From: Ranitomeya imitator
Taxonomy: Eukaryota
Direction of reading: 5' to 3'
Length of the DNA stretch: 64,000 nucleotides
NCBI RefSeq assembly: GCF_032444005.1
Contig: NC_091284.1
Location: forward strand, 621,488,001 to 621,552,000
Positions 1 to 64,000 of this stretch are shown one piece after another. How positions within the stretch are numbered: the stretch's first letter is position 1; each line of letters starts with the position of its first letter. The position numbers and the translations under genes were made by a program. Under the pieces are notes generated by a model. It was not told the DNA's origin, ran no database searches, and worked only from the letters and a program-made list of their open reading frames with translations.

Positions 1-747
1 ATAAAATCAGATCGGACATGGTACATATAGACATAATGCATAGAGATGGAGGAGAAATTAAGGTAGGCAAGGGATAGATTCGGGGTCAAAATTACAACCT
101 AGTAAGGCAGGGTTAATGAATATTTGCAAGTACATGCATCAAGTAAAAGCCTAAGAGGCTACCGGCAAGGTATCCCTATTTGTCAGTGATAACACAAGCC
201 ACAGCACATATCCAGCTGCTTACCCATAATAGGTCCTGATCGCTCCAGCCACCCTTGCGGACCAGGACACGCGTTTCATGTGCTTTGCTTTTTCAAAGGG
301 GATGTGTTTTGAAACATAACCAATGGATAGACAAAACACACAAATAATTATTCATGTGCCATGTAATGCCCCTTAGTCCATGCATGCACTAGACATTTAA
401 ATGCTATGGACATATTTCAGCCATGAAACCCATGTCCTGACAAATAGTATGTGAATGATATAATTCATATAGACCCTATCTATGAGTCTGAGTAGAGCAG
501 TCGCAAACCTTATGCATCCAAATATTAAATGATCGGTATGCAATATGAAAATTACACTACATCAGAGAAGGGCAATGAATTTTTTTCCAGGAAGCCACAT
601 AAGAAACTATGGCATACTTCTGCTCATTATAATTGTTTCATATTAATTTTTTTCACTTCAATTCTTCTTGGCTTGGTGATTTTCCATTTTAGTTTTTTTC
701 TCTTCTCCTTCAAAGAGCCATAACTTTTTTTATTTTCTGTCCACATA

Positions 748-1160
748 CCGTATTTTGCGGATTATTAGACGCATCGGATTATAAGACGCACCCCAAATTT
801 TGAGGAGAAAAATAGTAAAAAACACTTTTTTAATAAAATAGTGGTGCTTCTTATAATTCATGCATCTTATTACTTACTGGGGGTCGTGGCTGTGGTGAAG
901 CGGGGTCCCAGGGTCACAGCTGGAGGAGGCAAGAGTGGAGCGTTGCTGCAGGCCGCAGGCTGGGATGAGGGGTTGTTTGGATGTGCGGTGTGGAGCGCCG
1001 CTGTTGGTGTCCGGTGCTGCGGGTGTCCATTGCTGCGGGGGCTCTGCCAACATCTTGTGAAAGTCCAGAGCCTCTGCAGTCACACGTATTCCTATGCGAT
1101 GGACTCGATTCCACGAAAATGGCTGCCAGCAGGAGGCAGCGCTTGCGCAGATGGACATCT
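748..1160. mobile_element. Left end of a Tc1/mariner-superfamily (Tc2/pogo-like) non-autonomous DNA transposon; right end not found
   Basis: TA followed by CCGTATTTTGCGGATTATTAGACGCATCGGATTATAAGACGCACC with a repeated TAAGACGCA subterminal motif; family assignment from recalled TIR style, right boundary approximate. Confidence 0.45.
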
Positions 1161-1204
1161 CGGCACCAAGATCTCGGGAGAAGAGATCTCAGCACTTATG
1201 AGAT

Positions 1205-1623
1205 CTTGCTACTATTTATTAGTCCCCTTAGGGGACTTGAACATATAATCATTTGATCGTTTGTACTGTACATGGTATGCTACTGCACTGCTATATGCTA
1301 TATAGGGAAAATCATGGTCTTCTATGAACTTTCATAAGAGTACTGTTATGAGAGGTACAGGGGTCTTCAGCAGACCTATGGCTGTCATGTTATCCCATCG
1401 GTGCCTCGTAATCACGTCACAGGCACAGTGATGGGCGCATGGAATGACATTCCCCTGCCGGAGCAGATTAAATGCCGTTGTCAGAGATTTACAGGTGGCT
1501 GTGCAGGCAGCTAAATAATTAATCCGTCATCTGCTGGGAAAGATGCTGGCTCAGTTTGTGAGCCTGTGTCAAAGTCAGGGAGCCAACATATGACATACCA
1601 GTACATCATATGTCAGTAAAGGG
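1205..1623. mobile_element. Decayed piggyBac-like MITE remnant (one end)
   Basis: Ends ...GTCAGTAAAGGG|TTAA (TTAA 1624-1627), like the other GGG|TTAA-ended elements here; left boundary approximate. Confidence 0.4.
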
Positions 1624-1849
1624 TTAATATTAGGCAGCATTCAGTCTGTTGACTTGCTGCTACTGTTAGTACATGTTACAATAGGGCTTTTTGTAATATG
1701 TATAATCACTTGTAGTAGCTAATCAAAACTAAAACATTTACTGCTTTTTACAAAATTTTTAAAAAAACAGTAAGTTATATTGCTTTGATTAATCAGCCAG
1801 TATACTTTAATGGACAGCTCCAAGCACAATATGATGCCACCACAATTCC

Positions 1850-2245
1850 CAGGCATAGTATGATGTCTCCTCACACAGTATGTCACCACAGAGCCCCCTG
1901 AGCAGTATGATGTCCCCACGCAGCTACCTGCACAGTATAATATTGCCACACAGCCCCCTACACAGTACAATGTTCCCAAAAGCCCACCTACACAATATGA
2001 TGTGCCCACAAAGCACTACACAGTATGATGTCGTCAAACTGCTCCCCATGTAAAATAATGTCCCCACACAGCCCTCTTCTACAGTATTATGCCCCAACAC
2101 AGCCCCCTCGAAAAGTCCCCACAAAGCCCCATTGTACAATAGTATTGCCCTACACAGCCTTCTAGCATAGTATAATGTTCTCACACAACCCATTTGCACA
2201 GTATTATGTCCTTACACAACGCCCTTACATAGTATTATGACCCCA
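1850..2245. repeat. Degenerate minisatellite, roughly 30-40 bp units (CACAGTATGATGTCCCCACACAGCCCC-like)
   Basis: Repeated CAGTAT(G/A)ATGT..CCCAC..AGCCC motifs; source of spurious ORFs 1719-2009 and 1924-2199. Confidence 0.7.
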
Positions 2246-3844
2246 CAATGTACTGTTAACAAAAAATAATAAATAAATAAAGCTACTCTAATAACCTCAT
2301 TCCCCCATAGCTCCTGTCTTCGCTATATATTGAGACACAGCTGTCATAAAGTAATGAAATCATCGTGCCTGCTGTGCTCAGGCTCAGTGATGAAGAGGCT
2401 TCCTGATCTATCATTGTTTTCACTGGTATTTATTACATAGAATGCCGACATCGGGGAAAGGGAAATGCTGGGCAGGTGGCAACCTCGTGGTGTGGGATGC
2501 CACCATATAGAGCCCAATATCCATGGACCGCACCAGAACAGTCAAAATTCCATATGTGTCCCGCAGGTCACACTTTGTTCAGGTCTGCCTTTCAGAGACT
2601 ATATGCTTCTAACGGAGAACCAAAATCAATCCACTGACCGTTTTGCCATTTTAAATTTATAGCTGGCTTGTCTTCATGAGACAGCCTATTTTAGCCTAAT
2701 GAGTATTTTTAAGTGCCATCACCACTATTTTAGATGAATAAAACATAAAACTACAGCACTAAAAACTGTGTAAAAGTGAGTATGATTATGCAATATATGA
2801 TTGATGGATTCCATTTATTAAAGCTCATGCTAGTATCAAACCTCTAGTAATATCAATGACGTATCTAAAATCACTTAACTTACACTGGAAGCAACTCCTA
2901 TAAATTAAAGATGCGAGGTACACTTGAAATAAATCAAAGGCAGAGTAATAAAAAGGAACATGATGCAAATAGAGGATTGCTAAACTTACAACAGGCCATT
3001 CATATTTAACCACAAGAGACAAGATCAGCTAGCATTATAAGCATCCTTGCTTAAACTGTACAGAGAGTGCGATTATGGTTTATCAATCAACCCAAGTTTC
3101 CTTTGGAGCTGTAATTGTTCTCCTTCTCCAAGGAATCCTCTTTATGGCATGAGCTTAAAAAATGAAGAGCTTAGAATTGACAACTAAATGGTGTTTTAAC
3201 AACTAAGACAAAGGTGTCAAACTGTGCACTATCTGGATATTAATACTCTAGCATCCTCCTATTAGCGACTGGATTACACTCTGGCCACCAGTTCTTAAAA
3301 AAACATATTTTGCAGTGTTGACTTCATAATATATTGCCATTATGGTTTTTCTTTGTCACTACCACTGCTGTAGCTAAATCATGACACCACATTTAGTTCT
3401 AGGAAAAGAAAAATAAAACAATTGATAAATAATGGTGCATAATGACGGGAAAAATCGAGAAAAAGGTACAAATAGTCATAAAACGCCAGACACTTGGGTG
3501 AAACTTACACCATTGTGAGTAATTTTATCTAAAAATGTCCATAGAAATACCTATGGCACTTCAAAATGACATACAACCAAATACAGACTTACACTCACAA
3601 CAGCCGAGAGAGAAGAACCATATAGTGTTAGAACAATGTACAAAGCTTTATTATAGTAAGTTAAAATACAGAACAAGGCACAAAACAAATTATAACAAAG
3701 TGTTCAGCAGGGAGGAACCTAGCCCTATCTCTCTGTACTCCTATTAATAATATATGTATTCACATATCAAGGTAACAAAGAAAAAATAATATATATCACA
3801 CAAAAATAATATATTCCACAATAGTATTAAGTATTCTTCCCTCT

Positions 3845-4030
3845 CCTAGTGTATCCTCACCCACCCCCTGCAGACTGTGAGCCCTCGCGGGCAGGGTCCT
3901 CCCTCCTTATGTACTCGTGTGCCTTGTTATCTGCTCATGTTTAATGTATTTGTCTATATTTGCCCCGTATTCACATGTAAAGCGCCATGGAATAAATGGC
4001 GCTATAAAAATGTATAATAATAATAATAAT
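3845..4030 (+). mobile_element. 3' end of an L2-like LINE
   Basis: CAGACTGTGAGCCC..GCAGGGTCC...TGTAAAGCGCCATGGAATAAATGGCGCTATAAAAA followed by an (AAT)n tail, the typical L2 3' stem-loop plus short-repeat tail. Confidence 0.65.
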
Positions 4031-4407
4031 AAAAGTAGTGAGAATATAATAAATTAGCGAGGTTAAATACCCCTATTACCCTAGTGGTGTACCTTATAAC
4101 CAATAAAGTGGTTGCAATAATGTATGGGGGTATAGTGAGAAAATACTGTATACATGTAAAATGATCATAGCCTGAATACAGCTTCTATAAAATCTCAACA
4201 ATGTACCACAGGATTAAAGGTATGTGTGTGGATAAAGTATATTCCATGACAATAAAGAAATGGCAGCACTGAAAGATAAGCTGCCAAGATGTTAGAAAAT
4301 ATATGACACTATGCCTTAATTGTATGACCTGCAGACCACAAAGTAAGGAGTTAGGATAGGCGAGGTCTCCCCCCTCCACCCCGACGCGTGTTTCGCCCAG
4401 ATCTTTA

Positions 4408-6486
4408 TCAGCACAACACCAGTGCAATGTGCCTGCAAGATCTGAGAATTAATCACAGCAACCACCTAGAGCAAGAACCAGCTTCCATTACAGAAACAGA
4501 CATCCAACATGAAGAGCTGGACAGCACCTGGCCCAGACATGATCCACACCTACTGGCTATAGAAATTAACAGCGGTACATGAATGCATGCTAAAGCAGAG
4601 GAACCAACTGCTAGAAGCAGGCCACCACCCAGCTTAGCTAACACAAGGAAGAACAGTGCTGATCATGAAGGATCCTCATAAAGGAACAGTTCCATCCAAC
4701 TACCACCCAATAACCTACCTTTCAACAACATGGAAGCTCCTCCCAGGCATCATAGCCACCAAGCTACAGAACCATATGAACCAGTACATGAATCCAGCTC
4801 AGAAAGGCATTGGGACCAACACCAGAGGCTGTAAGCACAAGCTCATAGTAGATAGAGCAGTCGCTCAAGACCCAAGATCCAGACAGGCCAATCTCAGCAC
4901 AGCCTGGATTGATATCAGGAAAGCATATGACTCAATGCCACACATATGGATCTGTGAATGCTTTGCTCGCCACAATGTCAACAGGAAAGAGCCTTCCTCA
5001 GAAACTCAATGGGGCTATGGAGAACAACATTGGAAGTCAGCTCAAGAAAACTAGCACAAGTGACCATCAAATGCAGCATATACCAAGATGATGCACTGTC
5101 CCCATTGCTGTCCTGCATAGGCTTGTACCCCCTCAGTCAGATAGTTACAAAGTCTGGCTATGGATACAAGTTCAAGAGAGAAGCACTATCAGCCACCTGC
5201 TCTACATGGATGACATCAGCTGTATGCAAAAATGAATGAGACATCAATTCACTGATCCACATGACAAGGATCTACAGTGAAGACATTTGGTGTCCTTCAG
5301 ACTGGAGAAGTGCGGTTGGTAAAAAAGTGAGGCAAGGTTGTCAAGACTTATTGAGTGGAATTACTATCAGGGCACATAGCAGATGTACAGACATGCTACA
5401 ATTACCTTGGCATCCCACAGGGATACAGTAACCTTGATGAGGAGGCAATAAAGCAGCAACACCCAAAGATTGCATACCAACAGAAATGAGGGTGGACGAG
5501 GCTTGATAAGCATCCAAGCCACCATCACGAATGAAACAAGGAGTTTCCAGGAATACATCAGAAAAAGGCACCAAAAGATGAGATGCTGAGAGAAAGCCTA
5601 AGGCAGCAACAACAACAAATCTGGAAAGAAGAACAGGAACATGAAGCGCCATGGCAAGACAAACCACTGCATGGGATGTACCATCGACAGATAATGGAGG
5701 TGGCTGACATGGAGAAATCCTAGCAATATCTGGAGAACGCTGGACTCCTAGACAGCACAGAGACACTAATCATAGCGGCACAAGAGCAAGCACTAAGAAC
5801 GAAATCCATAGAAGCTGGTATCTAGCACACAAGACAAGACCCTTGGTGCACACTATGCAAAGAAACCTCAGAAACAGTCCAACACATAGTGCCAGGGTGC
5901 AAAATGCAAGCAATAACAGCATATACTGAATGCCGCAGCCAAGTATCGGGAATTGTATACAGGAACATCTGCAAAGCATATGGGCTAAGTCCCCCTAAGA
6001 CCAGGTGGGAGGCCCCTGAAAAAGTGGTGGAGAATGAAAGGGCTAAAATCTTGTGGGACTTTAAGATCCAGACAGATAAGCAGGTATTGGCTAACCAACC
6101 AGATATTGTGATAGTAGATAAGGATCAGAAGACAGCAATGATAATAGATGTGGCAGTACCAAGTAGTGACAGCAACATAAGAAAGAAGGAATATGAGAAG
6201 CTGGAGAAATACCAGGGCCTCAAAGGAGAACTGGAGAAGATGTGGAAGGTGAAGGCAACAGTGATTCCAGTGGTGATGGGAGCACTTGGAGCAGTGACCC
6301 CCTAATTTGGAAAAGTGGCTACAACAAATCCCTGGAGCAACATCTGAGTTCTCCGTCCAGAAAAGCACAATGCTGGGAACAACTAAGATCCTGTGCAGAA
6401 CCCTCAAACTCCCAGGCCTCAGGGGGAGGTCCCGAGAATGAGAAAGGACAAAAAAGGCCACCCTATTAGGGGGTGAGAAGGAAGGT

Positions 6487-6490
<4 letters not shown>
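4408..6490 (+). pseudogene. 5'-truncated, decayed non-LTR retrotransposon of the R4/Dong (Rex6-like) clade: RT, zinc knuckle and restriction-like endonuclease
   Basis: ORF fragments NYHPITYLSTTWKLL, QKG...RGCKHKLIVD, AWIDIRKAYDSMPH, ALSPLLSCIGL, LLYMDD-like, then ILWDFKIQTDKQVLANQPDIVIVDK...IIDVAVP...KEYEKLEKY (RLE PD..D motif); many stops and frameshifts. Confidence 0.85.

Positions 6491-6492
<2 letters not shown>

Positions 6493-6530
<38 letters not shown>
6493..6530. repeat. (TA)n microsatellite at the 3' end of the R4/Dong element
   Basis: Direct reading. Confidence 0.95.
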
Positions 6531-6533
<3 letters not shown>

Positions 6534-6586
6534 CACGGTACATATACACGGTATACTCACACATCTCTTTCTCCATCCATCCCATT

Positions 6587-6719
6587 NNNNNNNNNNNNNN
6601 NNNNNNNNNNNNNNNNNNNNNNNNNNNNNNNNNNNNNNNNNNNNNNNNNNNNNNNNNNNNNNNNNNNNNNNNNNNNNNNNNNNNNNNNNNNNNNNNNNNN
6701 NNNNNNNNNNNNNNNNNNN
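6587..6719. other. Assembly gap (N run)
   Basis: Direct reading. Confidence 1.
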
Positions 6720-6998
6720 CAGCAGTTTTCACACAACAGTGCGGTAATGAGACAGTGACCCAGGATCCCTGGATAGGTCAACTTAAATGTCTCTGTTTTT
6801 GGCAACTTACAAAAACAACTCAAACATTATTCTCCAGTTGACAGCAAGATCGTCATTAACAGTCTGTCTCAATCTGTTGCCACTGTATCACTCATGGGTG
6901 CATCAATGGCTTTGCGCTCTATGACTCTGGCCTGTATTCAGTCTCACATAGGCCTGTCCTACACAGAGCTTCTGCTCTTTATTTTGCATAGTAACCAC

Positions 6999-8070
6999 TA
7001 GGGTTGAGCGACTTTTGCTTTTTTGAGGTCGAGTCGGGTTTTGCGAAACCCGACTTTCTCAAAAGTCGAGTCGAGTGAAATTGGCCGATCTTCTTGAAAA
7101 GTCGGGGTCGGGGGATCAGCCAAAACACGAAACCCAATGCAAGTCAATGGGAAATCTATATATTTTTATATTTACTTCAGCGCGATATAGCAGAAAAGCC
7201 AATAATTCAATTGCCGGCTTTTCATTTCTCCTGCCTAACCCCGACATGATATGAGACATGGTTTACATACAGTAAACCATGTCATATCCCCCTTTTTTTT
7301 TGCATATTCCACACTACTAATGTTAGTAGTGTGTATGTGCAAAATTTCGGCGCTGTAGCTATTAAATTTAAGGGTTAAATCGTGGAAAAAATTGGCGTGG
7401 GCTCCCGCGCAATTTTCTTCGCCAGAGTGGTAAAGCCAGTGACTGAAGGCAGATATTAATAGCCTGGAGAGGGTTCATGGTTATTGGCCCCCCCCTGGCT
7501 AAAAACATCTGCCCCCAGCCACCCCAGAAAAGGCACATCTGGAAGATGTGCCTATTCTGGCACTTGGCCACTCTCTTCCCACTCCCGTGTAGCGGTGGGA
7601 TATGGGGTAATGAAGGGTTAATGTCACTTTGCTATTGTAAGGTGACATTAAGCCAGATTAATAATGGAGAGGCGTCAATTATGACACATATCTATTATTA
7701 ATCCAATTGTAGGAAATGGTTAAAAAAACACACACACAATATTGCAAAGTATTTTAATGAAATAAACACATGGGTTGTTGTAATATTTTATTGCTCTCTC
7801 AATCCACCTGAAGATCCTTGACCTGTAACAAATTAAAAATAATAAACCAACAATATACATACCTTCCGTAGATCTGTAACGTCCCACGATGTAAATCCAT
7901 CTGAAGGGGTTAAAATATTTTACAGGCAGGAGCTCTGCTATAATGCAGCTGTGCTCGTGCCTGTATAACCCCGGGGAATGAAGGTAATGTAGGTTAATGA
8001 CCTGTAGTTAACTTCATTCGCGGTGATGCGCCCTCTGCTGGATGTCCTCATATGACCTCGAGCCTGGGAA
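6999..8070. mobile_element. hAT-like non-autonomous composite element (left end TAGGGTTGAGCG); right end not identified
   Basis: Terminus resembles the TSD-verified hAT MITE at 36942; subterminal CGAGTCG/CCGAC repeats; internal part recurs inverted at ~50768-51230 and ~43790-44240. Confidence 0.55.
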
Positions 8071-8264
8071 CTTTATGGTCTGTGGTCCCTACCTGCAGAA
8101 CCACTCCTTTATTGAGTGTGTGTTGATATTTGCCACCAATTTCCATCTATTGTTTATTGCATTTCCACAACAGCATGTGAAATTGATTGTCAAACAGTGT
8201 TGCTTATATTTTGTTGTTTAAGTTCACTTTATTTTTTTTGAGCAGTGTATATATATCAATATAT

Positions 8265-9109
8265 TGTAAGATAGCGCTTATTGCATGTCTTGGGGACACT
8301 CGCTTGGCAACGGGATAAATGCACACAGGCACGATCTTCTTACAAAAACAGTCTATTTGGTTTATTTCCATGTCAGCATAAACCGTAACCTCAGGAACTT
8401 GGTAGTATGCAACAGCCTGAACACCGTCTGTTCACATTCAGTGTACATATTACAGTGGAACCACAATTCCTCACTGATCCCGGTCAGCATAACATGGATT
8501 ACAGTCAGTTACCTGTTGGCGTCAATCACACAGGTTCCTGGATGCCTCTTATCCTCAAAGGTATCCCATAGAGTAAACACAGTCTCTCTTTCTATCTCTC
8601 TCTGACCCCAGTCAGTATAACACGGATCCCTTTCCGTTACCTGCTGGTGCTGCCACACAGGTTCCCGGATACCTCTTATCCTCAGAGGTATCCCACAGAT
8701 GTCTCTCATTGAGCCCGGTCAGTATCACTCACGGTTATCAGACCGTCCACTCCGGAGGTATCTCACAGGCCTCCTTGCTCTGGCTCAGACTAGCCAGCAC
8801 TTGCTCCCATGTTCCAATCACACCTCCATTACATAGGTGTAACCACACCCAGGTACCTATCACATGGCTAGTCAGATGATCGTGACATCACCGCAGGTCC
8901 TCAAAAACACAACCATCTTAGGTGTTCAGACACACTCCTTTTGGGTGGGTTTGTAGGTAACGGGTCCCACCCATCTCTCCAATCACCTGGAAGCCTTCTC
9001 AATGTAAAAGATATCCCTCAGCACTAGATCTGCTGAGCAAAACCTGCCCAGGCTTCCATCACAGGGCCACCCTCCTCTGCTATACTGTACATACCACCCA
9101 TTAATCACA
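8265..9109 (-). mobile_element. Possible solo LTR
   Basis: Minus strand reads TGTGA...TTACA, with AATAAA near its 3' end and internal short direct repeats; the right TSD is hidden by the N gap. Confidence 0.4.
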
Positions 9110-9244
9110 NNNNNNNNNNNNNNNNNNNNNNNNNNNNNNNNNNNNNNNNNNNNNNNNNNNNNNNNNNNNNNNNNNNNNNNNNNNNNNNNNNNNNNNNNNN
9201 NNNNNNNNNNNNNNNNNNNNNNNNNNNNNNNNNNNNNNNNNNNN
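9110..9244. other. Assembly gap (N run)
   Basis: Direct reading. Confidence 1.
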
Positions 9245-10823
9245 TTCAGACCCCTTTAAATTTTTCACTCTTTGTTTTATTGCAGCCATTTGGTAAATTA
9301 AAAAAGTTCATTTTTTCACATTAATGTGCACTCTGCACCCCACCTTGACTGAAAAAAAACAGAAATGTAGTAATTTTTGCAAATTTAATAAAAAAGAAAA
9401 TCTGAAATATCTGGTCATAAGTATTCAGACCCTTTGCTTAGACACTCATATTTAAGTCACATGCTGTCCATTTCCTTGTGATCCTCCTTGAGATGGTTCT
9501 ACTCCTTCATTAGAGACCAGCTGTGTTTAATTAAACTGATAAGACTTGATTTGGAAAGGCACACACCTGTCTATATAGGATCTCACAGCTCACAGTGCAA
9601 GTCAGACCAAATGAGAATCATGAGGTCAAAGGAACTGGCCAAGGAGCTCAGAGACCAAATTGTTTCAGGGCGCAGATCTGGCCAAGGTTACAACAGTGGC
9701 CTCCACAATCCTTAAATGGAAGCAGCTTGGGACCACCAGAAGTCTTCCTAGACCTGGCCCTCCAGCCACACTGAGCAAGCGAGGGAGAAGAGCTTTGGTG
9801 AGAGAGGTAAAGAAGAACCCGAAGATCACTGTGGCTGAGCTCCAGAGATGCAGTAGGGGGATGGGCGAAAGTTCCACAAAGTCAACTATCACTGCAGCCC
9901 TCCACTAATCGGGCCTTTATGGCAGAGTGGTCTGACGGAATCGTCTCCTCAGTGCATATGAAAGCCTGCATAGAGTTTGCTAAAAAACACATGAAGAACT
10001 CCTAGACTATGAAAAATAAGATTCTACGGTCTGTTGAGACAAAGATAGACCTTTTTGGTGATAATTCTGAGCGGTATGTGTGGAGACATCCAGGCACTGC
10101 TCATCACCTGCCCAATACAATACTAACAGTGAAACAAGGTGGTGGCAGCATCATGCTATGGGGGGGGGGGGTTTCAGCTGCAGGGACAGGATGACAGGTT
10201 ATCATTGAAGGAAACATGAATGTGGCCAAGTACAGAGGTATTCTGGATGAAAACCTCTTCCATAGTGCTCTGGACCTCAGCCTTGGCCTAAGGTTCACCT
10301 TTCAACAAGACAATGACCCTAAGCACACAGCTAAAATAGCAAAGGAGTGGCTTCAGAACAACTCTGTGACCATTCTTTGCTGTCCCAGCCAGAGCCCTGA
10401 CCTAAACCCAATTGAGCATCTCTGGAGAGACCTGGAAATAGCTGTCCACCAACATTCACCATCCAACCTGACAGAGCTGGAGAGGATCTGCAAGGAGGAA
10501 TGTCAGAGGATCCCCAAATCCAGGTATCCAGGTATGAAAAGCTTGTTGCATAATTCCCAAGAAGACTCAAGGCTGTACTAGCTCAAAAGGGTGCTTCTAC
10601 TCAATACTGAACAAAGGCTCTGAATACTTTTGTTCATGTGATGTTTCAGTTTTTGTTTTATAATAAATTTGCAATACTACATTTCTGTTTGTTTTTCAGT
10701 CAAGATGGGGTGCAGAGTGTACATTAATGAGAAAAAAATGAACTGTTTTGAATTTACCAAATGGATGCAATGAAATGAAGAGTGAAAAATTCAAATGGTT
10801 ATTAATACTTTCTGTACACACTG
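9245..10823 (+). mobile_element. Tc1-family transposon 1 (left tip in the gap)
   Basis: Long terminal inverted repeats (left TTCAGACCCCTTTAAATTTTTCACTC..., right ...TTAATACTTTCTGTACACACTG) flanking a transposase remnant. Confidence 0.9.
9620..10610 (+). pseudogene. Tc1 transposase pseudogene
   Basis: [74 protein letters not shown]; frameshifted. Confidence 0.9.
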
Positions 10824-10863
10824 AAGTCATCAAAACTATGAATTAACACATGTGGAATTATAT

Positions 10864-12147
10864 CCCCTTACCGGCATCGGACGTACTATACCGTCCGATG
10901 TCGGCTCCCCTGCTTTGATGCAGGGCTCCGCGGTGAGCCCGCACCAAAGCCGGGACATGTCAGCTGTTTTGAACAGCTGACATGTGCCCGTAATAGGCGC
11001 GGGCAGAATCGCGATCTGCCCGCACCTATTAACTAGTTAAATGCCGCTGTCAAACGCAGACAGCGGCATTTAACTACCGCTTCCGGCCGGGCGGCCGGAA
11101 ATGACGTCATCGCCGACCCCCGTCACATGATCGGGGGTCGGCGATGCTTGTGAATGGTAACCATAGAGGTCCTTGAGACCTCTATGGTTACTGATTGCCC
11201 GTCGCTGTGAGCGCCACCCTGTGGTCGGCGCTCACAACACACGTGCAATTCTGCTACATAGCAGCGATCAGCAGATCGCTGCTATGTAGCAGAGCCGATC
11301 GTGCTATGCCTGCTTCTAGCCTCTCATGGAGGCTATTGAAGCATGGCAAAAGTTAAAAAAAAAAGTTTAAAAAAATGTGAAAAAAATAAAAAAACATAAA
11401 AGTTTAAATCACCCCCCTTTCGCCCCAATCAAAATAAATCAATAAAAAAAATATCAAATCTACGCATATTTGGTATCGCCGCGCTCAGAATCGCCCGATC
11501 TATCAATTAAAAAAAAGTATTAACCTGATCGCTAAACAGCGTAGCGGGAAAAAAATTCGAAACGCCAGAATTACGTTTTTTTAGTCGCCGCGACATTGCA
11601 TTAAAATGCAATAACGGGCGATCAAGAGAACGTATCTGCACCGAAATGCTATCATTAAAAACGTCATCTCGGCACGCAAAAAATAAGCCCTCAACCGACC
11701 CCAGATGATGAAAATGGAGACGCTACGAGTATCGGAAAATGGCGCAATTTTTTTTTTTTTTTTTTTTAGCAAAGTTTGGAATTTTTTTTCACCACTTAGA
11801 TAAAAAATAACCTAGTCATGTTTGGTGTCTATGAACTCGTAATGACCTGGAGAATCATAATGGCAGGTCAGTTTTAGCATTTAGTGAACCTAGCAAAAAA
11901 GCCAAACAAAAAACCAATGTGGGATTGCACTTTTTTTGCAATTTCACCGCACTTGGAATTTTTTTTTCCGTTTTCTAGTACACGACATGCTAAAACCAAT
12001 GATGTCGTTCAAAAGTACAACTCGTCCCGCAAAAAATAAGCCCTCACATGGCCAAATTGACAGAAAAATAAAAAAGTTATGGCTCTGGGAAGGAGGGGAG
12101 CGAAAAACGAACACGGAAAAACGAAAAATCCCCCGGTCATGAAGGGG
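10864..12147. mobile_element. piggyBac-like non-autonomous element with an ATAT target duplication
   Basis: Termini CCCCTT...AAGGGG; ATAT at 10860-10863 and 12148-12151; near-identical inverted copy at 49638-50767. Confidence 0.8.
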
Positions 12148-12188
12148 ATATACTTAACAAAAAAGTGTGAAACAACTGAAAATTTGTC

Positions 12189-13230
12189 TTATATTCTAGG
12201 TTCTTCAAAGTAGCCACCTTTTGCTTTGATGACTGCTTTGCACACTCTTGGCATTCTCTTGATGAGCTTCAAAAAGTAGTCACCAGAAATGGTCTTCCAA
12301 CACTCTTGAAGGAGTTCCCAGAGATGCTTAGCACTTGTTGGCCCTTTTGCCTTCACTTTGTGGTCCAGCTCACCCCAAACCATCTCGATTGGGTTCAGGT
12401 CTGGAGACGGTTGAGGCCAGGTCATCTGGCGTAGCACCCCATCACTCTCCTTCTTGGTCAAATAGCCCTTACACAGCCTGGAGGTGTCATTGTCCAGTTG
12501 AAAAAATAAATGTTGATCCAACTAAACACAAACTGAATGCAATAGCATGCCGCTGCAAGATGCTGTGGTAGCCAAGCTGGTTCAGTATGTCTTCAATTTT
12601 GAATAAATCCCCAACAGTGTCACAGCAAAGCACCCCCACACCATCACACCTCCTCCTCCATGCTTCACGGTGGGAGCCAGGCATGTAGAGTCCATCCGTT
12701 CACCTTTTCTGCATCACACAAAGACACAGTGGTTGGAACCAAAATCTCAAATTTGGACTCATCAGGCCTAAGCACAGATTTCCAGTGGTCTAATGTCCAT
12801 TCCTTGTGTTCTTTAGCCCAAACAAGTCTCTTCTGCTTGTTGCCTGTCCTTAGCAGTGGTTTCCTAGCAGATATTTTACCATAAAGGCCTGCTGCACAAA
12901 GTCTCCTCTTACCAGTTGTTGTAGAGATGTGTCTGCTGCTAGATCTCTGTGTGGCATTGACCTGGTCTCTAGTCTGAGCTGCTGTTATCCAGCAAATTCT
13001 CAGGCTGCTGACTCAAATACACTTATCCTCAGAAGCAGAGGTGACTCTTGGTCTTCTTTTCCTGGGGTGGTCCTCATGTGAGCCAGTTTATTTGTAGTGC
13101 TTGATGGTTTTTGCCACTGCACTTGGGGACACTTTCAAAGTTTTCTTAATTTTTAGGACTGACTGACCTTCATTTCTTAAAGTAATGATGGCCACTCATT
13201 TTTCTTTACTTAGCTGCGTTTTCTTGCCAT
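12189..13230 (-). pseudogene. Tc1 transposase pseudogene
   Basis: [53 protein letters not shown]...KGGYFEEPRI; frameshifts. Confidence 0.9.
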
Positions 13231-13643
13231 AATACAAATTCTAACAGACTATTCAGTAGGACTATGAGCTGTGTATCCACCAGACTTCTGCTCAACACAA
13301 CTTATGGTCCCAACCCCATTTCAAAGTGAAAAAAGCCCAATTATTAAACCTGACAGGGCACACCTGTGAAGTGAAAACCAATTCCGATGACTACCTCTTG
13401 AAGCTCATCAACAGAATGCCAAGAGTGTGCAACGCAGTCATCAAAGCAAAAGGTGGCTACTTTGAAGAACCTAGAATATAAAACATATTTTCAGTTGTTT
13501 CACACATTTTTGTTAAATATAGAATTCCACATGTGTTAATTCAAAGTTTTGATGTTTTCAGTGTGAATTTACAATTTTCTTAGTCACGACAATAAAGAAA
13601 AATCTTTAAATGAGATGGTGTGTCCAAACTTTTGGTCTGTACT

Positions 13644-13649
13644 ATATGT

Positions 13650-13692
<43 letters not shown>
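13644..13692. repeat. (TA)n microsatellite abutting the Tc1 end
   Basis: Direct reading. Confidence 0.9.
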
Positions 13693-13695
<3 letters not shown>

Positions 13696-14074
13696 CACAG
13701 GCTAAATTTCAAGGGTGTACTTATATATACACTCTGCTGCATACAAAAAGATACAAAACCTATCTCTGGAAGGAGAAATGTGCAGGGAGTTGGGAGAGCT
13801 GTGTCTGCAGACATATGCACAGAAGCAGTGAGTGAGCTCTGCTGAATAGAGGCCCAACCACTCACAAAGCATGAAAGTCACATAACTGTACTGTGAAATC
13901 AGATGCCAGAGCCAGGAACTCAGAATATCTAACAAAACATCATAGGAAATCAAAGGATTCTCAGCCAGAGGTCATGTGAACAGGACTGCAGTTCATATAA
14001 CAGAAGGATCAAGGAAAGCAAGGTATGTCCCAAAGAGTTTATCTACAGCAGTTAGTTCACATGAAAGGGACTTA

Positions 14075-14479
14075 GGCCTCTTTCAGACATCCGTCGGTAT
14101 GGGTCTGTCGCAATGCGTCGGGCCAACGTACCGACGGATGTTGTAAAATTTGTGCACGACGTGGGCAGCGGATGCAGTTTTTCGATGCATCCGCTGCCCA
14201 TTCTGCAGTACGGGGAGGATGGGAGGAGTTTCGGCCACGCATGCACGGTAGAAAACGGTGGACGCGATGGACAAAAAAGTTACATTGAACGTTTTTTTTT
14301 GTGATGACGGTCCGCCAAAACTGGACGGATCCGTCGCACATGTGGCCATTGGTCGTGATCCATCGCTAATACAAGTCTGTGGGCAAAAACGCATCCTTCG
14401 AGCACATTTGCAGGATCTGTTTTTTGCCCAAAACAACGGATTGGGACGGATGCCAAATGACAGAAGTGTGAAAGAGGCC
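14075..14479. mobile_element. PIF/Harbinger-like palindromic MITE
   Basis: TTA|GGCCTCTTTCA...TGAAAGAGGCC|TTA; 3-bp TWA TSD. Confidence 0.75.
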
Positions 14480-14539
14480 TTATAAAGCAATGGCCAACCC
14501 CTTTAATGCACAACTCTTTCTATGTCTTTTATTTTTACA

Positions 14540-15932
14540 CTAGATGGTAGCCTGATTCTAACACATCGGGTATTCTAGAATATGTATGTAGTTTATTTAT
14601 GAAGATTTTAGAATAATACATTGAATACACAGGATTCGGCTGGCCGCGACCAATTAGCGAAGCATGCTTCAAATCCCACTCCACACCGGACTGCGCCTGT
14701 TGCTGATTGTTCACGGCTGGCCACGTAGTATGTAGCACAGCCACGTAGTATATAACAGCCCACGTAGTATATTGCACAGACACTTAGTATATTGCACAGC
14801 CCACATAGTATATTGCACAGCCCACGTAGTATATTGCACAGGCCACATAGTATATTGCACAGCCCACACAGTATATTGCACAGCCTATTGCACAGCCCAC
14901 GTAGTATATTGCACAGCCCACATAGAATATTGCACAGCCCGCATAGTATATTGCACAGCCCACATAGTATATCGCCCAGCCCACGTAGTATATTTCCCAG
15001 CCCACGTAGTATATTGCACAGCCCACGTAGTATATTACCCAGCCCACGTAGTATATTGCACAGCCCACGCAGTATATTGCACAGCCTATTGCACAGCCCA
15101 CGTAGTATATTGCACAACCCACATAGTATATTGCACAGCCCACGTAGTATATTGCACAGCACACGTAGTATAGTGCCCAGCCCATGTAGTATATTGCACA
15201 GCCCATGTAGTATATTGCACAGCCCATGTAGTATATTGCACAGCCCACGCAGAATATAGCAATGTGGGCATCATATCCCTGTTAAAAAAAAGAAATAAAA
15301 TAAAAAATCGTTATATACTCACATTCCGTTGGCCCCCGGATCATGGTGAAGCGGTTACCAATGTTCCTCGCATGCTCCAGTCAGATGAGTGCATTGCGGT
15401 CTCGCGAGATGATGACGTTGCGGTCTCGCGAGACCGCTACATCATCATCTCGTGAGATCGCAATGCATGGGGCGGTCACCGGAATGTCGCGAGGAGCGGG
15501 AAAGGCCTGTTCTGGATCCGAGGCGCCGACGGACGGTGAGTATATAACGATTTTTGATTTTTTAAATTATTTTTAACATTATATCTTTTTACTATTGATG
15601 CTGCATAGGCAGCATCAGTAGTAAAATGTTGGTCACACAGGGTTAATAGCAGCATTAACGGAGTGCGTAACACCGCGGGATAACGCGGTCCGTTAGCGCT
15701 GCCATTAACCCTGGGTGAGCGCTGACTGGAGGGGATTATGGAGCGGACACTGACTGCAGGGAGGAAGTAGCGGCCATTTTGCCGCCGGACTATGCCCGTC
15801 GCTGATTGGTCGTGGCTGTTTTGCCGTGACCACTCAGCGACTTGGATTTCCATGACAGACAGAGGCCGCGACCAATGAATATCTGTGACAGACAGAAAGA
15901 CGGAAGTGACCCTTAGACAATTATATAGTAGA
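14540..15932 (-). mobile_element. Non-autonomous Helitron, family A
   Basis: Minus strand A|TCTACTATATAA...CCCGATGTGTTAGAATCAGG (hairpin)...CTAG|T; no TSD, A/T insertion site. Confidence 0.8.
14720..15255. repeat. 21-bp minisatellite (GCCCACGTAGTATATTGCACA) inside the Helitron
   Basis: About two dozen tandem units read directly. Confidence 0.95.
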
Positions 15933-16307
15933 TGTCAGTGTTTCCATGTGAAATAAGTATGCTCAGAGTTGTTGTGGAATGGTGCAACATGGGACTGTAA
16001 ATATGTAATTCTCCATCTGATACCTAACATATAGAATTCTGAGGTTCAACAATGGTGAGACACTTTATGATATCAATAGTTCGAGCACCAAGAAAACTTG
16101 TCCCACCCTGATATCTACTTCTCTCTTAAGTCATTTGTAGAGGATGCTCCTAGACTAATTTACAGAATAAATACTAAATAGTTAATTGCTGTTAACCCAA
16201 CTGCTAGGACCACCATCAAACTTAGCTTTGTTCCTGAAGACCACAGTGAGAAGGAAATTGTATGAAATATGAAGAAAAGCAGGAGACTTGGTTTTCTGTC
16301 CATTTAA

Positions 16308-16342
16308 AGGGAACCTGTCTGAATTCAGGTGACAGGTTCCCT
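16308..16342. mobile_element. 35-bp Kolobok/T2-type micro-MITE
   Basis: TTAA|AGGGAACCTGTC-TGAATTCAGGT-GACAGGTTCCCT|TTAA. Confidence 0.75.
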
Positions 16343-17960
16343 TTAACATACACACTCAATAGATTTTATTGCAAAAAATGCAGGTCTGAATATTTCTTCC
16401 TCTGCTATTGCCAGAAATATAATGTAAAATATAAATAAATAGTGGAATAGTAAAAAAAATAAGTTGGGTCTTTGCTTTGACACTTTTATGCCAGTTAATC
16501 CTTTAAATCTATGGTGTTAATTAGCTCACATTAGGCAAGGTGTTTTATTTTCTGGGTAGTTATTCATCTATGAAAGTGGACGTTTATATCATTGCCTAGG
16601 ATAAGTTATGCTCTCTGGAGTTCAGAATCTCTGATGCATTAAACAAGTGTAATTTCATCGCATACATGCGTAGACAACATACATAAATAGTTTTCAATGC
16701 AGCTTGCCTCCAATCCATAAAATTATACTGTCCTCTTCTCTCGCATTCATTTCCATGAAGACGCTTGTCAGATGAACTTTATGCCGAATGCATTCAAATT
16801 TCATAGCTCTACCTCTGGCCTAATTTTCACTGGGGAATGTAGTGTGACTTTCACAATCAAGTTGGCAGAGATTCTTAATGAGTGAAAGGGAATACTTCAA
16901 CCCGAACAATGATGCTTTTGTGGGGTAAAAAGGAAAAGATGCAAGTGAACACAATTAGGTTTCGACCACTGCTCTGAATAACTTAATTCAGCTCTGTCTC
17001 CCTTCTATGAATAATCTCATGATTGGCATCTTGCTGGATATAAGGAAGATGATCTGCTCTTTAGTTTTACTAGAAATAAGGATCCTGCTATTTTATGAAG
17101 CGAGAATATTAAGTGACTCTTCTCCTTAAATGCTCCCAAGTATCAACTTGTTTTTCCCTTTTAAATTAATAATAATTTTTAATTTGATCTAAAAAATATA
17201 TAAACATTGCTAAAAATTATCACAGTTGAAGAATTCCCCAAGATGCAATATTAATAATGTGTTGGCACATAATGTTTGCTACAGTGGTTTGATGCCTTAA
17301 TTCTATTTCCTTGGTGTATACATGCTATATTTGCTTGGGGGAGATCTTTTGTATTGGCTCAACAGAGCATTCACCCTGTTTTCTGGGTTTTGAATTAATT
17401 TATCTCACACAGCTGCCATCACTGTGATACTTCCCAGCTTAGTGGCTTACATAGTGTAACACAAAATAATAAAAATGCATTTTCCATTGCATTGCCATAC
17501 AGTATAGCTTTATATGAAAGGCTAGGTCGACGCAATTTTCTTTGTTCCATTTATTTGTCATCTTTCCAGCCTGTTGCATGGTTGTCAGCAGAGCAATCAT
17601 TCAAAATTCTGAAATGTGGCAATTGGCTGAGAAAAGAGCATTTCAGAGAAGCAGCAGTTTGTCTATTGACAGAGGTCCAGAACATCAGATGAAATGACAT
17701 TGATAGACAAAGACAAGGTCATTTCATCTAAGCAGACCTAGAAAAGATGGTCAGTCTAGCAGGTAGGAAAGCAATATATATTAGCGAAGCGTTATTAAAT
17801 GCTGGGTAAGTAGGCACTGTATGCATGTAGGACACAACTATATAGCTTTTAAAGGATCTAAAATAAACTCTTCAATAAAAAAGATTGCACTATTTTGTAC
17901 CTTCAGAAATAACTGTGAAAGACCCAAAATCCACCACACTCACCCCATGTTACTTCACAT

Positions 17961-18724
17961 TAGAGATGAGCAAATATAATAGAGTAGAATTGAATTCTAC
18001 TTGAACGATAAAAAAATTTTCCTTTGCCAATATGTGGATTTTTGCTAGCAAATTTAGCAAAATGGCGGCCACTGTTTGACATTTTTCTGTGCTGTAAAAG
18101 GCCATCGTAATGTTGAAAACATTTAAAAAATCCATATATTCATCTCTCTCACCCCGTTAAAAACATTTTAAAAATCGATATATTCATCTCTCTGACCCTT
18201 TTGGTTTAGCCATCCAGTCCTCACCACATCTTCAGATCGCCTCTTGTGATGAAATCCTCAAGTCTGTCATGCTGTGCCCGGACTTTTAGCTTTTAGGAGG
18301 CTCAGGAGCTTTCTGTTCATGTTTGTAAGCCTATAGCGTAGGCTGTAACATAATGACAACGCAACCTTTTGCATGCTTCCGGAGAATCCTCCAATGAAAA
18401 TCTGTAGAACTTTGGTGGTCAAACATAACTTTCGCTCTTTGGGTGATGTCATGGGTAGGAATGAACAAAACCCATGGAAGTTTGGGTTCTTGTACCCAAC
18501 ACAAACTTTATTCCAAAGTTTGATTCGGGTACCAAAACTGTGCCCGAAATTGAACCAGAACCCAAACCCCATTTAAAACAATGGTGACTCAAACTTTTCT
18601 TCTGGAAAATATATTCTCTCCCACCCAGAACTCCGAACATTGCAACAGACTTGCGAGAGAAGTCCGTGTTCAGAGTTTAGCACTGGACACAAACTGTCTG
18701 GTACGAACCCTGAGCTCATCTCTA
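17961..18724. mobile_element. Old hAT-like element(s)
   Basis: Perfect 11-bp inverted ends TAGAGATGAGC / GCTCATCTCTA, but the 8-bp flanks do not match (CTTCACAT vs GTCATGGG). Confidence 0.45.
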
Positions 18725-21504
18725 GTCATGGGTACAACTGCTATGTCCGAGAGATCAGTGTGCAATACGTGCATGGATGTTAGTGTTAAAGGTGTCAATT
18801 AGGATTAAAAAAATAAACCTGATTGCTTTTTTTTTTTACCATAAAACATCCATTCAAGAATTGCCATACCGAAAATAACCCATGGACCAGTGTTGCACCA
18901 TTTTTGGGAGAAAGTACCAATAATTTTCTCCATCTTCTAAAATTCAGAATTTGTTTTTTTTTTTTCATTTGAAAAAGACACCGGTATGGTGTTGAAGCGT
19001 GTTGTGAATAAAAAACCTTTTTCTCATCATCATTTCTGAAGAATTGGTTTTCTCCAATAGCACATCACTCCTATATGTTCATCCGTCTGGATCCAGTATC
19101 TCCTGGAGGATTTATCCATCAGCCACAGGGCAGCAGCAGGTATTTTTCTTTGTGCCTACTTATGAGTTGTGCCTGTCATAATACCACTAGGTGAGCATAA
19201 CCAACACTCTCTTACTCCCACTTCTACATTTACATAGGAAATTCAGATTGACTGATCCCATCTCCCTGACATTTGCCATTCATTTACCAAATGAATGCTG
19301 TTCGGACCAATAAAACATATTAGATGGTTAGTTGGTTCCACACTGTTGGCTGATGTTAGGCTAAAGTGTATGCCATACTTATTTCAGAAAAGCTGCTTAA
19401 GGTCTTATTCAGACTGGTGATTTTTCATGAAAAAAATTCTCTGAGTGTCATCAGTTTTTTTTCAACTGACTATTAGCAGTGTTAGGTCAGTGTCAGTTTT
19501 TACCATAAAAGTTTCATCAGTGATACATTGATTTTCTCATATGGAAGAATAAATAAAAATGTACAATTTTCTCCTACACATTACAGTGTTAATAGCAGCA
19601 CAGAACACAGATTGTACACTGATGTCATTTGTGACTCTTAATAAAAAATGGACATGTTTCCGTGATTTTTTTGCTGACACCAGGTCCAAAAAAACATGGA
19701 TATGTGAACAGCTCTATAAACTATACTGAGTTTGAGCTTTTTCAGTCTGCCTCTTCTAAGAGAGTTGAGAAGAGGTTTCTTGTCTTGTCAAGATTTCTCC
19801 CCTTCTGTGGTATGGTGTACTGTTGTGTTACCCATACCTTTATTTTGAGGACCATTTATTATGAGGTCTTTAATGCATGACTGTTTATTCAGCATCAAAA
19901 GGGTGTTGTGGCTTTCGATTCTTCTGCCTCATCTGACATCAGGCCAGGATTGCTGACCATCAAGAAATTCTAGGACAGTTCATTAAAATAAGGCACCTTT
20001 TGCCCTGCCTGTTAAAAACATTCAAGGTGTCTGTGATTTTTGAAGCTGAAGAAACTCGTATAAATTATTTTGACTGTAATTACCATTATTTTACAGTTCC
20101 CAGTGAATGCAGCTGAAGGTTTCATATCAGAATTTTGGGCTGTAGACAAGAATCACTTATAATCATGACTTATTATGGTTTTAAAATATGTCCATATAAA
20201 ATATTGTCTCTCCATGATTTTTTGATAAGCTGTCCAGGAAAAATAAAAAGTCAAGTTGGCAACCCGGGATCAAGCATAGCGAGATGCTACTGCTCATGGC
20301 TTAGAACAATTGGCAAAGCATCCATTGGATGCCTGTGGGTCCTATTAAATAAAATAGGACAATACTTGCCAGGTGTCCTTCCAGGTGTGTAGTAGCTTCC
20401 TTTCATGCCCGATGTGAGACAGAAATGAAAGAGATGTGTCCGCAGAACCCAATTAAACTACAAATTAAACTTTTGGTCTTTGTGCACATCTCGCCATACA
20501 ATAGATGCTGTACATTACAACCTTGTTAGTTGCTGTGTTATTTTCTCTGTGAAACATCCATTCTTTTTACATCTTTCTTAGAACTTTCTCAACCTGATTC
20601 GGATACACTGTGCTGTCAATCAAAGTAAAGTACTGAAAGCTACCTGGGACTTTTTTGTAGGTTACTTCTTGCCATTATCATTCCTAACAATATATTTAGG
20701 AGCATTTCTTTGTGATCCAATGTTTTCATACAGGATCTCTCTTGCAGAACATTGTTTTGAAAAGGTAGAGGAACTGTCAATAGCTCGACCATTACATTGT
20801 TAGATAATGCATTAGCTCCGCCATCACCTCCAGTGCTGCTAATTACGGGCTCAGAAGCACACAGTCTCTGCCTAATGTGGGGAAAAGTGAAAATACGGTT
20901 TCATTCTGAGACTAAGAATCTGATGTTAAGACTACAGTCATTGGAAAATAATCTGTTTCTCTGTATTGACTGGAAAAATGAAGAAAAAGGAACCATTACA
21001 GCACAGTCTTCAATTTAAATACAATGATGGCCATCGCCCAGTGACACGATGCTAACGGCGAGAAGACCCAAGAGCAGAGGCAGAAAGCTGATAGACCGTC
21101 AGTAAGAGGCTGACCTCCACATGTGACAGTAAGATTATGGTCCTTCACATGTGACAGAGTACGGGCCGTGAAATGAATATGTGATGGTTTTTCAACAATA
21201 CCCATGGCAACCTCTGATTTCAAGATTGATAGTATCACAGTGAAATGCTGTAAGTGTATCGTGTGCTTTATCTGAAAAGTGAAGTGATCTGTCTGTCTAA
21301 CAATCTGATGCCTCCAGGATATTAAGGCAATATTGTAGTGGCCTTAAAAAAATATTTGGGAATAGCTAATGCAACGATTGGTCATATTTTTAGTGTATAC
21401 TATGTATTCTTTTCTCTATCTGTTTAGTAGTAAAAAACCTTTCTGACAAATCTAGAAATTTAATTTACTTGCCTATTCTTATCAGGAAAAATCTATAATT
21501 GGCA

Positions 21505-23110
21505 TCTATAATATAACGCTGGGAGCGTCACTCTGTCCGAAGCCTTTATAGACTGCGCAAGCGCAAGCGCCGGCGCAGTCTGGCCCCCACAGAGTGACGC
21601 TCCCAGGAGATCGCGGTATGCGTAAACACTGAACGCACACCGTGATCTCCACCGGAGAGGCAGGGACCGTGGACGCGCCAGGAGGGTAAGTATATTCACC
21701 TGTCCCTCGTTCCAGCGCTGCGTGTGGCTCCATCTCCCGGGTCCTCTGCTGTGACGTTCACAGTTCAGAGGGCGCGATGACGCGCTTAATGCGCGCCGGC
21801 GCCGGAACGGGACAGACAGGTGAGTATAGCAAGTGCTGGGGGCCTGAGCTAGCGGTGATACCGGCACCTGACCCCCACACCGCGCCAGTGTCCCCGCCTG
21901 CTCAGGCCCCCAGCACTCGGCGCCCAGCGACCATAGGTGAGTATGGTATTTTTTTTTTTATATATGGCAGCAGCATATGGGGCATACACTATGGAGCATC
22001 TTATGGGGGGCATATAATACAATGGAGTATCTTATGGGGGGCATATAATACAATGGAGCATCTTATGGGGGGCATATAATACAATGGAGCATCTTATGGG
22101 GGGCATACAATACAATGGAGCATCTTATGGGGGGCATACAATACAATGGAGCATCTTATGGGGCCATCAACCATAATGGAGCAGTCTACGGGGGCATATA
22201 TTATGGAGCATCTTATGGGGGCCATAAACCTTTATGGAGTAGTGTACGGGGGCATACACACTGGAGCATCTTATGGGGGCCATACATCTTTATGGAGCAG
22301 TGTACGGGGCATACACACTGGAGCGTTTTATGGGGGCCATAAACCTTTATGGAGCAGTGTACGGGGGCATACACACTGGAGCGTCTTATGGGGGCCATAA
22401 ACCTTTATGGAGCAGTGTACGGAGGCATACACTATGGAGCATCTTATGGGGGCCATCAACCTTTATGGAGCAGTGTACGGGGGCATACACTATGGAGCAT
22501 CTTATGGGGGCCATAAACCATAATGGAGCAGTGTACGGGGCATATACTATGGAGCATCTTATGGGGGCCATCAACCATAATGGAGCAGCTTATGGGGCAT
22601 ATGGATGGGAGAAGCAAATTAAAGAATGGTGGCGCAGGATGGGAGCAGCACATGACAGAATAGGGCAGCACATGACAGAACGGGGGTGCAGGATGGAAGC
22701 AGCACATGACAGAACGGGCGCAGGATGGAAGCAGCACATGACAGAACAGGGGCACAGGATGGGAGCAGCACATGACAGAACGGCGGCACAGGATGGGAGC
22801 AGCACATGACAGGATGGGGGCGCAGGATGGGAGCAGCACATGACAGGATGGGGGCGCAGGATGGGTGCAGCACATGACAAGATGGGGACCCAGGATGGAG
22901 CAGCACATGTCAGAATGGGGGTGCAGGATTGGAGCAGCACATGTCAGAATGGGGGTGCAGGATGGGTGCAGCACATGACAGGATGGGGACGCAGGATGGA
23001 TCAGCTCATGACAGGATGGGGACGCAGGATGGAGCAGCACATACCAGGATGGAGACCATATACCAATATAGATGCTCGCCACCCGGGCGTAGAACGGGTT
23101 CAATAGCTAG
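21505..23110 (+). mobile_element. Non-autonomous Helitron, family B, copy 1
   Basis: A|TCTATAATATAA...ACCCGGGCGTAGAACGGGT (hairpin) TCAATAGCTAG|T; second copy at 58754-60490. Confidence 0.85.
21975..23050. repeat. Two adjacent minisatellite arrays in the Helitron (TATGGAGCATCTTATGGGGG-type, then ~32-bp CAGGATGGGAGCAGCACATGACAGAA-type)
   Basis: Direct reading; the switch between arrays is near 22600. Confidence 0.9.
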
Positions 23111-23228
23111 TAATATATAATAATACAAGAGTGTTACATTGCTAAATGATCTTAGATCTGATGTGGCTGTGCACTTACTTTGAAAATCCAAGTCGGTACA
23201 TAAAAAATTATAAATGTACAATATATTT

Positions 23229-23933
23229 NNNNNNNNNNNNNNNNNNNNNNNNNNNNNNNNNNNNNNNNNNNNNNNNNNNNNNNNNNNNNNNNNNNNNNNN
23301 NNNNNNNNNNNNNNNNNNNNNNNNNNNNNNNNNNNNNNNNNNNNNNNNNNNNNNNNNNNNNNNNNNNTCTCATNNNNNNNNNNNNNNNNNNNNNNNNNNN
23401 NNNNNNNNNNNNNNNNNNNNNNNNNNNNNNNNNNNNNNNNNNNNNNNNNNNNNNNNNNNNNNNNNNNNNNNNNNNNNNNNNNNNNNNNNNNNNNNNNNNN
23501 NNNNNNNNNNNNNNNNNNNNNNNNNNNNNNNNNNNNNNNNNNNNNNNNNNNNNNNNNNNNNNNNNNNNNNNNNNNNNNNNNNNNNNNNNNNNNNNNNNNN
23601 NNNNNNNNNNNNNNNNNNNNNNNNNNNNNNNNNNNNNNNNNNNNNNNNNNNNNNNNNNNNNNNNNNNNNNNNNNNNNNNNNNNNNNNNNNNNNNNNNNNN
23701 NNNNNNNNNNNNNNNNNNNNNNNNNNNNNNNNNNNNNNNNNNNNNNNNNNNNNNNNNNNNNNNNNNNNNNNNNNNNNNNNNNNNNNNNNNNNNNNNNNNN
23801 NNNNNNNNNNNNNNNNNNNNNNNNNNNNNNNNNNNNNNNNNNNNNNNNNNNNNNNNNNNNNNNNNNNNNNNNNNNNNNNNNNNNNNNNNNNNNNNNNNNN
23901 NNNNNNNNNNNNNNNNNNNNNNNNNNNNNNNNN
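23229..23933. other. Assembly gap (N run with a 6-base island)
   Basis: Direct reading. Confidence 1.
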
Positions 23934-24002
23934 TCCAATTATGCTACTCACACTCTGATCAGAGTTTGATCAGAGTATGATCATAGTGTGATCTGATTTT
24001 CC

Positions 24003-24330
24003 TGTTGTATGTATGTATGTTGTATGTATGTAGTATGTTGTATGTCTGTATGTAGTATGTATGTAGTATATCGTATGTTGTATGTATGTATTATGTATGC
24101 AGTATGTTGTATGTAGTATGTATGTAGTATGTATGCTGTATGTATGTGGTATGTGTGTTGTATGTATGTAGTATTTTGTATGTATTATTTTGTATGTATG
24201 TTGTATGTATGTAGCATATATGTAGTATGTTGCATGTATGTATGTAGTATGTATGTAGTATATAGTGTGTTGTATGTATGTAGTATGTATTTATAATGTT
24301 GTATGTATGTATGTATGTAGTGTGTATGTA
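24003..24330. repeat. Degenerate (TATG)n/(TAG)-type simple repeat
   Basis: Direct reading. Confidence 0.9.
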
Positions 24331-24482
24331 CCTTCTCTCACTTGAATTATTTTGAAATCCTGCCTTTCCTCCAGGATAATTTATCTATCTACCCATCTAA
24401 AGAAAAAATAGGTGCAGCACCAGCAAAAGCAGAAAGAAATGGTGGGTGCAAAGTCTCCCAGACAAAATCAAACTTCAATTAG

Positions 24483-24683
24483 ATCCAAAGAAATAAATGC
24501 AGCACTCCAAAGTCCAAAAAATGTAAGAATTATTTATTGGCCCATGGTAAAAATTGGGACGTTTTGTTCCAAGTGACTAGAGAAAGGTCATCACTTGAAA
24601 TGAAATGTCGCCATTTTTACCATGGGCCAATAAATAATTCTTATATTTTTGGGACTTTGGAGTGCTGCATCTACATTTTGGAT
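24483..24683. repeat. Imperfect fold-back inverted repeat (~95-bp arms)
   Basis: TGCAGCACTCCAAAGTCC..TTATTTATTGGCCCATGGTAAAAAT mirrored by ATTTTTACCATGGGCCAATAAATAA..GGACTTTGGAGTGCTGCA. Confidence 0.9.
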
Positions 24684-25149
24684 TGGTCTATCTGTGAAAC
24701 AAAAACACAGCACCGTACAAATGCAAAGAGGGGTGCAAGCCTCTTGGTATGAACTCAATATGCTACCTCTACAAAGAAAAAATGGCAGCACTCCAAACAA
24801 ATGTCAGTGAAGACCAGTAACTCAGATAAAAAAGGAATACTCACCACTTAGACCAATGCAGTTCTAGCAATGTCACCCTGTGTGCGCCGTATGCCATTAT
24901 TATGTCACATGACTATTAAAGCCTATAAGTGGCCGCTGATGACCTGCTGCCTTCACAGATCCGTGAGGCGGAACAGTTCCATGTGACAGTAGTATAACAG
25001 CTGCAGCGTGTCAGAGGCCAGTAATTGGCTACAGTGGTCACATGATATGACAATATCTTTTGACCACTGCGAGAGATTATTGGAATTGTGCCAATCTGCC
25101 GGAGGAGTATGTGTTTTTTTTATTTTATCAAGGATATTTTAGTAATTAA

Positions 25150-25530
25150 AGGTGTTGTCCAAGTTTGGCATGAAAATATACAGTCACTGTATGTCCCCAC
25201 ATCACTCATACCGCGCTGTTAGGATTCTCCCATGTCGGCACTGGGAGTGGGTAGACATGTGACTGCAAGTATGCGAAATGCATATTCCTGGCCGCATCAC
25301 TACTAGATGTGCATGGCCTTGCTCAATGCAAGCAAATTGTTTGAGGCTGCACACATCCAGTCTGCATGTGGCCGAGAGTATGCATTTTGCATACGTGCTA
25401 TCACGTTTCTGCCCGATCTTGCCGCTGGTAACGGAGAATCCTGAAAGTATGTATGATGCAGGGATTCACAAGTCTGCAGTCAACAAAGCGTAACTGCAGA
25501 CTTTTGTGGCAAACCTAGATAAATCTTTTA
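25150..25530. mobile_element. Decayed Kolobok/T2-like MITE
   Basis: TTAA|AGGTGTTGTCC left end; right end degenerate. Confidence 0.4.
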
Positions 25531-26653
25531 GGAAGACATTGTCCAGTAATAGACAACCCCATATTGCTCTATTTGTATGACATGTACACATATTTCTTGT
25601 GTAGCTGTTATTAATACGGTAATTATTGGCTGATTCACCCCAGCACTATTATTGTACTGCAGGAGGGTATTAGAGCCCCCTATAAGTAATGTTGTGGCCT
25701 CATCGAGATACAATACATGGGTAGCAGCATTGTACTCATGTTTCTGGGACTAGCTTGGAAATTGTGCTTTTATATTTGCTATTTATAGGAAGCAATTTGA
25801 GAATTACAATGCTTCTTCCATCCACAGTCAAACCATAACCCGTAATAAAATCCATCAATACCAGATCTGTATAGCCAGGTGCTTTTGCAAGATTTGATAT
25901 TCGCCATGGCTATAGTAAGGTGAAGGATAATTGATAGCCTTTCACAACAGAGAAATTACCATTATTAGCTGTCTGTGATTGTAAACAGCTTGCCGCCGGC
26001 AGTCTACTAGGCCTTGATTCATATTTATAGTTTAGGAGAAGAATTATATATACAAAAAAGCTAAATGGGTTCGCTTTCTTCAATATCTAGCTCACCATTA
26101 TGAATCATTATGCTCTTTTCATTTTAACCTTAACCTCACCTCGGTTTGCACACATCAATGTATCAATTTTTAATTATTATCTGAGCATAAAATATGTATT
26201 ACATAAAGGTTTATGACAGACTTTGCTGCAAGATTCTGTACCATTGTCAGTATCAGCTAGGAAATGCGGGCTTAGAACTTGCAGTATTTTCCATTTGCTG
26301 TTTAGGAGACTGTTCCATTGTGATGATAGGTTTTATGCAAAATCCCCAAGATTCACTGCAATGTGATGATGCCTTAGTTTCACAGGTAGGTAGATCAAAT
26401 GTTGGCAAAACACTGAAGGGGCTGTCTGGGACTAAGCTATCCTACTATTCGAGTGAGCAGGAGATAAAGTGCAGTACTAGACAGTAGCCACTAAGCAATG
26501 TAGGGGGCTGTGTTCTACGCCATACATAGATCCCTTGTGATTCATCCTTCTGACGTATTCCCATTAAAGCAGCTCTCTACTTTTTACAATTCCTTTTTGA
26601 AAGGTCCCCTGTAAATAAGGGAATGGCAAGTTGTTTGCGCAGTAAGTGTTTAA

Positions 26654-29390
26654 CCCCTTCCCAACCTGTGACACAGCGTATGCGTCATGAAAGTCGGTGC
26701 CAATCCGACCTGTGACGCATATGCTGTGTCACAGAATGATCGCGTACCTGCAGATCGGGTGAAAGGGTTACCTCCCATTTCACCCGATCTGCAGGGACAG
26801 GGGGAGTGGTAGTACAGCCCAGGGGAGGGGGGGTGGCTTCAGCCCAGGGGGGAGGTGTCTTCACCCCCCCGTGGCTACGATCACTCTGATTGGCTGTTGA
26901 AAGTGAAACTGCCAATCAGAGCGATTTGTAATATTTCACCTATTAAAACTGGTGAAATATTACAATCCAGCCATGGCCGATGCTGCAATATCATCGGCCA
27001 TGGCTGGAAACACTGGTCTGCACCTCCCCACCGCCACCGATCCCTCCCCCAGTCCTCCGATCACTCCGGTACACAGCTCCGCTCCCCTCCGTCCTCCTGT
27101 CCGCTCCCCCCGTGCTCTTGTCCGCTCACCCCCGTGCTACAATCCCACCCCTGTGCTCCTGTAACCCTTGGGAAAATAAAAAATTCTGGGCTAAAAAATT
27201 ATTTTTGAGGAAAGAAAACGTATTTATTATTTTCACGGCTCTGCGTTATAAACTTCTGTGAAGCACTTGGGGGTTCAAAGTGCTCACCACACATCTAGAT
27301 AAGTTCCTTTGGGGGTATAGTTTCCAAAATGGGGTCACTTGTGGGGAGTTTCTACTGTTTAGGTACATCAGGGGCTCTGCAAACGCAATGTGATGCCCGC
27401 AGAGCATTCCATCAAAGTCTGCATTTCAAAATATCGCTACTTCCCTTCCAAACCCCGACGTGTGCCCAAACAGTCGTTTACCCCCACACATGGGGTATCG
27501 GCATACTCAAGAGAAACTGGAAAACAACTTTTGGGGTCCAATTTCTCCTGTAACCCTTGGGAAAATAAAAAATTCTGGGCTAAAAAATTATTTTTGAGAA
27601 AAGAAATTTTTTTTTTTATTTTCATGGCTCTGCTTTATAAACTTCTGTGAAGCACTTGGGGGTTCAAAGTGCTCAACACACATCTAGATAAGTTCCTTTC
27701 GGGGTCTAGTTTCTAAAATGGGGTCATTTGTGGGGTATCAGCAATGTTTAGGCACACAGGGGCTCTCCAAACGCGACATGGTGTCCGCTAATGATTGGAG
27801 CTAATTTTCCATTTAAAAAGCCAAATGGCGTGCCTTCCCTTCCGAGCCCTGCCGTGCGCCCAAACAGTGGTTTACCCCCACATATGGGGTATCAGCGTAC
27901 TCAGGATAAACTGGACAACAAAATTTGGTGTCCAATTTCTCCTATTATCCTTGGCAAAATAGGAAATTCCAGGCTAAAAAATAATTTTTGATGAAAGAAA
28001 AATTATTTTTTATTTTCATGGCTCTGCGTTTTAAACTTCTGTGAAGCACCTGCGGGATTAAAGTGCTCAATATGCATCTATATAAGTTCCTTGGGGGTCT
28101 AGTTACCAAAATGGGGTCACTTATGGGGGAGCTCCAATGTTTAGGCACAAAGGGGCTCTCCAAACGGGACATGGTGTCCGCTAACAATTGGAGCTAATTT
28201 TCCATTCAAAAAGTCAAATGGCGCGCCTTCCCTTCCGAGCCCTGCCGTGTGCCCAAACAGTGGTTTACCCCCACATATAAGGTATCGGCATACTCGGGAG
28301 AAATTGCCCAACAAATTTTAGGATCCATTTTATCTTATTGCCCATGTGAAAATGAAAAACTTGAGGCGAAAATAAATTTTTTGTGAAAAAAAAGTACTTT
28401 TTCATTTTTACGGATCAATTTGTGAAGCACCTGAGGGTTTAAAGTGCTCAGTGTGCATCTAGATAAGTTCCTTGGGGCGTCTAGTTTAAAAAATGGGGTC
28501 ACTTGTGGGGGAGCTCCAATTTTTAGGCACACGGGGGCTCTCCAAACGCAACATGGTGTCCGCTAAAGAGTGGAGCCAATTTTTCATTCAAAAAGTCAAA
28601 TGGTGCTCCTTCCCTTCCAAGCCCTGCCGTGCGCCCAAACAGTGGTTTACCCCCACATATCATGTATCAGCGTACTCAAGACAAATTGGACAACAAATTT
28701 TGTGGTTCAGTTTCTTCTTTTACCATTGGGAAAATAAAAAAATGTTGCTAAAAAATCATTTATTGACTAAAAAGTTAAATGTTCATTTTTTCCTTCCATG
28801 TTGCTTCTGCTGCTGTGAAGCACCTGAAGGGTTAATAAACTTCTTGAATGTGGTTTTGTGCACCATTAGGGGTGCAGTTTTTAGAATGGTGTCACTTTTG
28901 GGTATTTTCAGCCATATAGACCCCTCAAACTGACTTCAAATGTGAGGTAGTCCCTAAAAAAAATGGTTTTGTAAATTTCGTTGTAAAAATGAGAAATCGG
29001 TGGTCAAATTTTAACTCTTATAACTTCCTAGCAAAAAAAAATTTTGTTTCCAAAATTGTGCTGATGTAAAGTAGACATGTGGAAAATGTTATTTATTAAC
29101 TATTTTGTGTCACATAACTCTCTGGTTTAACAGAATAAAAATTCAAAATGTGAAAATTGCAAAATTTTCAAAATTTTTGCCAAATTTCCGTTTTTATCAC
29201 AAATAAACGCAGAATTTATTGACCTAAATTTACCACTAACATGAAGCCCAATATGTCACGAAAAAACAATCTCAGAAACGCTAGGATCCGTTGAAGATTT
29301 CCTGAGTTATTACCTCATAAAGGGACACTGGTCAGAATTGCAAAAAACGGCTAGGTCATTAAGGTCAAAATAGGCTGGGTCATGAAGGGG
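26654..29390. mobile_element. Large piggyBac-like non-autonomous element with an internal ~390-bp tandem array
   Basis: TTAA|CCCCTTC...GAAGGGG|TTTA; marker ATAAGTTCC recurs at ~27300, 27690, 28080 and 28465. Confidence 0.75.
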
Positions 29391-30336
29391 TTTATTATAC
29401 TGCAGCACCATCACAGACAAAATGAAGCATTACATGATTTTGATTGATGTCAACAGGCCATCTTTGTAATTCATAGATATATGGGGTACACAAAAGAGAG
29501 ACTCATACTCTTTGTGGAAACCTTGCTCCTTCCTATTGATAGAAGGCAATAAGCATGAGCCACCTTTATTGACACAGAAGACCCAACAGGAAATGTGATT
29601 TTATTGGATGAATGTCCAGTGCATGCTGTACAGATTAGACAGGAGAATATTGCCATACATACAGTGCCTTATAGAACATGCCACAATTTATTTCTGTTTT
29701 TAATTTATATAGCCCCAACATATTGTGCAGCACAGAGATTGTGGTCTGTTCTTTTCACTGTACAGAGATGGTCCCTATAGGAGATGAGATTCTAGTGCTG
29801 GGTTTATACTGCACAATCAACTGATCTCCGAAGCATATTCCAATCAGCAGTCAGTTAAGGTACCGTCACACATAACGATATCATTAACGATATCGTTGCT
29901 TTTTGTGACGTAGCAACGATATCGTTAACAAAATCGTTATGCGTGACAGAGACCAACGGTCAGGCCCCTGCTGGGAGATCGTTGATTGCTGGGGAAAGTC
30001 CAGGACTTTATTTTGTTGCTGGATCACCCGCTGACATCGCTGAATCGGCGTGTGTGGCGCCGATTCAGCGATGTCTTCACTGGTAACCAGGGTAAACATC
30101 GGGTTACTAAGCGCAGGGCCGCACTTAGTAACCCGATGTTTACCCTGGTTACCATTGTAAAAGTAAAAAAAAAAACACTCCATACTCACATTCCTGTCAC
30201 GTCCTTCAGCATCAGCTTCCCTGCGTCCCCCAGTGTCAGCGCCGGCCGGCGGTAAAGCACAGCACAGCGGTGACGTCAGCGCTCTGCTTTCCGGCCAGCG
30301 CTTACACGGTGCAGGGAAGCTGACGCTGGGGGACGC

Positions 30337-32100
30337 TGTTAGGACTGGCGGAACGCACCAAGACAGATGATATAGATGCGTTCGCAGTCCGGGGTCCACC
30401 GTGCAGGTAAAAACCTGCTGCTAGCAATTTGCAGACTATATGGCGGTACACTAAAGTATACACGCGTGGGTTAACCTCACCCAGCGTGAAAGAAGCAATC
30501 CTGTTAAGGCACAGGACCGCGGTACCGCACCTAAAGCGCGAGCAAGTAGTCAGCGAACTCAACCCCAACTAGGATTGAAGTCCGATTAGACCCTTGCTGG
30601 CACAACACCGCAACTGGGTGTGTAAGGAAACTGATTAACAATATTAAGGCACAAGAGTGCATGCAGTCCCACACTGACGAACGCCACTAACCACCCAGGC
30701 TTGGGTAAGGAAAGCACAGAGGAAGTGCACGGCGCCGTACTGGCGGTCACAGCAACTGGACGCTGTAATGTGTGATTCGTGCAGTAGAATAAGTCGGGCG
30801 CTAGATAGCAACCATACACCTTCCGCGAACAGACATTCAATAGGGTAGGGGTATCCAAGGACGACTTGCACTCACAACATACACACATTAGAAGAAGGAA
30901 TCAATATCACCATTACACACTGAATGGGAAACCACTGGGTAAATCTGACAGGGAGAAGGACTTGGGGATCCTAATTAATGATAAACTTACCTGGAGCAGC
31001 CAGTGCCAGGCAGCAGCTGCCAAGGCAAACAGGATCATGGGGTGCATTAAAAGAGGTCTGGATACACATGATGAGAGCATTATACTGCTTCTGTACAAAT
31101 CCCTAGTTAGACCGCACATGGAGTACTGTGTCCAGTTTTGGGCACCGGTGCTCAGGAAGGATACAATGGAACTAGAGAGAGTACAAAGGAGGGCAACAAA
31201 ATTAATAAAGGGGATGGGAGAACTACAATACCCAGATAGATTAGCGAAATTAGGATTATTTAGTCTAGAAAAAAGACGACTGAGGGGCGATCTAATAACC
31301 ATGTATAAGTATATAAGGGAACAATACAAATATCTCGCTGAGGATCTGTTTATACCAAGGAAGGTGACGGGCACAAGGGGGCATTCTTTGCGTCTGGAGG
31401 AGAGAAGGTTTTTCCACCAACATAGAAGAGGATTCTTTACTGTTAGGGCAGTGAGAATCTGGAATTGCTTGCCTGAGGAGGTGGTGATGGCGAACTCAGT
31501 CGAGGGGTTCAAGAGAGGCCTGGATGTCTTCCTGGAGCAGAACAATATTGTATCATACAATTATTAGGTTCTGTAGAAGGACGTAGATCTGGGGATTTAT
31601 TATGATGGAATATAGGCTGAACTGGATGGACAAATGTCTTTTTTCGGCCTTACTAACTATGTTACTATGTTACATTAGCAATTGTTAGACAATACTAGCG
31701 CATGGCCGTGCGGTCATGCGCAGTTTATATAGTTGCAGCACAGGAAGTGGTTACAGCACTTTTGCCCTTCCAAGACCTGCCAAGAGGACCAATGGAATGT
31801 GCTGCAGAGCCTGAGCACATGACCCTCGATCTCCAACGGGAGATCTTACCCTGGGCATGCTCAGTACGTGCAGACAAGGACTTAGTCCCAGAGAAGTCCG
31901 CTCGCTGCTGACCAGCACTGACTTTAATGGCAGAGACTGGAGAAGCAGCAGTAACTCTCAGAACAGAGTGAGAATGAGCAAGACGCTGGGACCGACATCT
32001 TTGCTGAGCAGACTCCACTGCGGCTGGACAAGAATGGGAGACCGCAGCGGAGGTGGCTCGAGATTCCCCCTGTGCAGAAGCGGGAACTCGATCCCTAACA
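30337..32100. mobile_element. Solo LTR (about 1 kb without the CR1 insert)
   Basis: TGTTAGG...CCTAACA termini; 5-bp TSD GACGC at 30332-30336 and 32101-32105. Confidence 0.8.
30892..31671 (+). pseudogene. 5'-truncated CR1 LINE: C-terminal ORF2, 3' UTR and (ACTATGTT)-type tail
   Basis: EKDLGILIND, KANRIMGCIKR, LYKSLVRPHMEYCVQFWAP, LERVQRRATKLI, LGLFSLEKRRLRGDLI, FFTVRAVRIWN; 7-bp TSD ACATTAG at 30885-30891 and 31672-31678. Confidence 0.92.
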
Positions 32101-34254
32101 GACGCGACAGGAATGTAAGTATGTAGTTTTTTTTTTTACTTTTACAATGGTAACCAGGGTAAACATCGGGTTACTAAGCACGGCCCTGCGCTTAGTAACC
32201 CGATATTTACCCTGATTACCCTAGGACTTCGGCATCATTGGTCGCTGGAGAGCTGTCTGTGTGACAGCTCTACAGCGACCACACAACAACTTACCAACGA
32301 TCACGGCCAGGTCGTATCGCTGGTCGTGATCGTTGGTAAATCGTTAAGTGTAACGGTACCTTTAGTTTCCAGTTTAGGCAGCCAGACATACTTCTGTGCT
32401 CAGAACGATCATTTATGCGATCATTCTGTGCTTATTGAAACTTATATCAGCAGTAAATATCCAGTTTACACAGAGGGATGTGCTGCTGTTAACAAGGCCT
32501 GCTAAGGGCACATTTAGATAGGATAATTATTGGATGAAGAACAATAGTCCGAACACTCCTTCCTAATTATTGGCCCATCTAAGCAAGTTGGCAAAAACAC
32601 TCAACACACAAGAAGCATAATTTTTTTTTCTGCTTTTCTTATGTAGCGCCTTCATATTCAGCAGCGTTCCATCATCGTTATCAGCAGCACATAATCTTGA
32701 GTAACAAACGTGCTGCTGAGAGCAATGATATTCAGTTCATGCATCAACAATCCTATTATGTGCATAGAATTGTCTAAACAGGCCGCTGATCGGCATGCAT
32801 ATATAGACCAACACTTGTTTATTGACCGGAGTCATGTTATGTTGATCCACCCATCAAAAATGATCATACCAGACAATCATTTTTCTTGGTCAACGACGGA
32901 TTACAAGACCTCACTTGGATGCCATTTGTGTGCTTTACATTTTTCATGGACTATCTGATAGAAGTTTGAGAAACCTCTTTGTTTTTTTTCATCTGAGAAA
33001 AACTGATGAAACTATGACTAAACTCTTATCATAAAGATTCTCTGACCAAACTGATGAAACTTTGATGAAAAAAAAAAAAAACACTGATGAAACTTGAAAT
33101 ATTTTTCTTGCATACTGGAATAATCACTGACATGTGAAGGAGTCATAAGAAGAAAACCTTGCAGTCTGTGACTGCAGACTGATGACTTGTGACAGAGTGG
33201 GATGTGCAGACATTCACGATTCCCCTGTATCCCTCATACAGTCGGGCGGTCACGTAAACTAGATATATGCAATTTAATGACTGCATACTTTTCTTCTGAG
33301 ACCTGACAACTCCTTTAAGAAGGCTTCTAACAGAGCTTCCAACATAGATGTGAACAGAATCTTTAATCAACTATTTAGAACTTCTATATTGTGGCTGAGA
33401 AGGGGGGCAGTCATCCGTTTTCTCTCAGTCTGAAAAAATTGGTCTGATTATGCTAATCAAACTCTTATCTTGCTATATTAGACTCTGATCAGAGTAGGAT
33501 CCGATTTTCTCAGAAGTGGAGAGAAACAAAAACAGTTTCTTCAAATTCTCCATTATATCAGTCTGCCAAAAAATAACCACATTTGCATGTCATCGTGGTC
33601 CAATTTTTTTCACGGACCCAGAGACACAAATCATTGAGTGCCATCCAAATCTTGGAGGCAAATATTTCCTGCTGCGATTTTTTCCTCAGACTCAGGCATG
33701 AACACAACCTCATACAATAATGTGTGCTCAATGTCAAAACCACAGCACAGATAGCTCTCTTTCGATGAAAACAGTTGTCTGCACGAGCTATAAAAGCGGG
33801 CATCCACAGCAATCATTCACTGCATAGAGGTATGCAGAGGAGAGTTGCCAAGTAGCACAAAGTATGGTACATTTTGCAAAATATAACACAAATACAACAG
33901 GAAACACGCAACAATGATGAAATGTAGCAGTGCTGAAATTAAAATTTGGTACAATTTACAATATTGACTTCTTATATAATGTCTAGTGCTAAATGGAGCT
34001 CTGCTTATCTTGTACTTTGGACCCAGTTGGATGAAACACATAAGGTGGGCTGAGCTGCTGGAGTAAATCGATTCTTCAACATTGATAAAAAGATTTTTTA
34101 TTCACAACGCATTTCAACACCCTTCAAGGGAGGGAGTCCGTTGCTATTTGTCCGCCTTAATTTCCCAAAAAGCCAAATAGCTGAGAACTTACGAACAATA
34201 GGGAAACCGGGGGAACCACCAAAAATTAGACCAGGTACCAAAATGTGGAAAGGA

Positions 34255-34510
34255 AAAGGGAGCACTCGCCATCCTTTAAGAATACTTATTTATACAACAA
34301 AAAGTTAAAACATGGTTGCAGGAGTAAATGGAACACGCCATGAATGATGGTCTTTTCGCACCTCAAGGTGCTTTAACGGGTCCTTGTGTTGAAGCACTTT
34401 GAGGTGCGAAACGACAGTCGTCCATGGCGTGTTCTATTTACTCCTGCAGCCATGTTTTAACATTTTGTTCTATAAATAAGTATTCATAAGGGACGGCGAG
34501 TGCTACCTTT
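34255..34510. repeat. Imperfect fold-back inverted repeat (~123-bp arms, 10-nt loop) with an HHR-like right arm
   Basis: GAGCACTCGCC..GAATACTTATTTATA..TTAAAACATGG..GCAGGAGTAAAT mirrored on the right; loop 34378-34387. Confidence 0.9.
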
Positions 34511-34589
34511 ATGTCTGTCATAACTCCACCAAGTGAGTGTAACCATTACTTACCCACCCTCTCTCCGTAGGGTATCATCCGATTGTGGT

Positions 34590-34850
34590 CTCTGACCCCC
34601 ACATTAGCCAATTGAGATTCTGGTTTGGCTTTTATCCTAAGTCATGTGACAAGGCTCGTTAAAGGGTCAACACTGACTGTTAGGATTGCTACTTCCAATA
34701 GGTGGCACGAGAGTTCTAGTCCTCTTCCTCTCTGATGAGACAATTTGCATATTTCCCAGAGGAGCACTGCGGCTTTAAGTGTCCCCATCTCGACATGCTT
34801 AACATGTCACTCTCCGCAAGGAGAAATGATACTTCTTGGATCCTGGTGAC
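34590..34850 (+). repeat. Unclassified interspersed repeat (same family as 60590-60940)
   Basis: Shared TTTGGCTTTTATCCTAAGTCAT, GCTACTTCCAATAGGTGGC and TTTCCCAGAGGAGCA. Confidence 0.7.
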
Positions 34851-36941
34851 ATAAATCAAAGCATGAGAAAAAAGCAACATGCCTAGCTACATACTGTACC
34901 CATAGAAGCAGCAAGCGCTTATTAATGACCTCCTTGTTGGAGCTCGAGTCTAGGAAAACTTTTAACCATTGTTCAGTTTTATTTCAAGCAGAATAATCCC
35001 AAATCTTTGCAGGTGTAAGGAACATAACAAATCTCCTCTAGAGAGCTATGGTAAAATTAACATGTCTCTACATCCCAGTAATGACTACATTCTCCTACTC
35101 CTCTGTGAATTCTATGTGCTTCGTAAGTGAATCTGAGGTGGCATTAAGCATTTGACACCGGTGACGGAGGGCAGACTACTTATCCAGCAGCCCTGTTCAT
35201 CACTCCCATAAAACCTACTTGATCCATGAACATCTGTTTGCCGGGGCTCTGATTTTATTGAAATTTTATGTGCGAAAGGTTGGAAAATGAATCCAACTGC
35301 TAATCTAGAAGAACTTTTCAATAAACAGGAATTGATTTTATTCTAGCGTATTAGCAAAACTTATTACAGTATTGAATGAGACACTATATAGCAATGAAAG
35401 CAAATCCCTGGGAGTATAGGCTATTCTAATGAAACATGTATGGAGGGATGTTTATTGGATTAATGACTGCGATTAATCAAGGATGCCCCGCACGTTGTTT
35501 TGTTACAGAAGCTGAGCCATTTTATGAATGTGCATAAAAGATTCTCTCGAGTTATGAGAAAAAGGACAATGCAAGTCTTTCTCCAACCCCCTGATGTTTA
35601 GCCCAAAGCATGTTTAATCCCTACGGAAGCATTCAGTGTAGGAAATAAAATTATCTATGGCTTGGGACTTGTATGATGAAGTGAATGAGCGAGCTGACAC
35701 TTAGAATCGCAGTAAATCGAATAAGTGCAAGTTTCATAGTTAGAAAAAGTCAGGCTGCCGACTCACGGAATTAACTTTGAGGCTTTGCTGGCAAAGTCAA
35801 ATGTTACTTGGCATGAGAGTCTATTAACATTAGAAAGAGAGTGAGTAGATAATGTAGACAAAGGGGAGCCAACCGAGGTAAACAACACTCACTTTTAATA
35901 AGGATTACATCCAGAAGCACGGGCTTGTAATGCTCAGCTATTTTTATACCTTGGGATTTTCTTTTCCCTAGATATTTAAGAAAAATATATACCATCATTT
36001 AGCACAGATATATAATGTAATGAGGAAGAGCATGCTGCCGTATATTGTAACATTCAGGTATGACAATGATGGCGACAATGAGCTGCTACTTCCACTAAAA
36101 TCCAAAAAGCAATTAATAAAGAAAAGCATATCGCATGCAGTCATTAAAATGATTATTGCTGAGATATCAGGACTATCTGCACATTACTAACATATTCGTA
36201 CAGACACGTTGAATGGTAAATAACCACACACTGTGATAAAAGAACAGAACAAAACGCAATGTGTTATCCTAATTGTTATTGTTCTTATAAATAGTAATCA
36301 TTATATATTCATGTTAGGGTTCGTTATGTAAATATCCAAAGTCTCTTCTGTTAGCAGCTCATTGAGATCGCTACATCAAAAAAGCAACAATTACAACATT
36401 TTACAGTAAAAACATTTTATAGTAAAATTGGGTAATGTGTAGCTGCTTTTCAGATCTTGCCCAATGTAAAGGGGGAATATATGGTCATAACAACAAGGAA
36501 TAGAGATCATTAAAGATGAGTCAATATTTTGACATTCAAATTTGCCAGATTTAATTGATTTAGCCAGCAAAATTGATTTGCAGTTAGTTTGAAACAAATC
36601 ATAGACATACTTCAAAGTAACAAATTGCCCTGAAAGAAGTTTTTGACATAATTATCTTTCCATCAGATAATAATTTTATTCATTTATGTACTGTCACACA
36701 CTATCTCTATGGTTTCTTCAGTGTTTTATGTTTTATAAGCTGCTGCATTACTTGCTTCTGCTTTTATGCAGCCTATGATAATCCCTCCTAATTGCAAGGC
36801 ATTATTGGGATACCTGCTAAAGGTCATGTGAACCTTTTCTGGTTGATTAATTTTTCTGAAATGTATAAAATAACAGCAGCCATTTTAGTCAAATTGGGTT
36901 CAGCCAATTTCTAAAAAATTGACACAAACTTGTGTCATAGT

Positions 36942-37716
36942 TAGTGTTGAGCGATACCGTCCGATACTTGAAAGTATCGGTATCGGATAGTATCGGCCGA
37001 TACCCGAAAAATATCGGATATCGCCGATACCGATATCCGATACCAATACAAGTCAATGGGACATCAAGTATCGGAATGTATCCTCATGGATCCCAGGGTC
37101 TGAAGGAGAGGAAACTCTCCTTCAGGCCCTGGGATCCATATTAAAGTGTAAAATAAAGAATTAAAATAAAAAATATTGTTATATTCACCTCTCCGGCGGC
37201 CCCTGGACATCAGCGGGAGGATCCGGCGTCCGGCACGGCTTCTTTCTTCAAAATGCGCGCCTTTAGGACCTGTGGAATGACGTCCCGGCTTCTGATTGGT
37301 CGCGTGCCGCCCATGTGACCGCCACGCGACCAATCAGAAGCCGCGACGTCATTCCTCAGGTCCTAAAAGGCGCTCATTCTAGGACTTTAGCTGAGGAATG
37401 ACGTCGCGGCTTCTGATTGGTCGCGTGGCGGTCACATGGGCGGCACGCGACCAATCAGAAGCCGGGACGTCATACCACAGGTCCTAAAGGCGCGCATTTT
37501 GAAGAAAGAAGCCGTGCCGGACGCCGGATCCTCCCGCTGATGTCCAGGGGCCGCCGGAGAGGTGAATATAACAATATTTTTTATTTTAATTCTTTATTTT
37601 ACACTTCCGATACCGATACCCGATATCACAAAAATATCGGATCTCGGTATCGGAATTCCGATACCGCAAGTATCGGCCGATACCCGATACTTGCGGTATC
37701 GGAATGCTCAACACTA
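36942..37716. mobile_element. hAT-superfamily palindromic MITE
   Basis: TIRs TAGTGTTGAGC / GCTCAACACTA; perfect 8-bp TSD GTCATAGT (36934-36941, 37717-37724); internal inverted arms give mirror ORFs 37064-37333 and 37417-37731. Confidence 0.92.
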
Positions 37717-38791
37717 GTCATAGTGAATTAAATCACTCATCTCTAGAGATGGGGAAATCTCTTTGAGTCAAATTGAATTTTCATCAACTTTGGCCACAAA
37801 AATCGGATCATTTCAAAATCACATTCTTTTGTACCTGTGTCAAAATTGCAGTATTTTTTGTACGATTTTGAAAAATTTTGACTTTTCACATTTTCATGAC
37901 AGTTTTGGTGAGCTCCACCAAATTGGGCAGAGCTAGGGTTGGACAGCAAGAAGACCACCAGTCTAATACATGACATGATGTTACACACCTAATGCCAGAA
38001 ATTTAATTCCAGTCCAGGACAAGAGTAAGATTTGTGGCGAGGCGCCTCTTAATGAATCAAGCCCCTCTGACTCCATCACACCCCCTCATCAACACTGGCA
38101 TTGATGAATTGAGGCCAAAGTGTAATGAAGCCTGCCAGAATATTTTTCTTTTCTTCATCTGTATTTGCTTCTATGTGGAAATTTGATTATATTGCTGCAT
38201 ATGAATCAAGCCTGAACATCATTGTGATCCCAACTGTGTTTTGCATTGGTAACTGTCAGATTACTATTTTTCTCTCTATGTAAGTAATACATAATAAGCA
38301 CTCGGAACCGGAAAACAACGGATACATTATGACATATATTTTGAAACAGTCGCTTATGTTTGTAATAGAAAAAACACTATAAGAAGACTGGAAAAAACAG
38401 ATTTTCTCTTGGTAAAATGTCTTCTTAGTGTGTGCCACAACAATTGTTTCTGTGATCAGACAGAATTATAGAGATCAGTTAAATAAAACAAATATCTTAG
38501 GATGCAGAGTGTATGAATGGGAAAGAAGTTACATGCAAATGAACACTGTAGAAAACACACATCTTAGCACCATATGGGAAAGTCTTAATTGCGATATAAT
38601 GAAAGACACAAAAAGCAATTAGTATTCCTAGATGTTATAACCAAACAATGAAATGAAACATTTCAACATTTTTCAATCATCGTTGAATCTTTTCTGAATA
38701 ATTTTCATGGGCATCCAGACAGATGTGTTTTATGTTGTTTTCCTACAACACATTTGTGATGATTTAAAGGGCTTATCCTTGACAATATTAA

Positions 38792-39410
38792 AGGGATCCT
38801 GTCAGCTGATTCATGCTTCCCATACTGTGGGCAGCATGAGGGCAGCCAGGTTTCTCTGAAATGCTCCTATAGTTCTCCAGTTAACCGGCAGGCTCAAAGA
38901 GACCTTCTCCCATAGCAGGAGATCTACCAGTTACCTCTGGTAGCACTGGAAGAAGCCAGCAGGAGTGGACCTTTAGGCTATATGCACACGTTGCGGATTT
39001 TGCTGCGGATCCGCAGCGTTTCTGCAGCTGCAGATCCGCAGCAGTTTCCCATGCATTTACAGTACCATGTAAAGCAATGGGAAATGAAATCCGCAGTGCA
39101 AATTCTGCGGAAAAAACTGCATGGAAACGCAGCGGTTTATTTTCCACAGCAAGTCAATTCTTTCTGCGGATTCCGCTGCGGGTTTACACCTGCTCCAATA
39201 GAAATCTGCAGGTGAAAACCCGCAGAGGAAACCGCAAAAGAAACCGCGGTAAATCTGCAGTAACAACCGCAGCGGTTCCGCAATGGAATCCGCAACATGT
39301 GCAGATAGCCTTAAAGTATTTTCTCTGAGCCCCTATGGCATTTCAGAGACAAATATACCATTCGTTATGCTCTTGTCTTGGGCAGCATGGATCTGGTGAC
39401 AGGTTACTCA
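38792..39410. mobile_element. Kolobok/T2-like MITE hosting a Harbinger-like MITE
   Basis: TTAA|AGGGATCCTGTCA...TGACAGGTTACTC|ATAA (degenerate). Confidence 0.55.
38976..39310. mobile_element. Harbinger-like MITE rich in CCGCAG/TGCGG motifs
   Basis: TTA|GGCTAT.TGCACA...TGTGCAGATAGCC|TTA. Confidence 0.75.
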
Positions 39411-39806
39411 TAAGCATAACTATGCCCCAATTTTAAGTAAGTAAACCAAACATTGTCTAAGTCAATTGTACTAAAGTTTTATTAAAATCCTAATAAGAAC
39501 TGATTCTATACGGTAAAACTACACCCTCCCTTTGGCCAGCATGGAGTTCCTGCCACCGATATCGATGTTTGTTAATGTCGGCAGTGCTGACCTCCTGTCG
39601 ACAGTGTTGCTGGCAGCCAATCCATGATCTCAATGGTTCTCAGCAGCTTGTGCTGTCTACTCAGTCAGAGCTACAGACAATAACAGACAAAGGGAACCAC
39701 AAGGAGTCACGGTCCTGGACCAAGGGAGGGTGAGCAAAGATGTTTTTATATTTGAACAAACTGCAACTGAAGACAGGGCTTTTCTGAAACTGAAAACCCC
39801 CTATAA

Positions 39807-39992
39807 GGCTGCCGTCACACTAGCAGTATTTGGTCAGTATTTTACCTCAGAATTTGTAAGCCAAAACCAGGAGTGGAACAATTAGAGGAAAAGTATAACA
39901 GAAACACTTCTGCATTTATCACCCACTCCTGGCTTTGGCTTACAAATTCTGAGGTAAAATACTGACCAAATACTGCTAGTGTGACGGCAGCC
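39807..39992. mobile_element. Near-perfect palindromic MITE
   Basis: GGCTGCCGTCACACTAGCAGTATTTGGTCAG...CTGACCAAATACTGCTAGTGTGACGGCAGCC; flanks TAA / TTA (TA TSD if termini are AGGC/GCCT). Confidence 0.8.
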
Positions 39993-40495
39993 TTACAGTG
40001 TTATTGGGGAGGCTGTATGCAATGAAGAAAGACCCATCACTAATCTGTGGTTCATTTATGTTTATATTATGTGTTTCTGTATCATAACTTCTGCATATTC
40101 CATGCTTTTTTGTGTTATTGCAGGGTTTTCTAAACTGTTTTCCTCGGTTGAGAATTGCCATGTAAAATACTTAATTTACAATGAGTCCATATCCCTCGGA
40201 CTGACATGACAGTTGTCTGCATGCCCCTCCATTCCCTGATGCAAAGTAATGGTGAAATGATTCACTGTTTTAGTGTGCAAGACATATCTGCTTTGTAAAT
40301 TTACTCAAACTGCATTGCTGCCCAGCATGTGACACATGATTTTCCTGACACAGGGAGAGGAGAATCCTGCAACAGCGAGCACGTGTACATGTTATGTGTG
40401 ACTTACCACAAGAAGACGGGGTAGGAGGGAAAAACAAGAAATCCCAGTGCTCAGATTAAGGAAAATGTCAAGTAGGAGACACATCAGGAACTTAA

Positions 40496-40917
40496 AGTGA
40501 ATCTGTCACCAGTTTTTTGCTGTGTTCTGAGGGCAGAATGAGGAATAGGTGGAGACACTGATTTCCAGGACTTGTCACTTATTAGGCTGTGTGCTACTCT
40601 TTCAATACAAACAATATTTTATTAGCAGAAGATTTTCACTGCTGGACTGGCTGCCCATGTGCCTTCTTGTCCAACCACTCCCACAGCATTGATTAACAGC
40701 TTACTGTCGATATACAATGTACATAGAAAGCTGCTAATCAGTTGTGTGCACGGGGTTAGCTTTCTGAGCATTGCTACATTTCCTGCAGAGAAAAATCATC
40801 TGTGTATCACAATTTTTGCACCCAGTAAACTAAGTGATACATCACTTGAATCAGGGTCTCTTTCCCTACATTATGCTGCTCTCAGATGAGGTAGCAAAAC
40901 CTGGTGAAAGATTCCCT
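40496..40917. mobile_element. Kolobok/T2-like MITE
   Basis: TTAA|AGTGAATCTGTCACCAG...CTGGTGAAAGATTCCCT|TTAA. Confidence 0.75.
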
Positions 40918-43240
40918 TTAATAATAGAGATGCATCAGTGGTATCTCAGCAACAGATGGTTAATTTGTAGATATAAACGGTTTGCATGTAATTTTTAAGC
41001 TGGAAAATCCTTTGGAGCAGAAGTGCTCCTATGTTATTGCGCTGTTTTCCAGGATTTACATAGAACATATGATTAGAGTCACAAGAAAGTTGTAATCAAC
41101 AAATAGTCTACAAAAAGGAGCTACTTTGATGAAACTAAGTGAACCCAGCAAATATTTGACATGTTAGCTTTTCAGCTCAATTACTGTAAATGTGGAAGAA
41201 TATCAGTCTACTTTTCTGCATAATGTTTTCACAGCCAATATTGATATGACTTACTACTGAGAAGTTCTTCGTGCCCGCTTTGTGCGATGGTCTTTTAACT
41301 GAAAAGAAAAGAAAAAAACTTGGGAGCCGATTTGAAGTGTGACTGGTTAATAATAGTAGTCGATGAATATGTAGAATTCAGCAGAAACAAAAGTCTCATA
41401 CAAATGAATCCGACAAGGTAGCACCATAAAAAAAGATGTTATAGTATAGTCAAAGTATAATGAGAGACTACATAATTGAGCCTTTGGGAATATGAAGCAT
41501 TATTGAGGAATACAGATGCTTAAGTGGTAGCCGTAGAGGTATTAATACAAGCTATAAAGGGGTCAAATAGGGAGCAAAATGTCTAGTTGAGTTACAAAAT
41601 ACAGATCTAATGAGGGTAAACATCTTGTAATTCCCTTTAATGTCACTGCACTCTTTGTTTCAGCTCTTTGACATATAATATGAAGTAATAGTGTGACAGC
41701 CATAAATGCCTGGCTGTGTGAAGCACTAGTACAGTCTATCTAATGTGAAAGGGGAGTAAAGGTTCGGGTCGCTAATTCTGTAAAAGATATTATGGCTGAA
41801 AAGAAAAAAAGCTGAATGGGTAAACATGAGAAAGATCATTATGTGAATACCAAATCCGCACAGCCCCAGAGATAAAATAATGCATGAAGAAAATATCAGA
41901 GGTTGTGGCTCTTAGTGCCGCATGTCTAAGCAGATTAAGATGAAAAACAGAAGTCTCTTTAAAGTCCCAGTACTGTCAATTTTTTAATTTTTCCCTTTGT
42001 TTGATATCATGTGTGTAAGGCCGGGGACAAACACAACGTATTAAAATATGGTCCGTTTTGCACGGACGAGAATCGCACAAATGTTTACAAAACAGTGATC
42101 CGTGCGCAGTGCGAGGATGCAATTTCCTTGCATCAAATTATCCGTGTGACATCCGTATGGCATCCGAATGGCATCCATACGGCGAGATTTTCTCGCCGCG
42201 TTGCAAAACAGACATAGAATGGATCCATGGCCTCAAAAATTATTAAAAACATATATATAGTCTAAATATATATATATATATATATGTCAGTGAGACACAT
42301 GTATATACATAAATTTATATTTCATACAGCGCTAGATAGCAGAAAAGCCGGTAATTACATTGTCGGCTTTTGCTATCTGCTTCCCAAACAGAATATGAGA
42401 CATGGTTTACATACTGTAAACTATTTCATATCCCTTATTTTTTACATATCCCTCACTAGTAGAGTTGAGTGACTTTTACTTTTTTCGGATCGAGTCGGAT
42501 TTTGCGAAACCCGACTTTGTCAAAAGTCGGGTTGGGTGAAATCAGCTGATTATTGCGAAAAGGTGGGGGGCCGACTGAAACACGAAACACAATGCAAGTC
42601 AATGGGGAATCAAAGTCGGCAGTGAGTGGAGGACAGGAAAACACCTACAGTGCCCATTTTAATGCCAAAAACATCAATTCTTATTACTTAAACTTGTCAA
42701 TCTTCATTTACTTTATAATAATAGTTAGGCATTGAAAACTGGGGGTCATTTGGCTAAAGTTGTGGGGGGTAGGGCTGGCTCAAGATTTTCGTGGGCCCAG
42801 GAAATGCGGAATACGTCACGGTGCTGGAGCAGGGAGAGGTAAGTATTACATCTTTGCAAGTGCTGTGATCATGAGCAAGCAGGGGGGCCCACTCGTTGGC
42901 ACTGGCACAGGGCCCCTCATAGTACAGTGGTGTGTTTGACGGCGGGTGGCGCCTCCCACTGGCAGAGACACTTTTGCGTACTATGAGGGGCCCTGTGTCA
43001 GTGATGTCGCCAATGAGTATGCCCCCCACCTGATGAAGGAACCTGCACTTTCATCTGCACCTTCCTCTTTGTCCCCATGTAAGGTGGTATAGTATGTGGG
43101 AAGGGGAACCTGACTTTCAGCAGGGTCAGATTCTGGCTGTGTAGAGTGCAAGGGGAATGTAGTGGTCTGAGTCAATGTACCAGCAGACTCATGTAGCAGT
43201 GGCTGGGCAATGGGCAGGATGAGGAGGAAACACAGATATA

Positions 43241-43782
43241 GGCCCAAAGAATAAAGTAGGCTAAATGCAGTTCAAAATTGGTAACAGGACTAAACAGGCG
43301 GCATTGCTTTGTTCAGTGGAGGACAACTGTAATGTGTGGCAGACACAGTTAGTAGGCCCAAATAATAAAGTAGGCTAAATGCAGTTCAAAATTGGTAACA
43401 GGACAAAACAGGCTGCATTGCTTTGTTCAGTGGAGGACAACTGTAATGAGTGGCAGACACAGTTAGTAGGCCCAAATAATAAAGTAGGCTAAATGCAGTT
43501 CAAAATTGGTAACAGGACTAAACAGGCGGCATTGCTTTGTTCAGTGGAGGACAACTGTAATGAGTGGCAGACACAGTTAGTAGGCCCAAATAATAAAGTA
43601 GGCTAAATGCAGTTCAAAATTGGTAACAGGACAAAACAGGCGGCATTGCTTTGTTCAGTGGAGGACAACTGTAATGAGTGGCAGACACAGTTAGTAGGCC
43701 CAAATAATAAAGTAGGCTAAATGCAGTTCAAAATTGGTAACAGGACTAAACAGGCGGCATTGCTTTGTTCAGTGGAGGACAA
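43241..43782. repeat. 114-bp tandem repeat, about 4.7 near-identical copies
   Basis: ATAAAGTAGG at 43251, 43365, 43479, 43593 and 43707. Confidence 0.95.
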
Positions 43783-43783
43783 T

Positions 43784-44017
43784 CCCTGCCTGTAAAATCT
43801 GGGAAATGAATGGGAAGCATGGGAACGTAGCTACCTAGACTTGCGGTGCTGCGCCCCCTGCTGGCATAACCTCAGATGAACTCGAGAGTGGGAATTTTTC
43901 TGAATGTTTTCTCACGCTCGAGTTCATCTGAGGTTATGCCAGCAGGGGGCGCAGCACCGCAAGTCTAGGTAGCCATTCCCCTGCTTCCCATTCATTCCCC
44001 AGTTTTTACAGGCAGGG
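43784..44017. repeat. Fold-back inverted repeat internal to a DNA-transposon family
   Basis: GCTACCTAGACTTGCGGTGCTGCGCCCCCTGCTGGCATAACCTCAGATGAACTCGAG mirrored exactly. Confidence 0.9.
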
Positions 44018-44572
44018 GTGGCTGCATTAGCAGGCTCCTGCTTGTAAAATTATTTAACCCTTTCTGATGGTTTTACAGCGTGGGACATGACTGAATGACG
44101 GAAGGTATGGGATATTGTTGTTTTTTTATTTTAACTTTGTTTCCGGTGACAAGGGTCTTTAATTGGATTGAGCGTTTAATAAACTATTACAACACCCTGT
44201 GTCTTTATTTCATTAAAATAATGTTTTCCTAATCTGTGTGTAGAAAGAAGAACGTGCTTGTGGCATGGTATCAGGTCAGAAATACAATTACAACAGGGAT
44301 ATAAATAGATTAATTTTTATTATTTATTTGCATGGTAACAATAAATTAAAATTAATTAAATATTAAAAACAATTTCATTATATATACACATGTATGTAAT
44401 TTTATGTGCCCATACCTATTTGGCTACCATTATATGTGGTATATATATATATATTTTATACATATAGCTGCAGCGACTGAATATATGGAAAAAATATGGA
44501 AAAAATAGTACTAAAATAGCAGAGGGTATATCTAAAAACATGTGAAAAAAAGACCCATGTGTGCAAAAATAT

Positions 44573-44605
<33 letters not shown>

Positions 44606-47574
44606 GCAATATGCCTATAAAAGAAGCACTAATTAAAGTGCTATAGTGAAAAGGAGGTGCTAGTGCAATGGGTGCAAAAAACGCTAAGGATATATAAGGT
44701 GCTGCTAGTTATACTCAATATCTCCAGTCACTTACTTTAACCCCTTTACCCCCAAGGGTGGTTTGCACGTCAATGACCAGGCCAATTTTTACAATTCTGA
44801 CCACTGTCCCTTTATGAGGTTATAACTCCGAAACGCTTCAACGGATCCTGGTGATTCTGACATTGTTTTCTCGTGACATATTGTACTTCATGATAGTGGT
44901 AAAATTTCTTTGATAGTACCTGCGTTTATTTGTGAAAAAAACGGAAATTTGGCGAAAATTTTGAAAATTTCGCAATTTTCAAACTTTGAATTTTTATGCA
45001 ATTAAATCACAGAGATATGTCACACAAAATACTTAATAAGTAACATTTCCCACATGTCTCCTTTACATCAGCATAATTTTGGAACCAATTTTTTTTTTTT
45101 GTTAGGGAGTTATAAGGGTTAAAAGTTGACCAGCAATTTCTCATTTTTACAACACCATTTTTTTTTAGGGACCACGTCTCATTTGAAGTCATTTTGAGGG
45201 GTCTATATGATAGAAAATGCCCAAGTGTGACACCATTCTTAAAACTGCACCCCTCAAGGTGCTCAAAACCACATTCAAGAAGTTTATTAACCCTTCAGGT
45301 GTTTAATAGGAATTTTTGGAATGTTTAAATAAAAATGAAAATTTAACTTTTTTACACAAAAAATTTACTTCAGCTCCAATTTGTTTTATTTTACCAAGGG
45401 TAACAGGAGAAATTGGACCCAAAAAGTTGTTGTCCAATTTGTCCTGAGTACGCTGATACCCCATATGTGGCAGTAAACCACTGTTTGGGCGCATGGGAGA
45501 GCTCGGAAGGAAAGGAGCGCTATTTGACTTTTCAATGCAAAATTGACAGGAATTGAGATGGGACGCCATGTTGCGTTTGGAGAGCCACTGATGTGCCTAA
45601 ACATTGAAACCCCCCACAAGTGACACCATTTTGGAAAGTAGACCCCCTAAGGAACTTATCTGGATGTGTGGTGAGCACTTTGACCCACCAAGTGCTTCAC
45701 AGAAGTTTATAATGCAGAACCGTAAAAATAAAAAATCATATTTTTTCACAAAAATTATATTTTTGCCCCCAATTTTTTATTTTTCCAAGGGTAAGAGAAG
45801 AAATTGGACCTCAAAAGTTGTCCAATTTGTCCTGAGTATGCTGATACCCCATATGTGGCAGTAAACCACTGTTTGGGCGCATGGGAGAGCTCGGAATTGA
45901 AGGAGCGCAGTTTGACTTTTCAATGCAAAATTGACAGAAATTGAGATGGGACGCCATGTTGCGTTTGGAAAGCCACTGATGTGCCTAAACATTGAAACCC
46001 CCCACAAGTGACACCATTTTGGAAAGTAGACCCCCTAAGGAACTTATCTAGAGGTGTGGTGAGCACTTTGACCCACCAAGTGCTTCACAGAAGTTTATAA
46101 TGCAGAACCGTAAAAATAAAAAATCATATTTTTTCACAAAAATTATATTTTTGCCCCCAATTTTTTATTTTTCCAAGGGTAAGAGAAGAAATTGGACCTC
46201 AAAAGTTGTTGTCCAATTTGTCCTGAGTACGCTGATGCCCCATATGTGGCAGTAAACCACTGTTTGGGCGCATGGGAGAGCTCGGAAGGGAAGGAGCGCA
46301 GTTTGACTTTTCAATGCAAAATTGACAGGAATTGAGATGGGACGCCATGTTGCGTTTGGAGAGCCACTGATATGCCTAAACATTGAAACCCCCCACAAGT
46401 GACACCATTTTGGAAAGTAGACCCCCTAAGGAACTTATCTGGATGTGTGGTGAGCACTTTGACCCACCAAGGGCTTCACAGAAGTTTATAATGCAGAGCC
46501 ATTAAAATAAAACAAAATTTTTTTCCCACAAAAATTATTTTTTAGCCCCCAGTTTTGTATTTTCCCTATGGTAACAGGAGAAATTGGACCCCAAAAGTTG
46601 TTGTCCAATTTGTCCTGAGTACGCTGATACCCCATATGTGGGGGGGAACCACCGTTTGGGCGCATGGGAGGGCTCGGAAGGGAAGGAGCGCCATTTGGAA
46701 TGCAGACTTAGATGGAATGGTCTGCAGGCGTCACATTGCGTTTGCAGAGCCCCTAATGTACCTAAACAGTAGAAACCCCCCACAAGTGACACCATTTTGG
46801 AAAGTAGACCCCCTAAGGAACTCATCTTGATGTGTTGTGAGAGCTTTGAACCCCCAAGTATTTCACTACAGTTTAAAACGCAGAGCCATGCAAAAAAAAA
46901 AAAAAAATTTTTTTTCCACAAAAATTATATTTTAGCCCCCAGTTTTGTATTTTTCCAAGGTTAGCAGGAGAAATTGGACCCTAAATGTTGTTGTCCAATT
47001 TGTCCTGAGTACGCTGATACCCGATATGTGGGGGGGAACCACCGTTTGGGCGCATGGGAGGGCTCGGAAGGGAAGGAGCATCATTTGGAATGCAAACTTA
47101 GATGGATTGGTCTGCAGGCGTCACATTGCGTTTGCAGAGCCCCTAATGTACCTAAACAGTAGAAACCCCCCACAAGTGACCCCATATTGGAAACTAGACC
47201 CCTCAATGAACTTATCTAGATGTGTTGTGAGAACTTTGAACCCCCAAGTGTTTCACTACAGTTTATAACGCAGAGCCGTGAAAATAAAAAATCTTTTTGT
47301 TTTCCCACAAAAATTATATTTTAGCCCCCAGTTTTGTATTTTCCCAAGGGTAACAGGAGAAATTGGTCCACAAAAGTTGTTGTCCAATTTGTCCTGAGTA
47401 CGCTGATACCCCATATGTTGGGGTAAACCCCTGTTTGGGCACACAGGAGAGCTCGGAAGGGAAGGAGCACTGTTTTACTTTTTCAACGCAGAATTGGCTG
47501 GAATTGAGATCGGACGCCATGTCGTGTTTGGAGAGCCCCTGATGTGCCGAAACAGTGGAAACCCCCCAATTATA

Positions 47575-47713
47575 ACTGAAACCCTAATCTAAACACACCC
47601 CTAACCCTAATTCCAACGGTAACCCTAACCACACTTCTAACCCTGACACACCCCTAACCCTAATCCCAACCCTGTTCCCAACTGTAAATGTAATCTAAAC
47701 CCTAACCCTAACT
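47575..47713 (-). repeat. Degenerate telomere-like (CCCTAA)n tract running into a gap
   Basis: ACCCTAATCTAAAC...CCCCTAACCCTAA...AACCCTAACCCTAACT. Confidence 0.8.
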
Positions 47714-47995
47714 NNNNNNNNNNNNNNNNNNNNNNNNNNNNNNNNNNNNNNNNNNNNNNNNNNNNNNNNNNNNNNNNNNNNNNNNNNNNNNNNNNNNNNN
47801 NNNNNNNNNNNNNNNNNNNNNNNNNNNNNNNNNNNNNNNNNNNNNNNNNNNNNNNNNNNNNNNNNNNNNNNNNNNNNNNNNNNNNNNNNNNNNNNNNNNN
47901 NNNNNNNNNNNNNNNNNNNNNNNNNNNNNNNNNNNNNNNNNNNNNNNNNNNNNNNNNNNNNNNNNNNNNNNNNNNNNNNNNNNNNNNNNNNNNNN
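47714..47995. other. Assembly gap (N run)
   Basis: Direct reading. Confidence 1.
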
Positions 47996-49499
47996 TGGAA
48001 ATAAATACATTTTTTTTATTTTTCCCTAACTAAGGGGGTGATGAAGGGGGGTTTGATTTACTTTTATAGCGAGTTTTTTAGCGGATTTTTATGATTGGCA
48101 GCCGTCACACACTGAAAGACCCTTTTTATTGCAAAAAATATTTTTTGCAATACCACATTTTGAGAGCTATAATTTTTCCATATTTTGGTCCACAGAGTCA
48201 TGTGAGGTCTTGTTTTTTGCGGGACGAGTTGACGTTTTTATTGAAAACATTTTTGGGCACGTGACATTTTTTGATCGCTTTTTATTCCGATTTTTGTGAG
48301 GAAGAATGACCAAAAGCCAGCTATTCATGAATTTCTATTGGGGGAGGCGTTTATACCGTTCCGCGTTTGGTAAAATTGATAAATCAGTTTTATTCTTCGG
48401 GTCAGTACGATTACAGCGATACCTCATTTATATAATTTTTTTATGGTTTGGCGCTTTTATACGATAAAAACTATTTTACAGAAAAAATAATTATTTTTGC
48501 ATCGCTTTATTCTCAGGACTATAACTTTTTTATTTTTTTGCTGATGATGCTGTTTGGCGGCTCTTTTTTTGCGGGACAATATGACGCTTTCAGCGGTACC
48601 ATGGTTATTTATATCTGTCCTTTTGATCGCGTGTTATTCCACTTTTTGTTCGGCGGTATGATAATAAAGCGTTGTTTTTTGCCTCGTTTTTTTTTTTTTT
48701 CTTACGGTGTTTACTGAAGGGGTTAACTAGTGGGACAGTTTTATAGGTCGGGTCGTTACGGACGCGGCGATACTAAATATGTGTACTTTTATTGGGTTTT
48801 TTTTTTATTTAGATGAAGAAATGTATTTATGGGAATAATATATTTTTTTTTTTTCATTATTTTGGAATATTTTTTTTTATTTTTTTTACACTTTTGGAAA
48901 AATTTTTTTTTACTTTTTTACTTTGTCCCAGGGGGGGACATCACAGATCAGTGATCTGACAGTTTGCACAGCACTCTGTCAGATCACTGATCTGATATGC
49001 AGCGCTGCAGGCTTCACAGTGCCTGCTCTGAGCAGGCTCTGTGAAGCCACCTCCCTCCCTGCAGGACCCGGATCCGCGGCCATCTTGGATCCGGGGCTGG
49101 AGGGAGCAGGGAGGGAGGTGAGACCCTCGCAGCAACGCGATCACATCGCGTTGCTCCGGGGGTCTCAGGGAAGCCCGCAGGGAGCCCCCTCCCTGCGCGG
49201 TGCTTCCCTGCACCGCCGGCACATCGCGATCATCTTTGATCGCGGTGTGCCAGGGGTTAATGTGCCGGGGGCGGTCCGTGACCGCTCCTGGCACATAGTG
49301 CCGGATGTCAGCTGCGATAAGCAGCTGACACCCGGCTGCGATCGGCCGCGCTCCCCCCGTGAGCGCGGCCGATCGGCTATGACGTACTATCCCGTCCAGG
49401 GTCAGATAAGCCCAGGGCACCTCGACGGGATAGTACGTCTAAGGTCACAGAGGGGTTAATATATATGGGTATTGGGTAGGTAGCCAGTGCGGTATGATG

Positions 49500-49543
49500 C
49501 ACCCCGACGCGCGTTTCGGACGCTTAGCTCCTTCGTCAGGGGG
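49500..49543 (-). ncRNA. Minimal type-I hammerhead ribozyme motif (mirror copy)
   Basis: CCCC-CUGACGA-AGGAGCUAAGCGUCC-GAAAC-GCGC-GUC-GGGG; stem III is the palindrome ACGCGCGU; activity untested. Confidence 0.7.
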
Positions 49544-49547
49544 ACTA

Positions 49548-49593
49548 CACCCCCTGACGAAGGAGCTAAGCGTCCGAAACGCGTGTCGGGGTG
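49548..49593 (+). ncRNA. Minimal type-I hammerhead ribozyme motif
   Basis: CACCCC-CUGACGA-AGGAGCUAAGCGUCC-GAAAC-GCGU-GUC-GGGGUG: 6-bp stem I, intact core, GUC cleavage triplet at 49585-49587; activity untested. Confidence 0.75.
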
Positions 49594-49637
49594 CATCATA
49601 CCGCACTGGCTACCTACCCAATACCCATATATATTAA

Positions 49638-50767
49638 CCCCTTCATGACCGGGGGATTTTTCGTTTTTCCGTGTTCGTTTTTCGCTCCCCTCCTTCCCAG
49701 AGCCATAACTTTTTTATTTTTCTGTCAATTTGGCCATGTGAGGGCTTATTTTTTGTGGGACGAGTTGTACTTTTGAACGACATCATTGGTTTTAGCATGT
49801 CGTGTACTAGAAAACGGGAAAAAAATTCCAAGTGCGGTGAAATTGCAAAAAAAGTGCAATCCCACATTGGTTTTTTGTTTGGCTTTTTTGCTAGGTTCAC
49901 TAAATGCTAAAAATGACCTGCCATTATGATTCTCCAGGTCATTACGAGTTCATAGACACCAAACATGACTAGGTTATTTTTTATCTAAGTGGTGAAAAAA
50001 AATTCCAAACTTTGCTAAAAAAAAAAAAAAAATTGCGCCATTTTCCGATACTCGTAGCGTCTCCATTTTTCATCATCTGGGGTCGGTTGAGGGCTTATTT
50101 TTTGCGTGCCGAGATGATGTTTTTAATGATAGCATTTCGGTGCAGATACGTTCTTTTGATCGCCCGTTATTGCATTTTAATGCAATGTCGCGGCGACCAA
50201 AAAAACGTAATTCTGGCGTTTCGAATTTTATTCCCACTACGCTGTTTAGCGATCAGGTTAATACTTTTTTTTAATTGATAGATCGGGCGATTCTGAGCGC
50301 GGCGATACCAAATATGCATAGATTTGATATTTTTTTTATTGATTTATTTTGATTGGGGCGAAAGGGGGGTGATTTAAACTTTTATGTTTTTTTTTTTTTT
50401 TCACATTTTTTTAAACTTTTTTTTTTAACTTTTGCCATGCTTCAATAGCCTCCATGAGAGGCTAGAAGCAGGCATAGCACGATCGGCTCTGCTACATAGC
50501 AGCGATCTGCTGATCGCTGCTATGTAGCAGAATTGCACGTGTGCTGTGAGCGCCGACCACAGGGTGGCGCTCACAGCGACGGGCAATCAGTAACCATAGA
50601 GGTCTCAAGGACCTCTATGGTTACCATTCACAAGCATCGCCGACCCCCGATCATGTGACGGGGGTCGGCGATGACGTCATTTCCGGCTAGTTAACTAGTT
50701 AATAGGTGCGGGCAGATCGCGATTCTGCCCGCGCCTATTACGGGCACATGTCAGCTGTTCAAAACAG
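49638..50767. mobile_element. Truncated inverted copy of the 10864-12147 piggyBac-like MITE
   Basis: TTAA|CCCCTTCATGACCGGGGGATTTTTCG...; matches the reverse complement of ~10965-12147. Confidence 0.85.
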
Positions 50768-51230
50768 TGTGTGTATTATTAAGCCTTTATTTCTGTAGGA
50801 GTAATAATGGATAGGTGTCTTATTGATGCCTTTCCATTATTAACCTGGCTTAATGTCACCTTACAATAGCAAGGTGACATTAACCCTTTATTACCCCATA
50901 TCCCACTGCTACTTGGGAGTGGGAAGAGAGTGGCCAAGTGCCAGAATAGGCGCGTTTTCCAGATGTGCCTTTTCTGGGGTGGCTGGGGGCAGATGTTTTT
51001 AGCCAGAGGGGCAATAACCATGGTCCCTCTCTAGGCTATTAATATCTGCCCTCAGTCACTGGCTTTACCACTCTGGCGGAGAAAATTGTGCGGGAGCCCA
51101 CGCCATTTTTTTCCGTGACTTAACCCTTTATTTTAACAACTAGAGTCCCCAAATTTTGCACACAGACACTTCTAACATTACTAGTGAGGGATATGTAAAA
51201 AAATAAGGGATATGAAATGGTTTACCATGT
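50768..51230 (-). repeat. Fragment of the composite family seen at ~7270-7730, inverted
   Basis: ORF 50779-51021 (-) is nearly the same peptide as ORF 7477-7701 (+). Confidence 0.8.
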
Positions 51231-51459
51231 GTAATCCGATTTTTTCTCAGCCCCATAGAATTTCATTGGCAATTCTCGGCCGAGATACGCTGACAATCGC
51301 AGCATGCTGCGATTTCACTCGGATCCTGAATACGGCCGAGAAAACAACGGATAATAGGAGCTGCCCCATTGATTAACATTGAGCCGAGTGCTATGCGATT
51401 TTTTTATCGCATTGCACTTGGCCGTATTACGGTCTAGTGTGACTCAGGCCTAAGTGAAA

Positions 51460-51635
51460 GGCCGGGATCACACATGCAAGAAATACGGGCGAGTCTTGCA
51501 TGTTAATACTCGGCATTGCCACCGTCACTCAGGAGCAATACATGCAGCCACATGCTCCGCTCCTGAGTGATGGCAGCAGTGCCGGGTATTAACATGCGAG
51601 ACTCGGCCGTATTTCTAACACGTGTGATCCCGGCA
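51460..51635. mobile_element. Harbinger-like palindromic MITE
   Basis: GGCCGGGATCACAC...GTGTGATCCCGGC; related to 53937-54153. Confidence 0.65.
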
Positions 51636-53936
51636 TAATACTGGTTGCAATATACTCAGCGGTCGTCGTCTTCTCCTAGTTACAGCGATGATCTGTTGAA
51701 CTGCGTTATAATGTGCCGCATCTGTAGCCTGATGGTTCACTTTGTGGAGTGACGGTTACTCTCTCAATGTAAGTCTCTAAATCAGACTGTCTTGCCCTGT
51801 TCTGAGGCTCACAGCAGAAACAAAAAAAATTCAAATAGTGACCTCCACTCCAGACAGCAACCACCGCATTATTCAGCAGGCCATAAAAGCAGTCATCTAA
51901 TGCTATAAAGGACTGGAGCTCCTCTGAGACTGGCGACCGGTGATTATGCCCCTACCTTCATGATGATTACACATATGATACCTAACAAATGTAAAATAAT
52001 ACTGGAATGGTGTTTTACTTACCTTATTCTACTTACAGATGCAAAACAAAAGTATTACATACAACAGCATGAGCTGTCGACTATGCGCTATTCATGGGTC
52101 TAGATACTATAGGTTGACACATAGCTAGGGAAGTTTATCATTCAAGAAGAGTATATCTTCCACTGGAAGCAACCAATGAAGGAAAATATATCCTCACCAC
52201 ACTGCCTACCTCTCCCTGCCCTCGTTCCAGTGATTGACAGGCTGCTTTACAGGCAAGTGAGTGTAATGGCCAAGTACCTATGGCCAGTGAGAGGTAAAAT
52301 TTATCAATACAAAGGGCAGGTGCATACAACCGTTTTCTCTCCATCCGAGAAAAAAGGTCAGATTATTCTGATCATAGTTTGATCAGAATTTGATCAAAGT
52401 GACATTAGTTTTTCTTAGAAGTGGAAAGGAAAAGAAGTTTCTCCACCCACTCCATTCTGTCAGTCAGGTGTTTTCTGAGTGTGGTTCAATGTTTTTCATT
52501 GACCCATAGACTTGCATTGCATCCAACACACTGATCAAATTCGGACATGTCTCCCAGGAAAAAATCTTGGACCACCTGTTCCGAGGAAAAAAATCTGACG
52601 TGCACAGCACCACAGAATATCATGAGTACGAGTGCTATCCATGAAAACATCAGATAGCAGTCGTCTGATATAATCAGTCATGGGCACGATCACTATGTCT
52701 CCGATGACACTAGAGATTCATATTGATGTGCTGTTTTATCTTGTTCATATTGTAAGTATAGAAAAGAAAGTAGGCTGGAACTTGTTTTATACAGGCCTAT
52801 GTAGTGTGATTTATTATCTCCCATACTCCAATGTAGCCTCTGAAATTCCAGTGACGTGACACACCAGGGAGAGTCACAGACAACAGCACTGAAGCACTCA
52901 CCAAACCTACAAAGGAAGAAGCCGAATGCGAGGGTAACTGATGACTATGGTCAATGTAGAGGAAGAAATCAGCTCTATTTGTGAACACTAAGACTGGAGT
53001 GGATGATTTGAGGACTTATGCCACTAAGACAATGAAGAATGATGAGAGCCTTCAGAAAGATTATCTTCTCTCATCAATGTTTCTATTATGCTTTAATGCT
53101 GAGTAGGAGCTAGTATTTTGTAGAGTATGACTGACACTACGGTTTCTCAATACTGTGCATGAATTACCACTTGGTCCACTAACAGATCTGTCTTACTGAG
53201 CTCCATGTCTGTTTTACGCTCCTATCACAGAGGTATTGCTAGAATTGTGGATGCCTAATAGGTCTAACTGTATATTGCTCTATATCTAGATTCAAAAGTA
53301 GCCTCCAATATCAAAGGACCAGCCAGCCATCTAATGTGTATGTGTATCAGGGAAAGTGGGAAATGGTAGTTGAAAATCAAGTACCTGATTATTTTGTATT
53401 TGAGGGAAATTAGTTATTACCAGAGATGTCTGGCTGCAGATTTCTCCTCTCTGTCCACTGAAAATACTTGGGGTAGCCTGAATTTTCATGGGTATGTGAG
53501 ATCCAGGAGAGACATGTGTCTGATACATGTGTATGGCCAGTTTTGTCAGATACAGCTCAGCTTACAGGCTCTTTACGATGGAAATATTATTCAGACATGT
53601 GCGGCCTTAGTAAAACTCAGACAGCACACTTGCCAATGTCATTCTTGGGCTGTTCAGATGCATAAGGCATCATATTAGACTCGCCCATTCAAGTACATAG
53701 GTGTGCAAAAAAAATTCAAATTGCATTGTAAACGATATCTATAACTCTGTACATAACCCCTTTCTCATGTTCAGCACCATAGAATTAATGTTGCTATAAA
53801 AATAAATAGTAATAATAATAATTCAGATTATCCATATTGAATCCAATTTTGATGGATTACAGAATGCTGTAGATAACCCCCTGATGCTGGTGGGCTTAGC
53901 TCACCTTCGATTTTGGGGGTGACAGGTTCCCTTTAA

Positions 53937-54153
53937 GGCCAGGGTCACACTTGCGAGTGTGATGTGAGAACCTCGCGTGAGTCTCTCGCATCAATACCCG
54001 ACACTGCGTTGGCACTTGGGACCGGAATTTGCGGCCGCATGTATTTCTATGCACCCGCATGCCCCAGTCCCGAGTGTCGGTGGCAGTGCCGGGACTTGAT
54101 GCGAGAGACTCGCGTGAGTCTCTCGCATTGGACTTGCAAGTGTGACCCCGGCC
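53937..54153. mobile_element. Harbinger-like palindromic MITE
   Basis: TAA|GGCCAGGGTCACACTTGC...GCAAGTGTGACCCCGGCC|TAA. Confidence 0.78.
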
Positions 54154-55410
54154 TAACTGTTCACTCTCAGTCAACCTCCGCAATAAACAGCTCCACTCAG
54201 TTTGAGCATCTTGTAAGGCTCATAAAACATAAATTTTTCATCACAAAATTATATTTACCTTTTTTTTCATCATACTGCAACTTATTTCCCCTGATTTGAT
54301 CTGTTTATGCTTCCATTATTTAGCTTTTTTGTGGAGATTCTCTGCAGTCATTTGATCATTGCACAATAATTCCCATTTTATAAGCTTCATTTTTGTCAGT
54401 AACCTGAAAAATCTTGAGCGTATCGACTATTTAGATTATTATATTGTTGAAAGTCAACAAAAATCTAAATATCTACTTGCAAATCCAGGACATGAAGCGG
54501 CAGGGAGATTTGCTGTGGGAGATAGTTAACAAAACACAAGGAGTATAAAGCTACATGCAAAAAACTGCAGCAAGTGGAAATACATTTCATGCCAACTGTC
54601 AGCCATATAAAACCCTAAACTACTCTACTTTGCTGTAAACAAGATTATAAAATAAATTGATGATAGTTTCTATTTAAAACCTGCACTATTTCTGCTTTTT
54701 AGGAACGTTGTTTGACAGATTTAAACAGACTTCCATAAAAAAGTCCTGATGTGGAGATTGCCTTGATCTACTGTTCTGTATTTTGTGTATAACTGAAATA
54801 ACTGTACATTTAGAAAAAAATATCAACATATTTTAGCAAGGTTTTATATTATTTATAATATAATATAATATATTATAACATATTTATTTATATTGTATTT
54901 GTCAGAATTCTTAGCGTGCGCCTCATACGTTTTCCTACCAAGGGTTTTCTGGACAACTATGCTAATGATCATAAATGGCCAATGAGTGCCTAATTTTGGC
55001 AAATGGATGTAATAAGCGAGTACGGATGTGGCTACAAAGAACAGCTTTTCCTCTTGAATGCCCACTCACCCCTAATTTTGGTCCTCTTAAGGACCCTTCA
55101 AGGTAGTTGTCTCCTTTAATTTAATAATTTCCTTTTGCATATATAGCACCAACATATTTTGCAATACTGTACAAAAATTGCCATCGGTCACATCACACCT
55201 AATCCCATTACTCTGCCTCCAAAATATAGATGCACACTTGGAAAATGTCATAAAAAACAACAAATAATCTATCTAGCTTTTGTGAAGAAACTGAAATAAC
55301 CAGATGCATATGGAGAACATATGAACTTAGTGGTTTAAAACCCAAAACACGAATGTTTTAACGTTTCAATGCAAATGACTAAGCCATAAGACTGCTTGGA
55401 AATCCATTCA

Positions 55411-55681
55411 AGGCAACCTGTCATGCAAAAAAAACACTATTAGCCTGCAGATATGGGGTAATCTGATGTATAGCCAGCCGTTAGTTTGTGCCAGTGCTAT
55501 GTACTGAGCGGTGACTGAAGCTGCACCATCCCACCCAAACGACTGAAAGCCTGAAGCTGTCGGGAAGAATGTAGATCATTTCCTCCCGGCAGCGTAGCTA
55601 TGTTTGCAGGCATCTGGCTGGCTCAGATGAAATTAACACAAATCTGCAGGTTAATAGCATTTTTTACATAACAGGCTCCCT
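55411..55681. mobile_element. Decayed Kolobok/T2-like MITE
   Basis: AGGCAACCTGT...ACAGGCTCCCT|TTAA. Confidence 0.5.
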
Positions 55682-57643
55682 TTAAAAAGGTTCTGCATAA
55701 ATAGTCTGTTCACATTATTGCTCACTTCCCTAGCACTGAATAATCAACTTAAATCTGGGAGAAAATTTAGCAACAAGAGTTCTTTAATGCAACTAAAGTG
55801 CAAAAATTACTTTACACAATGTGCAATTTTTTAAATTCAATTTAGCTCTTCTCCATTGTTTCTAAACCCGAGACCCTTGCATAATAACTCAGAATTCTGT
55901 AATGAAGCGTTTGAAAATATGTTTTCTAAAACCTAACTTCTCAACCAGTGGTTGGTCTACATGAGCTAATACATACAGGAGGTATTCAGTGCACGCTCAT
56001 GTGCTATTGGGCAGCACAGTGTATTCTCATAGCCATTATGGTGATTTGCTTAAGAACCTTGATGTATACTGCTCTAACTCCGGCACCTTTTAGGCCTCAT
56101 TTAGACATTTATTATTCACACACGTGTTCTATCCGTGGTTTTCTTAGATTAAACATATCGAAACCAGTAAGTCTAACCTCTATTGTTGGTAAAATATTTG
56201 AAGGGTTTCTGAGGGATGTTATTCTGGATTATCTCAATGAGAATAACTGTTTAACTCCATATCAGCATGGGTTTATGAGAAATCGCTCCTGTCAAACCAA
56301 TCTAATCAGTTTTTATGAAGAGGTAAGCTATAGACTGGACCACGGTGAGTCATTGGACGTGGTATATCTCGATTTTTCCAAAGCGTTTGATACCGTGCCG
56401 CACAAGAGGTTGGTACACAAAATGAGAATGCTTGGTCTGGGGGAAAATGTGTGTAAATGGGTTAGTAACTGGCTTAGTGATAGAAAGCAGAGGGTGGTTA
56501 TAAATGGTATAGTCTCTAACTGGGTCGCTGTGACCAGTGGGGTACCGCAGGGGTCAGTATTGGGACCTGTTCTCTTCAACATATTCATTAATGATCTGGT
56601 AGAAGGTTTACACAGTAAAATATCGATATTTGCAGATGATACAAAACTATGTAAAGCAGTTAATACAAGAGAAGATAGTATTCTGCTACAGATGGATCTG
56701 GATAAGTTGGAAACTTGGGCTGAAAGGTGGCAGATGAGGTTTAACAATGATAAATGTAAGGTTATACACATGGGAAGAGGGAATGAATATCACCATTACA
56801 CACTGAACGGGAAACCACTGGGTAAATCTGACAGGGAGAAGGACTTGGGGATCCTAGTTAATGATAAACTTACCTGGAGCAGCCAGTGCCAGGCAGCAGC
56901 TGCCAAGGCAAACAGGATCATGGGGTGCATTAAAAGAGGTCTGGATACACATGATGAGAGCATTATACTGCCTCTGTACAAATCCCTAGTTAGACCGCAC
57001 ATGGAGTACTGTGTCCAGTTTTGGGCACCGGTGCTCAGGAAGGATATAATGGAACTAGAGAGAGTACAAAGGAGGGCAACAAAATTAATAAAGGGGATGG
57101 GAGAACTACAATACCCAGATAGATTAGCGAAATTAGGATTATTTAGTCTAGAAAAAAGACGACTGAGGGGCGATCTAATAACCATGTATAAGTATATAAG
57201 GGGACAATACAAATATCTCGCTGAGGATCTGTTTATACAGCATAGCCAGCCACTAGACTCTAAAACTTAACATTTAATATGTATACCTCTAAAATTATGT
57301 GTACTTTAAAAACAATTAGGTGCTCATGTTTAAACGTGCACTAGACAAGAAAAATGGCATGATCTCACCCAATTGCTGTCTCTCTTCTTGTTACAGATTC
57401 TTGTGCTTATTGAGAGCACGGCATGGGACGGAGACCAATAGACCTTTTCCAATGGGGGGGAGAAGAAAAGAAAAAAAAAAAAAAAAGATATAGGTAGGTG
57501 GGGGGGAAGGGTTTGAAGCTATCTTCCCTGTCGTGCCCCGTGTATAAGACTCCCGCCCTAACAAGGGCAGTCCCCAAGTTTGAGCCTACTTAATGAAGCC
57601 CTTTGGTTAATATAACCACCCTGGATGATATGTCCTCTTTCTC

Positions 57644-57688
57644 TTCCCAACGCGTTTCCCTCCCCGTTACGGGGGTTCATCAGGGGAA
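57644..57688 (-). ncRNA. Minimal type-I hammerhead ribozyme motif (mirror copy)
   Basis: Exact reverse complement of 57870-57914. Confidence 0.6.
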
Positions 57689-57869
57689 TAAAATGTCCAG
57701 GTTAAATGTCCAGGTTAATGGAGGTATTCTGCAGTGGCAGACAAAACCTCATTCAGCGGCGTCCTCCATGTGACTGCCTTATCCTCACATGGAGGACGCC
57801 GCTGAATGAGGTTATGTCTGCCACTGCAGAATACCTCCATTAACCTGGACATTTAACCTGGACATTTTA

Positions 57870-57914
57870 TTCCCCTGATGAACCCCCGTAACGGGGAGGG
57901 AAACGCGTTGGGAA
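57870..57914 (+). ncRNA. Minimal type-I hammerhead ribozyme motif
   Basis: UUCCC-CUGAUGA-AC-CCCCG-UAA-CGGGG-AGG-GAAAC-GC-GUU-GGGAA: 5-bp stem I, intact core, palindromic ACGCGU stem III, GUU triplet; activity untested. Confidence 0.62.
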
Positions 57915-58753
57915 GAGAAAGAGGACATATCATCCAGGGTGGTTATATTAACCAAAGGGCTTCATTAAGTAGGCTCAAACTTGGGGACTGCCCTTGTTAG
58001 GGCGGGAGTCTTATACACGGGGCACGACAGGGAAGATAGCTTCAAACCCTTCCCCCCCACCTACCTATATCTTTTTTTTTTTTTTCTTTTTTCTTTTCTT
58101 CTCCCCCCCATTGGAAAAGGTCTATTGGTCTCCGTCCCATGCCGTGCTCTCAATAAGCACAAGAATCTGTAACAAGAAGAGAGACAGCAATTGGGTGAGA
58201 TCATGCCATTTTTCTTGTCTAGTGCACGTTTAAACATGAGCACCTAATTGTTTTTAAAGTACACATAATTTTAGAGGTATACATATTAAATGTTAAGTTT
58301 TAGAGTCTAGTGGCTGGCTATGCTGGGTTGTTAGTTAAAAGTGGTCAGACGTGATTAGGAACGATACGTTCTGGTTTCTTTCTTTTTTCCTGCTGAATTC
58401 ATACAAGGATCTGTTTATACCAAGGAAGGTGACGGGTACAAGGGGGCATTCTTTGCGTCTGGAGGAGAGAAGGTTTTTCCACCAACATAGAAGAGGAATC
58501 TTTACTGTTAGGGCAGTGAGAATCTGGAATTGCTTGCCTGAGGAGGTGGTGATGACGAACTCAGTCGAGGGGTTCAAGAGAGGCCTGGATGTCTTCCTGG
58601 AGCAGAACAATATTGTATCATACAATTATTAGGTTCTGTAGAAGGACGTAGATCTGGGTACTTATTATGATGGAATATAGGCTGAACTGGATGGACAAAT
58701 GTCTTTTTTCGGCCTTACTAACTATGTTACTATGTATGTTACTATGAAACAAA

Positions 58754-60490
58754 TCTATAATATAAGGCTGGGAGCGTCACTGTGTCCGAAGCCTTTTTAG
58801 ACTGCGCAAGCGCAAGCGCCGGCGCAGTCTGGACCCCACAGAGTGATGCTCCAAGGAGATCCCGGTATGCGTAAGCACTGAACGCACACCGTGATCTCCA
58901 ATGGATAGCAGGGACGCGCCAGGAGGGTGAGTATGAGCTATATTCACCTGGCCCTGATCCAGCGCTGCCCGCCGCTCTGTCCTCCGGGTCCTCTGCTGTG
59001 ACGTTCACAGTTCAGAGGGCGCGATGACGCGCTTAATGCGCGCCGCCCTCTGACTGAACAGTCACAGCCTGAGGACCTGGAACACGGAGCGGAACGCAGC
59101 GCTGGATCAGGGCCAGGTGAATATAGCAAGTGTTGGGGGCCTGAGCTAGCGGCAACTCCGGCACCTGACCCCGACAGCGCGCCGATGTCCCCGCCTGCTC
59201 AGGCCCCCCAGCACTCGGCGCCCAGCGACGATAGGTGAGTATGGTATTTTTTTTATATATATCGCAGCAGCATACGGGGCATAAACTATGGAGCATCTTA
59301 TGGGGCCATCAACCATAATGGAGCAGTGTACGGGGGCATATACCATGGAGCATCTTATGGGGGCGATAAACCTTTATGGAGCAGTGTACGGGGCATATAA
59401 TATGGAGCATCTTATGGGGGCCATAAACCTTTATGGAGAAGTGTACGGTGGCATATACAATGGAGCATCTTATGGGGGCCATAAACGTTTATGGAGCAGT
59501 GTACGGGGCATATACTATGGAGCATCTTATGGGGGCTATAAACCTTTATGGAGCAGTGTACGGGCATATACTATGGAGCATCTTATGGGGGCCATAAACC
59601 TTTATGGAGCAGTGTACGGGCATATACTATGGAGCATCTTATGGGGACCTTTATGGAGCAGCGTATGGGGCATATGGATGGAAGCAGCAAATTACAGAAC
59701 GGTGGCGCAGGATGGGAGCAGCACATGACAGAATGGGGGCGCAGGATGGGAGCAGCACATGATAGAATAGGGCAGCACATGACAGAACGGGGGTGCAGGA
59801 TGGCAGCAGCACATGACAGAAGGGGGGTGCAGGATGGAAGCAGCACATGACAGAACGGGGGCACAGGATGGGAGCAGCACATGACAGAACGAGGGTGCAG
59901 GATGGCAGCAGCACATGACAGAACGGGGGTGCAGGATGAAAGCAGAACATGACAGAACGGGGGTGCAGGATGGCAGCAGCACATGACAGAACGGGGGTGC
60001 AGGATGGAAGCAGCACATGACAGAACGGGGGCGCAGGATGGCAGCAGCACATGACAGAACGCGGGCGCAGGATGGGAGCAGCACATGACAGGATAGGGGC
60101 GCAGGATGGGAGCAGCAAATTACAGAATGGAGGCGCAGGATGGGTGCAGCACATGTCAGAATAAAGGCGCAGGATGGGTGCAGCACATGTCAGAATGGAG
60201 GCGCAGGATGGGTGCAGCACATGTCAGAATGGGGGCGCAGGATGGGAGCAGCACATGTCAGAATGGGGGCGCAGGATGGGTGCAGCACATGACAGGATGG
60301 GGACGCAGGATGGAGCAGCACATGACAGGATGGGGGCACAGGATGGAGCAACTCATGACAGGATGGGAACGCAGGATGGAGCAGCACATGACAGGATGGG
60401 TGTGCAGGATGGAGCAGCACATACCAGGATGGAGACCATATACCAATATAAATGCTCGCCACCTGGGCATAGAACGGGTTCAATAGCTAG
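58754..60490 (+). mobile_element. Non-autonomous Helitron, family B, copy 2, with the same two minisatellite arrays
   Basis: A|TCTATAATATAAGGCTGGGAGCGTCAC...GAACGGGTTCAATAGCTAG|T. Confidence 0.85.
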
Positions 60491-60589
60491 TACCTTTAAT
60501 AATTAATAGAGCTGTTCAGATGTCTGTTTATTTTTGTGCACCGAGTGGTCCATAAAGAGTCTTGCCGAAATGTTTGTTTAGAGTCCAAC

Positions 60590-60940
60590 AAATAAAGATT
60601 TCTCCTTGTGTAGTGTGACATACCAGCTCTGGCTTGTTAAGGTAAGGAGGCTTATTCGCTGTGCAATGCTCCTCTGGGAAATGTAATATGTAAATTGCCT
60701 CTTCAGAGAAAAAGAGGACTTGAACTCTATAGAGCCACCTATTGGAAGTAGCGATCCTACAAGTCACAATCAACCCTTTAACGAGCCCGAAACACCATGT
60801 CTGCAAATTGAGATACTGATTTGGCTTTTATCCTAAGTCATTTTGCAAGACTCGATAAAGGGTTGATTGTGACTTGTAAGATCGCTACTTCCAATAGGTG
60901 GCGCTATAGAGTTCAAGTCCTCTTTTTCTCTTAAGAGACA
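60590..60940. repeat. Unclassified repeat in head-to-head inverted arrangement
   Basis: Arms ~60688-60786 and ~60851-60936 are reverse complements; homologous to 34590-34850. Confidence 0.8.
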
Positions 60941-61491
60941 ATATTCATATTGGGATAAAGCCTGCATTTATATGGGAAGGTGGGATACTGCTGTAATTTA
61001 AAACTTTAGCCCAAGAGAGGATTCACATTATGCAGGTGAAACTCTGAAAGTGAAAAGTGATCTACTGACCCAACATCGATGAAACTTGGATGAAAAACAT
61101 TGATGACTGTTTTTTTTGCAACACTTAACATCTGACTGAAGCCTTAGACATCATCATATGAATTAACCAGAAAATAGGTAATAACTTGTTGATCGGTCGT
61201 GTGCTGAGACCTGCACTAATTAGCAGAATGGGCAACTTTTAATTCTGTTAGAATCAAACGATAGTGTTCATGTGTGACTTGGGTGCCATTCATTCTCTAT
61301 GTGGATACCATGTGCTGTACTCAGTTTTTTTTGCAGCAACATCCTAGAGAATGAATGGAGTGGTAGCAACAATTTGTAATGTGAATAAAGGTTATCCAAC
61401 TGGTATAAACATTTCCCGATGTACCTATCCTGCAGATAAGTGAAATATTGTTTACACCGGACAACATTTGCATGATGCATTTTTAATTTTC

Positions 61492-61495
<4 letters not shown>

Positions 61496-61543
<48 letters not shown>
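61496..61543. repeat. (TA)n microsatellite abutting the Tc1 end
   Basis: Direct reading. Confidence 0.95.
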
Positions 61544-61546
<3 letters not shown>

Positions 61547-62942
61547 TGGGGCAAAAAAGTATTTAGTCAGTCAGCAATAGTGCAAGTTCCACCACTTAAA
61601 AAGATGGGAGGCGTCTGTAATTTACATCATAGGTAGAACTCACCTATGGGAGACAAACTGAGAAAAAAAAATCCAGAAAATCACATTGTCTGTTTTTTTT
61701 AACATTTTATTTGCATATTATGGTGGAAAATAAGTATTTGGTCAGAAACAAAATTCCATCTCAATACTTTGTAATATATCCTTTGTTGGCAATGACAGAG
61801 GTCAAACGTTTTCTGTAAGTCTTCACAAGGTTGCCACACACTGTTGTTGGTATGTTGGCCCATTCCTCCATGCAGATCTCCTCTAGAGCAGTGATGTTTT
61901 TGGCTTTTCGCTTGGCAACACGGACTTTCAACTCCCTCCAAAGGTTTTCTATAGGGTTGAGATCTGGAGACTGGCTAGGCCACTCCACTCCGGGACCTTG
62001 AAATGCTTCTTACGAAGCCACTCCTTCGTTGCCCTGGCGGTGTGCTTTGGATCATTGTCATGTTGAAAGACCCAGCCATGTTTCATCTTCAATGCCCTTG
62101 CTGATGGAAGGAGGTTTGCACTCAAAATCTCACGATACATGGCCCCATTCATTCTTTCATGTACCCGGATCAGTTGTCCTGGCCCCTTTGCAAAGAAACA
62201 GCCCCAAAGCATGATGTTTCCACCACCATGCTTTACAGTAGGTATGGTGTTTGATGGATGCAACTCAGTATTCTTTTTCCTCCAAACACGACAAGTTGTG
62301 TTTCTACCAAACAGTTCCAGTTTGATTTCATCAGACCATAGGACATTCTCCCAAAACTCCTCTGGATCATCCAAATGCTCTCTAGCAAACTTCAGATGGG
62401 CCCGGACATGTACTGGCTTAAGCAGTGGGACACGTCTGGCACTGCAGGATCTGAGTCCATGGTGGCATAGTGTGTTACTTATGGTAGGCCTTGTTACATT
62501 GGTCCCAGCTCTCTGCAGTTCATTCACTAGGTCCCCCCGCGTGGTTCTGGGATTTTTGCTCACCGTTCTTGTGATCATTCTGACCCCACGGGGTGGGATT
62601 TTGCGTGGAGCCCCAGATCGAGGGAGATTATCAGTGGTCTTGTATGTTTTCCATTTTCTAATTATTGCTCCCACTGTTGATTTCTTCACTCCAAGCTGGT
62701 TGGCTATTGCAGATTCAGTCTTCCCAGCCTGGTGCAGGGCTACAATTTTGTTTCTGGTGTCCTTTGACAGCTCTTTGGTCTTCACCATAGTGGAGTTTGG
62801 AGTCAGACTGTTTGAGGGTGTGCACAGGTGTCTTTTTATACTGATAACAAGTTTAAACAGGCGCCATTACTACAGGTAATGAATGGAGGAAAGAGGAGAC
62901 TCTTAAAGAAGAAGTTACAGGTCTGTGAGAGCCAGAAATCTT
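61544..62942 (-). mobile_element. Tc1-family transposon 3; the TIR upstream of the transposase gene is missing or displaced
   Basis: TA|CAGTGGGGCAAAAAAGTATTTAG terminus plus a near-intact transposase. Confidence 0.92.
61761..62788 (-). pseudogene. Tc1 (DD34E) transposase, full length apart from one frameshift
   Basis: ORF 61949-62788 ([10 protein letters not shown]...GAPRK...WSDE...[13 protein letters not shown]...HDNDPKH) joins ORF 61761-61988 ([15 protein letters not shown]); duplicated CACTC at 61981-61990. Confidence 0.92.
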
Positions 62943-62944
62943 AA

Positions 62945-64000
62945 CCCTCCGTCACATACAACTGATCTGACAGGCGCTTCTCTTTTACTTTCATTTCTCC
63001 TTCCTCACCAGATTGTGAGGAAACCCCCTCCCTCCAGGTAGTCTCCTGTCTCTTGAAGGTCTGTGAAACCTGATATCACAGTTGGATTTCAGAGCTTCAG
63101 GGGAGAGGATATAGCTGCACAGATCTCTCAGGCTCATTGTATGTGAATACGTCACATTCAGTAAGGTTGGTATTTTATGTTTTTATTCATCACAATAGTT
63201 TATTTAGCTTGTTTTATGAATGTATAGCACAAAATGTGAGGATATTTCATAGAAATAAGGGAGATTTTATAAAAGAAAGTGTGCTGCTCAGGCATATACA
63301 GTAGTTCCCTAACATATTCCTTCTCTTGCTTCAGATTATCTGCTGAAATGGAGAGGAAAATGTACAATTTATCCAAACAACTTGATGTTGAGGAAGTAAC
63401 AAACATGCTGTTAGATGATAGAGACCTCACACTGAATGAGGATTTAGGAGAGGAAAGTGAGATTGATTCTCATGATGAGGTGGAAGAATGTGTCCTGGAT
63501 TCTGAAACAGAGCAAGATGGTGACAGTGGTGAGGATGAAGAAGTTGGATCATATTATATTGGAAAAGATAAAAATACTAAATGGAACAAGAAGCCATTCC
63601 AGAAAAAACGTAGGGAACCTTTAAACATTATTACTCACCTTCCTGCAGTAATAGGAACTGCACGTAATGCAAAAACTGCAGTTGAATGCTGGAACAGTAT
63701 ATTTACAGATGACATTCTGGACTCTATTGTCACATATACCAACCAATATATAGACATTATAAAGGACAAGTACATCTGCAACAGAACCATCAAGCCCACA
63801 GATGAAATAGAACTGCGTGCTTTTTTTGGATTACTGTACCTTGCAGGAGCTTATAGGGCAAATAGACAAAGTTTGGAGGAACTTTGGGGTAAAGATGGGG
63901 ATGGAGTTGAAAAATTTAGCCTTGTTATGTCCATAAACAGATTCAAGATTCTAATTCGTTGCCTTCGGTTTGACGACAGAACTACCCGAACCGAACGCAA
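62945..64000 (+). mobile_element. piggyBac-superfamily element, left part
   Basis: TTAA (62941-62944) followed by CCCT, upstream of a transposase ORF; the terminus is not confirmed because the other end lies outside the window. Confidence 0.65.
63348..64000 (+). CDS. piggyBac transposase, N-terminal 217 codons, open to the window end
   Basis: Hand translation: MERKMYNLSK...acidic tract...YYIGKDKNTKW...CWNSIFTDDILDSIVTYTN...ELRAFFGLLYLAG...LEELWGKDGDG...VMSINRFKILIRCLRFDDRTTRTER; no stop codon; missing from the ORF track. Confidence 0.88.
   Translation, partial: MERKMYNLSKQLDVEEVTNMLLDDRDLTLNEDLGEESEIDSHDEVEECVLDSETEQDGDSGEDEEVGSYYIGKDKNTKWNKKPFQKKRREPLNIITHLPAVIGTARNAKTAVECWNSIFTDDILDSIVTYTNQYIDIIKDKYICNRTIKPTDEIELRAFFGLLYLAGAYRANRQSLEELWGKDGDGVEKFSLVMSINRFKILIRCLRFDDRTTRTER

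What the first reader, a model, noticed from the sequence alone, without database searches (positions are those of the whole stretch)
49460..49633. 174-bp minimal palindrome that is little more than two back-to-back hammerhead ribozymes
Seen: 84-bp arms with one mismatch. The plus strand gives CACCCC-CUGACGA-stem II-GAAAC-GCGU-GUC-GGGGUG, and the 6-bp stem I uses two bases of the central loop (49548-49549). The minus strand gives the same core with a 4-bp stem I and a self-complementary ACGCGCGU stem III. The arm sequence is unrelated to the 57-kb element, yet architecture and polarity match. Inference: a second family using the same design. The loop completing stem I suggests the inversion point lies just upstream of the ribozyme rather than at random.
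Basis: partly seen in the sequence, partly recalled or inferred. Interest (0 to 1): 0.75.

Follow-up and report, generated by a model that had tools for sequence, protein, structure and literature searches.

The report
Mirror-image hammerhead retroelement fragment in frog DNA
A 174-bp perfect hairpin in this frog genome is most likely a short, dead fragment of a Penelope-type jumping gene that went in as two mirror-image copies, each with a small self-cutting RNA motif; this layout is already known and common in this genome.

Summary
Arms 49460-49543 and 49550-49633 are 84 nt with one mismatch (G49509 against T49584, a CpG transition) and a 6-nt loop. Each strand carries a complete type-I hammerhead core reading outward from the centre.

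The motif scores below Rfam's threshold (25.3 and 22.1 bits against 34). It does show every hallmark published for Penelope-like-element (PLE) minimal hammerheads: an extra base after A9, a G10.1-C11.1 pair, and a tiny self-complementary helix III that implies action as a dimer. A strict descriptor finds 3 such motifs in the window against 0.005 per shuffled window.

The tool's longer 101-nt arms are misleading. The outer 17 nt on each side are TTAA plus the termini of two very abundant TTAA-type transposons that flank the insert.

Contigs from public runs show the hammerhead core is multi-copy in this genome. At least 85 contigs leave the homology exactly at the fold-back point, so the palindrome is local.

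Best reading (0.7): a head-to-head, 5'-truncated PLE or retrozyme-type insertion into a TA-rich junction. The twin ribozymes are a by-product, and a read-through transcript folds into an 84-bp hairpin instead.

This scan has already noted many such palindromes elsewhere in the genome. Whether the fold-back point is fixed relative to the ribozyme stays untested. Interest is low.

The parts
49460..49633 (.). The palindromic insert, at its widest (174 bp). If the TA run at each end is target-site duplication, the insert is 49467-49626 (160 bp).
   Evidence: sharp fall in contig depth at 49459/49460 and at 49634
49550..49633 (+). Right arm: the copy whose sense strand is +, with its 3' end pointing outward
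49460..49543 (-). Left arm: the copy whose sense strand is -, with its 3' end pointing outward
49544..49549 (.). Central 6-nt loop, ACTACA. On the + strand its last two bases (CA) extend stem I to 6 bp.
49548..49593 (+). Type-I minimal hammerhead motif with predicted cleavage after C49587. Helix III is ACGCGUGU, with T49584 a C>T change at a CpG.
   Evidence: Rfam RF00163, 25.3 bits, E=6.5e-4, below gathering; fold
49502..49543 (-). Type-I minimal hammerhead motif with an intact self-complementary helix III, ACGCGCGU. Predicted cleavage is after the complement of 49506.
   Evidence: Rfam RF00163, 22.1 bits; passes the strict min-HHR descriptor
49456..49459 (.). TTAA next to the end of the left flanking element. 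It is the target-site duplication of that element and possibly also of the insert.
   Evidence: other copies of the element match as far as 49459 (loose ends)
49634..49637 (.). TTAA next to the start of the right flanking element
   Evidence: other copies match from 49633/49634 onward
49638..50767 (+). Right flanking TTAA-type non-autonomous element, starting CCCCTTCATGACC. It is cut at 50767 by another repeat and is not part of the insert.
   Evidence: second copy at 12147-10964 (-), 13 mismatches in 1129 aligned bases
48923..49455 (+). Hairpin-rich 3' part of the left flanking element, ending ...GGGG at 49455. It is not part of the insert.
   Evidence: its end aligns with the 3' end of copy 2; hairpin array

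Best explanation
A short, 5'-truncated 3'-terminal fragment (about 77-88 nt) of a non-autonomous Penelope-like or retrozyme-type retroelement was inserted head-to-head. The fragment carries a PLE-type minimal type-I hammerhead. The two mirror-image copies have their 3' ends outward and their truncated 5' ends joined at a 6-nt loop.

The target was a TA-rich/TTAA junction between the termini of two very abundant TTAA-type (piggyBac-like) non-autonomous transposons.

The likely mechanism is inferred, not shown. The PLE enzyme cuts both target strands and primes reverse transcription on both. Alternatively, one cDNA snaps back on itself at or near the 5' end of its template. Either route gives a palindrome.

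The hammerhead on each strand is a passive consequence of the inverted duplication. At this locus the ribozyme is not expected to act. A read-through RNA forms an 84-bp hairpin, and this type of hammerhead needs a second sense copy to build helix III.
For: 1. Palindrome and polarity: both hammerheads read outward from the centre.

2. The motif meets the features listed for PLE min-HHRs in PMC4209133:
- a base between A9 and 10.1 (the A after CUGACGA);
- a G10.1-C11.1 pair;
- a 5-bp helix II with one bulge;
- a self-complementary helix III block.

3. A monomeric 2-bp helix III costs +1.1 kcal/mol, whereas the block's self-duplex gives -13.3 or -9.5 kcal/mol. This is the dimer-type architecture.

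4. The strict descriptor finds 3 hits in the window against 0.005 per shuffle.

5. The hammerhead core is multi-copy in the organism's contigs. Summed depth is about 13,900 over the core, about 2,400 and 235 further out in the arm, with about 10 per single contig. In addition, 73 + 12 contigs leave the homology exactly at 49543, so elsewhere the sequence is not palindromic.

6. The insert sits between natural termini of flanking elements, so it is a discrete insertion.

7. Published support:
- PLEs often carry an adjacent inverted 5'-truncated copy, and some clades prefer (TA)n targets (PMC8557442).
- A purified PLE enzyme cleaves and extends both target strands in vitro, and hammerhead cleavage is not needed (PMC11167929).
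- Vertebrate retrozyme units of 51-972 bp derive from PLE pLTRs, and all seven amphibians sampled have them (bioRxiv 10.64898/2026.07.22.740005).

8. A second head-to-head hammerhead palindrome with a 15-bp target-site duplication lies 8 kb away.
Against: - Rfam scores are below the gathering score.
- No parent element, PLE RT/GIY-YIG ORF or individual homologue could be retrieved.
- No unambiguous target-site duplication: only TTAA (4 bp) up to ATATATAT (8 bp). All of these are self-complementary, so they cannot be told apart from the arms. First-reader notes on other palindromes of this genome report 14-18 bp, and the one in this window has 15 bp.
- TTAA on both sides would also fit cut-and-paste transposition.
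- Only contigs, not raw reads, were available, and none spans the whole palindrome.
- The order of events relative to the flanking elements cannot be told. The flank copies differ by 1.2% with 4 of 64 CpGs lost; the arms differ by 1 in 84 with 1 of 8 CpGs lost.
Confidence: 0.7

Rival explanations
1. A fold-back DNA transposon (MITE) of 160-174 bp that happens to contain a captured hammerhead in its long terminal inverted repeats. It would be moved by a piggyBac-type transposase (TTAA duplication) or a transposase that makes 8-bp duplications.
For: The insert is bounded exactly by TTAA on both sides, or alternatively by an 8-bp ATATATAT direct repeat. TTAA-type elements are extremely active in this genome.
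Against: The termini (TATATATGGG... or GGGTATT...) do not resemble the CCC.../...GGG ends of the TTAA elements seen here. Both TTAAs are already accounted for as target sites of the flanking elements. Contig depth is very uneven along the arm, from 13,900 down to 235, instead of uniform as expected for a unit-length MITE family. At least 85 contigs carry the hammerhead without the fold-back.
Confidence: 0.1
2. A DNA-level inverted duplication (replication template switch or repair of a hairpin-capped break) of a solo hammerhead-bearing fragment that was already there. No retrotransposition would be involved in making the palindrome.
For: The arms have equal length and only a 6-nt spacer, as such events produce. 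The neighbouring elements are full of short perfect hairpins, so local palindrome formation may be common here.
Against: The duplication would have had to end exactly at the boundary of the solo fragment, next to an intact terminus of a flanking element on each side. The same head-to-head layout with a clean 15-bp target-site duplication, meaning a single insertion event, occurs 8 kb away. First-reader notes report it at other sites of this genome (mostly unchecked).
Confidence: 0.08
3. An assembly artefact, such as a chimeric fold-back read.
For: No contig in four public runs spans the whole palindrome. Palindromes are hard to assemble.
Against: Every one of the 30 bins is covered by contigs in run X1. 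The arms differ at one CpG site. The palindrome is short and embedded in non-palindromic flanks with natural element termini.
Confidence: 0.03

Closest known systems
Minimal type-I hammerheads of Penelope-like elements (Cervera & de la Pena 2014, PMC4209133)
   Same: CUGANGA and GAAA cores, an extra base between A9 and 10.1, a G10.1-C11.1 pair, a long helix II with a bulge, and a 2-bp helix III with a palindromic loop that implies dimeric action. The motifs occur in large numbers in an amphibian genome (about 9,000 reported in Xenopus tropicalis).
   Different: No link to a pLTR of a coding PLE could be shown here. The Rfam type-I model scores it below threshold. Cleavage is untested.
Tandem/inverted insertion structures of PLEs (Craig et al. 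2021, PMC8557442; Frangieh et al. 2024, PMC11167929)
   Same: An inverted, 5'-truncated copy joined head-to-head with 3' ends outward, in a TA-rich target. The published enzyme cuts and extends both target strands.
   Different: Both copies here are truncated to the same nucleotide (within 6 nt) and are only about 84 nt long. There is no full-length partner, no recognisable 30-40-bp 'tail' and no clear target-site duplication.
Non-LTR retrozymes of animals (Cervera & de la Pena 2020; Li, Clavereau & Pollet 2026 preprint)
   Same: A short non-coding unit with a type-I hammerhead. The arm length falls within the reported unit range (51-972 bp). These units are thought to be mobilised by PLE machinery.
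   Different: Retrozymes are defined by direct tandem repeats that give circular RNAs. Here the two copies are inverted, and no tandem copy exists in the window.
L1 twin priming and retroviral snap-back cDNA
   Same: Inverted cDNA-derived structures made during reverse transcription.
   Different: Twin priming gives unequal, non-overlapping inverted segments, not a perfect palindrome. The enzyme family is also different.

Membership tests
Hammerhead ribozyme type I (Rfam RF00163) | Score at or above the curated gathering threshold (34 bits) | tested here: not met
   25.3 bits (+) and 22.1 bits (-) in the permissive scan; no hit at gathering score
Hammerhead ribozyme type I (Rfam RF00163) | Conserved core C3-U4-G5-A6-N7-G8-A9, G12-A13-A14, A15.1-U16.1, H17, with stems I and II and an open stem I | tested here: met
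   All core positions are present on both strands. Stem I is 6 bp (+) or 4 bp (-) and helix II is 5 bp with one bulge.
Hammerhead ribozyme type I (Rfam RF00163) | Site-specific self-cleavage | not testable with these tools
   Needs in vitro transcription of monomer and dimer constructs. Only contigs were available, so RNA ends could not be seen.
PLE-type minimal hammerhead (PMC4209133) | [quoted passage not shown] | tested here: met
   CUGACGA is followed by A, then G...C closes helix II (criteria quoted)
PLE-type minimal hammerhead (PMC4209133) | Short helix III with palindromic 15.2-16.2/loop 3 (dimer-forming) | tested here: met
   ACGCGCGU on the - strand. ACGCGUGU on the + strand still self-pairs through two G-U pairs. 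Self-duplex energies are -13.3 and -9.5 kcal/mol, against +1.1 for the monomeric 2-bp helix.
PLE-type minimal hammerhead (PMC4209133) | Member of a genome-wide consensus family with compensatory changes | tested here: inconclusive
   The core is multi-copy in contigs, but individual copies could not be read. The only comparison is with the 57-kb family, which keeps stems I and II with different bases.
PLE-type minimal hammerhead (PMC4209133) | Location in the pLTR of an element that encodes the PLE RT and GIY-YIG endonuclease | not testable with these tools
   No other copy in the window. The genome itself cannot be searched. The only RT ORF in the window matched Pfam RVT_1, and an earlier scan note reads it as CR1 LINE ORF2.
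Head-to-head PLE insertion | Inverted 5'-truncated copies with 3' ends outward, inserted as one unit | tested here: met
   Polarity of the two hammerheads; the insert is bounded by natural termini of the flanking elements
Head-to-head PLE insertion | Target-site duplication flanking the whole palindrome | tested here: inconclusive
   The longest direct repeat is ATATATAT (8 bp), or TTAA (4 bp). Both are self-complementary and cannot be separated from the arms.
piggyBac-type (TTAA) non-autonomous transposon | TTAA duplication plus CCC.../...GGG terminal inverted repeats | tested here: not met
   TTAA is present on both sides, but the termini inside it read TATATATGGG.../...CCCATATATA. The CCCC/GGGG ends belong to the flanking elements.
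Non-LTR retrozyme | Direct tandem repeats of a hammerhead-bearing unit | tested here: not met
   Only an inverted self-match was found, with no direct copy

The most novel reading that the evidence does not exclude
The fold-back point may not be random. In this reading it marks the 5' end of a roughly 90-nt template RNA that begins immediately upstream of the hammerhead. Penelope-type palindromes in this frog would then record the 5' ends of the RNAs actually used for retrotransposition, and the hammerhead, or a start site or processing event beside it, would define the mobile unit.

Hints: the centre lies 0-6 nt from stem I here. Several unchecked first-reader notes in this genome also place fold-back centres at or inside hammerheads.

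Against: in the neighbouring 57-kb element the centre is about 95 nt upstream of the hammerhead, and one note places hammerheads at the outer ends of a 2.1-kb palindrome.
Probability: 0.12. Interest if true: 0.5.

Novelty: new member of a known kind. Interest (0 to 1): 0.2.

Why it matters
On its own this is a dead-on-arrival fragment of a known type of retroelement. Its small use is as a very compact example: an 84-nt arm made of a hammerhead plus about 45 nt of 3' tail. It shows how little template a head-to-head Penelope-type insertion can carry.

It is also one data point for asking whether fold-back points cluster at hammerheads. A genome-wide survey in this frog could answer that, and the result would bear on the still unknown way PLEs make inverted insertions.

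If transcribed, the 84-bp perfect hairpin could also feed small-RNA pathways against the family. That is inference only.

Tried and rejected
- Rfam at gathering score: no hit in the whole window.
- BLAST of the arm and of the whole palindrome against the window: only the self and inverted self matches.
- Earlier findings searched by sequence: blank.
- Two exact-pattern scans of metagenome contigs, one for the hammerhead core and one degenerate: 0 hits each.
- Ordering the insertion relative to the flanking elements by divergence: rejected. The flank copies differ by 13 mismatches in 1129 bases with 4 of 64 CpGs lost; the arms differ by 1 in 84 with 1 of 8 CpGs lost. These are the same age class.
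- Unconstrained co-folding of two hammerhead copies gave only the trivial domain-swapped duplex and says nothing about a helix-III dimer. It was replaced by an explicit energy comparison.
- MAFFT alignment of the two hammerhead families misaligned the cores, so compensatory changes were read from the descriptor output instead.
- No contig showing an empty site (left terminus-TTAA-right terminus) appeared among the listed joints (17 joints were not shown).
- The 178-aa ORF at 48923-49459 over the hairpin array has no Pfam match and is taken as spurious.

Full report
**What is in the sequence.** The region holds a near-perfect palindrome. The repeat finder reports arms 49443-49543 and 49550-49650 (101 nt, 96% complementary) around the 6-nt loop ACTACA at 49544-49549. 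The other three mismatches lie at 49448-49450 and 49643-49645. As RNA, either strand of 49460-49633 would fold into an uninterrupted 84-bp hairpin of -183 kcal/mol, z = -27 against shuffles. Chance is excluded.

**True boundaries.** The outer 17 nt of the 101-nt arms are not part of the insert.
- The right flank from 49638 starts with CCCCTTCATGACC. It is a repeat element with a second copy at 12147-10964 on the minus strand, differing by 13 mismatches in 1129 aligned bases plus indels. Homology begins exactly at CCCC. A third element start of this kind lies at 29390.
- The left flank ends ...GGGG at 49455, and this end aligns with the 3' end of copy 2.
- TTAA follows the left end (49456-49459) and precedes the right start (49634-49637). 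The string TTAA|CCCCTTCA recurs at other termini in the window.
- Contigs from four public runs confirm these limits. Summed word depth is about 1-2.6 million over both flanks and collapses at 49459/49460 and at 49634. Other copies of the flank elements run on into unrelated sequence at 49459 and at 49633/49634.

The insert therefore lies exactly between the termini of two tandemly oriented, extremely abundant TTAA-type (piggyBac-like) non-autonomous elements. The similarity of the outer arm parts simply reflects their terminal inverted repeats. Earlier notes of this scan describe such TTAA elements, and call the genome frog, poison-frog-like. I could confirm only the TTAA termini and a vertebrate-type transposon content: an RVT_1 ORF and a Tc1/Sleeping Beauty-type transposase ORF.

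**The hammerhead.** Both strands carry a full type-I core reading outward from the centre.
- The + strand has stem I CACCCC/GGGGUG, then CUGACGA, an extra A, and a helix II of 5 bp with a UAA loop and one bulged G. GAAA follows, then helix III with A-U and C-G pairs round a 4-nt loop, then GUC, with predicted cleavage after C49587.
- The - strand is identical except for a 4-bp stem I and an intact self-complementary helix III block, ACGCGCGU.
- The single arm mismatch is a C>T change at a CpG in helix III of the + copy.
- Rfam's Hammerhead_1 model matches both strands, but below its gathering score of 34 bits: 25.3 and 22.1 bits. Nothing in the window reaches gathering score.
- The motif does show all four features that Cervera & de la Pena list as marks of genuine PLE minimal hammerheads: a base between A9 and 10.1, the G10.1-C11.1 pair, palindromic 15.2-16.2/loop 3, and membership of multi-copy families (PMC4209133).
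- A strict descriptor encoding these features finds three motifs in the window: this one on the - strand, and both arms of the 57-kb element. The expectation is 0.005 per shuffled window. The + strand copy fails only because of the CpG change.
- A monomeric 2-bp helix III is unfavourable (+1.1 kcal/mol). The 8-nt block pairs with itself at -13.3 kcal/mol (- copy) or -9.5 kcal/mol (+ copy). This is the dimer-type architecture known from newt, schistosome and PLE hammerheads.
- Whether it cleaves is untested.

**Is it a repeat family?** No second copy exists in the window, and no individual homologue could be fetched. The contig data still show that the arm is multi-copy in this organism. Summed depth is about 13,900 over the hammerhead core, about 2,400 just 3' of the cleavage site and about 235 in the outer arm, with single contigs near 10. 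The core is thus shared by many more copies than the tail, as expected for diverse hammerhead families. Further, 73 contigs in run X1 and 12 in X13 match up to 49543 and then continue with heterogeneous, unrelated sequence (agreement 0.43). Elsewhere the hammerhead-bearing sequence is therefore not folded back at this point, and the palindrome is a feature of this locus. These figures come from contigs, not reads, and are only rough.

**Most likely mechanism.** The layout is two copies of one hammerhead-bearing fragment, 3' ends outward, 5'-truncated ends joined, inserted as a discrete unit. This is the known head-to-head insertion form of Penelope-like elements.
- Craig et al. describe inverted 5'-truncated copies adjacent to PLE insertions, and (TA)n target preference in some clades (PMC8557442).
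- Frangieh et al. show that a purified PLE protein cleaves and extends both target strands, and that hammerhead cleavage is not needed for insertion in vitro (PMC11167929).
- Li, Clavereau & Pollet argue that short hammerhead units of 51-972 bp in amphibians and other vertebrates are non-autonomous derivatives of PLE pLTRs.
- Eight kilobases away the window holds a second, unrelated hammerhead palindrome (57239-58405) with a clean 15-bp target-site duplication, so it went in as one event.

I therefore read 49460-49633 as a head-to-head insertion of the last 77-88 nt of such an element into the TA-rich junction between the two TTAA elements.

What is shown: the palindrome, its polarity, its boundaries, the motif features and the multi-copy core. 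What is inferred: the RNA intermediate, the enzyme, and whether the mirror image arose by priming on both strands or by snap-back of one cDNA.

**What the locus does.** Probably nothing. A read-through transcript contains one sense and one antisense hammerhead. It would form the long hairpin, not the ribozyme fold of about -16 kcal/mol, and it lacks the second sense copy needed for helix III. 'Two back-to-back ribozymes' is therefore a by-product of the inversion, not a design. A long perfect hairpin RNA could feed small-RNA pathways. That is speculation.

**Open points.**
- The target-site duplication cannot be fixed. TTAA (4 bp) through ATATATAT (8 bp, 49459-49466 and 49627-49634) are all possible, and all are self-complementary. 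This is shorter than the 14-18 bp reported in first-reader notes for other palindromes of this genome and the 15 bp seen at the 57-kb element.
- Divergence does not order the events, because the flank copies and the arms are equally young. Either the palindrome entered a junction between two adjacent elements, or the two elements later used the TTAAs at its ends.
Here the centre lies 0-6 nt upstream of stem I. The CA of the loop that completes stem I on the + strand suggests that this arm simply extends a little further into the original upstream sequence. In the 57-kb element the centre lies about 95 nt upstream of the hammerhead. Several unchecked notes of this scan place centres at or inside hammerheads, and one places hammerheads at the outer ends. 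Only a genome-wide tabulation can decide.

**Rivals.**
- A fold-back DNA transposon fits the TTAA or 8-bp flanks. It does not fit the termini, the uneven copy profile, or the many non-palindromic relatives.
- A DNA-level inverted duplication of a resident solo copy would need breakpoints exactly at the element boundaries.
- An assembly artefact is unlikely, given contig cover of all bins in X1 and the CpG difference between the arms. No contig spans the whole palindrome, however, and raw reads were not available.

**Verdict.** The kind is known, and this scan has already met it many times in this genome. It is a new member of a known kind, of low interest.

Noticed in passing
window 48923-49455, 50430-50767 and 10868-11320: The very abundant TTAA-type flanking elements carry, in their 3' part, a run of 8-10 consecutive, mutually unrelated GC-rich hairpins (stems 15-29 bp, loops 1-19 nt). 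The same set occurs in both copies of the right element. Their 5' part is A/T-rich with long T runs. I do not know what the hairpin array is for.
   Followed up: partly
window 57239-58405: A 1.17-kb palindrome with a 15-bp target-site duplication (AGGATCTGTTTATAC) and a minimal hammerhead in each arm (57870-57914 + and 57688-57644 -), about 95 nt from the centre. It interrupts a reverse-transcriptase ORF (55948-57270, Pfam RVT_1). Its helix II also has an extra A after the core, a UAA loop and a 3'-side bulge, like the motif studied here.
   Followed up: partly
window 12147-10868 (minus strand): The complete second copy of the right flanking element is flanked by ATAT on both sides instead of TTAA. 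This may be a non-canonical 4-bp target site for a TTAA-type element.
   Followed up: no
window 61949-62788 (-) and 14608-15162 (-): An ORF with Sleeping Beauty/Tc3-type transposase HTH domains, and an ORF with a weak match to the SPEN/MINT RAM7 domain (35.7 bits, below the Pfam cut-off of 108), possibly an exon of a host gene.
   Followed up: no
window 50767-51237 vs 7735-7260: Another repeat, 87% identical over 476 bp to a copy on the minus strand, truncates the right flanking element at 50767, in the middle of one of its hairpins.
   Followed up: no

What the first reader, a model, noticed from the sequence alone, without database searches (positions are those of the whole stretch)
57239..58405. 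1.17-kb fold-back element with a hammerhead on each strand, inserted into CR1 ORF2 with a 15-bp TSD
Seen: two arms of about 540 bp form a near-perfect hairpin with an 11-nt loop. The differences I could see are one substitution and homopolymer-length changes. A 13-bp internal duplication (AAATGTCCAGGTT x2) is present in both arms, so it predates the inversion. Each arm has a complete CUGAUGA/GAAAC core with a 5-bp stem I and palindromic stem III. An ~80-bp extension occurs on the right only. The CR1 frame resumes after a perfect 15-bp TSD. There is no ORF. Established: Penelope-like elements (PLEs) carry minimal type-I hammerheads with short palindromic stem III and can show inverted terminal repeats. 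Inference: this is a young non-autonomous, retrozyme/PLE-like element that was mobilised as, or converted during insertion into, a hairpin. Transcription from either side would give a self-cleaving motif and long dsRNA.
Basis: partly seen in the sequence, partly recalled or inferred. Interest (0 to 1): 0.8.

Follow-up and report, generated by a model that had tools for sequence, protein, structure and literature searches.

The report
Head-to-head Penelope-type retroelement insertion
A short retroelement carrying a minimal hammerhead ribozyme motif landed in a frog CR1 LINE as two mirror-image copies, which is the usual insertion signature of Penelope-like elements rather than a new kind of mobile hairpin.

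Summary
There are two arms of 535/541 nt (57239-57773 and 57785-58325). They differ by one substitution and one 5-nt indel in a T-run. An 11-nt loop joins them, an 80-nt extension sits on the right only, and a perfect 15-bp TSD flanks the whole. Removing the element and one TSD copy in silico restores a continuous 500-aa CR1-type ORF that aligns across the junction to 111 homologs.

Each arm carries a complete minimal type-I hammerhead motif. A descriptor for it gave 0 hits in 300 shuffles of the window. Rfam's hammerhead models did not detect it.

Head-to-head inverted copies, a one-sided "tail", a variable TSD and a min-hammerhead with palindromic helix III are published hallmarks of Penelope-like element (PLE) insertions. 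Pairs of min-hammerheads on opposite strands have already been reported.

The fold-back is most likely a by-product of a single insertion event. The ribozyme is unlikely to work at this locus, because it needs a same-sense partner and lies buried in a ~535-bp duplex.

No RT/GIY-YIG gene and no second copy could be found, so PLE membership rests on architecture alone.

Verdict: real, clean and young, but a new member of a known kind. Interest is low to moderate.

The parts
55948..57238 (+). Host CR1-clade LINE ORF2, the part upstream of the insertion (reverse-transcriptase domain)
   Evidence: Pfam RVT_1, E=9e-31. The best homologs are Ranitomeya imitator at 93% identity, Xenopus at 66%, and birds and turtles at 50-56%.
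57224..57238 (.). Left copy of the 15-bp target-site duplication AGGATCTGTTTATAC
   Evidence: Family D2, 100% identical to the right copy. It encodes the residues EDLFI of the host ORF.
57239..57773 (-). Left arm: an antisense copy of the element that lacks the last 80 nt (tail)
   Evidence: It is 98.9% identical to the right arm in the BLAST alignment, differing by 1 substitution and one 5-nt indel.
57644..57688 (-). Min-hammerhead motif on the minus strand, the mirror of the plus-strand motif. The predicted cleavage site lies between 57649 and 57648.
   Evidence: Descriptor hit and pattern hit.
57774..57784 (.). 11-nt loop (CTGCCTTATCC) at the head-to-head junction
   Evidence: pair I1, 11 nt between the arms.
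57785..58325 (+). Right arm: the sense copy of the element
57870..57914 (+). Min-hammerhead, type I. Helix I is UUCCC/GGGAA. The core CUGAUGA is followed by one extra A. Helix II is CCCCC...GGGGAGG with one bulge. Then come GAAA, the palindromic ACGCGU, and H17=U. The predicted cleavage site is after 57909.
57840..57865 (+). 13-bp tandem duplication just upstream of the hammerhead, mirrored at 57691-57716
   Evidence: (D5, D6).
58326..58405 (+). 80-nt 3' extension ('tail') present only on the sense copy. It ends ...GAATTCATACA, with no poly(A).
   Evidence: It has no exceptional predicted structure (z=0.61).
58406..58420 (.). Right copy of the 15-bp TSD
   Evidence: family D2.
58421..58632 (+). 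Host CR1 ORF2 C-terminal part, in frame with the upstream part once the insert and one TSD copy are removed

Best explanation
One retrotransposition event of a Penelope-like-element (PLE) type placed a short hammerhead-bearing RNA into a young CR1 LINE copy of a frog genome. The RNA was about 620-630 nt. It was either a non-autonomous PLE derivative or the 3'-terminal pLTR part of a PLE.

Shown: two staggered nicks 15 bp apart gave the TSD.

Inferred: the bottom-strand 3'-OH primed reverse transcription at the distal start site (58405). This produced the sense copy with its 80-nt tail. The top-strand 3'-OH primed a second cDNA at a proximal start site (equivalent to 58325). This produced the tail-less inverted copy. 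[quoted passage not shown]

The hammerhead on each strand is simply the same motif copied twice. At this locus the structure is a dead-end product. The min-hammerhead needs a same-sense partner and is sequestered in a ~535-bp perfect duplex. If the locus is transcribed, the main product would be long hairpin dsRNA, not self-cleaved RNA.
For: Discrete insertion: there is a perfect 15-bp TSD, and the host ORF is restored gap-free against 111 homologs.

Arms: they are near-identical and share an internal 13-bp duplication, so they were copied from one source.

Geometry: the copies lie head-to-head, with both hammerheads pointing outward, and the extension is on one side only.

Hammerhead: the full min-hammerhead core is present, including the extra nucleotide after A9, a long helix II, a 5-bp helix I and a palindromic 15.x-16.x segment. 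It is not expected by chance (0 hits in 300 shuffles). All these features are listed for metazoan PLE hammerheads in PMC4209133.

Literature on PLE insertions:
- PLE insertions often carry an adjacent inverted 5'-truncated copy and a tail at one end only (PMC8557442; PMC3846280).
- The Anolis PLE protein nicks and extends both target strands. It starts reverse transcription at two internal sites, and the interval between those sites is the tail (PMC11167929).
- As in that PLE, the AUG inside CUGAUGA opens an ORF here, though only 40 codons long.
- PLEs are annotated across anurans, including dendrobatids (PMC12822217).
Against: No PLE reverse transcriptase or GIY-YIG gene is in the element or was found in the ORFs scanned (10 ORFs incl. 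the largest).

No homology of the arm to any PLE could be tested, because no other copy was retrievable.

Rfam hammerhead models do not score the motif.

The 10.1-11.1 pair is C-G rather than the G-C reported as highly conserved.

The tail is 80 nt against the published 30-40 nt.

The hammerhead lies 416-496 nt from the 3' end, whereas in the Anolis PLE it is about 90 nt away.

The 40-codon ORF has no PLE-like homolog.

The two cDNAs ending within 11 nt of each other is explained only if the template had a defined 5' end. A snap-back model explains that more simply.
Confidence: 0.7

Rival explanations
1. Same PLE-type event, but the inverted arm arose by snap-back. A single cDNA primed at 58405 folded back on itself after about 632 nt and copied itself for about 536 nt. 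It was then joined to the upstream target end at a 1-nt microhomology.
For: The arms end within 11 nt of each other with a tiny loop, which a hairpin-primed copy gives automatically. The only differences are one substitution and slippage in a T-run, as expected for copying one arm from the other. There is 1 nt of microhomology at the left junction (C57238). Self-priming was proposed for PLE palindromic junctions in PMC3846280.
Against: The loop ends show no complementarity that could prime the fold-back. Snap-back synthesis should run through the tail into the flanking DNA, not stop 80 nt short. In vitro, the PLE enzyme extends both strands from two start sites, which explains the one-sided tail directly.
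Confidence: 0.3
2. The fold-back itself is the mobile unit. A family of about 1.17-kb hairpin elements would be transcribed and retrotransposed as hairpins, each with a hammerhead in both polarities.
For: Not excluded, because only one copy could be examined.
Against: A ~535-bp perfect RNA hairpin (MFE about -1077 kcal/mol) is a poor reverse-transcription template and a Dicer/ADAR substrate. The arms differ by a slippage indel typical of a fresh copy. Head-to-head structures are known to arise de novo at PLE insertions.
Confidence: 0.07
3. A retroposon unrelated to PLEs, for example a SINE-like hammerhead element mobilised by a LINE such as CR1 or L1, with the inversion produced by twin priming.
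For: TSDs of about 15 bp are typical of LINE-mediated target-primed insertion (my own knowledge). No PLE protein was found nearby.
Against: The element has no poly(A) and no similarity to the host CR1 3' end or microsatellite. There is no tRNA-like head. Twin priming inverts an adjacent, non-overlapping segment of the RNA, whereas here the two arms are the same sequence. The hammerhead type is the PLE min-type.
Confidence: 0.1
4. A DNA-level Foldback- or MITE-type transposon with very long terminal inverted repeats.
For: Long, near-perfect inverted repeats with a TSD.
Against: The right terminus is 80 nt of unique sequence, so the repeats are not terminal on both sides. A 15-bp TSD is longer than those of the known cut-and-paste superfamilies (my own knowledge). 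There is no transposase.
Confidence: 0.03
5. Assembly artefact from a fold-back chimeric read.
For: PLE tandem and inverted structures are known to trouble assemblies.
Against: The flanks are collinear, not inverted. The TSD is perfect and the host ORF is restored exactly. The arms are asymmetric and not identical.
Confidence: 0.03

Closest known systems
Endonuclease-positive Penelope-like elements (Penelope/Poseidon and Neptune clades): insertion architecture of pLTR, an inverted 5'-truncated copy and a 'tail'
   Same: Head-to-head inverted copies, an extension at one end only, a TSD of variable length, no poly(A), a hammerhead within the repeated terminal region, and an AUG embedded in CUGAUGA.
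   Different: No RT/GIY-YIG ORF and no direct pLTR pair. The tail is 80 nt rather than 30-40 nt. The hammerhead is 416-496 nt from the 3' end. Homology to a PLE was not demonstrated.
Metazoan PLE minimal hammerheads (min-HHR; Cervera and de la Pena 2014; Lunse et al. 2016-17)
   Same: [quoted passage not shown] Pairs on opposite strands 100-700 bp apart were reported in Schistosoma.
   Different: The 10.1-11.1 pair is C-G rather than G-C. There is a bulged A in helix II. Conservation and cleavage are untested.
Animal non-LTR retrozymes (tandem hammerhead repeats, proposed to be non-autonomous PLE derivatives)
   Same: A short non-coding unit with a type-I hammerhead. The size falls within the reported 51-972 bp range, and such elements are present in all amphibians sampled.
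   Different: No tandem array. There is a single sense copy per strand, so no intramolecular dimer and no obvious route to a circular RNA.
L1 twin-priming inversions
   Same: The inversion is created during target-primed reverse transcription by use of the second nicked strand as a primer.
   Different: Twin priming gives adjacent, non-overlapping segments. Here both arms are the same segment.

Membership tests
Penelope-like element (EN+) | ORF encoding a PLE-clade reverse transcriptase fused to a GIY-YIG endonuclease | tested here: not met
   The longest ORF in the element is 79 aa, and none has a homolog. None of the 10 window ORFs scanned with Pfam (incl. the largest) shows a GIY-YIG domain. 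This is expected for a truncated or non-autonomous copy, so it limits the claim to 'PLE-type insertion'.
Penelope-like element (EN+) | Hammerhead motif in the terminal repeat | tested here: met
   The min-hammerhead descriptor hits both arms and gave 0 hits in 300 shuffles.
Penelope-like element (EN+) | Adjacent inverted 5'-truncated copy (head-to-head) and a tail at one end only | tested here: met
   The tail is 80 nt, longer than the 30-40 nt described.
Penelope-like element (EN+) | Sequence homology of the arm to the pLTR of an autonomous PLE in the same genome | not testable with these tools
   The genome's DNA was not retrievable. There were no matches in metagenome, viral or prokaryote collections.
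Hammerhead ribozyme, type I | Conserved core (C3 U4 G5 A6 N7 G8 A9, G12 A13 A14, A15.1-U16.1, H17) between helices I, II and III | tested here: met
   Read directly from the sequence and by the descriptor.
Hammerhead ribozyme, type I | Match to the curated covariance models (Rfam Hammerhead_1 and relatives) | tested here: not met
   No hammerhead hit at the gathering score or at E<=10 on 1451 nt. The motif lacks a stable helix III and loop-loop contacts.
Hammerhead ribozyme, type I | Self-cleavage | not testable with these tools
   Only thermodynamic prediction was possible. The dimer is favoured for isolated 53-mers (-37.1 vs 2 x -14.5 kcal/mol), but the motif is buried in the fold-back transcript.
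PLE min-hammerhead | Highly conserved G10.1-C11.1 pair | tested here: not met
   The pair is C57883-G57899. The conservation statement comes from PMC4209133.
Non-LTR retrozyme | Tandem head-to-tail repeats, each with a hammerhead | tested here: not met
   There is no direct repeat longer than 22 nt in the region and no second same-sense hammerhead in the window.
Foldback/MITE DNA transposon | Inverted repeats reaching both termini | tested here: not met
   The right terminus is 80 nt of unique sequence.
L1-type twin priming | Inverted and direct segments come from adjacent, non-overlapping parts of the template | tested here: not met
   The arms are the same sequence over 536 aligned nt.

The most novel reading that the evidence does not exclude
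The 1.17-kb fold-back is itself a propagating non-autonomous element. It would be a hairpin RNA that hijacks PLE machinery and offers a hammerhead in both polarities, a DNA-encoded analogue of ambisense viroid-like RNAs. A milder version is that this locus is an in-vivo footprint of dual-strand priming from two start sites 80 nt apart by a frog PLE.
Probability: 0.07. Interest if true: 0.7.

Novelty: new member of a known kind. Interest (0 to 1): 0.25.

Why it matters
This is a very clean, young example of the head-to-head-plus-tail signature of Penelope-type insertion in a vertebrate, with perfect TSD and a target whose pre-insertion sequence can be reconstructed exactly. Such loci are natural records of how PLE enzymes resolve insertion intermediates. 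The open question is whether that involves priming on both strands from two start sites, as seen in vitro for the Anolis element, or cDNA snap-back. A genome-wide set of such insertions could settle this. The locus is also a potential source of long hairpin dsRNA inside a LINE. It does not reveal a new class of element or a new ribozyme arrangement.

Tried and rejected
1. Rfam scans of the whole window at the gathering score, and of 57100-58550 at E<=10, gave no hammerhead. The miRNA-family 'hits' (MIR477 and others) are artefacts of the perfect hairpin tip.

2. BLASTN of the sense copy against the window found no other copy, only low-complexity T/A-run matches.

3. An exact look-up of ten arm ORFs in the protein collection found none. 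A homology search with the 79-aa ORF found none.

4. An HMMER search with the 40-aa ORF that starts at the AUG of CUGAUGA gave two 'hits'. Both are repeat proteins with summed weak matches, so they are spurious.

5. Pattern scans for the hammerhead gave 0 hits with the specific pattern in metagenome and viral contigs. A relaxed pattern gave 3 matches in bacterial contigs. None has a helix I, and about this many are expected by chance.

6. I tried to fetch frog genomic DNA around the closest CR1 protein (Ranitomeya imitator) to look for more copies.

7. ARAGORN found no tRNA-like SINE head. Folding of the tail found no special structure (z=0.61). The bacterial promoter/terminator scan is irrelevant here.

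8. The paper by Lunse et al. on dimeric PLE hammerheads is not held in the library. It is cited only through the review PMC6765202.

Full report
**Observation.**
The sequence is as described. The repeat finder and a global alignment give inverted arms at 57238/9-57773 and 57785-58325. Over 536 aligned positions they differ by one substitution (57744 vs 57814) and one 5-nt indel inside a T-run (58082-58086). An 11-nt loop (57774-57784) separates them. Both arms contain the same 13-bp tandem duplication, at 57691-57716 and 57840-57865. The right copy continues for 80 nt (58326-58405) that the left copy lacks. A perfect 15-bp direct repeat, AGGATCTGTTTATAC, flanks the whole structure at 57224-57238 and 58406-58420. 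One base, C57238, could belong to either the TSD or the arm.

**Host element and empty site.**
- The ORF at 55948-57270 has a Pfam RVT_1 domain.
- Its best relative is a Ranitomeya imitator protein at 93% identity. Xenopus tropicalis and Leptobrachium follow at 61-66%, and many bird and turtle LINE reverse transcriptases at 50-56%.
- This fits a CR1-clade LINE in an anuran genome, probably a dendrobatid. The genus is an inference from one hit.
- Removing the element and one TSD copy in silico gives a single 500-aa ORF that reads ...YLAEDLFIPRKVTGTRGH... across the junction.
- 111 homologs align at least 15 aa to each side of that junction, and the best do so without gaps.
- This is paralogous empty-site evidence for a discrete insertion. 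It argues strongly against a fold-back assembly artefact, which would invert the flanks.

**Hammerhead motif.**
On the plus strand the motif reads as follows:
- helix I, 5' strand: UUCCC (57870-57874)
- core: CUGAUGA (57875-57881), followed by one extra A
- helix II: CCCCC...GGGGAGG, with one bulged A
- GAAA (57900-57903)
- the palindrome ACGCGU, which is A15.1 to U16.1 (57903-57908)
- H17 = U57909
- helix I, 3' strand: GGGAA (57910-57914)

The mirror image lies on the minus strand at 57688-57644. A descriptor written from the published min-hammerhead definition found only these two sites in the window. It found none in 300 dinucleotide-preserving shuffles of the whole window. The bare pattern CTGATGA-N(8-30)-GAAAC has one further match, at 62300-62334. 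That match lacks helix I and is probably chance.

Rfam's hammerhead covariance models do not detect the motif even at E<=10. This fits a motif with no stable helix III and no loop-loop contacts.

Cervera and de la Pena (PMC4209133) describe metazoan PLE hammerheads with the following features:
- a long helix II
- a 4-5 bp helix I
- a palindromic 15.2-16.2 segment

The motif here has all four. The one departure is that the 10.1-11.1 pair is C-G here, whereas G-C is reported as highly conserved. The same paper reports about 9,000 min-hammerheads in Xenopus tropicalis. It also reports pairs of motifs 100-700 bp apart on opposite strands in Schistosoma, which is the arrangement seen here.

**Would the ribozyme work here?**
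Two isolated 53-nt RNAs are predicted to prefer the double-hammerhead dimer, with helix I formed in trans and an intermolecular AACGCGUU helix (-37.1 vs 2 x -14.5 kcal/mol). The monomer fold is unremarkable (z=-0.09). A transcript of the locus from either strand carries only one sense motif plus its exact complement. In the predicted fold, 534 of 535 left-arm nucleotides pair with the right arm (about -1077 kcal/mol). Self-cleavage at this locus is therefore unlikely. The expected product is long hairpin dsRNA. PLE min-hammerheads are in any case weak in vitro. The Anolis PLE hammerhead cleaved only when its protein was present.

**What it is.**
Head-to-head inverted copies, a one-sided extension and a TSD match the published description of PLE insertions:
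- In Adineta vaga, inserts with an inverted pLTR, a 31-bp tail on one of the inverted pLTRs and 8-10-bp TSDs, with head-to-head as the most frequent arrangement (PMC3846280).

Frangieh et al. (PMC11167929) showed that the Anolis PLE protein nicks and extends both target strands. Reverse transcription starts at two internal sites that are not homologous to the target, and the tail is the interval between them. The ORF's AUG lies at the start of helix II of the hammerhead. Here too the AUG inside CUGAUGA opens an ORF (57878-58000), but it stops after 40 codons and has no real homolog.

**Mechanism.**
I conclude that a single PLE-type retrotransposition event produced the structure.

- *Preferred sub-mechanism.* The bottom strand primed at the distal site (58405) and the top strand primed at a proximal site (equivalent to 58325). 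The two cDNAs were joined head-to-head by a template jump. This explains the one-sided tail directly. It requires a template with a defined 5' end near 57774-57785, that is, a discrete unit of about 620-630 nt.
- *Main rival.* The cDNA snapped back on itself. This explains the tiny loop and the near-identity of the arms most simply. It does not explain why copying stopped 80 nt short of the end.

The data in one locus cannot separate these two.

**Alternatives considered and judged unlikely.**
- A hairpin that is itself the mobile unit.
- A LINE-mobilised retroposon. There is no poly(A), no similarity to the CR1 3' end and no tRNA-like head.
- L1-style twin priming. The arms are the same segment, not adjacent ones.
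- A Foldback/MITE DNA transposon. The right terminus is unique sequence, and a 15-bp TSD is atypical.

**Limits.**
No RT/GIY-YIG gene lies in the element or in the 10 window ORFs (incl. the largest) that were scanned. No second copy could be found:
- none in the window
- none among 15 billion proteins through arm ORFs
- none in metagenome, viral or prokaryote contigs
- the relevant frog assembly's DNA could not be fetched

PLE membership therefore rests on architecture and hammerhead type, not on homology. Whether the unit is non-autonomous or a severe 5' truncation is open. Differences from described PLEs are the 80-nt tail, the hammerhead lying 416-496 nt from the 3' end, and the C-G pair at 10.1-11.1.

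**Age (inference).**
The TSD is 15/15 identical and the arms differ by one substitution in 536 nt. The host CR1 ORF is still open. Together these indicate a recent event. Gene conversion between the arms could make it look younger than it is.

**Verdict.**
The feature is real and accurately observed. It is a new instance of a known kind, a PLE-type head-to-head insertion carrying the family's minimal hammerhead. The hammerhead on each strand is a trivial consequence of the inversion and is unlikely to be catalytically relevant at this locus.

Noticed in passing
window 61952-62788 (-): A 279-aa ORF with Sleeping Beauty-type HTH and Tc3 transposase HTH domains (Pfam HTH_SB E=1e-22, HTH_Tnp_Tc3_2 E=1e-20). 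It is a Tc1/mariner transposon fragment. The third CTGATGA...GAAAC pattern match (62300-62334, minus strand) lies inside it, has no helix I and looks like chance.
   Followed up: partly
window 59266-59646 and 59772-60422: Two minisatellite arrays lie just downstream of the CR1. One has a 57-bp unit in 6.7 copies (92% matches) and the other a 34-bp unit in 19.3 copies (90% matches). Long spurious ORFs run through them on both strands.
   Followed up: partly
window 58937-58993 / 59071-59127: A 57-nt inverted repeat, 88% complementary, with arms 77 nt apart, GC-rich, immediately 3' of the CR1 tail. It could be a small hairpin element or MITE.
   Followed up: no
window 14611-15162 (-): A 184-aa ORF with a sub-threshold match to the Msx2-interacting protein (SPEN) RAM7 domain (E=1.2e-8, 35.7 bits against a cut-off of 108). 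It may be a host-gene exon or a chance match.
   Followed up: no
window 57732-57826: Rfam miRNA-precursor models (MIR477 at 48 bits, mir-875, mir-3118) match the tip of the fold-back, all below their gathering scores. These are generic matches to a perfect hairpin, not evidence of a miRNA gene.
   Followed up: yes
window 58715-58746: The CR1 copy ends in a 12-bp microsatellite-like repeat (TTACTATGTATG, 2.7 copies), the kind of short 3' repeat typical of CR1 tails. The inserted element has no similarity to it.
   Followed up: partly
window 6587-6719, 9110-9244, 23229-23933, 47714-47995: Runs of N totalling 1249 bases.
   Followed up: no
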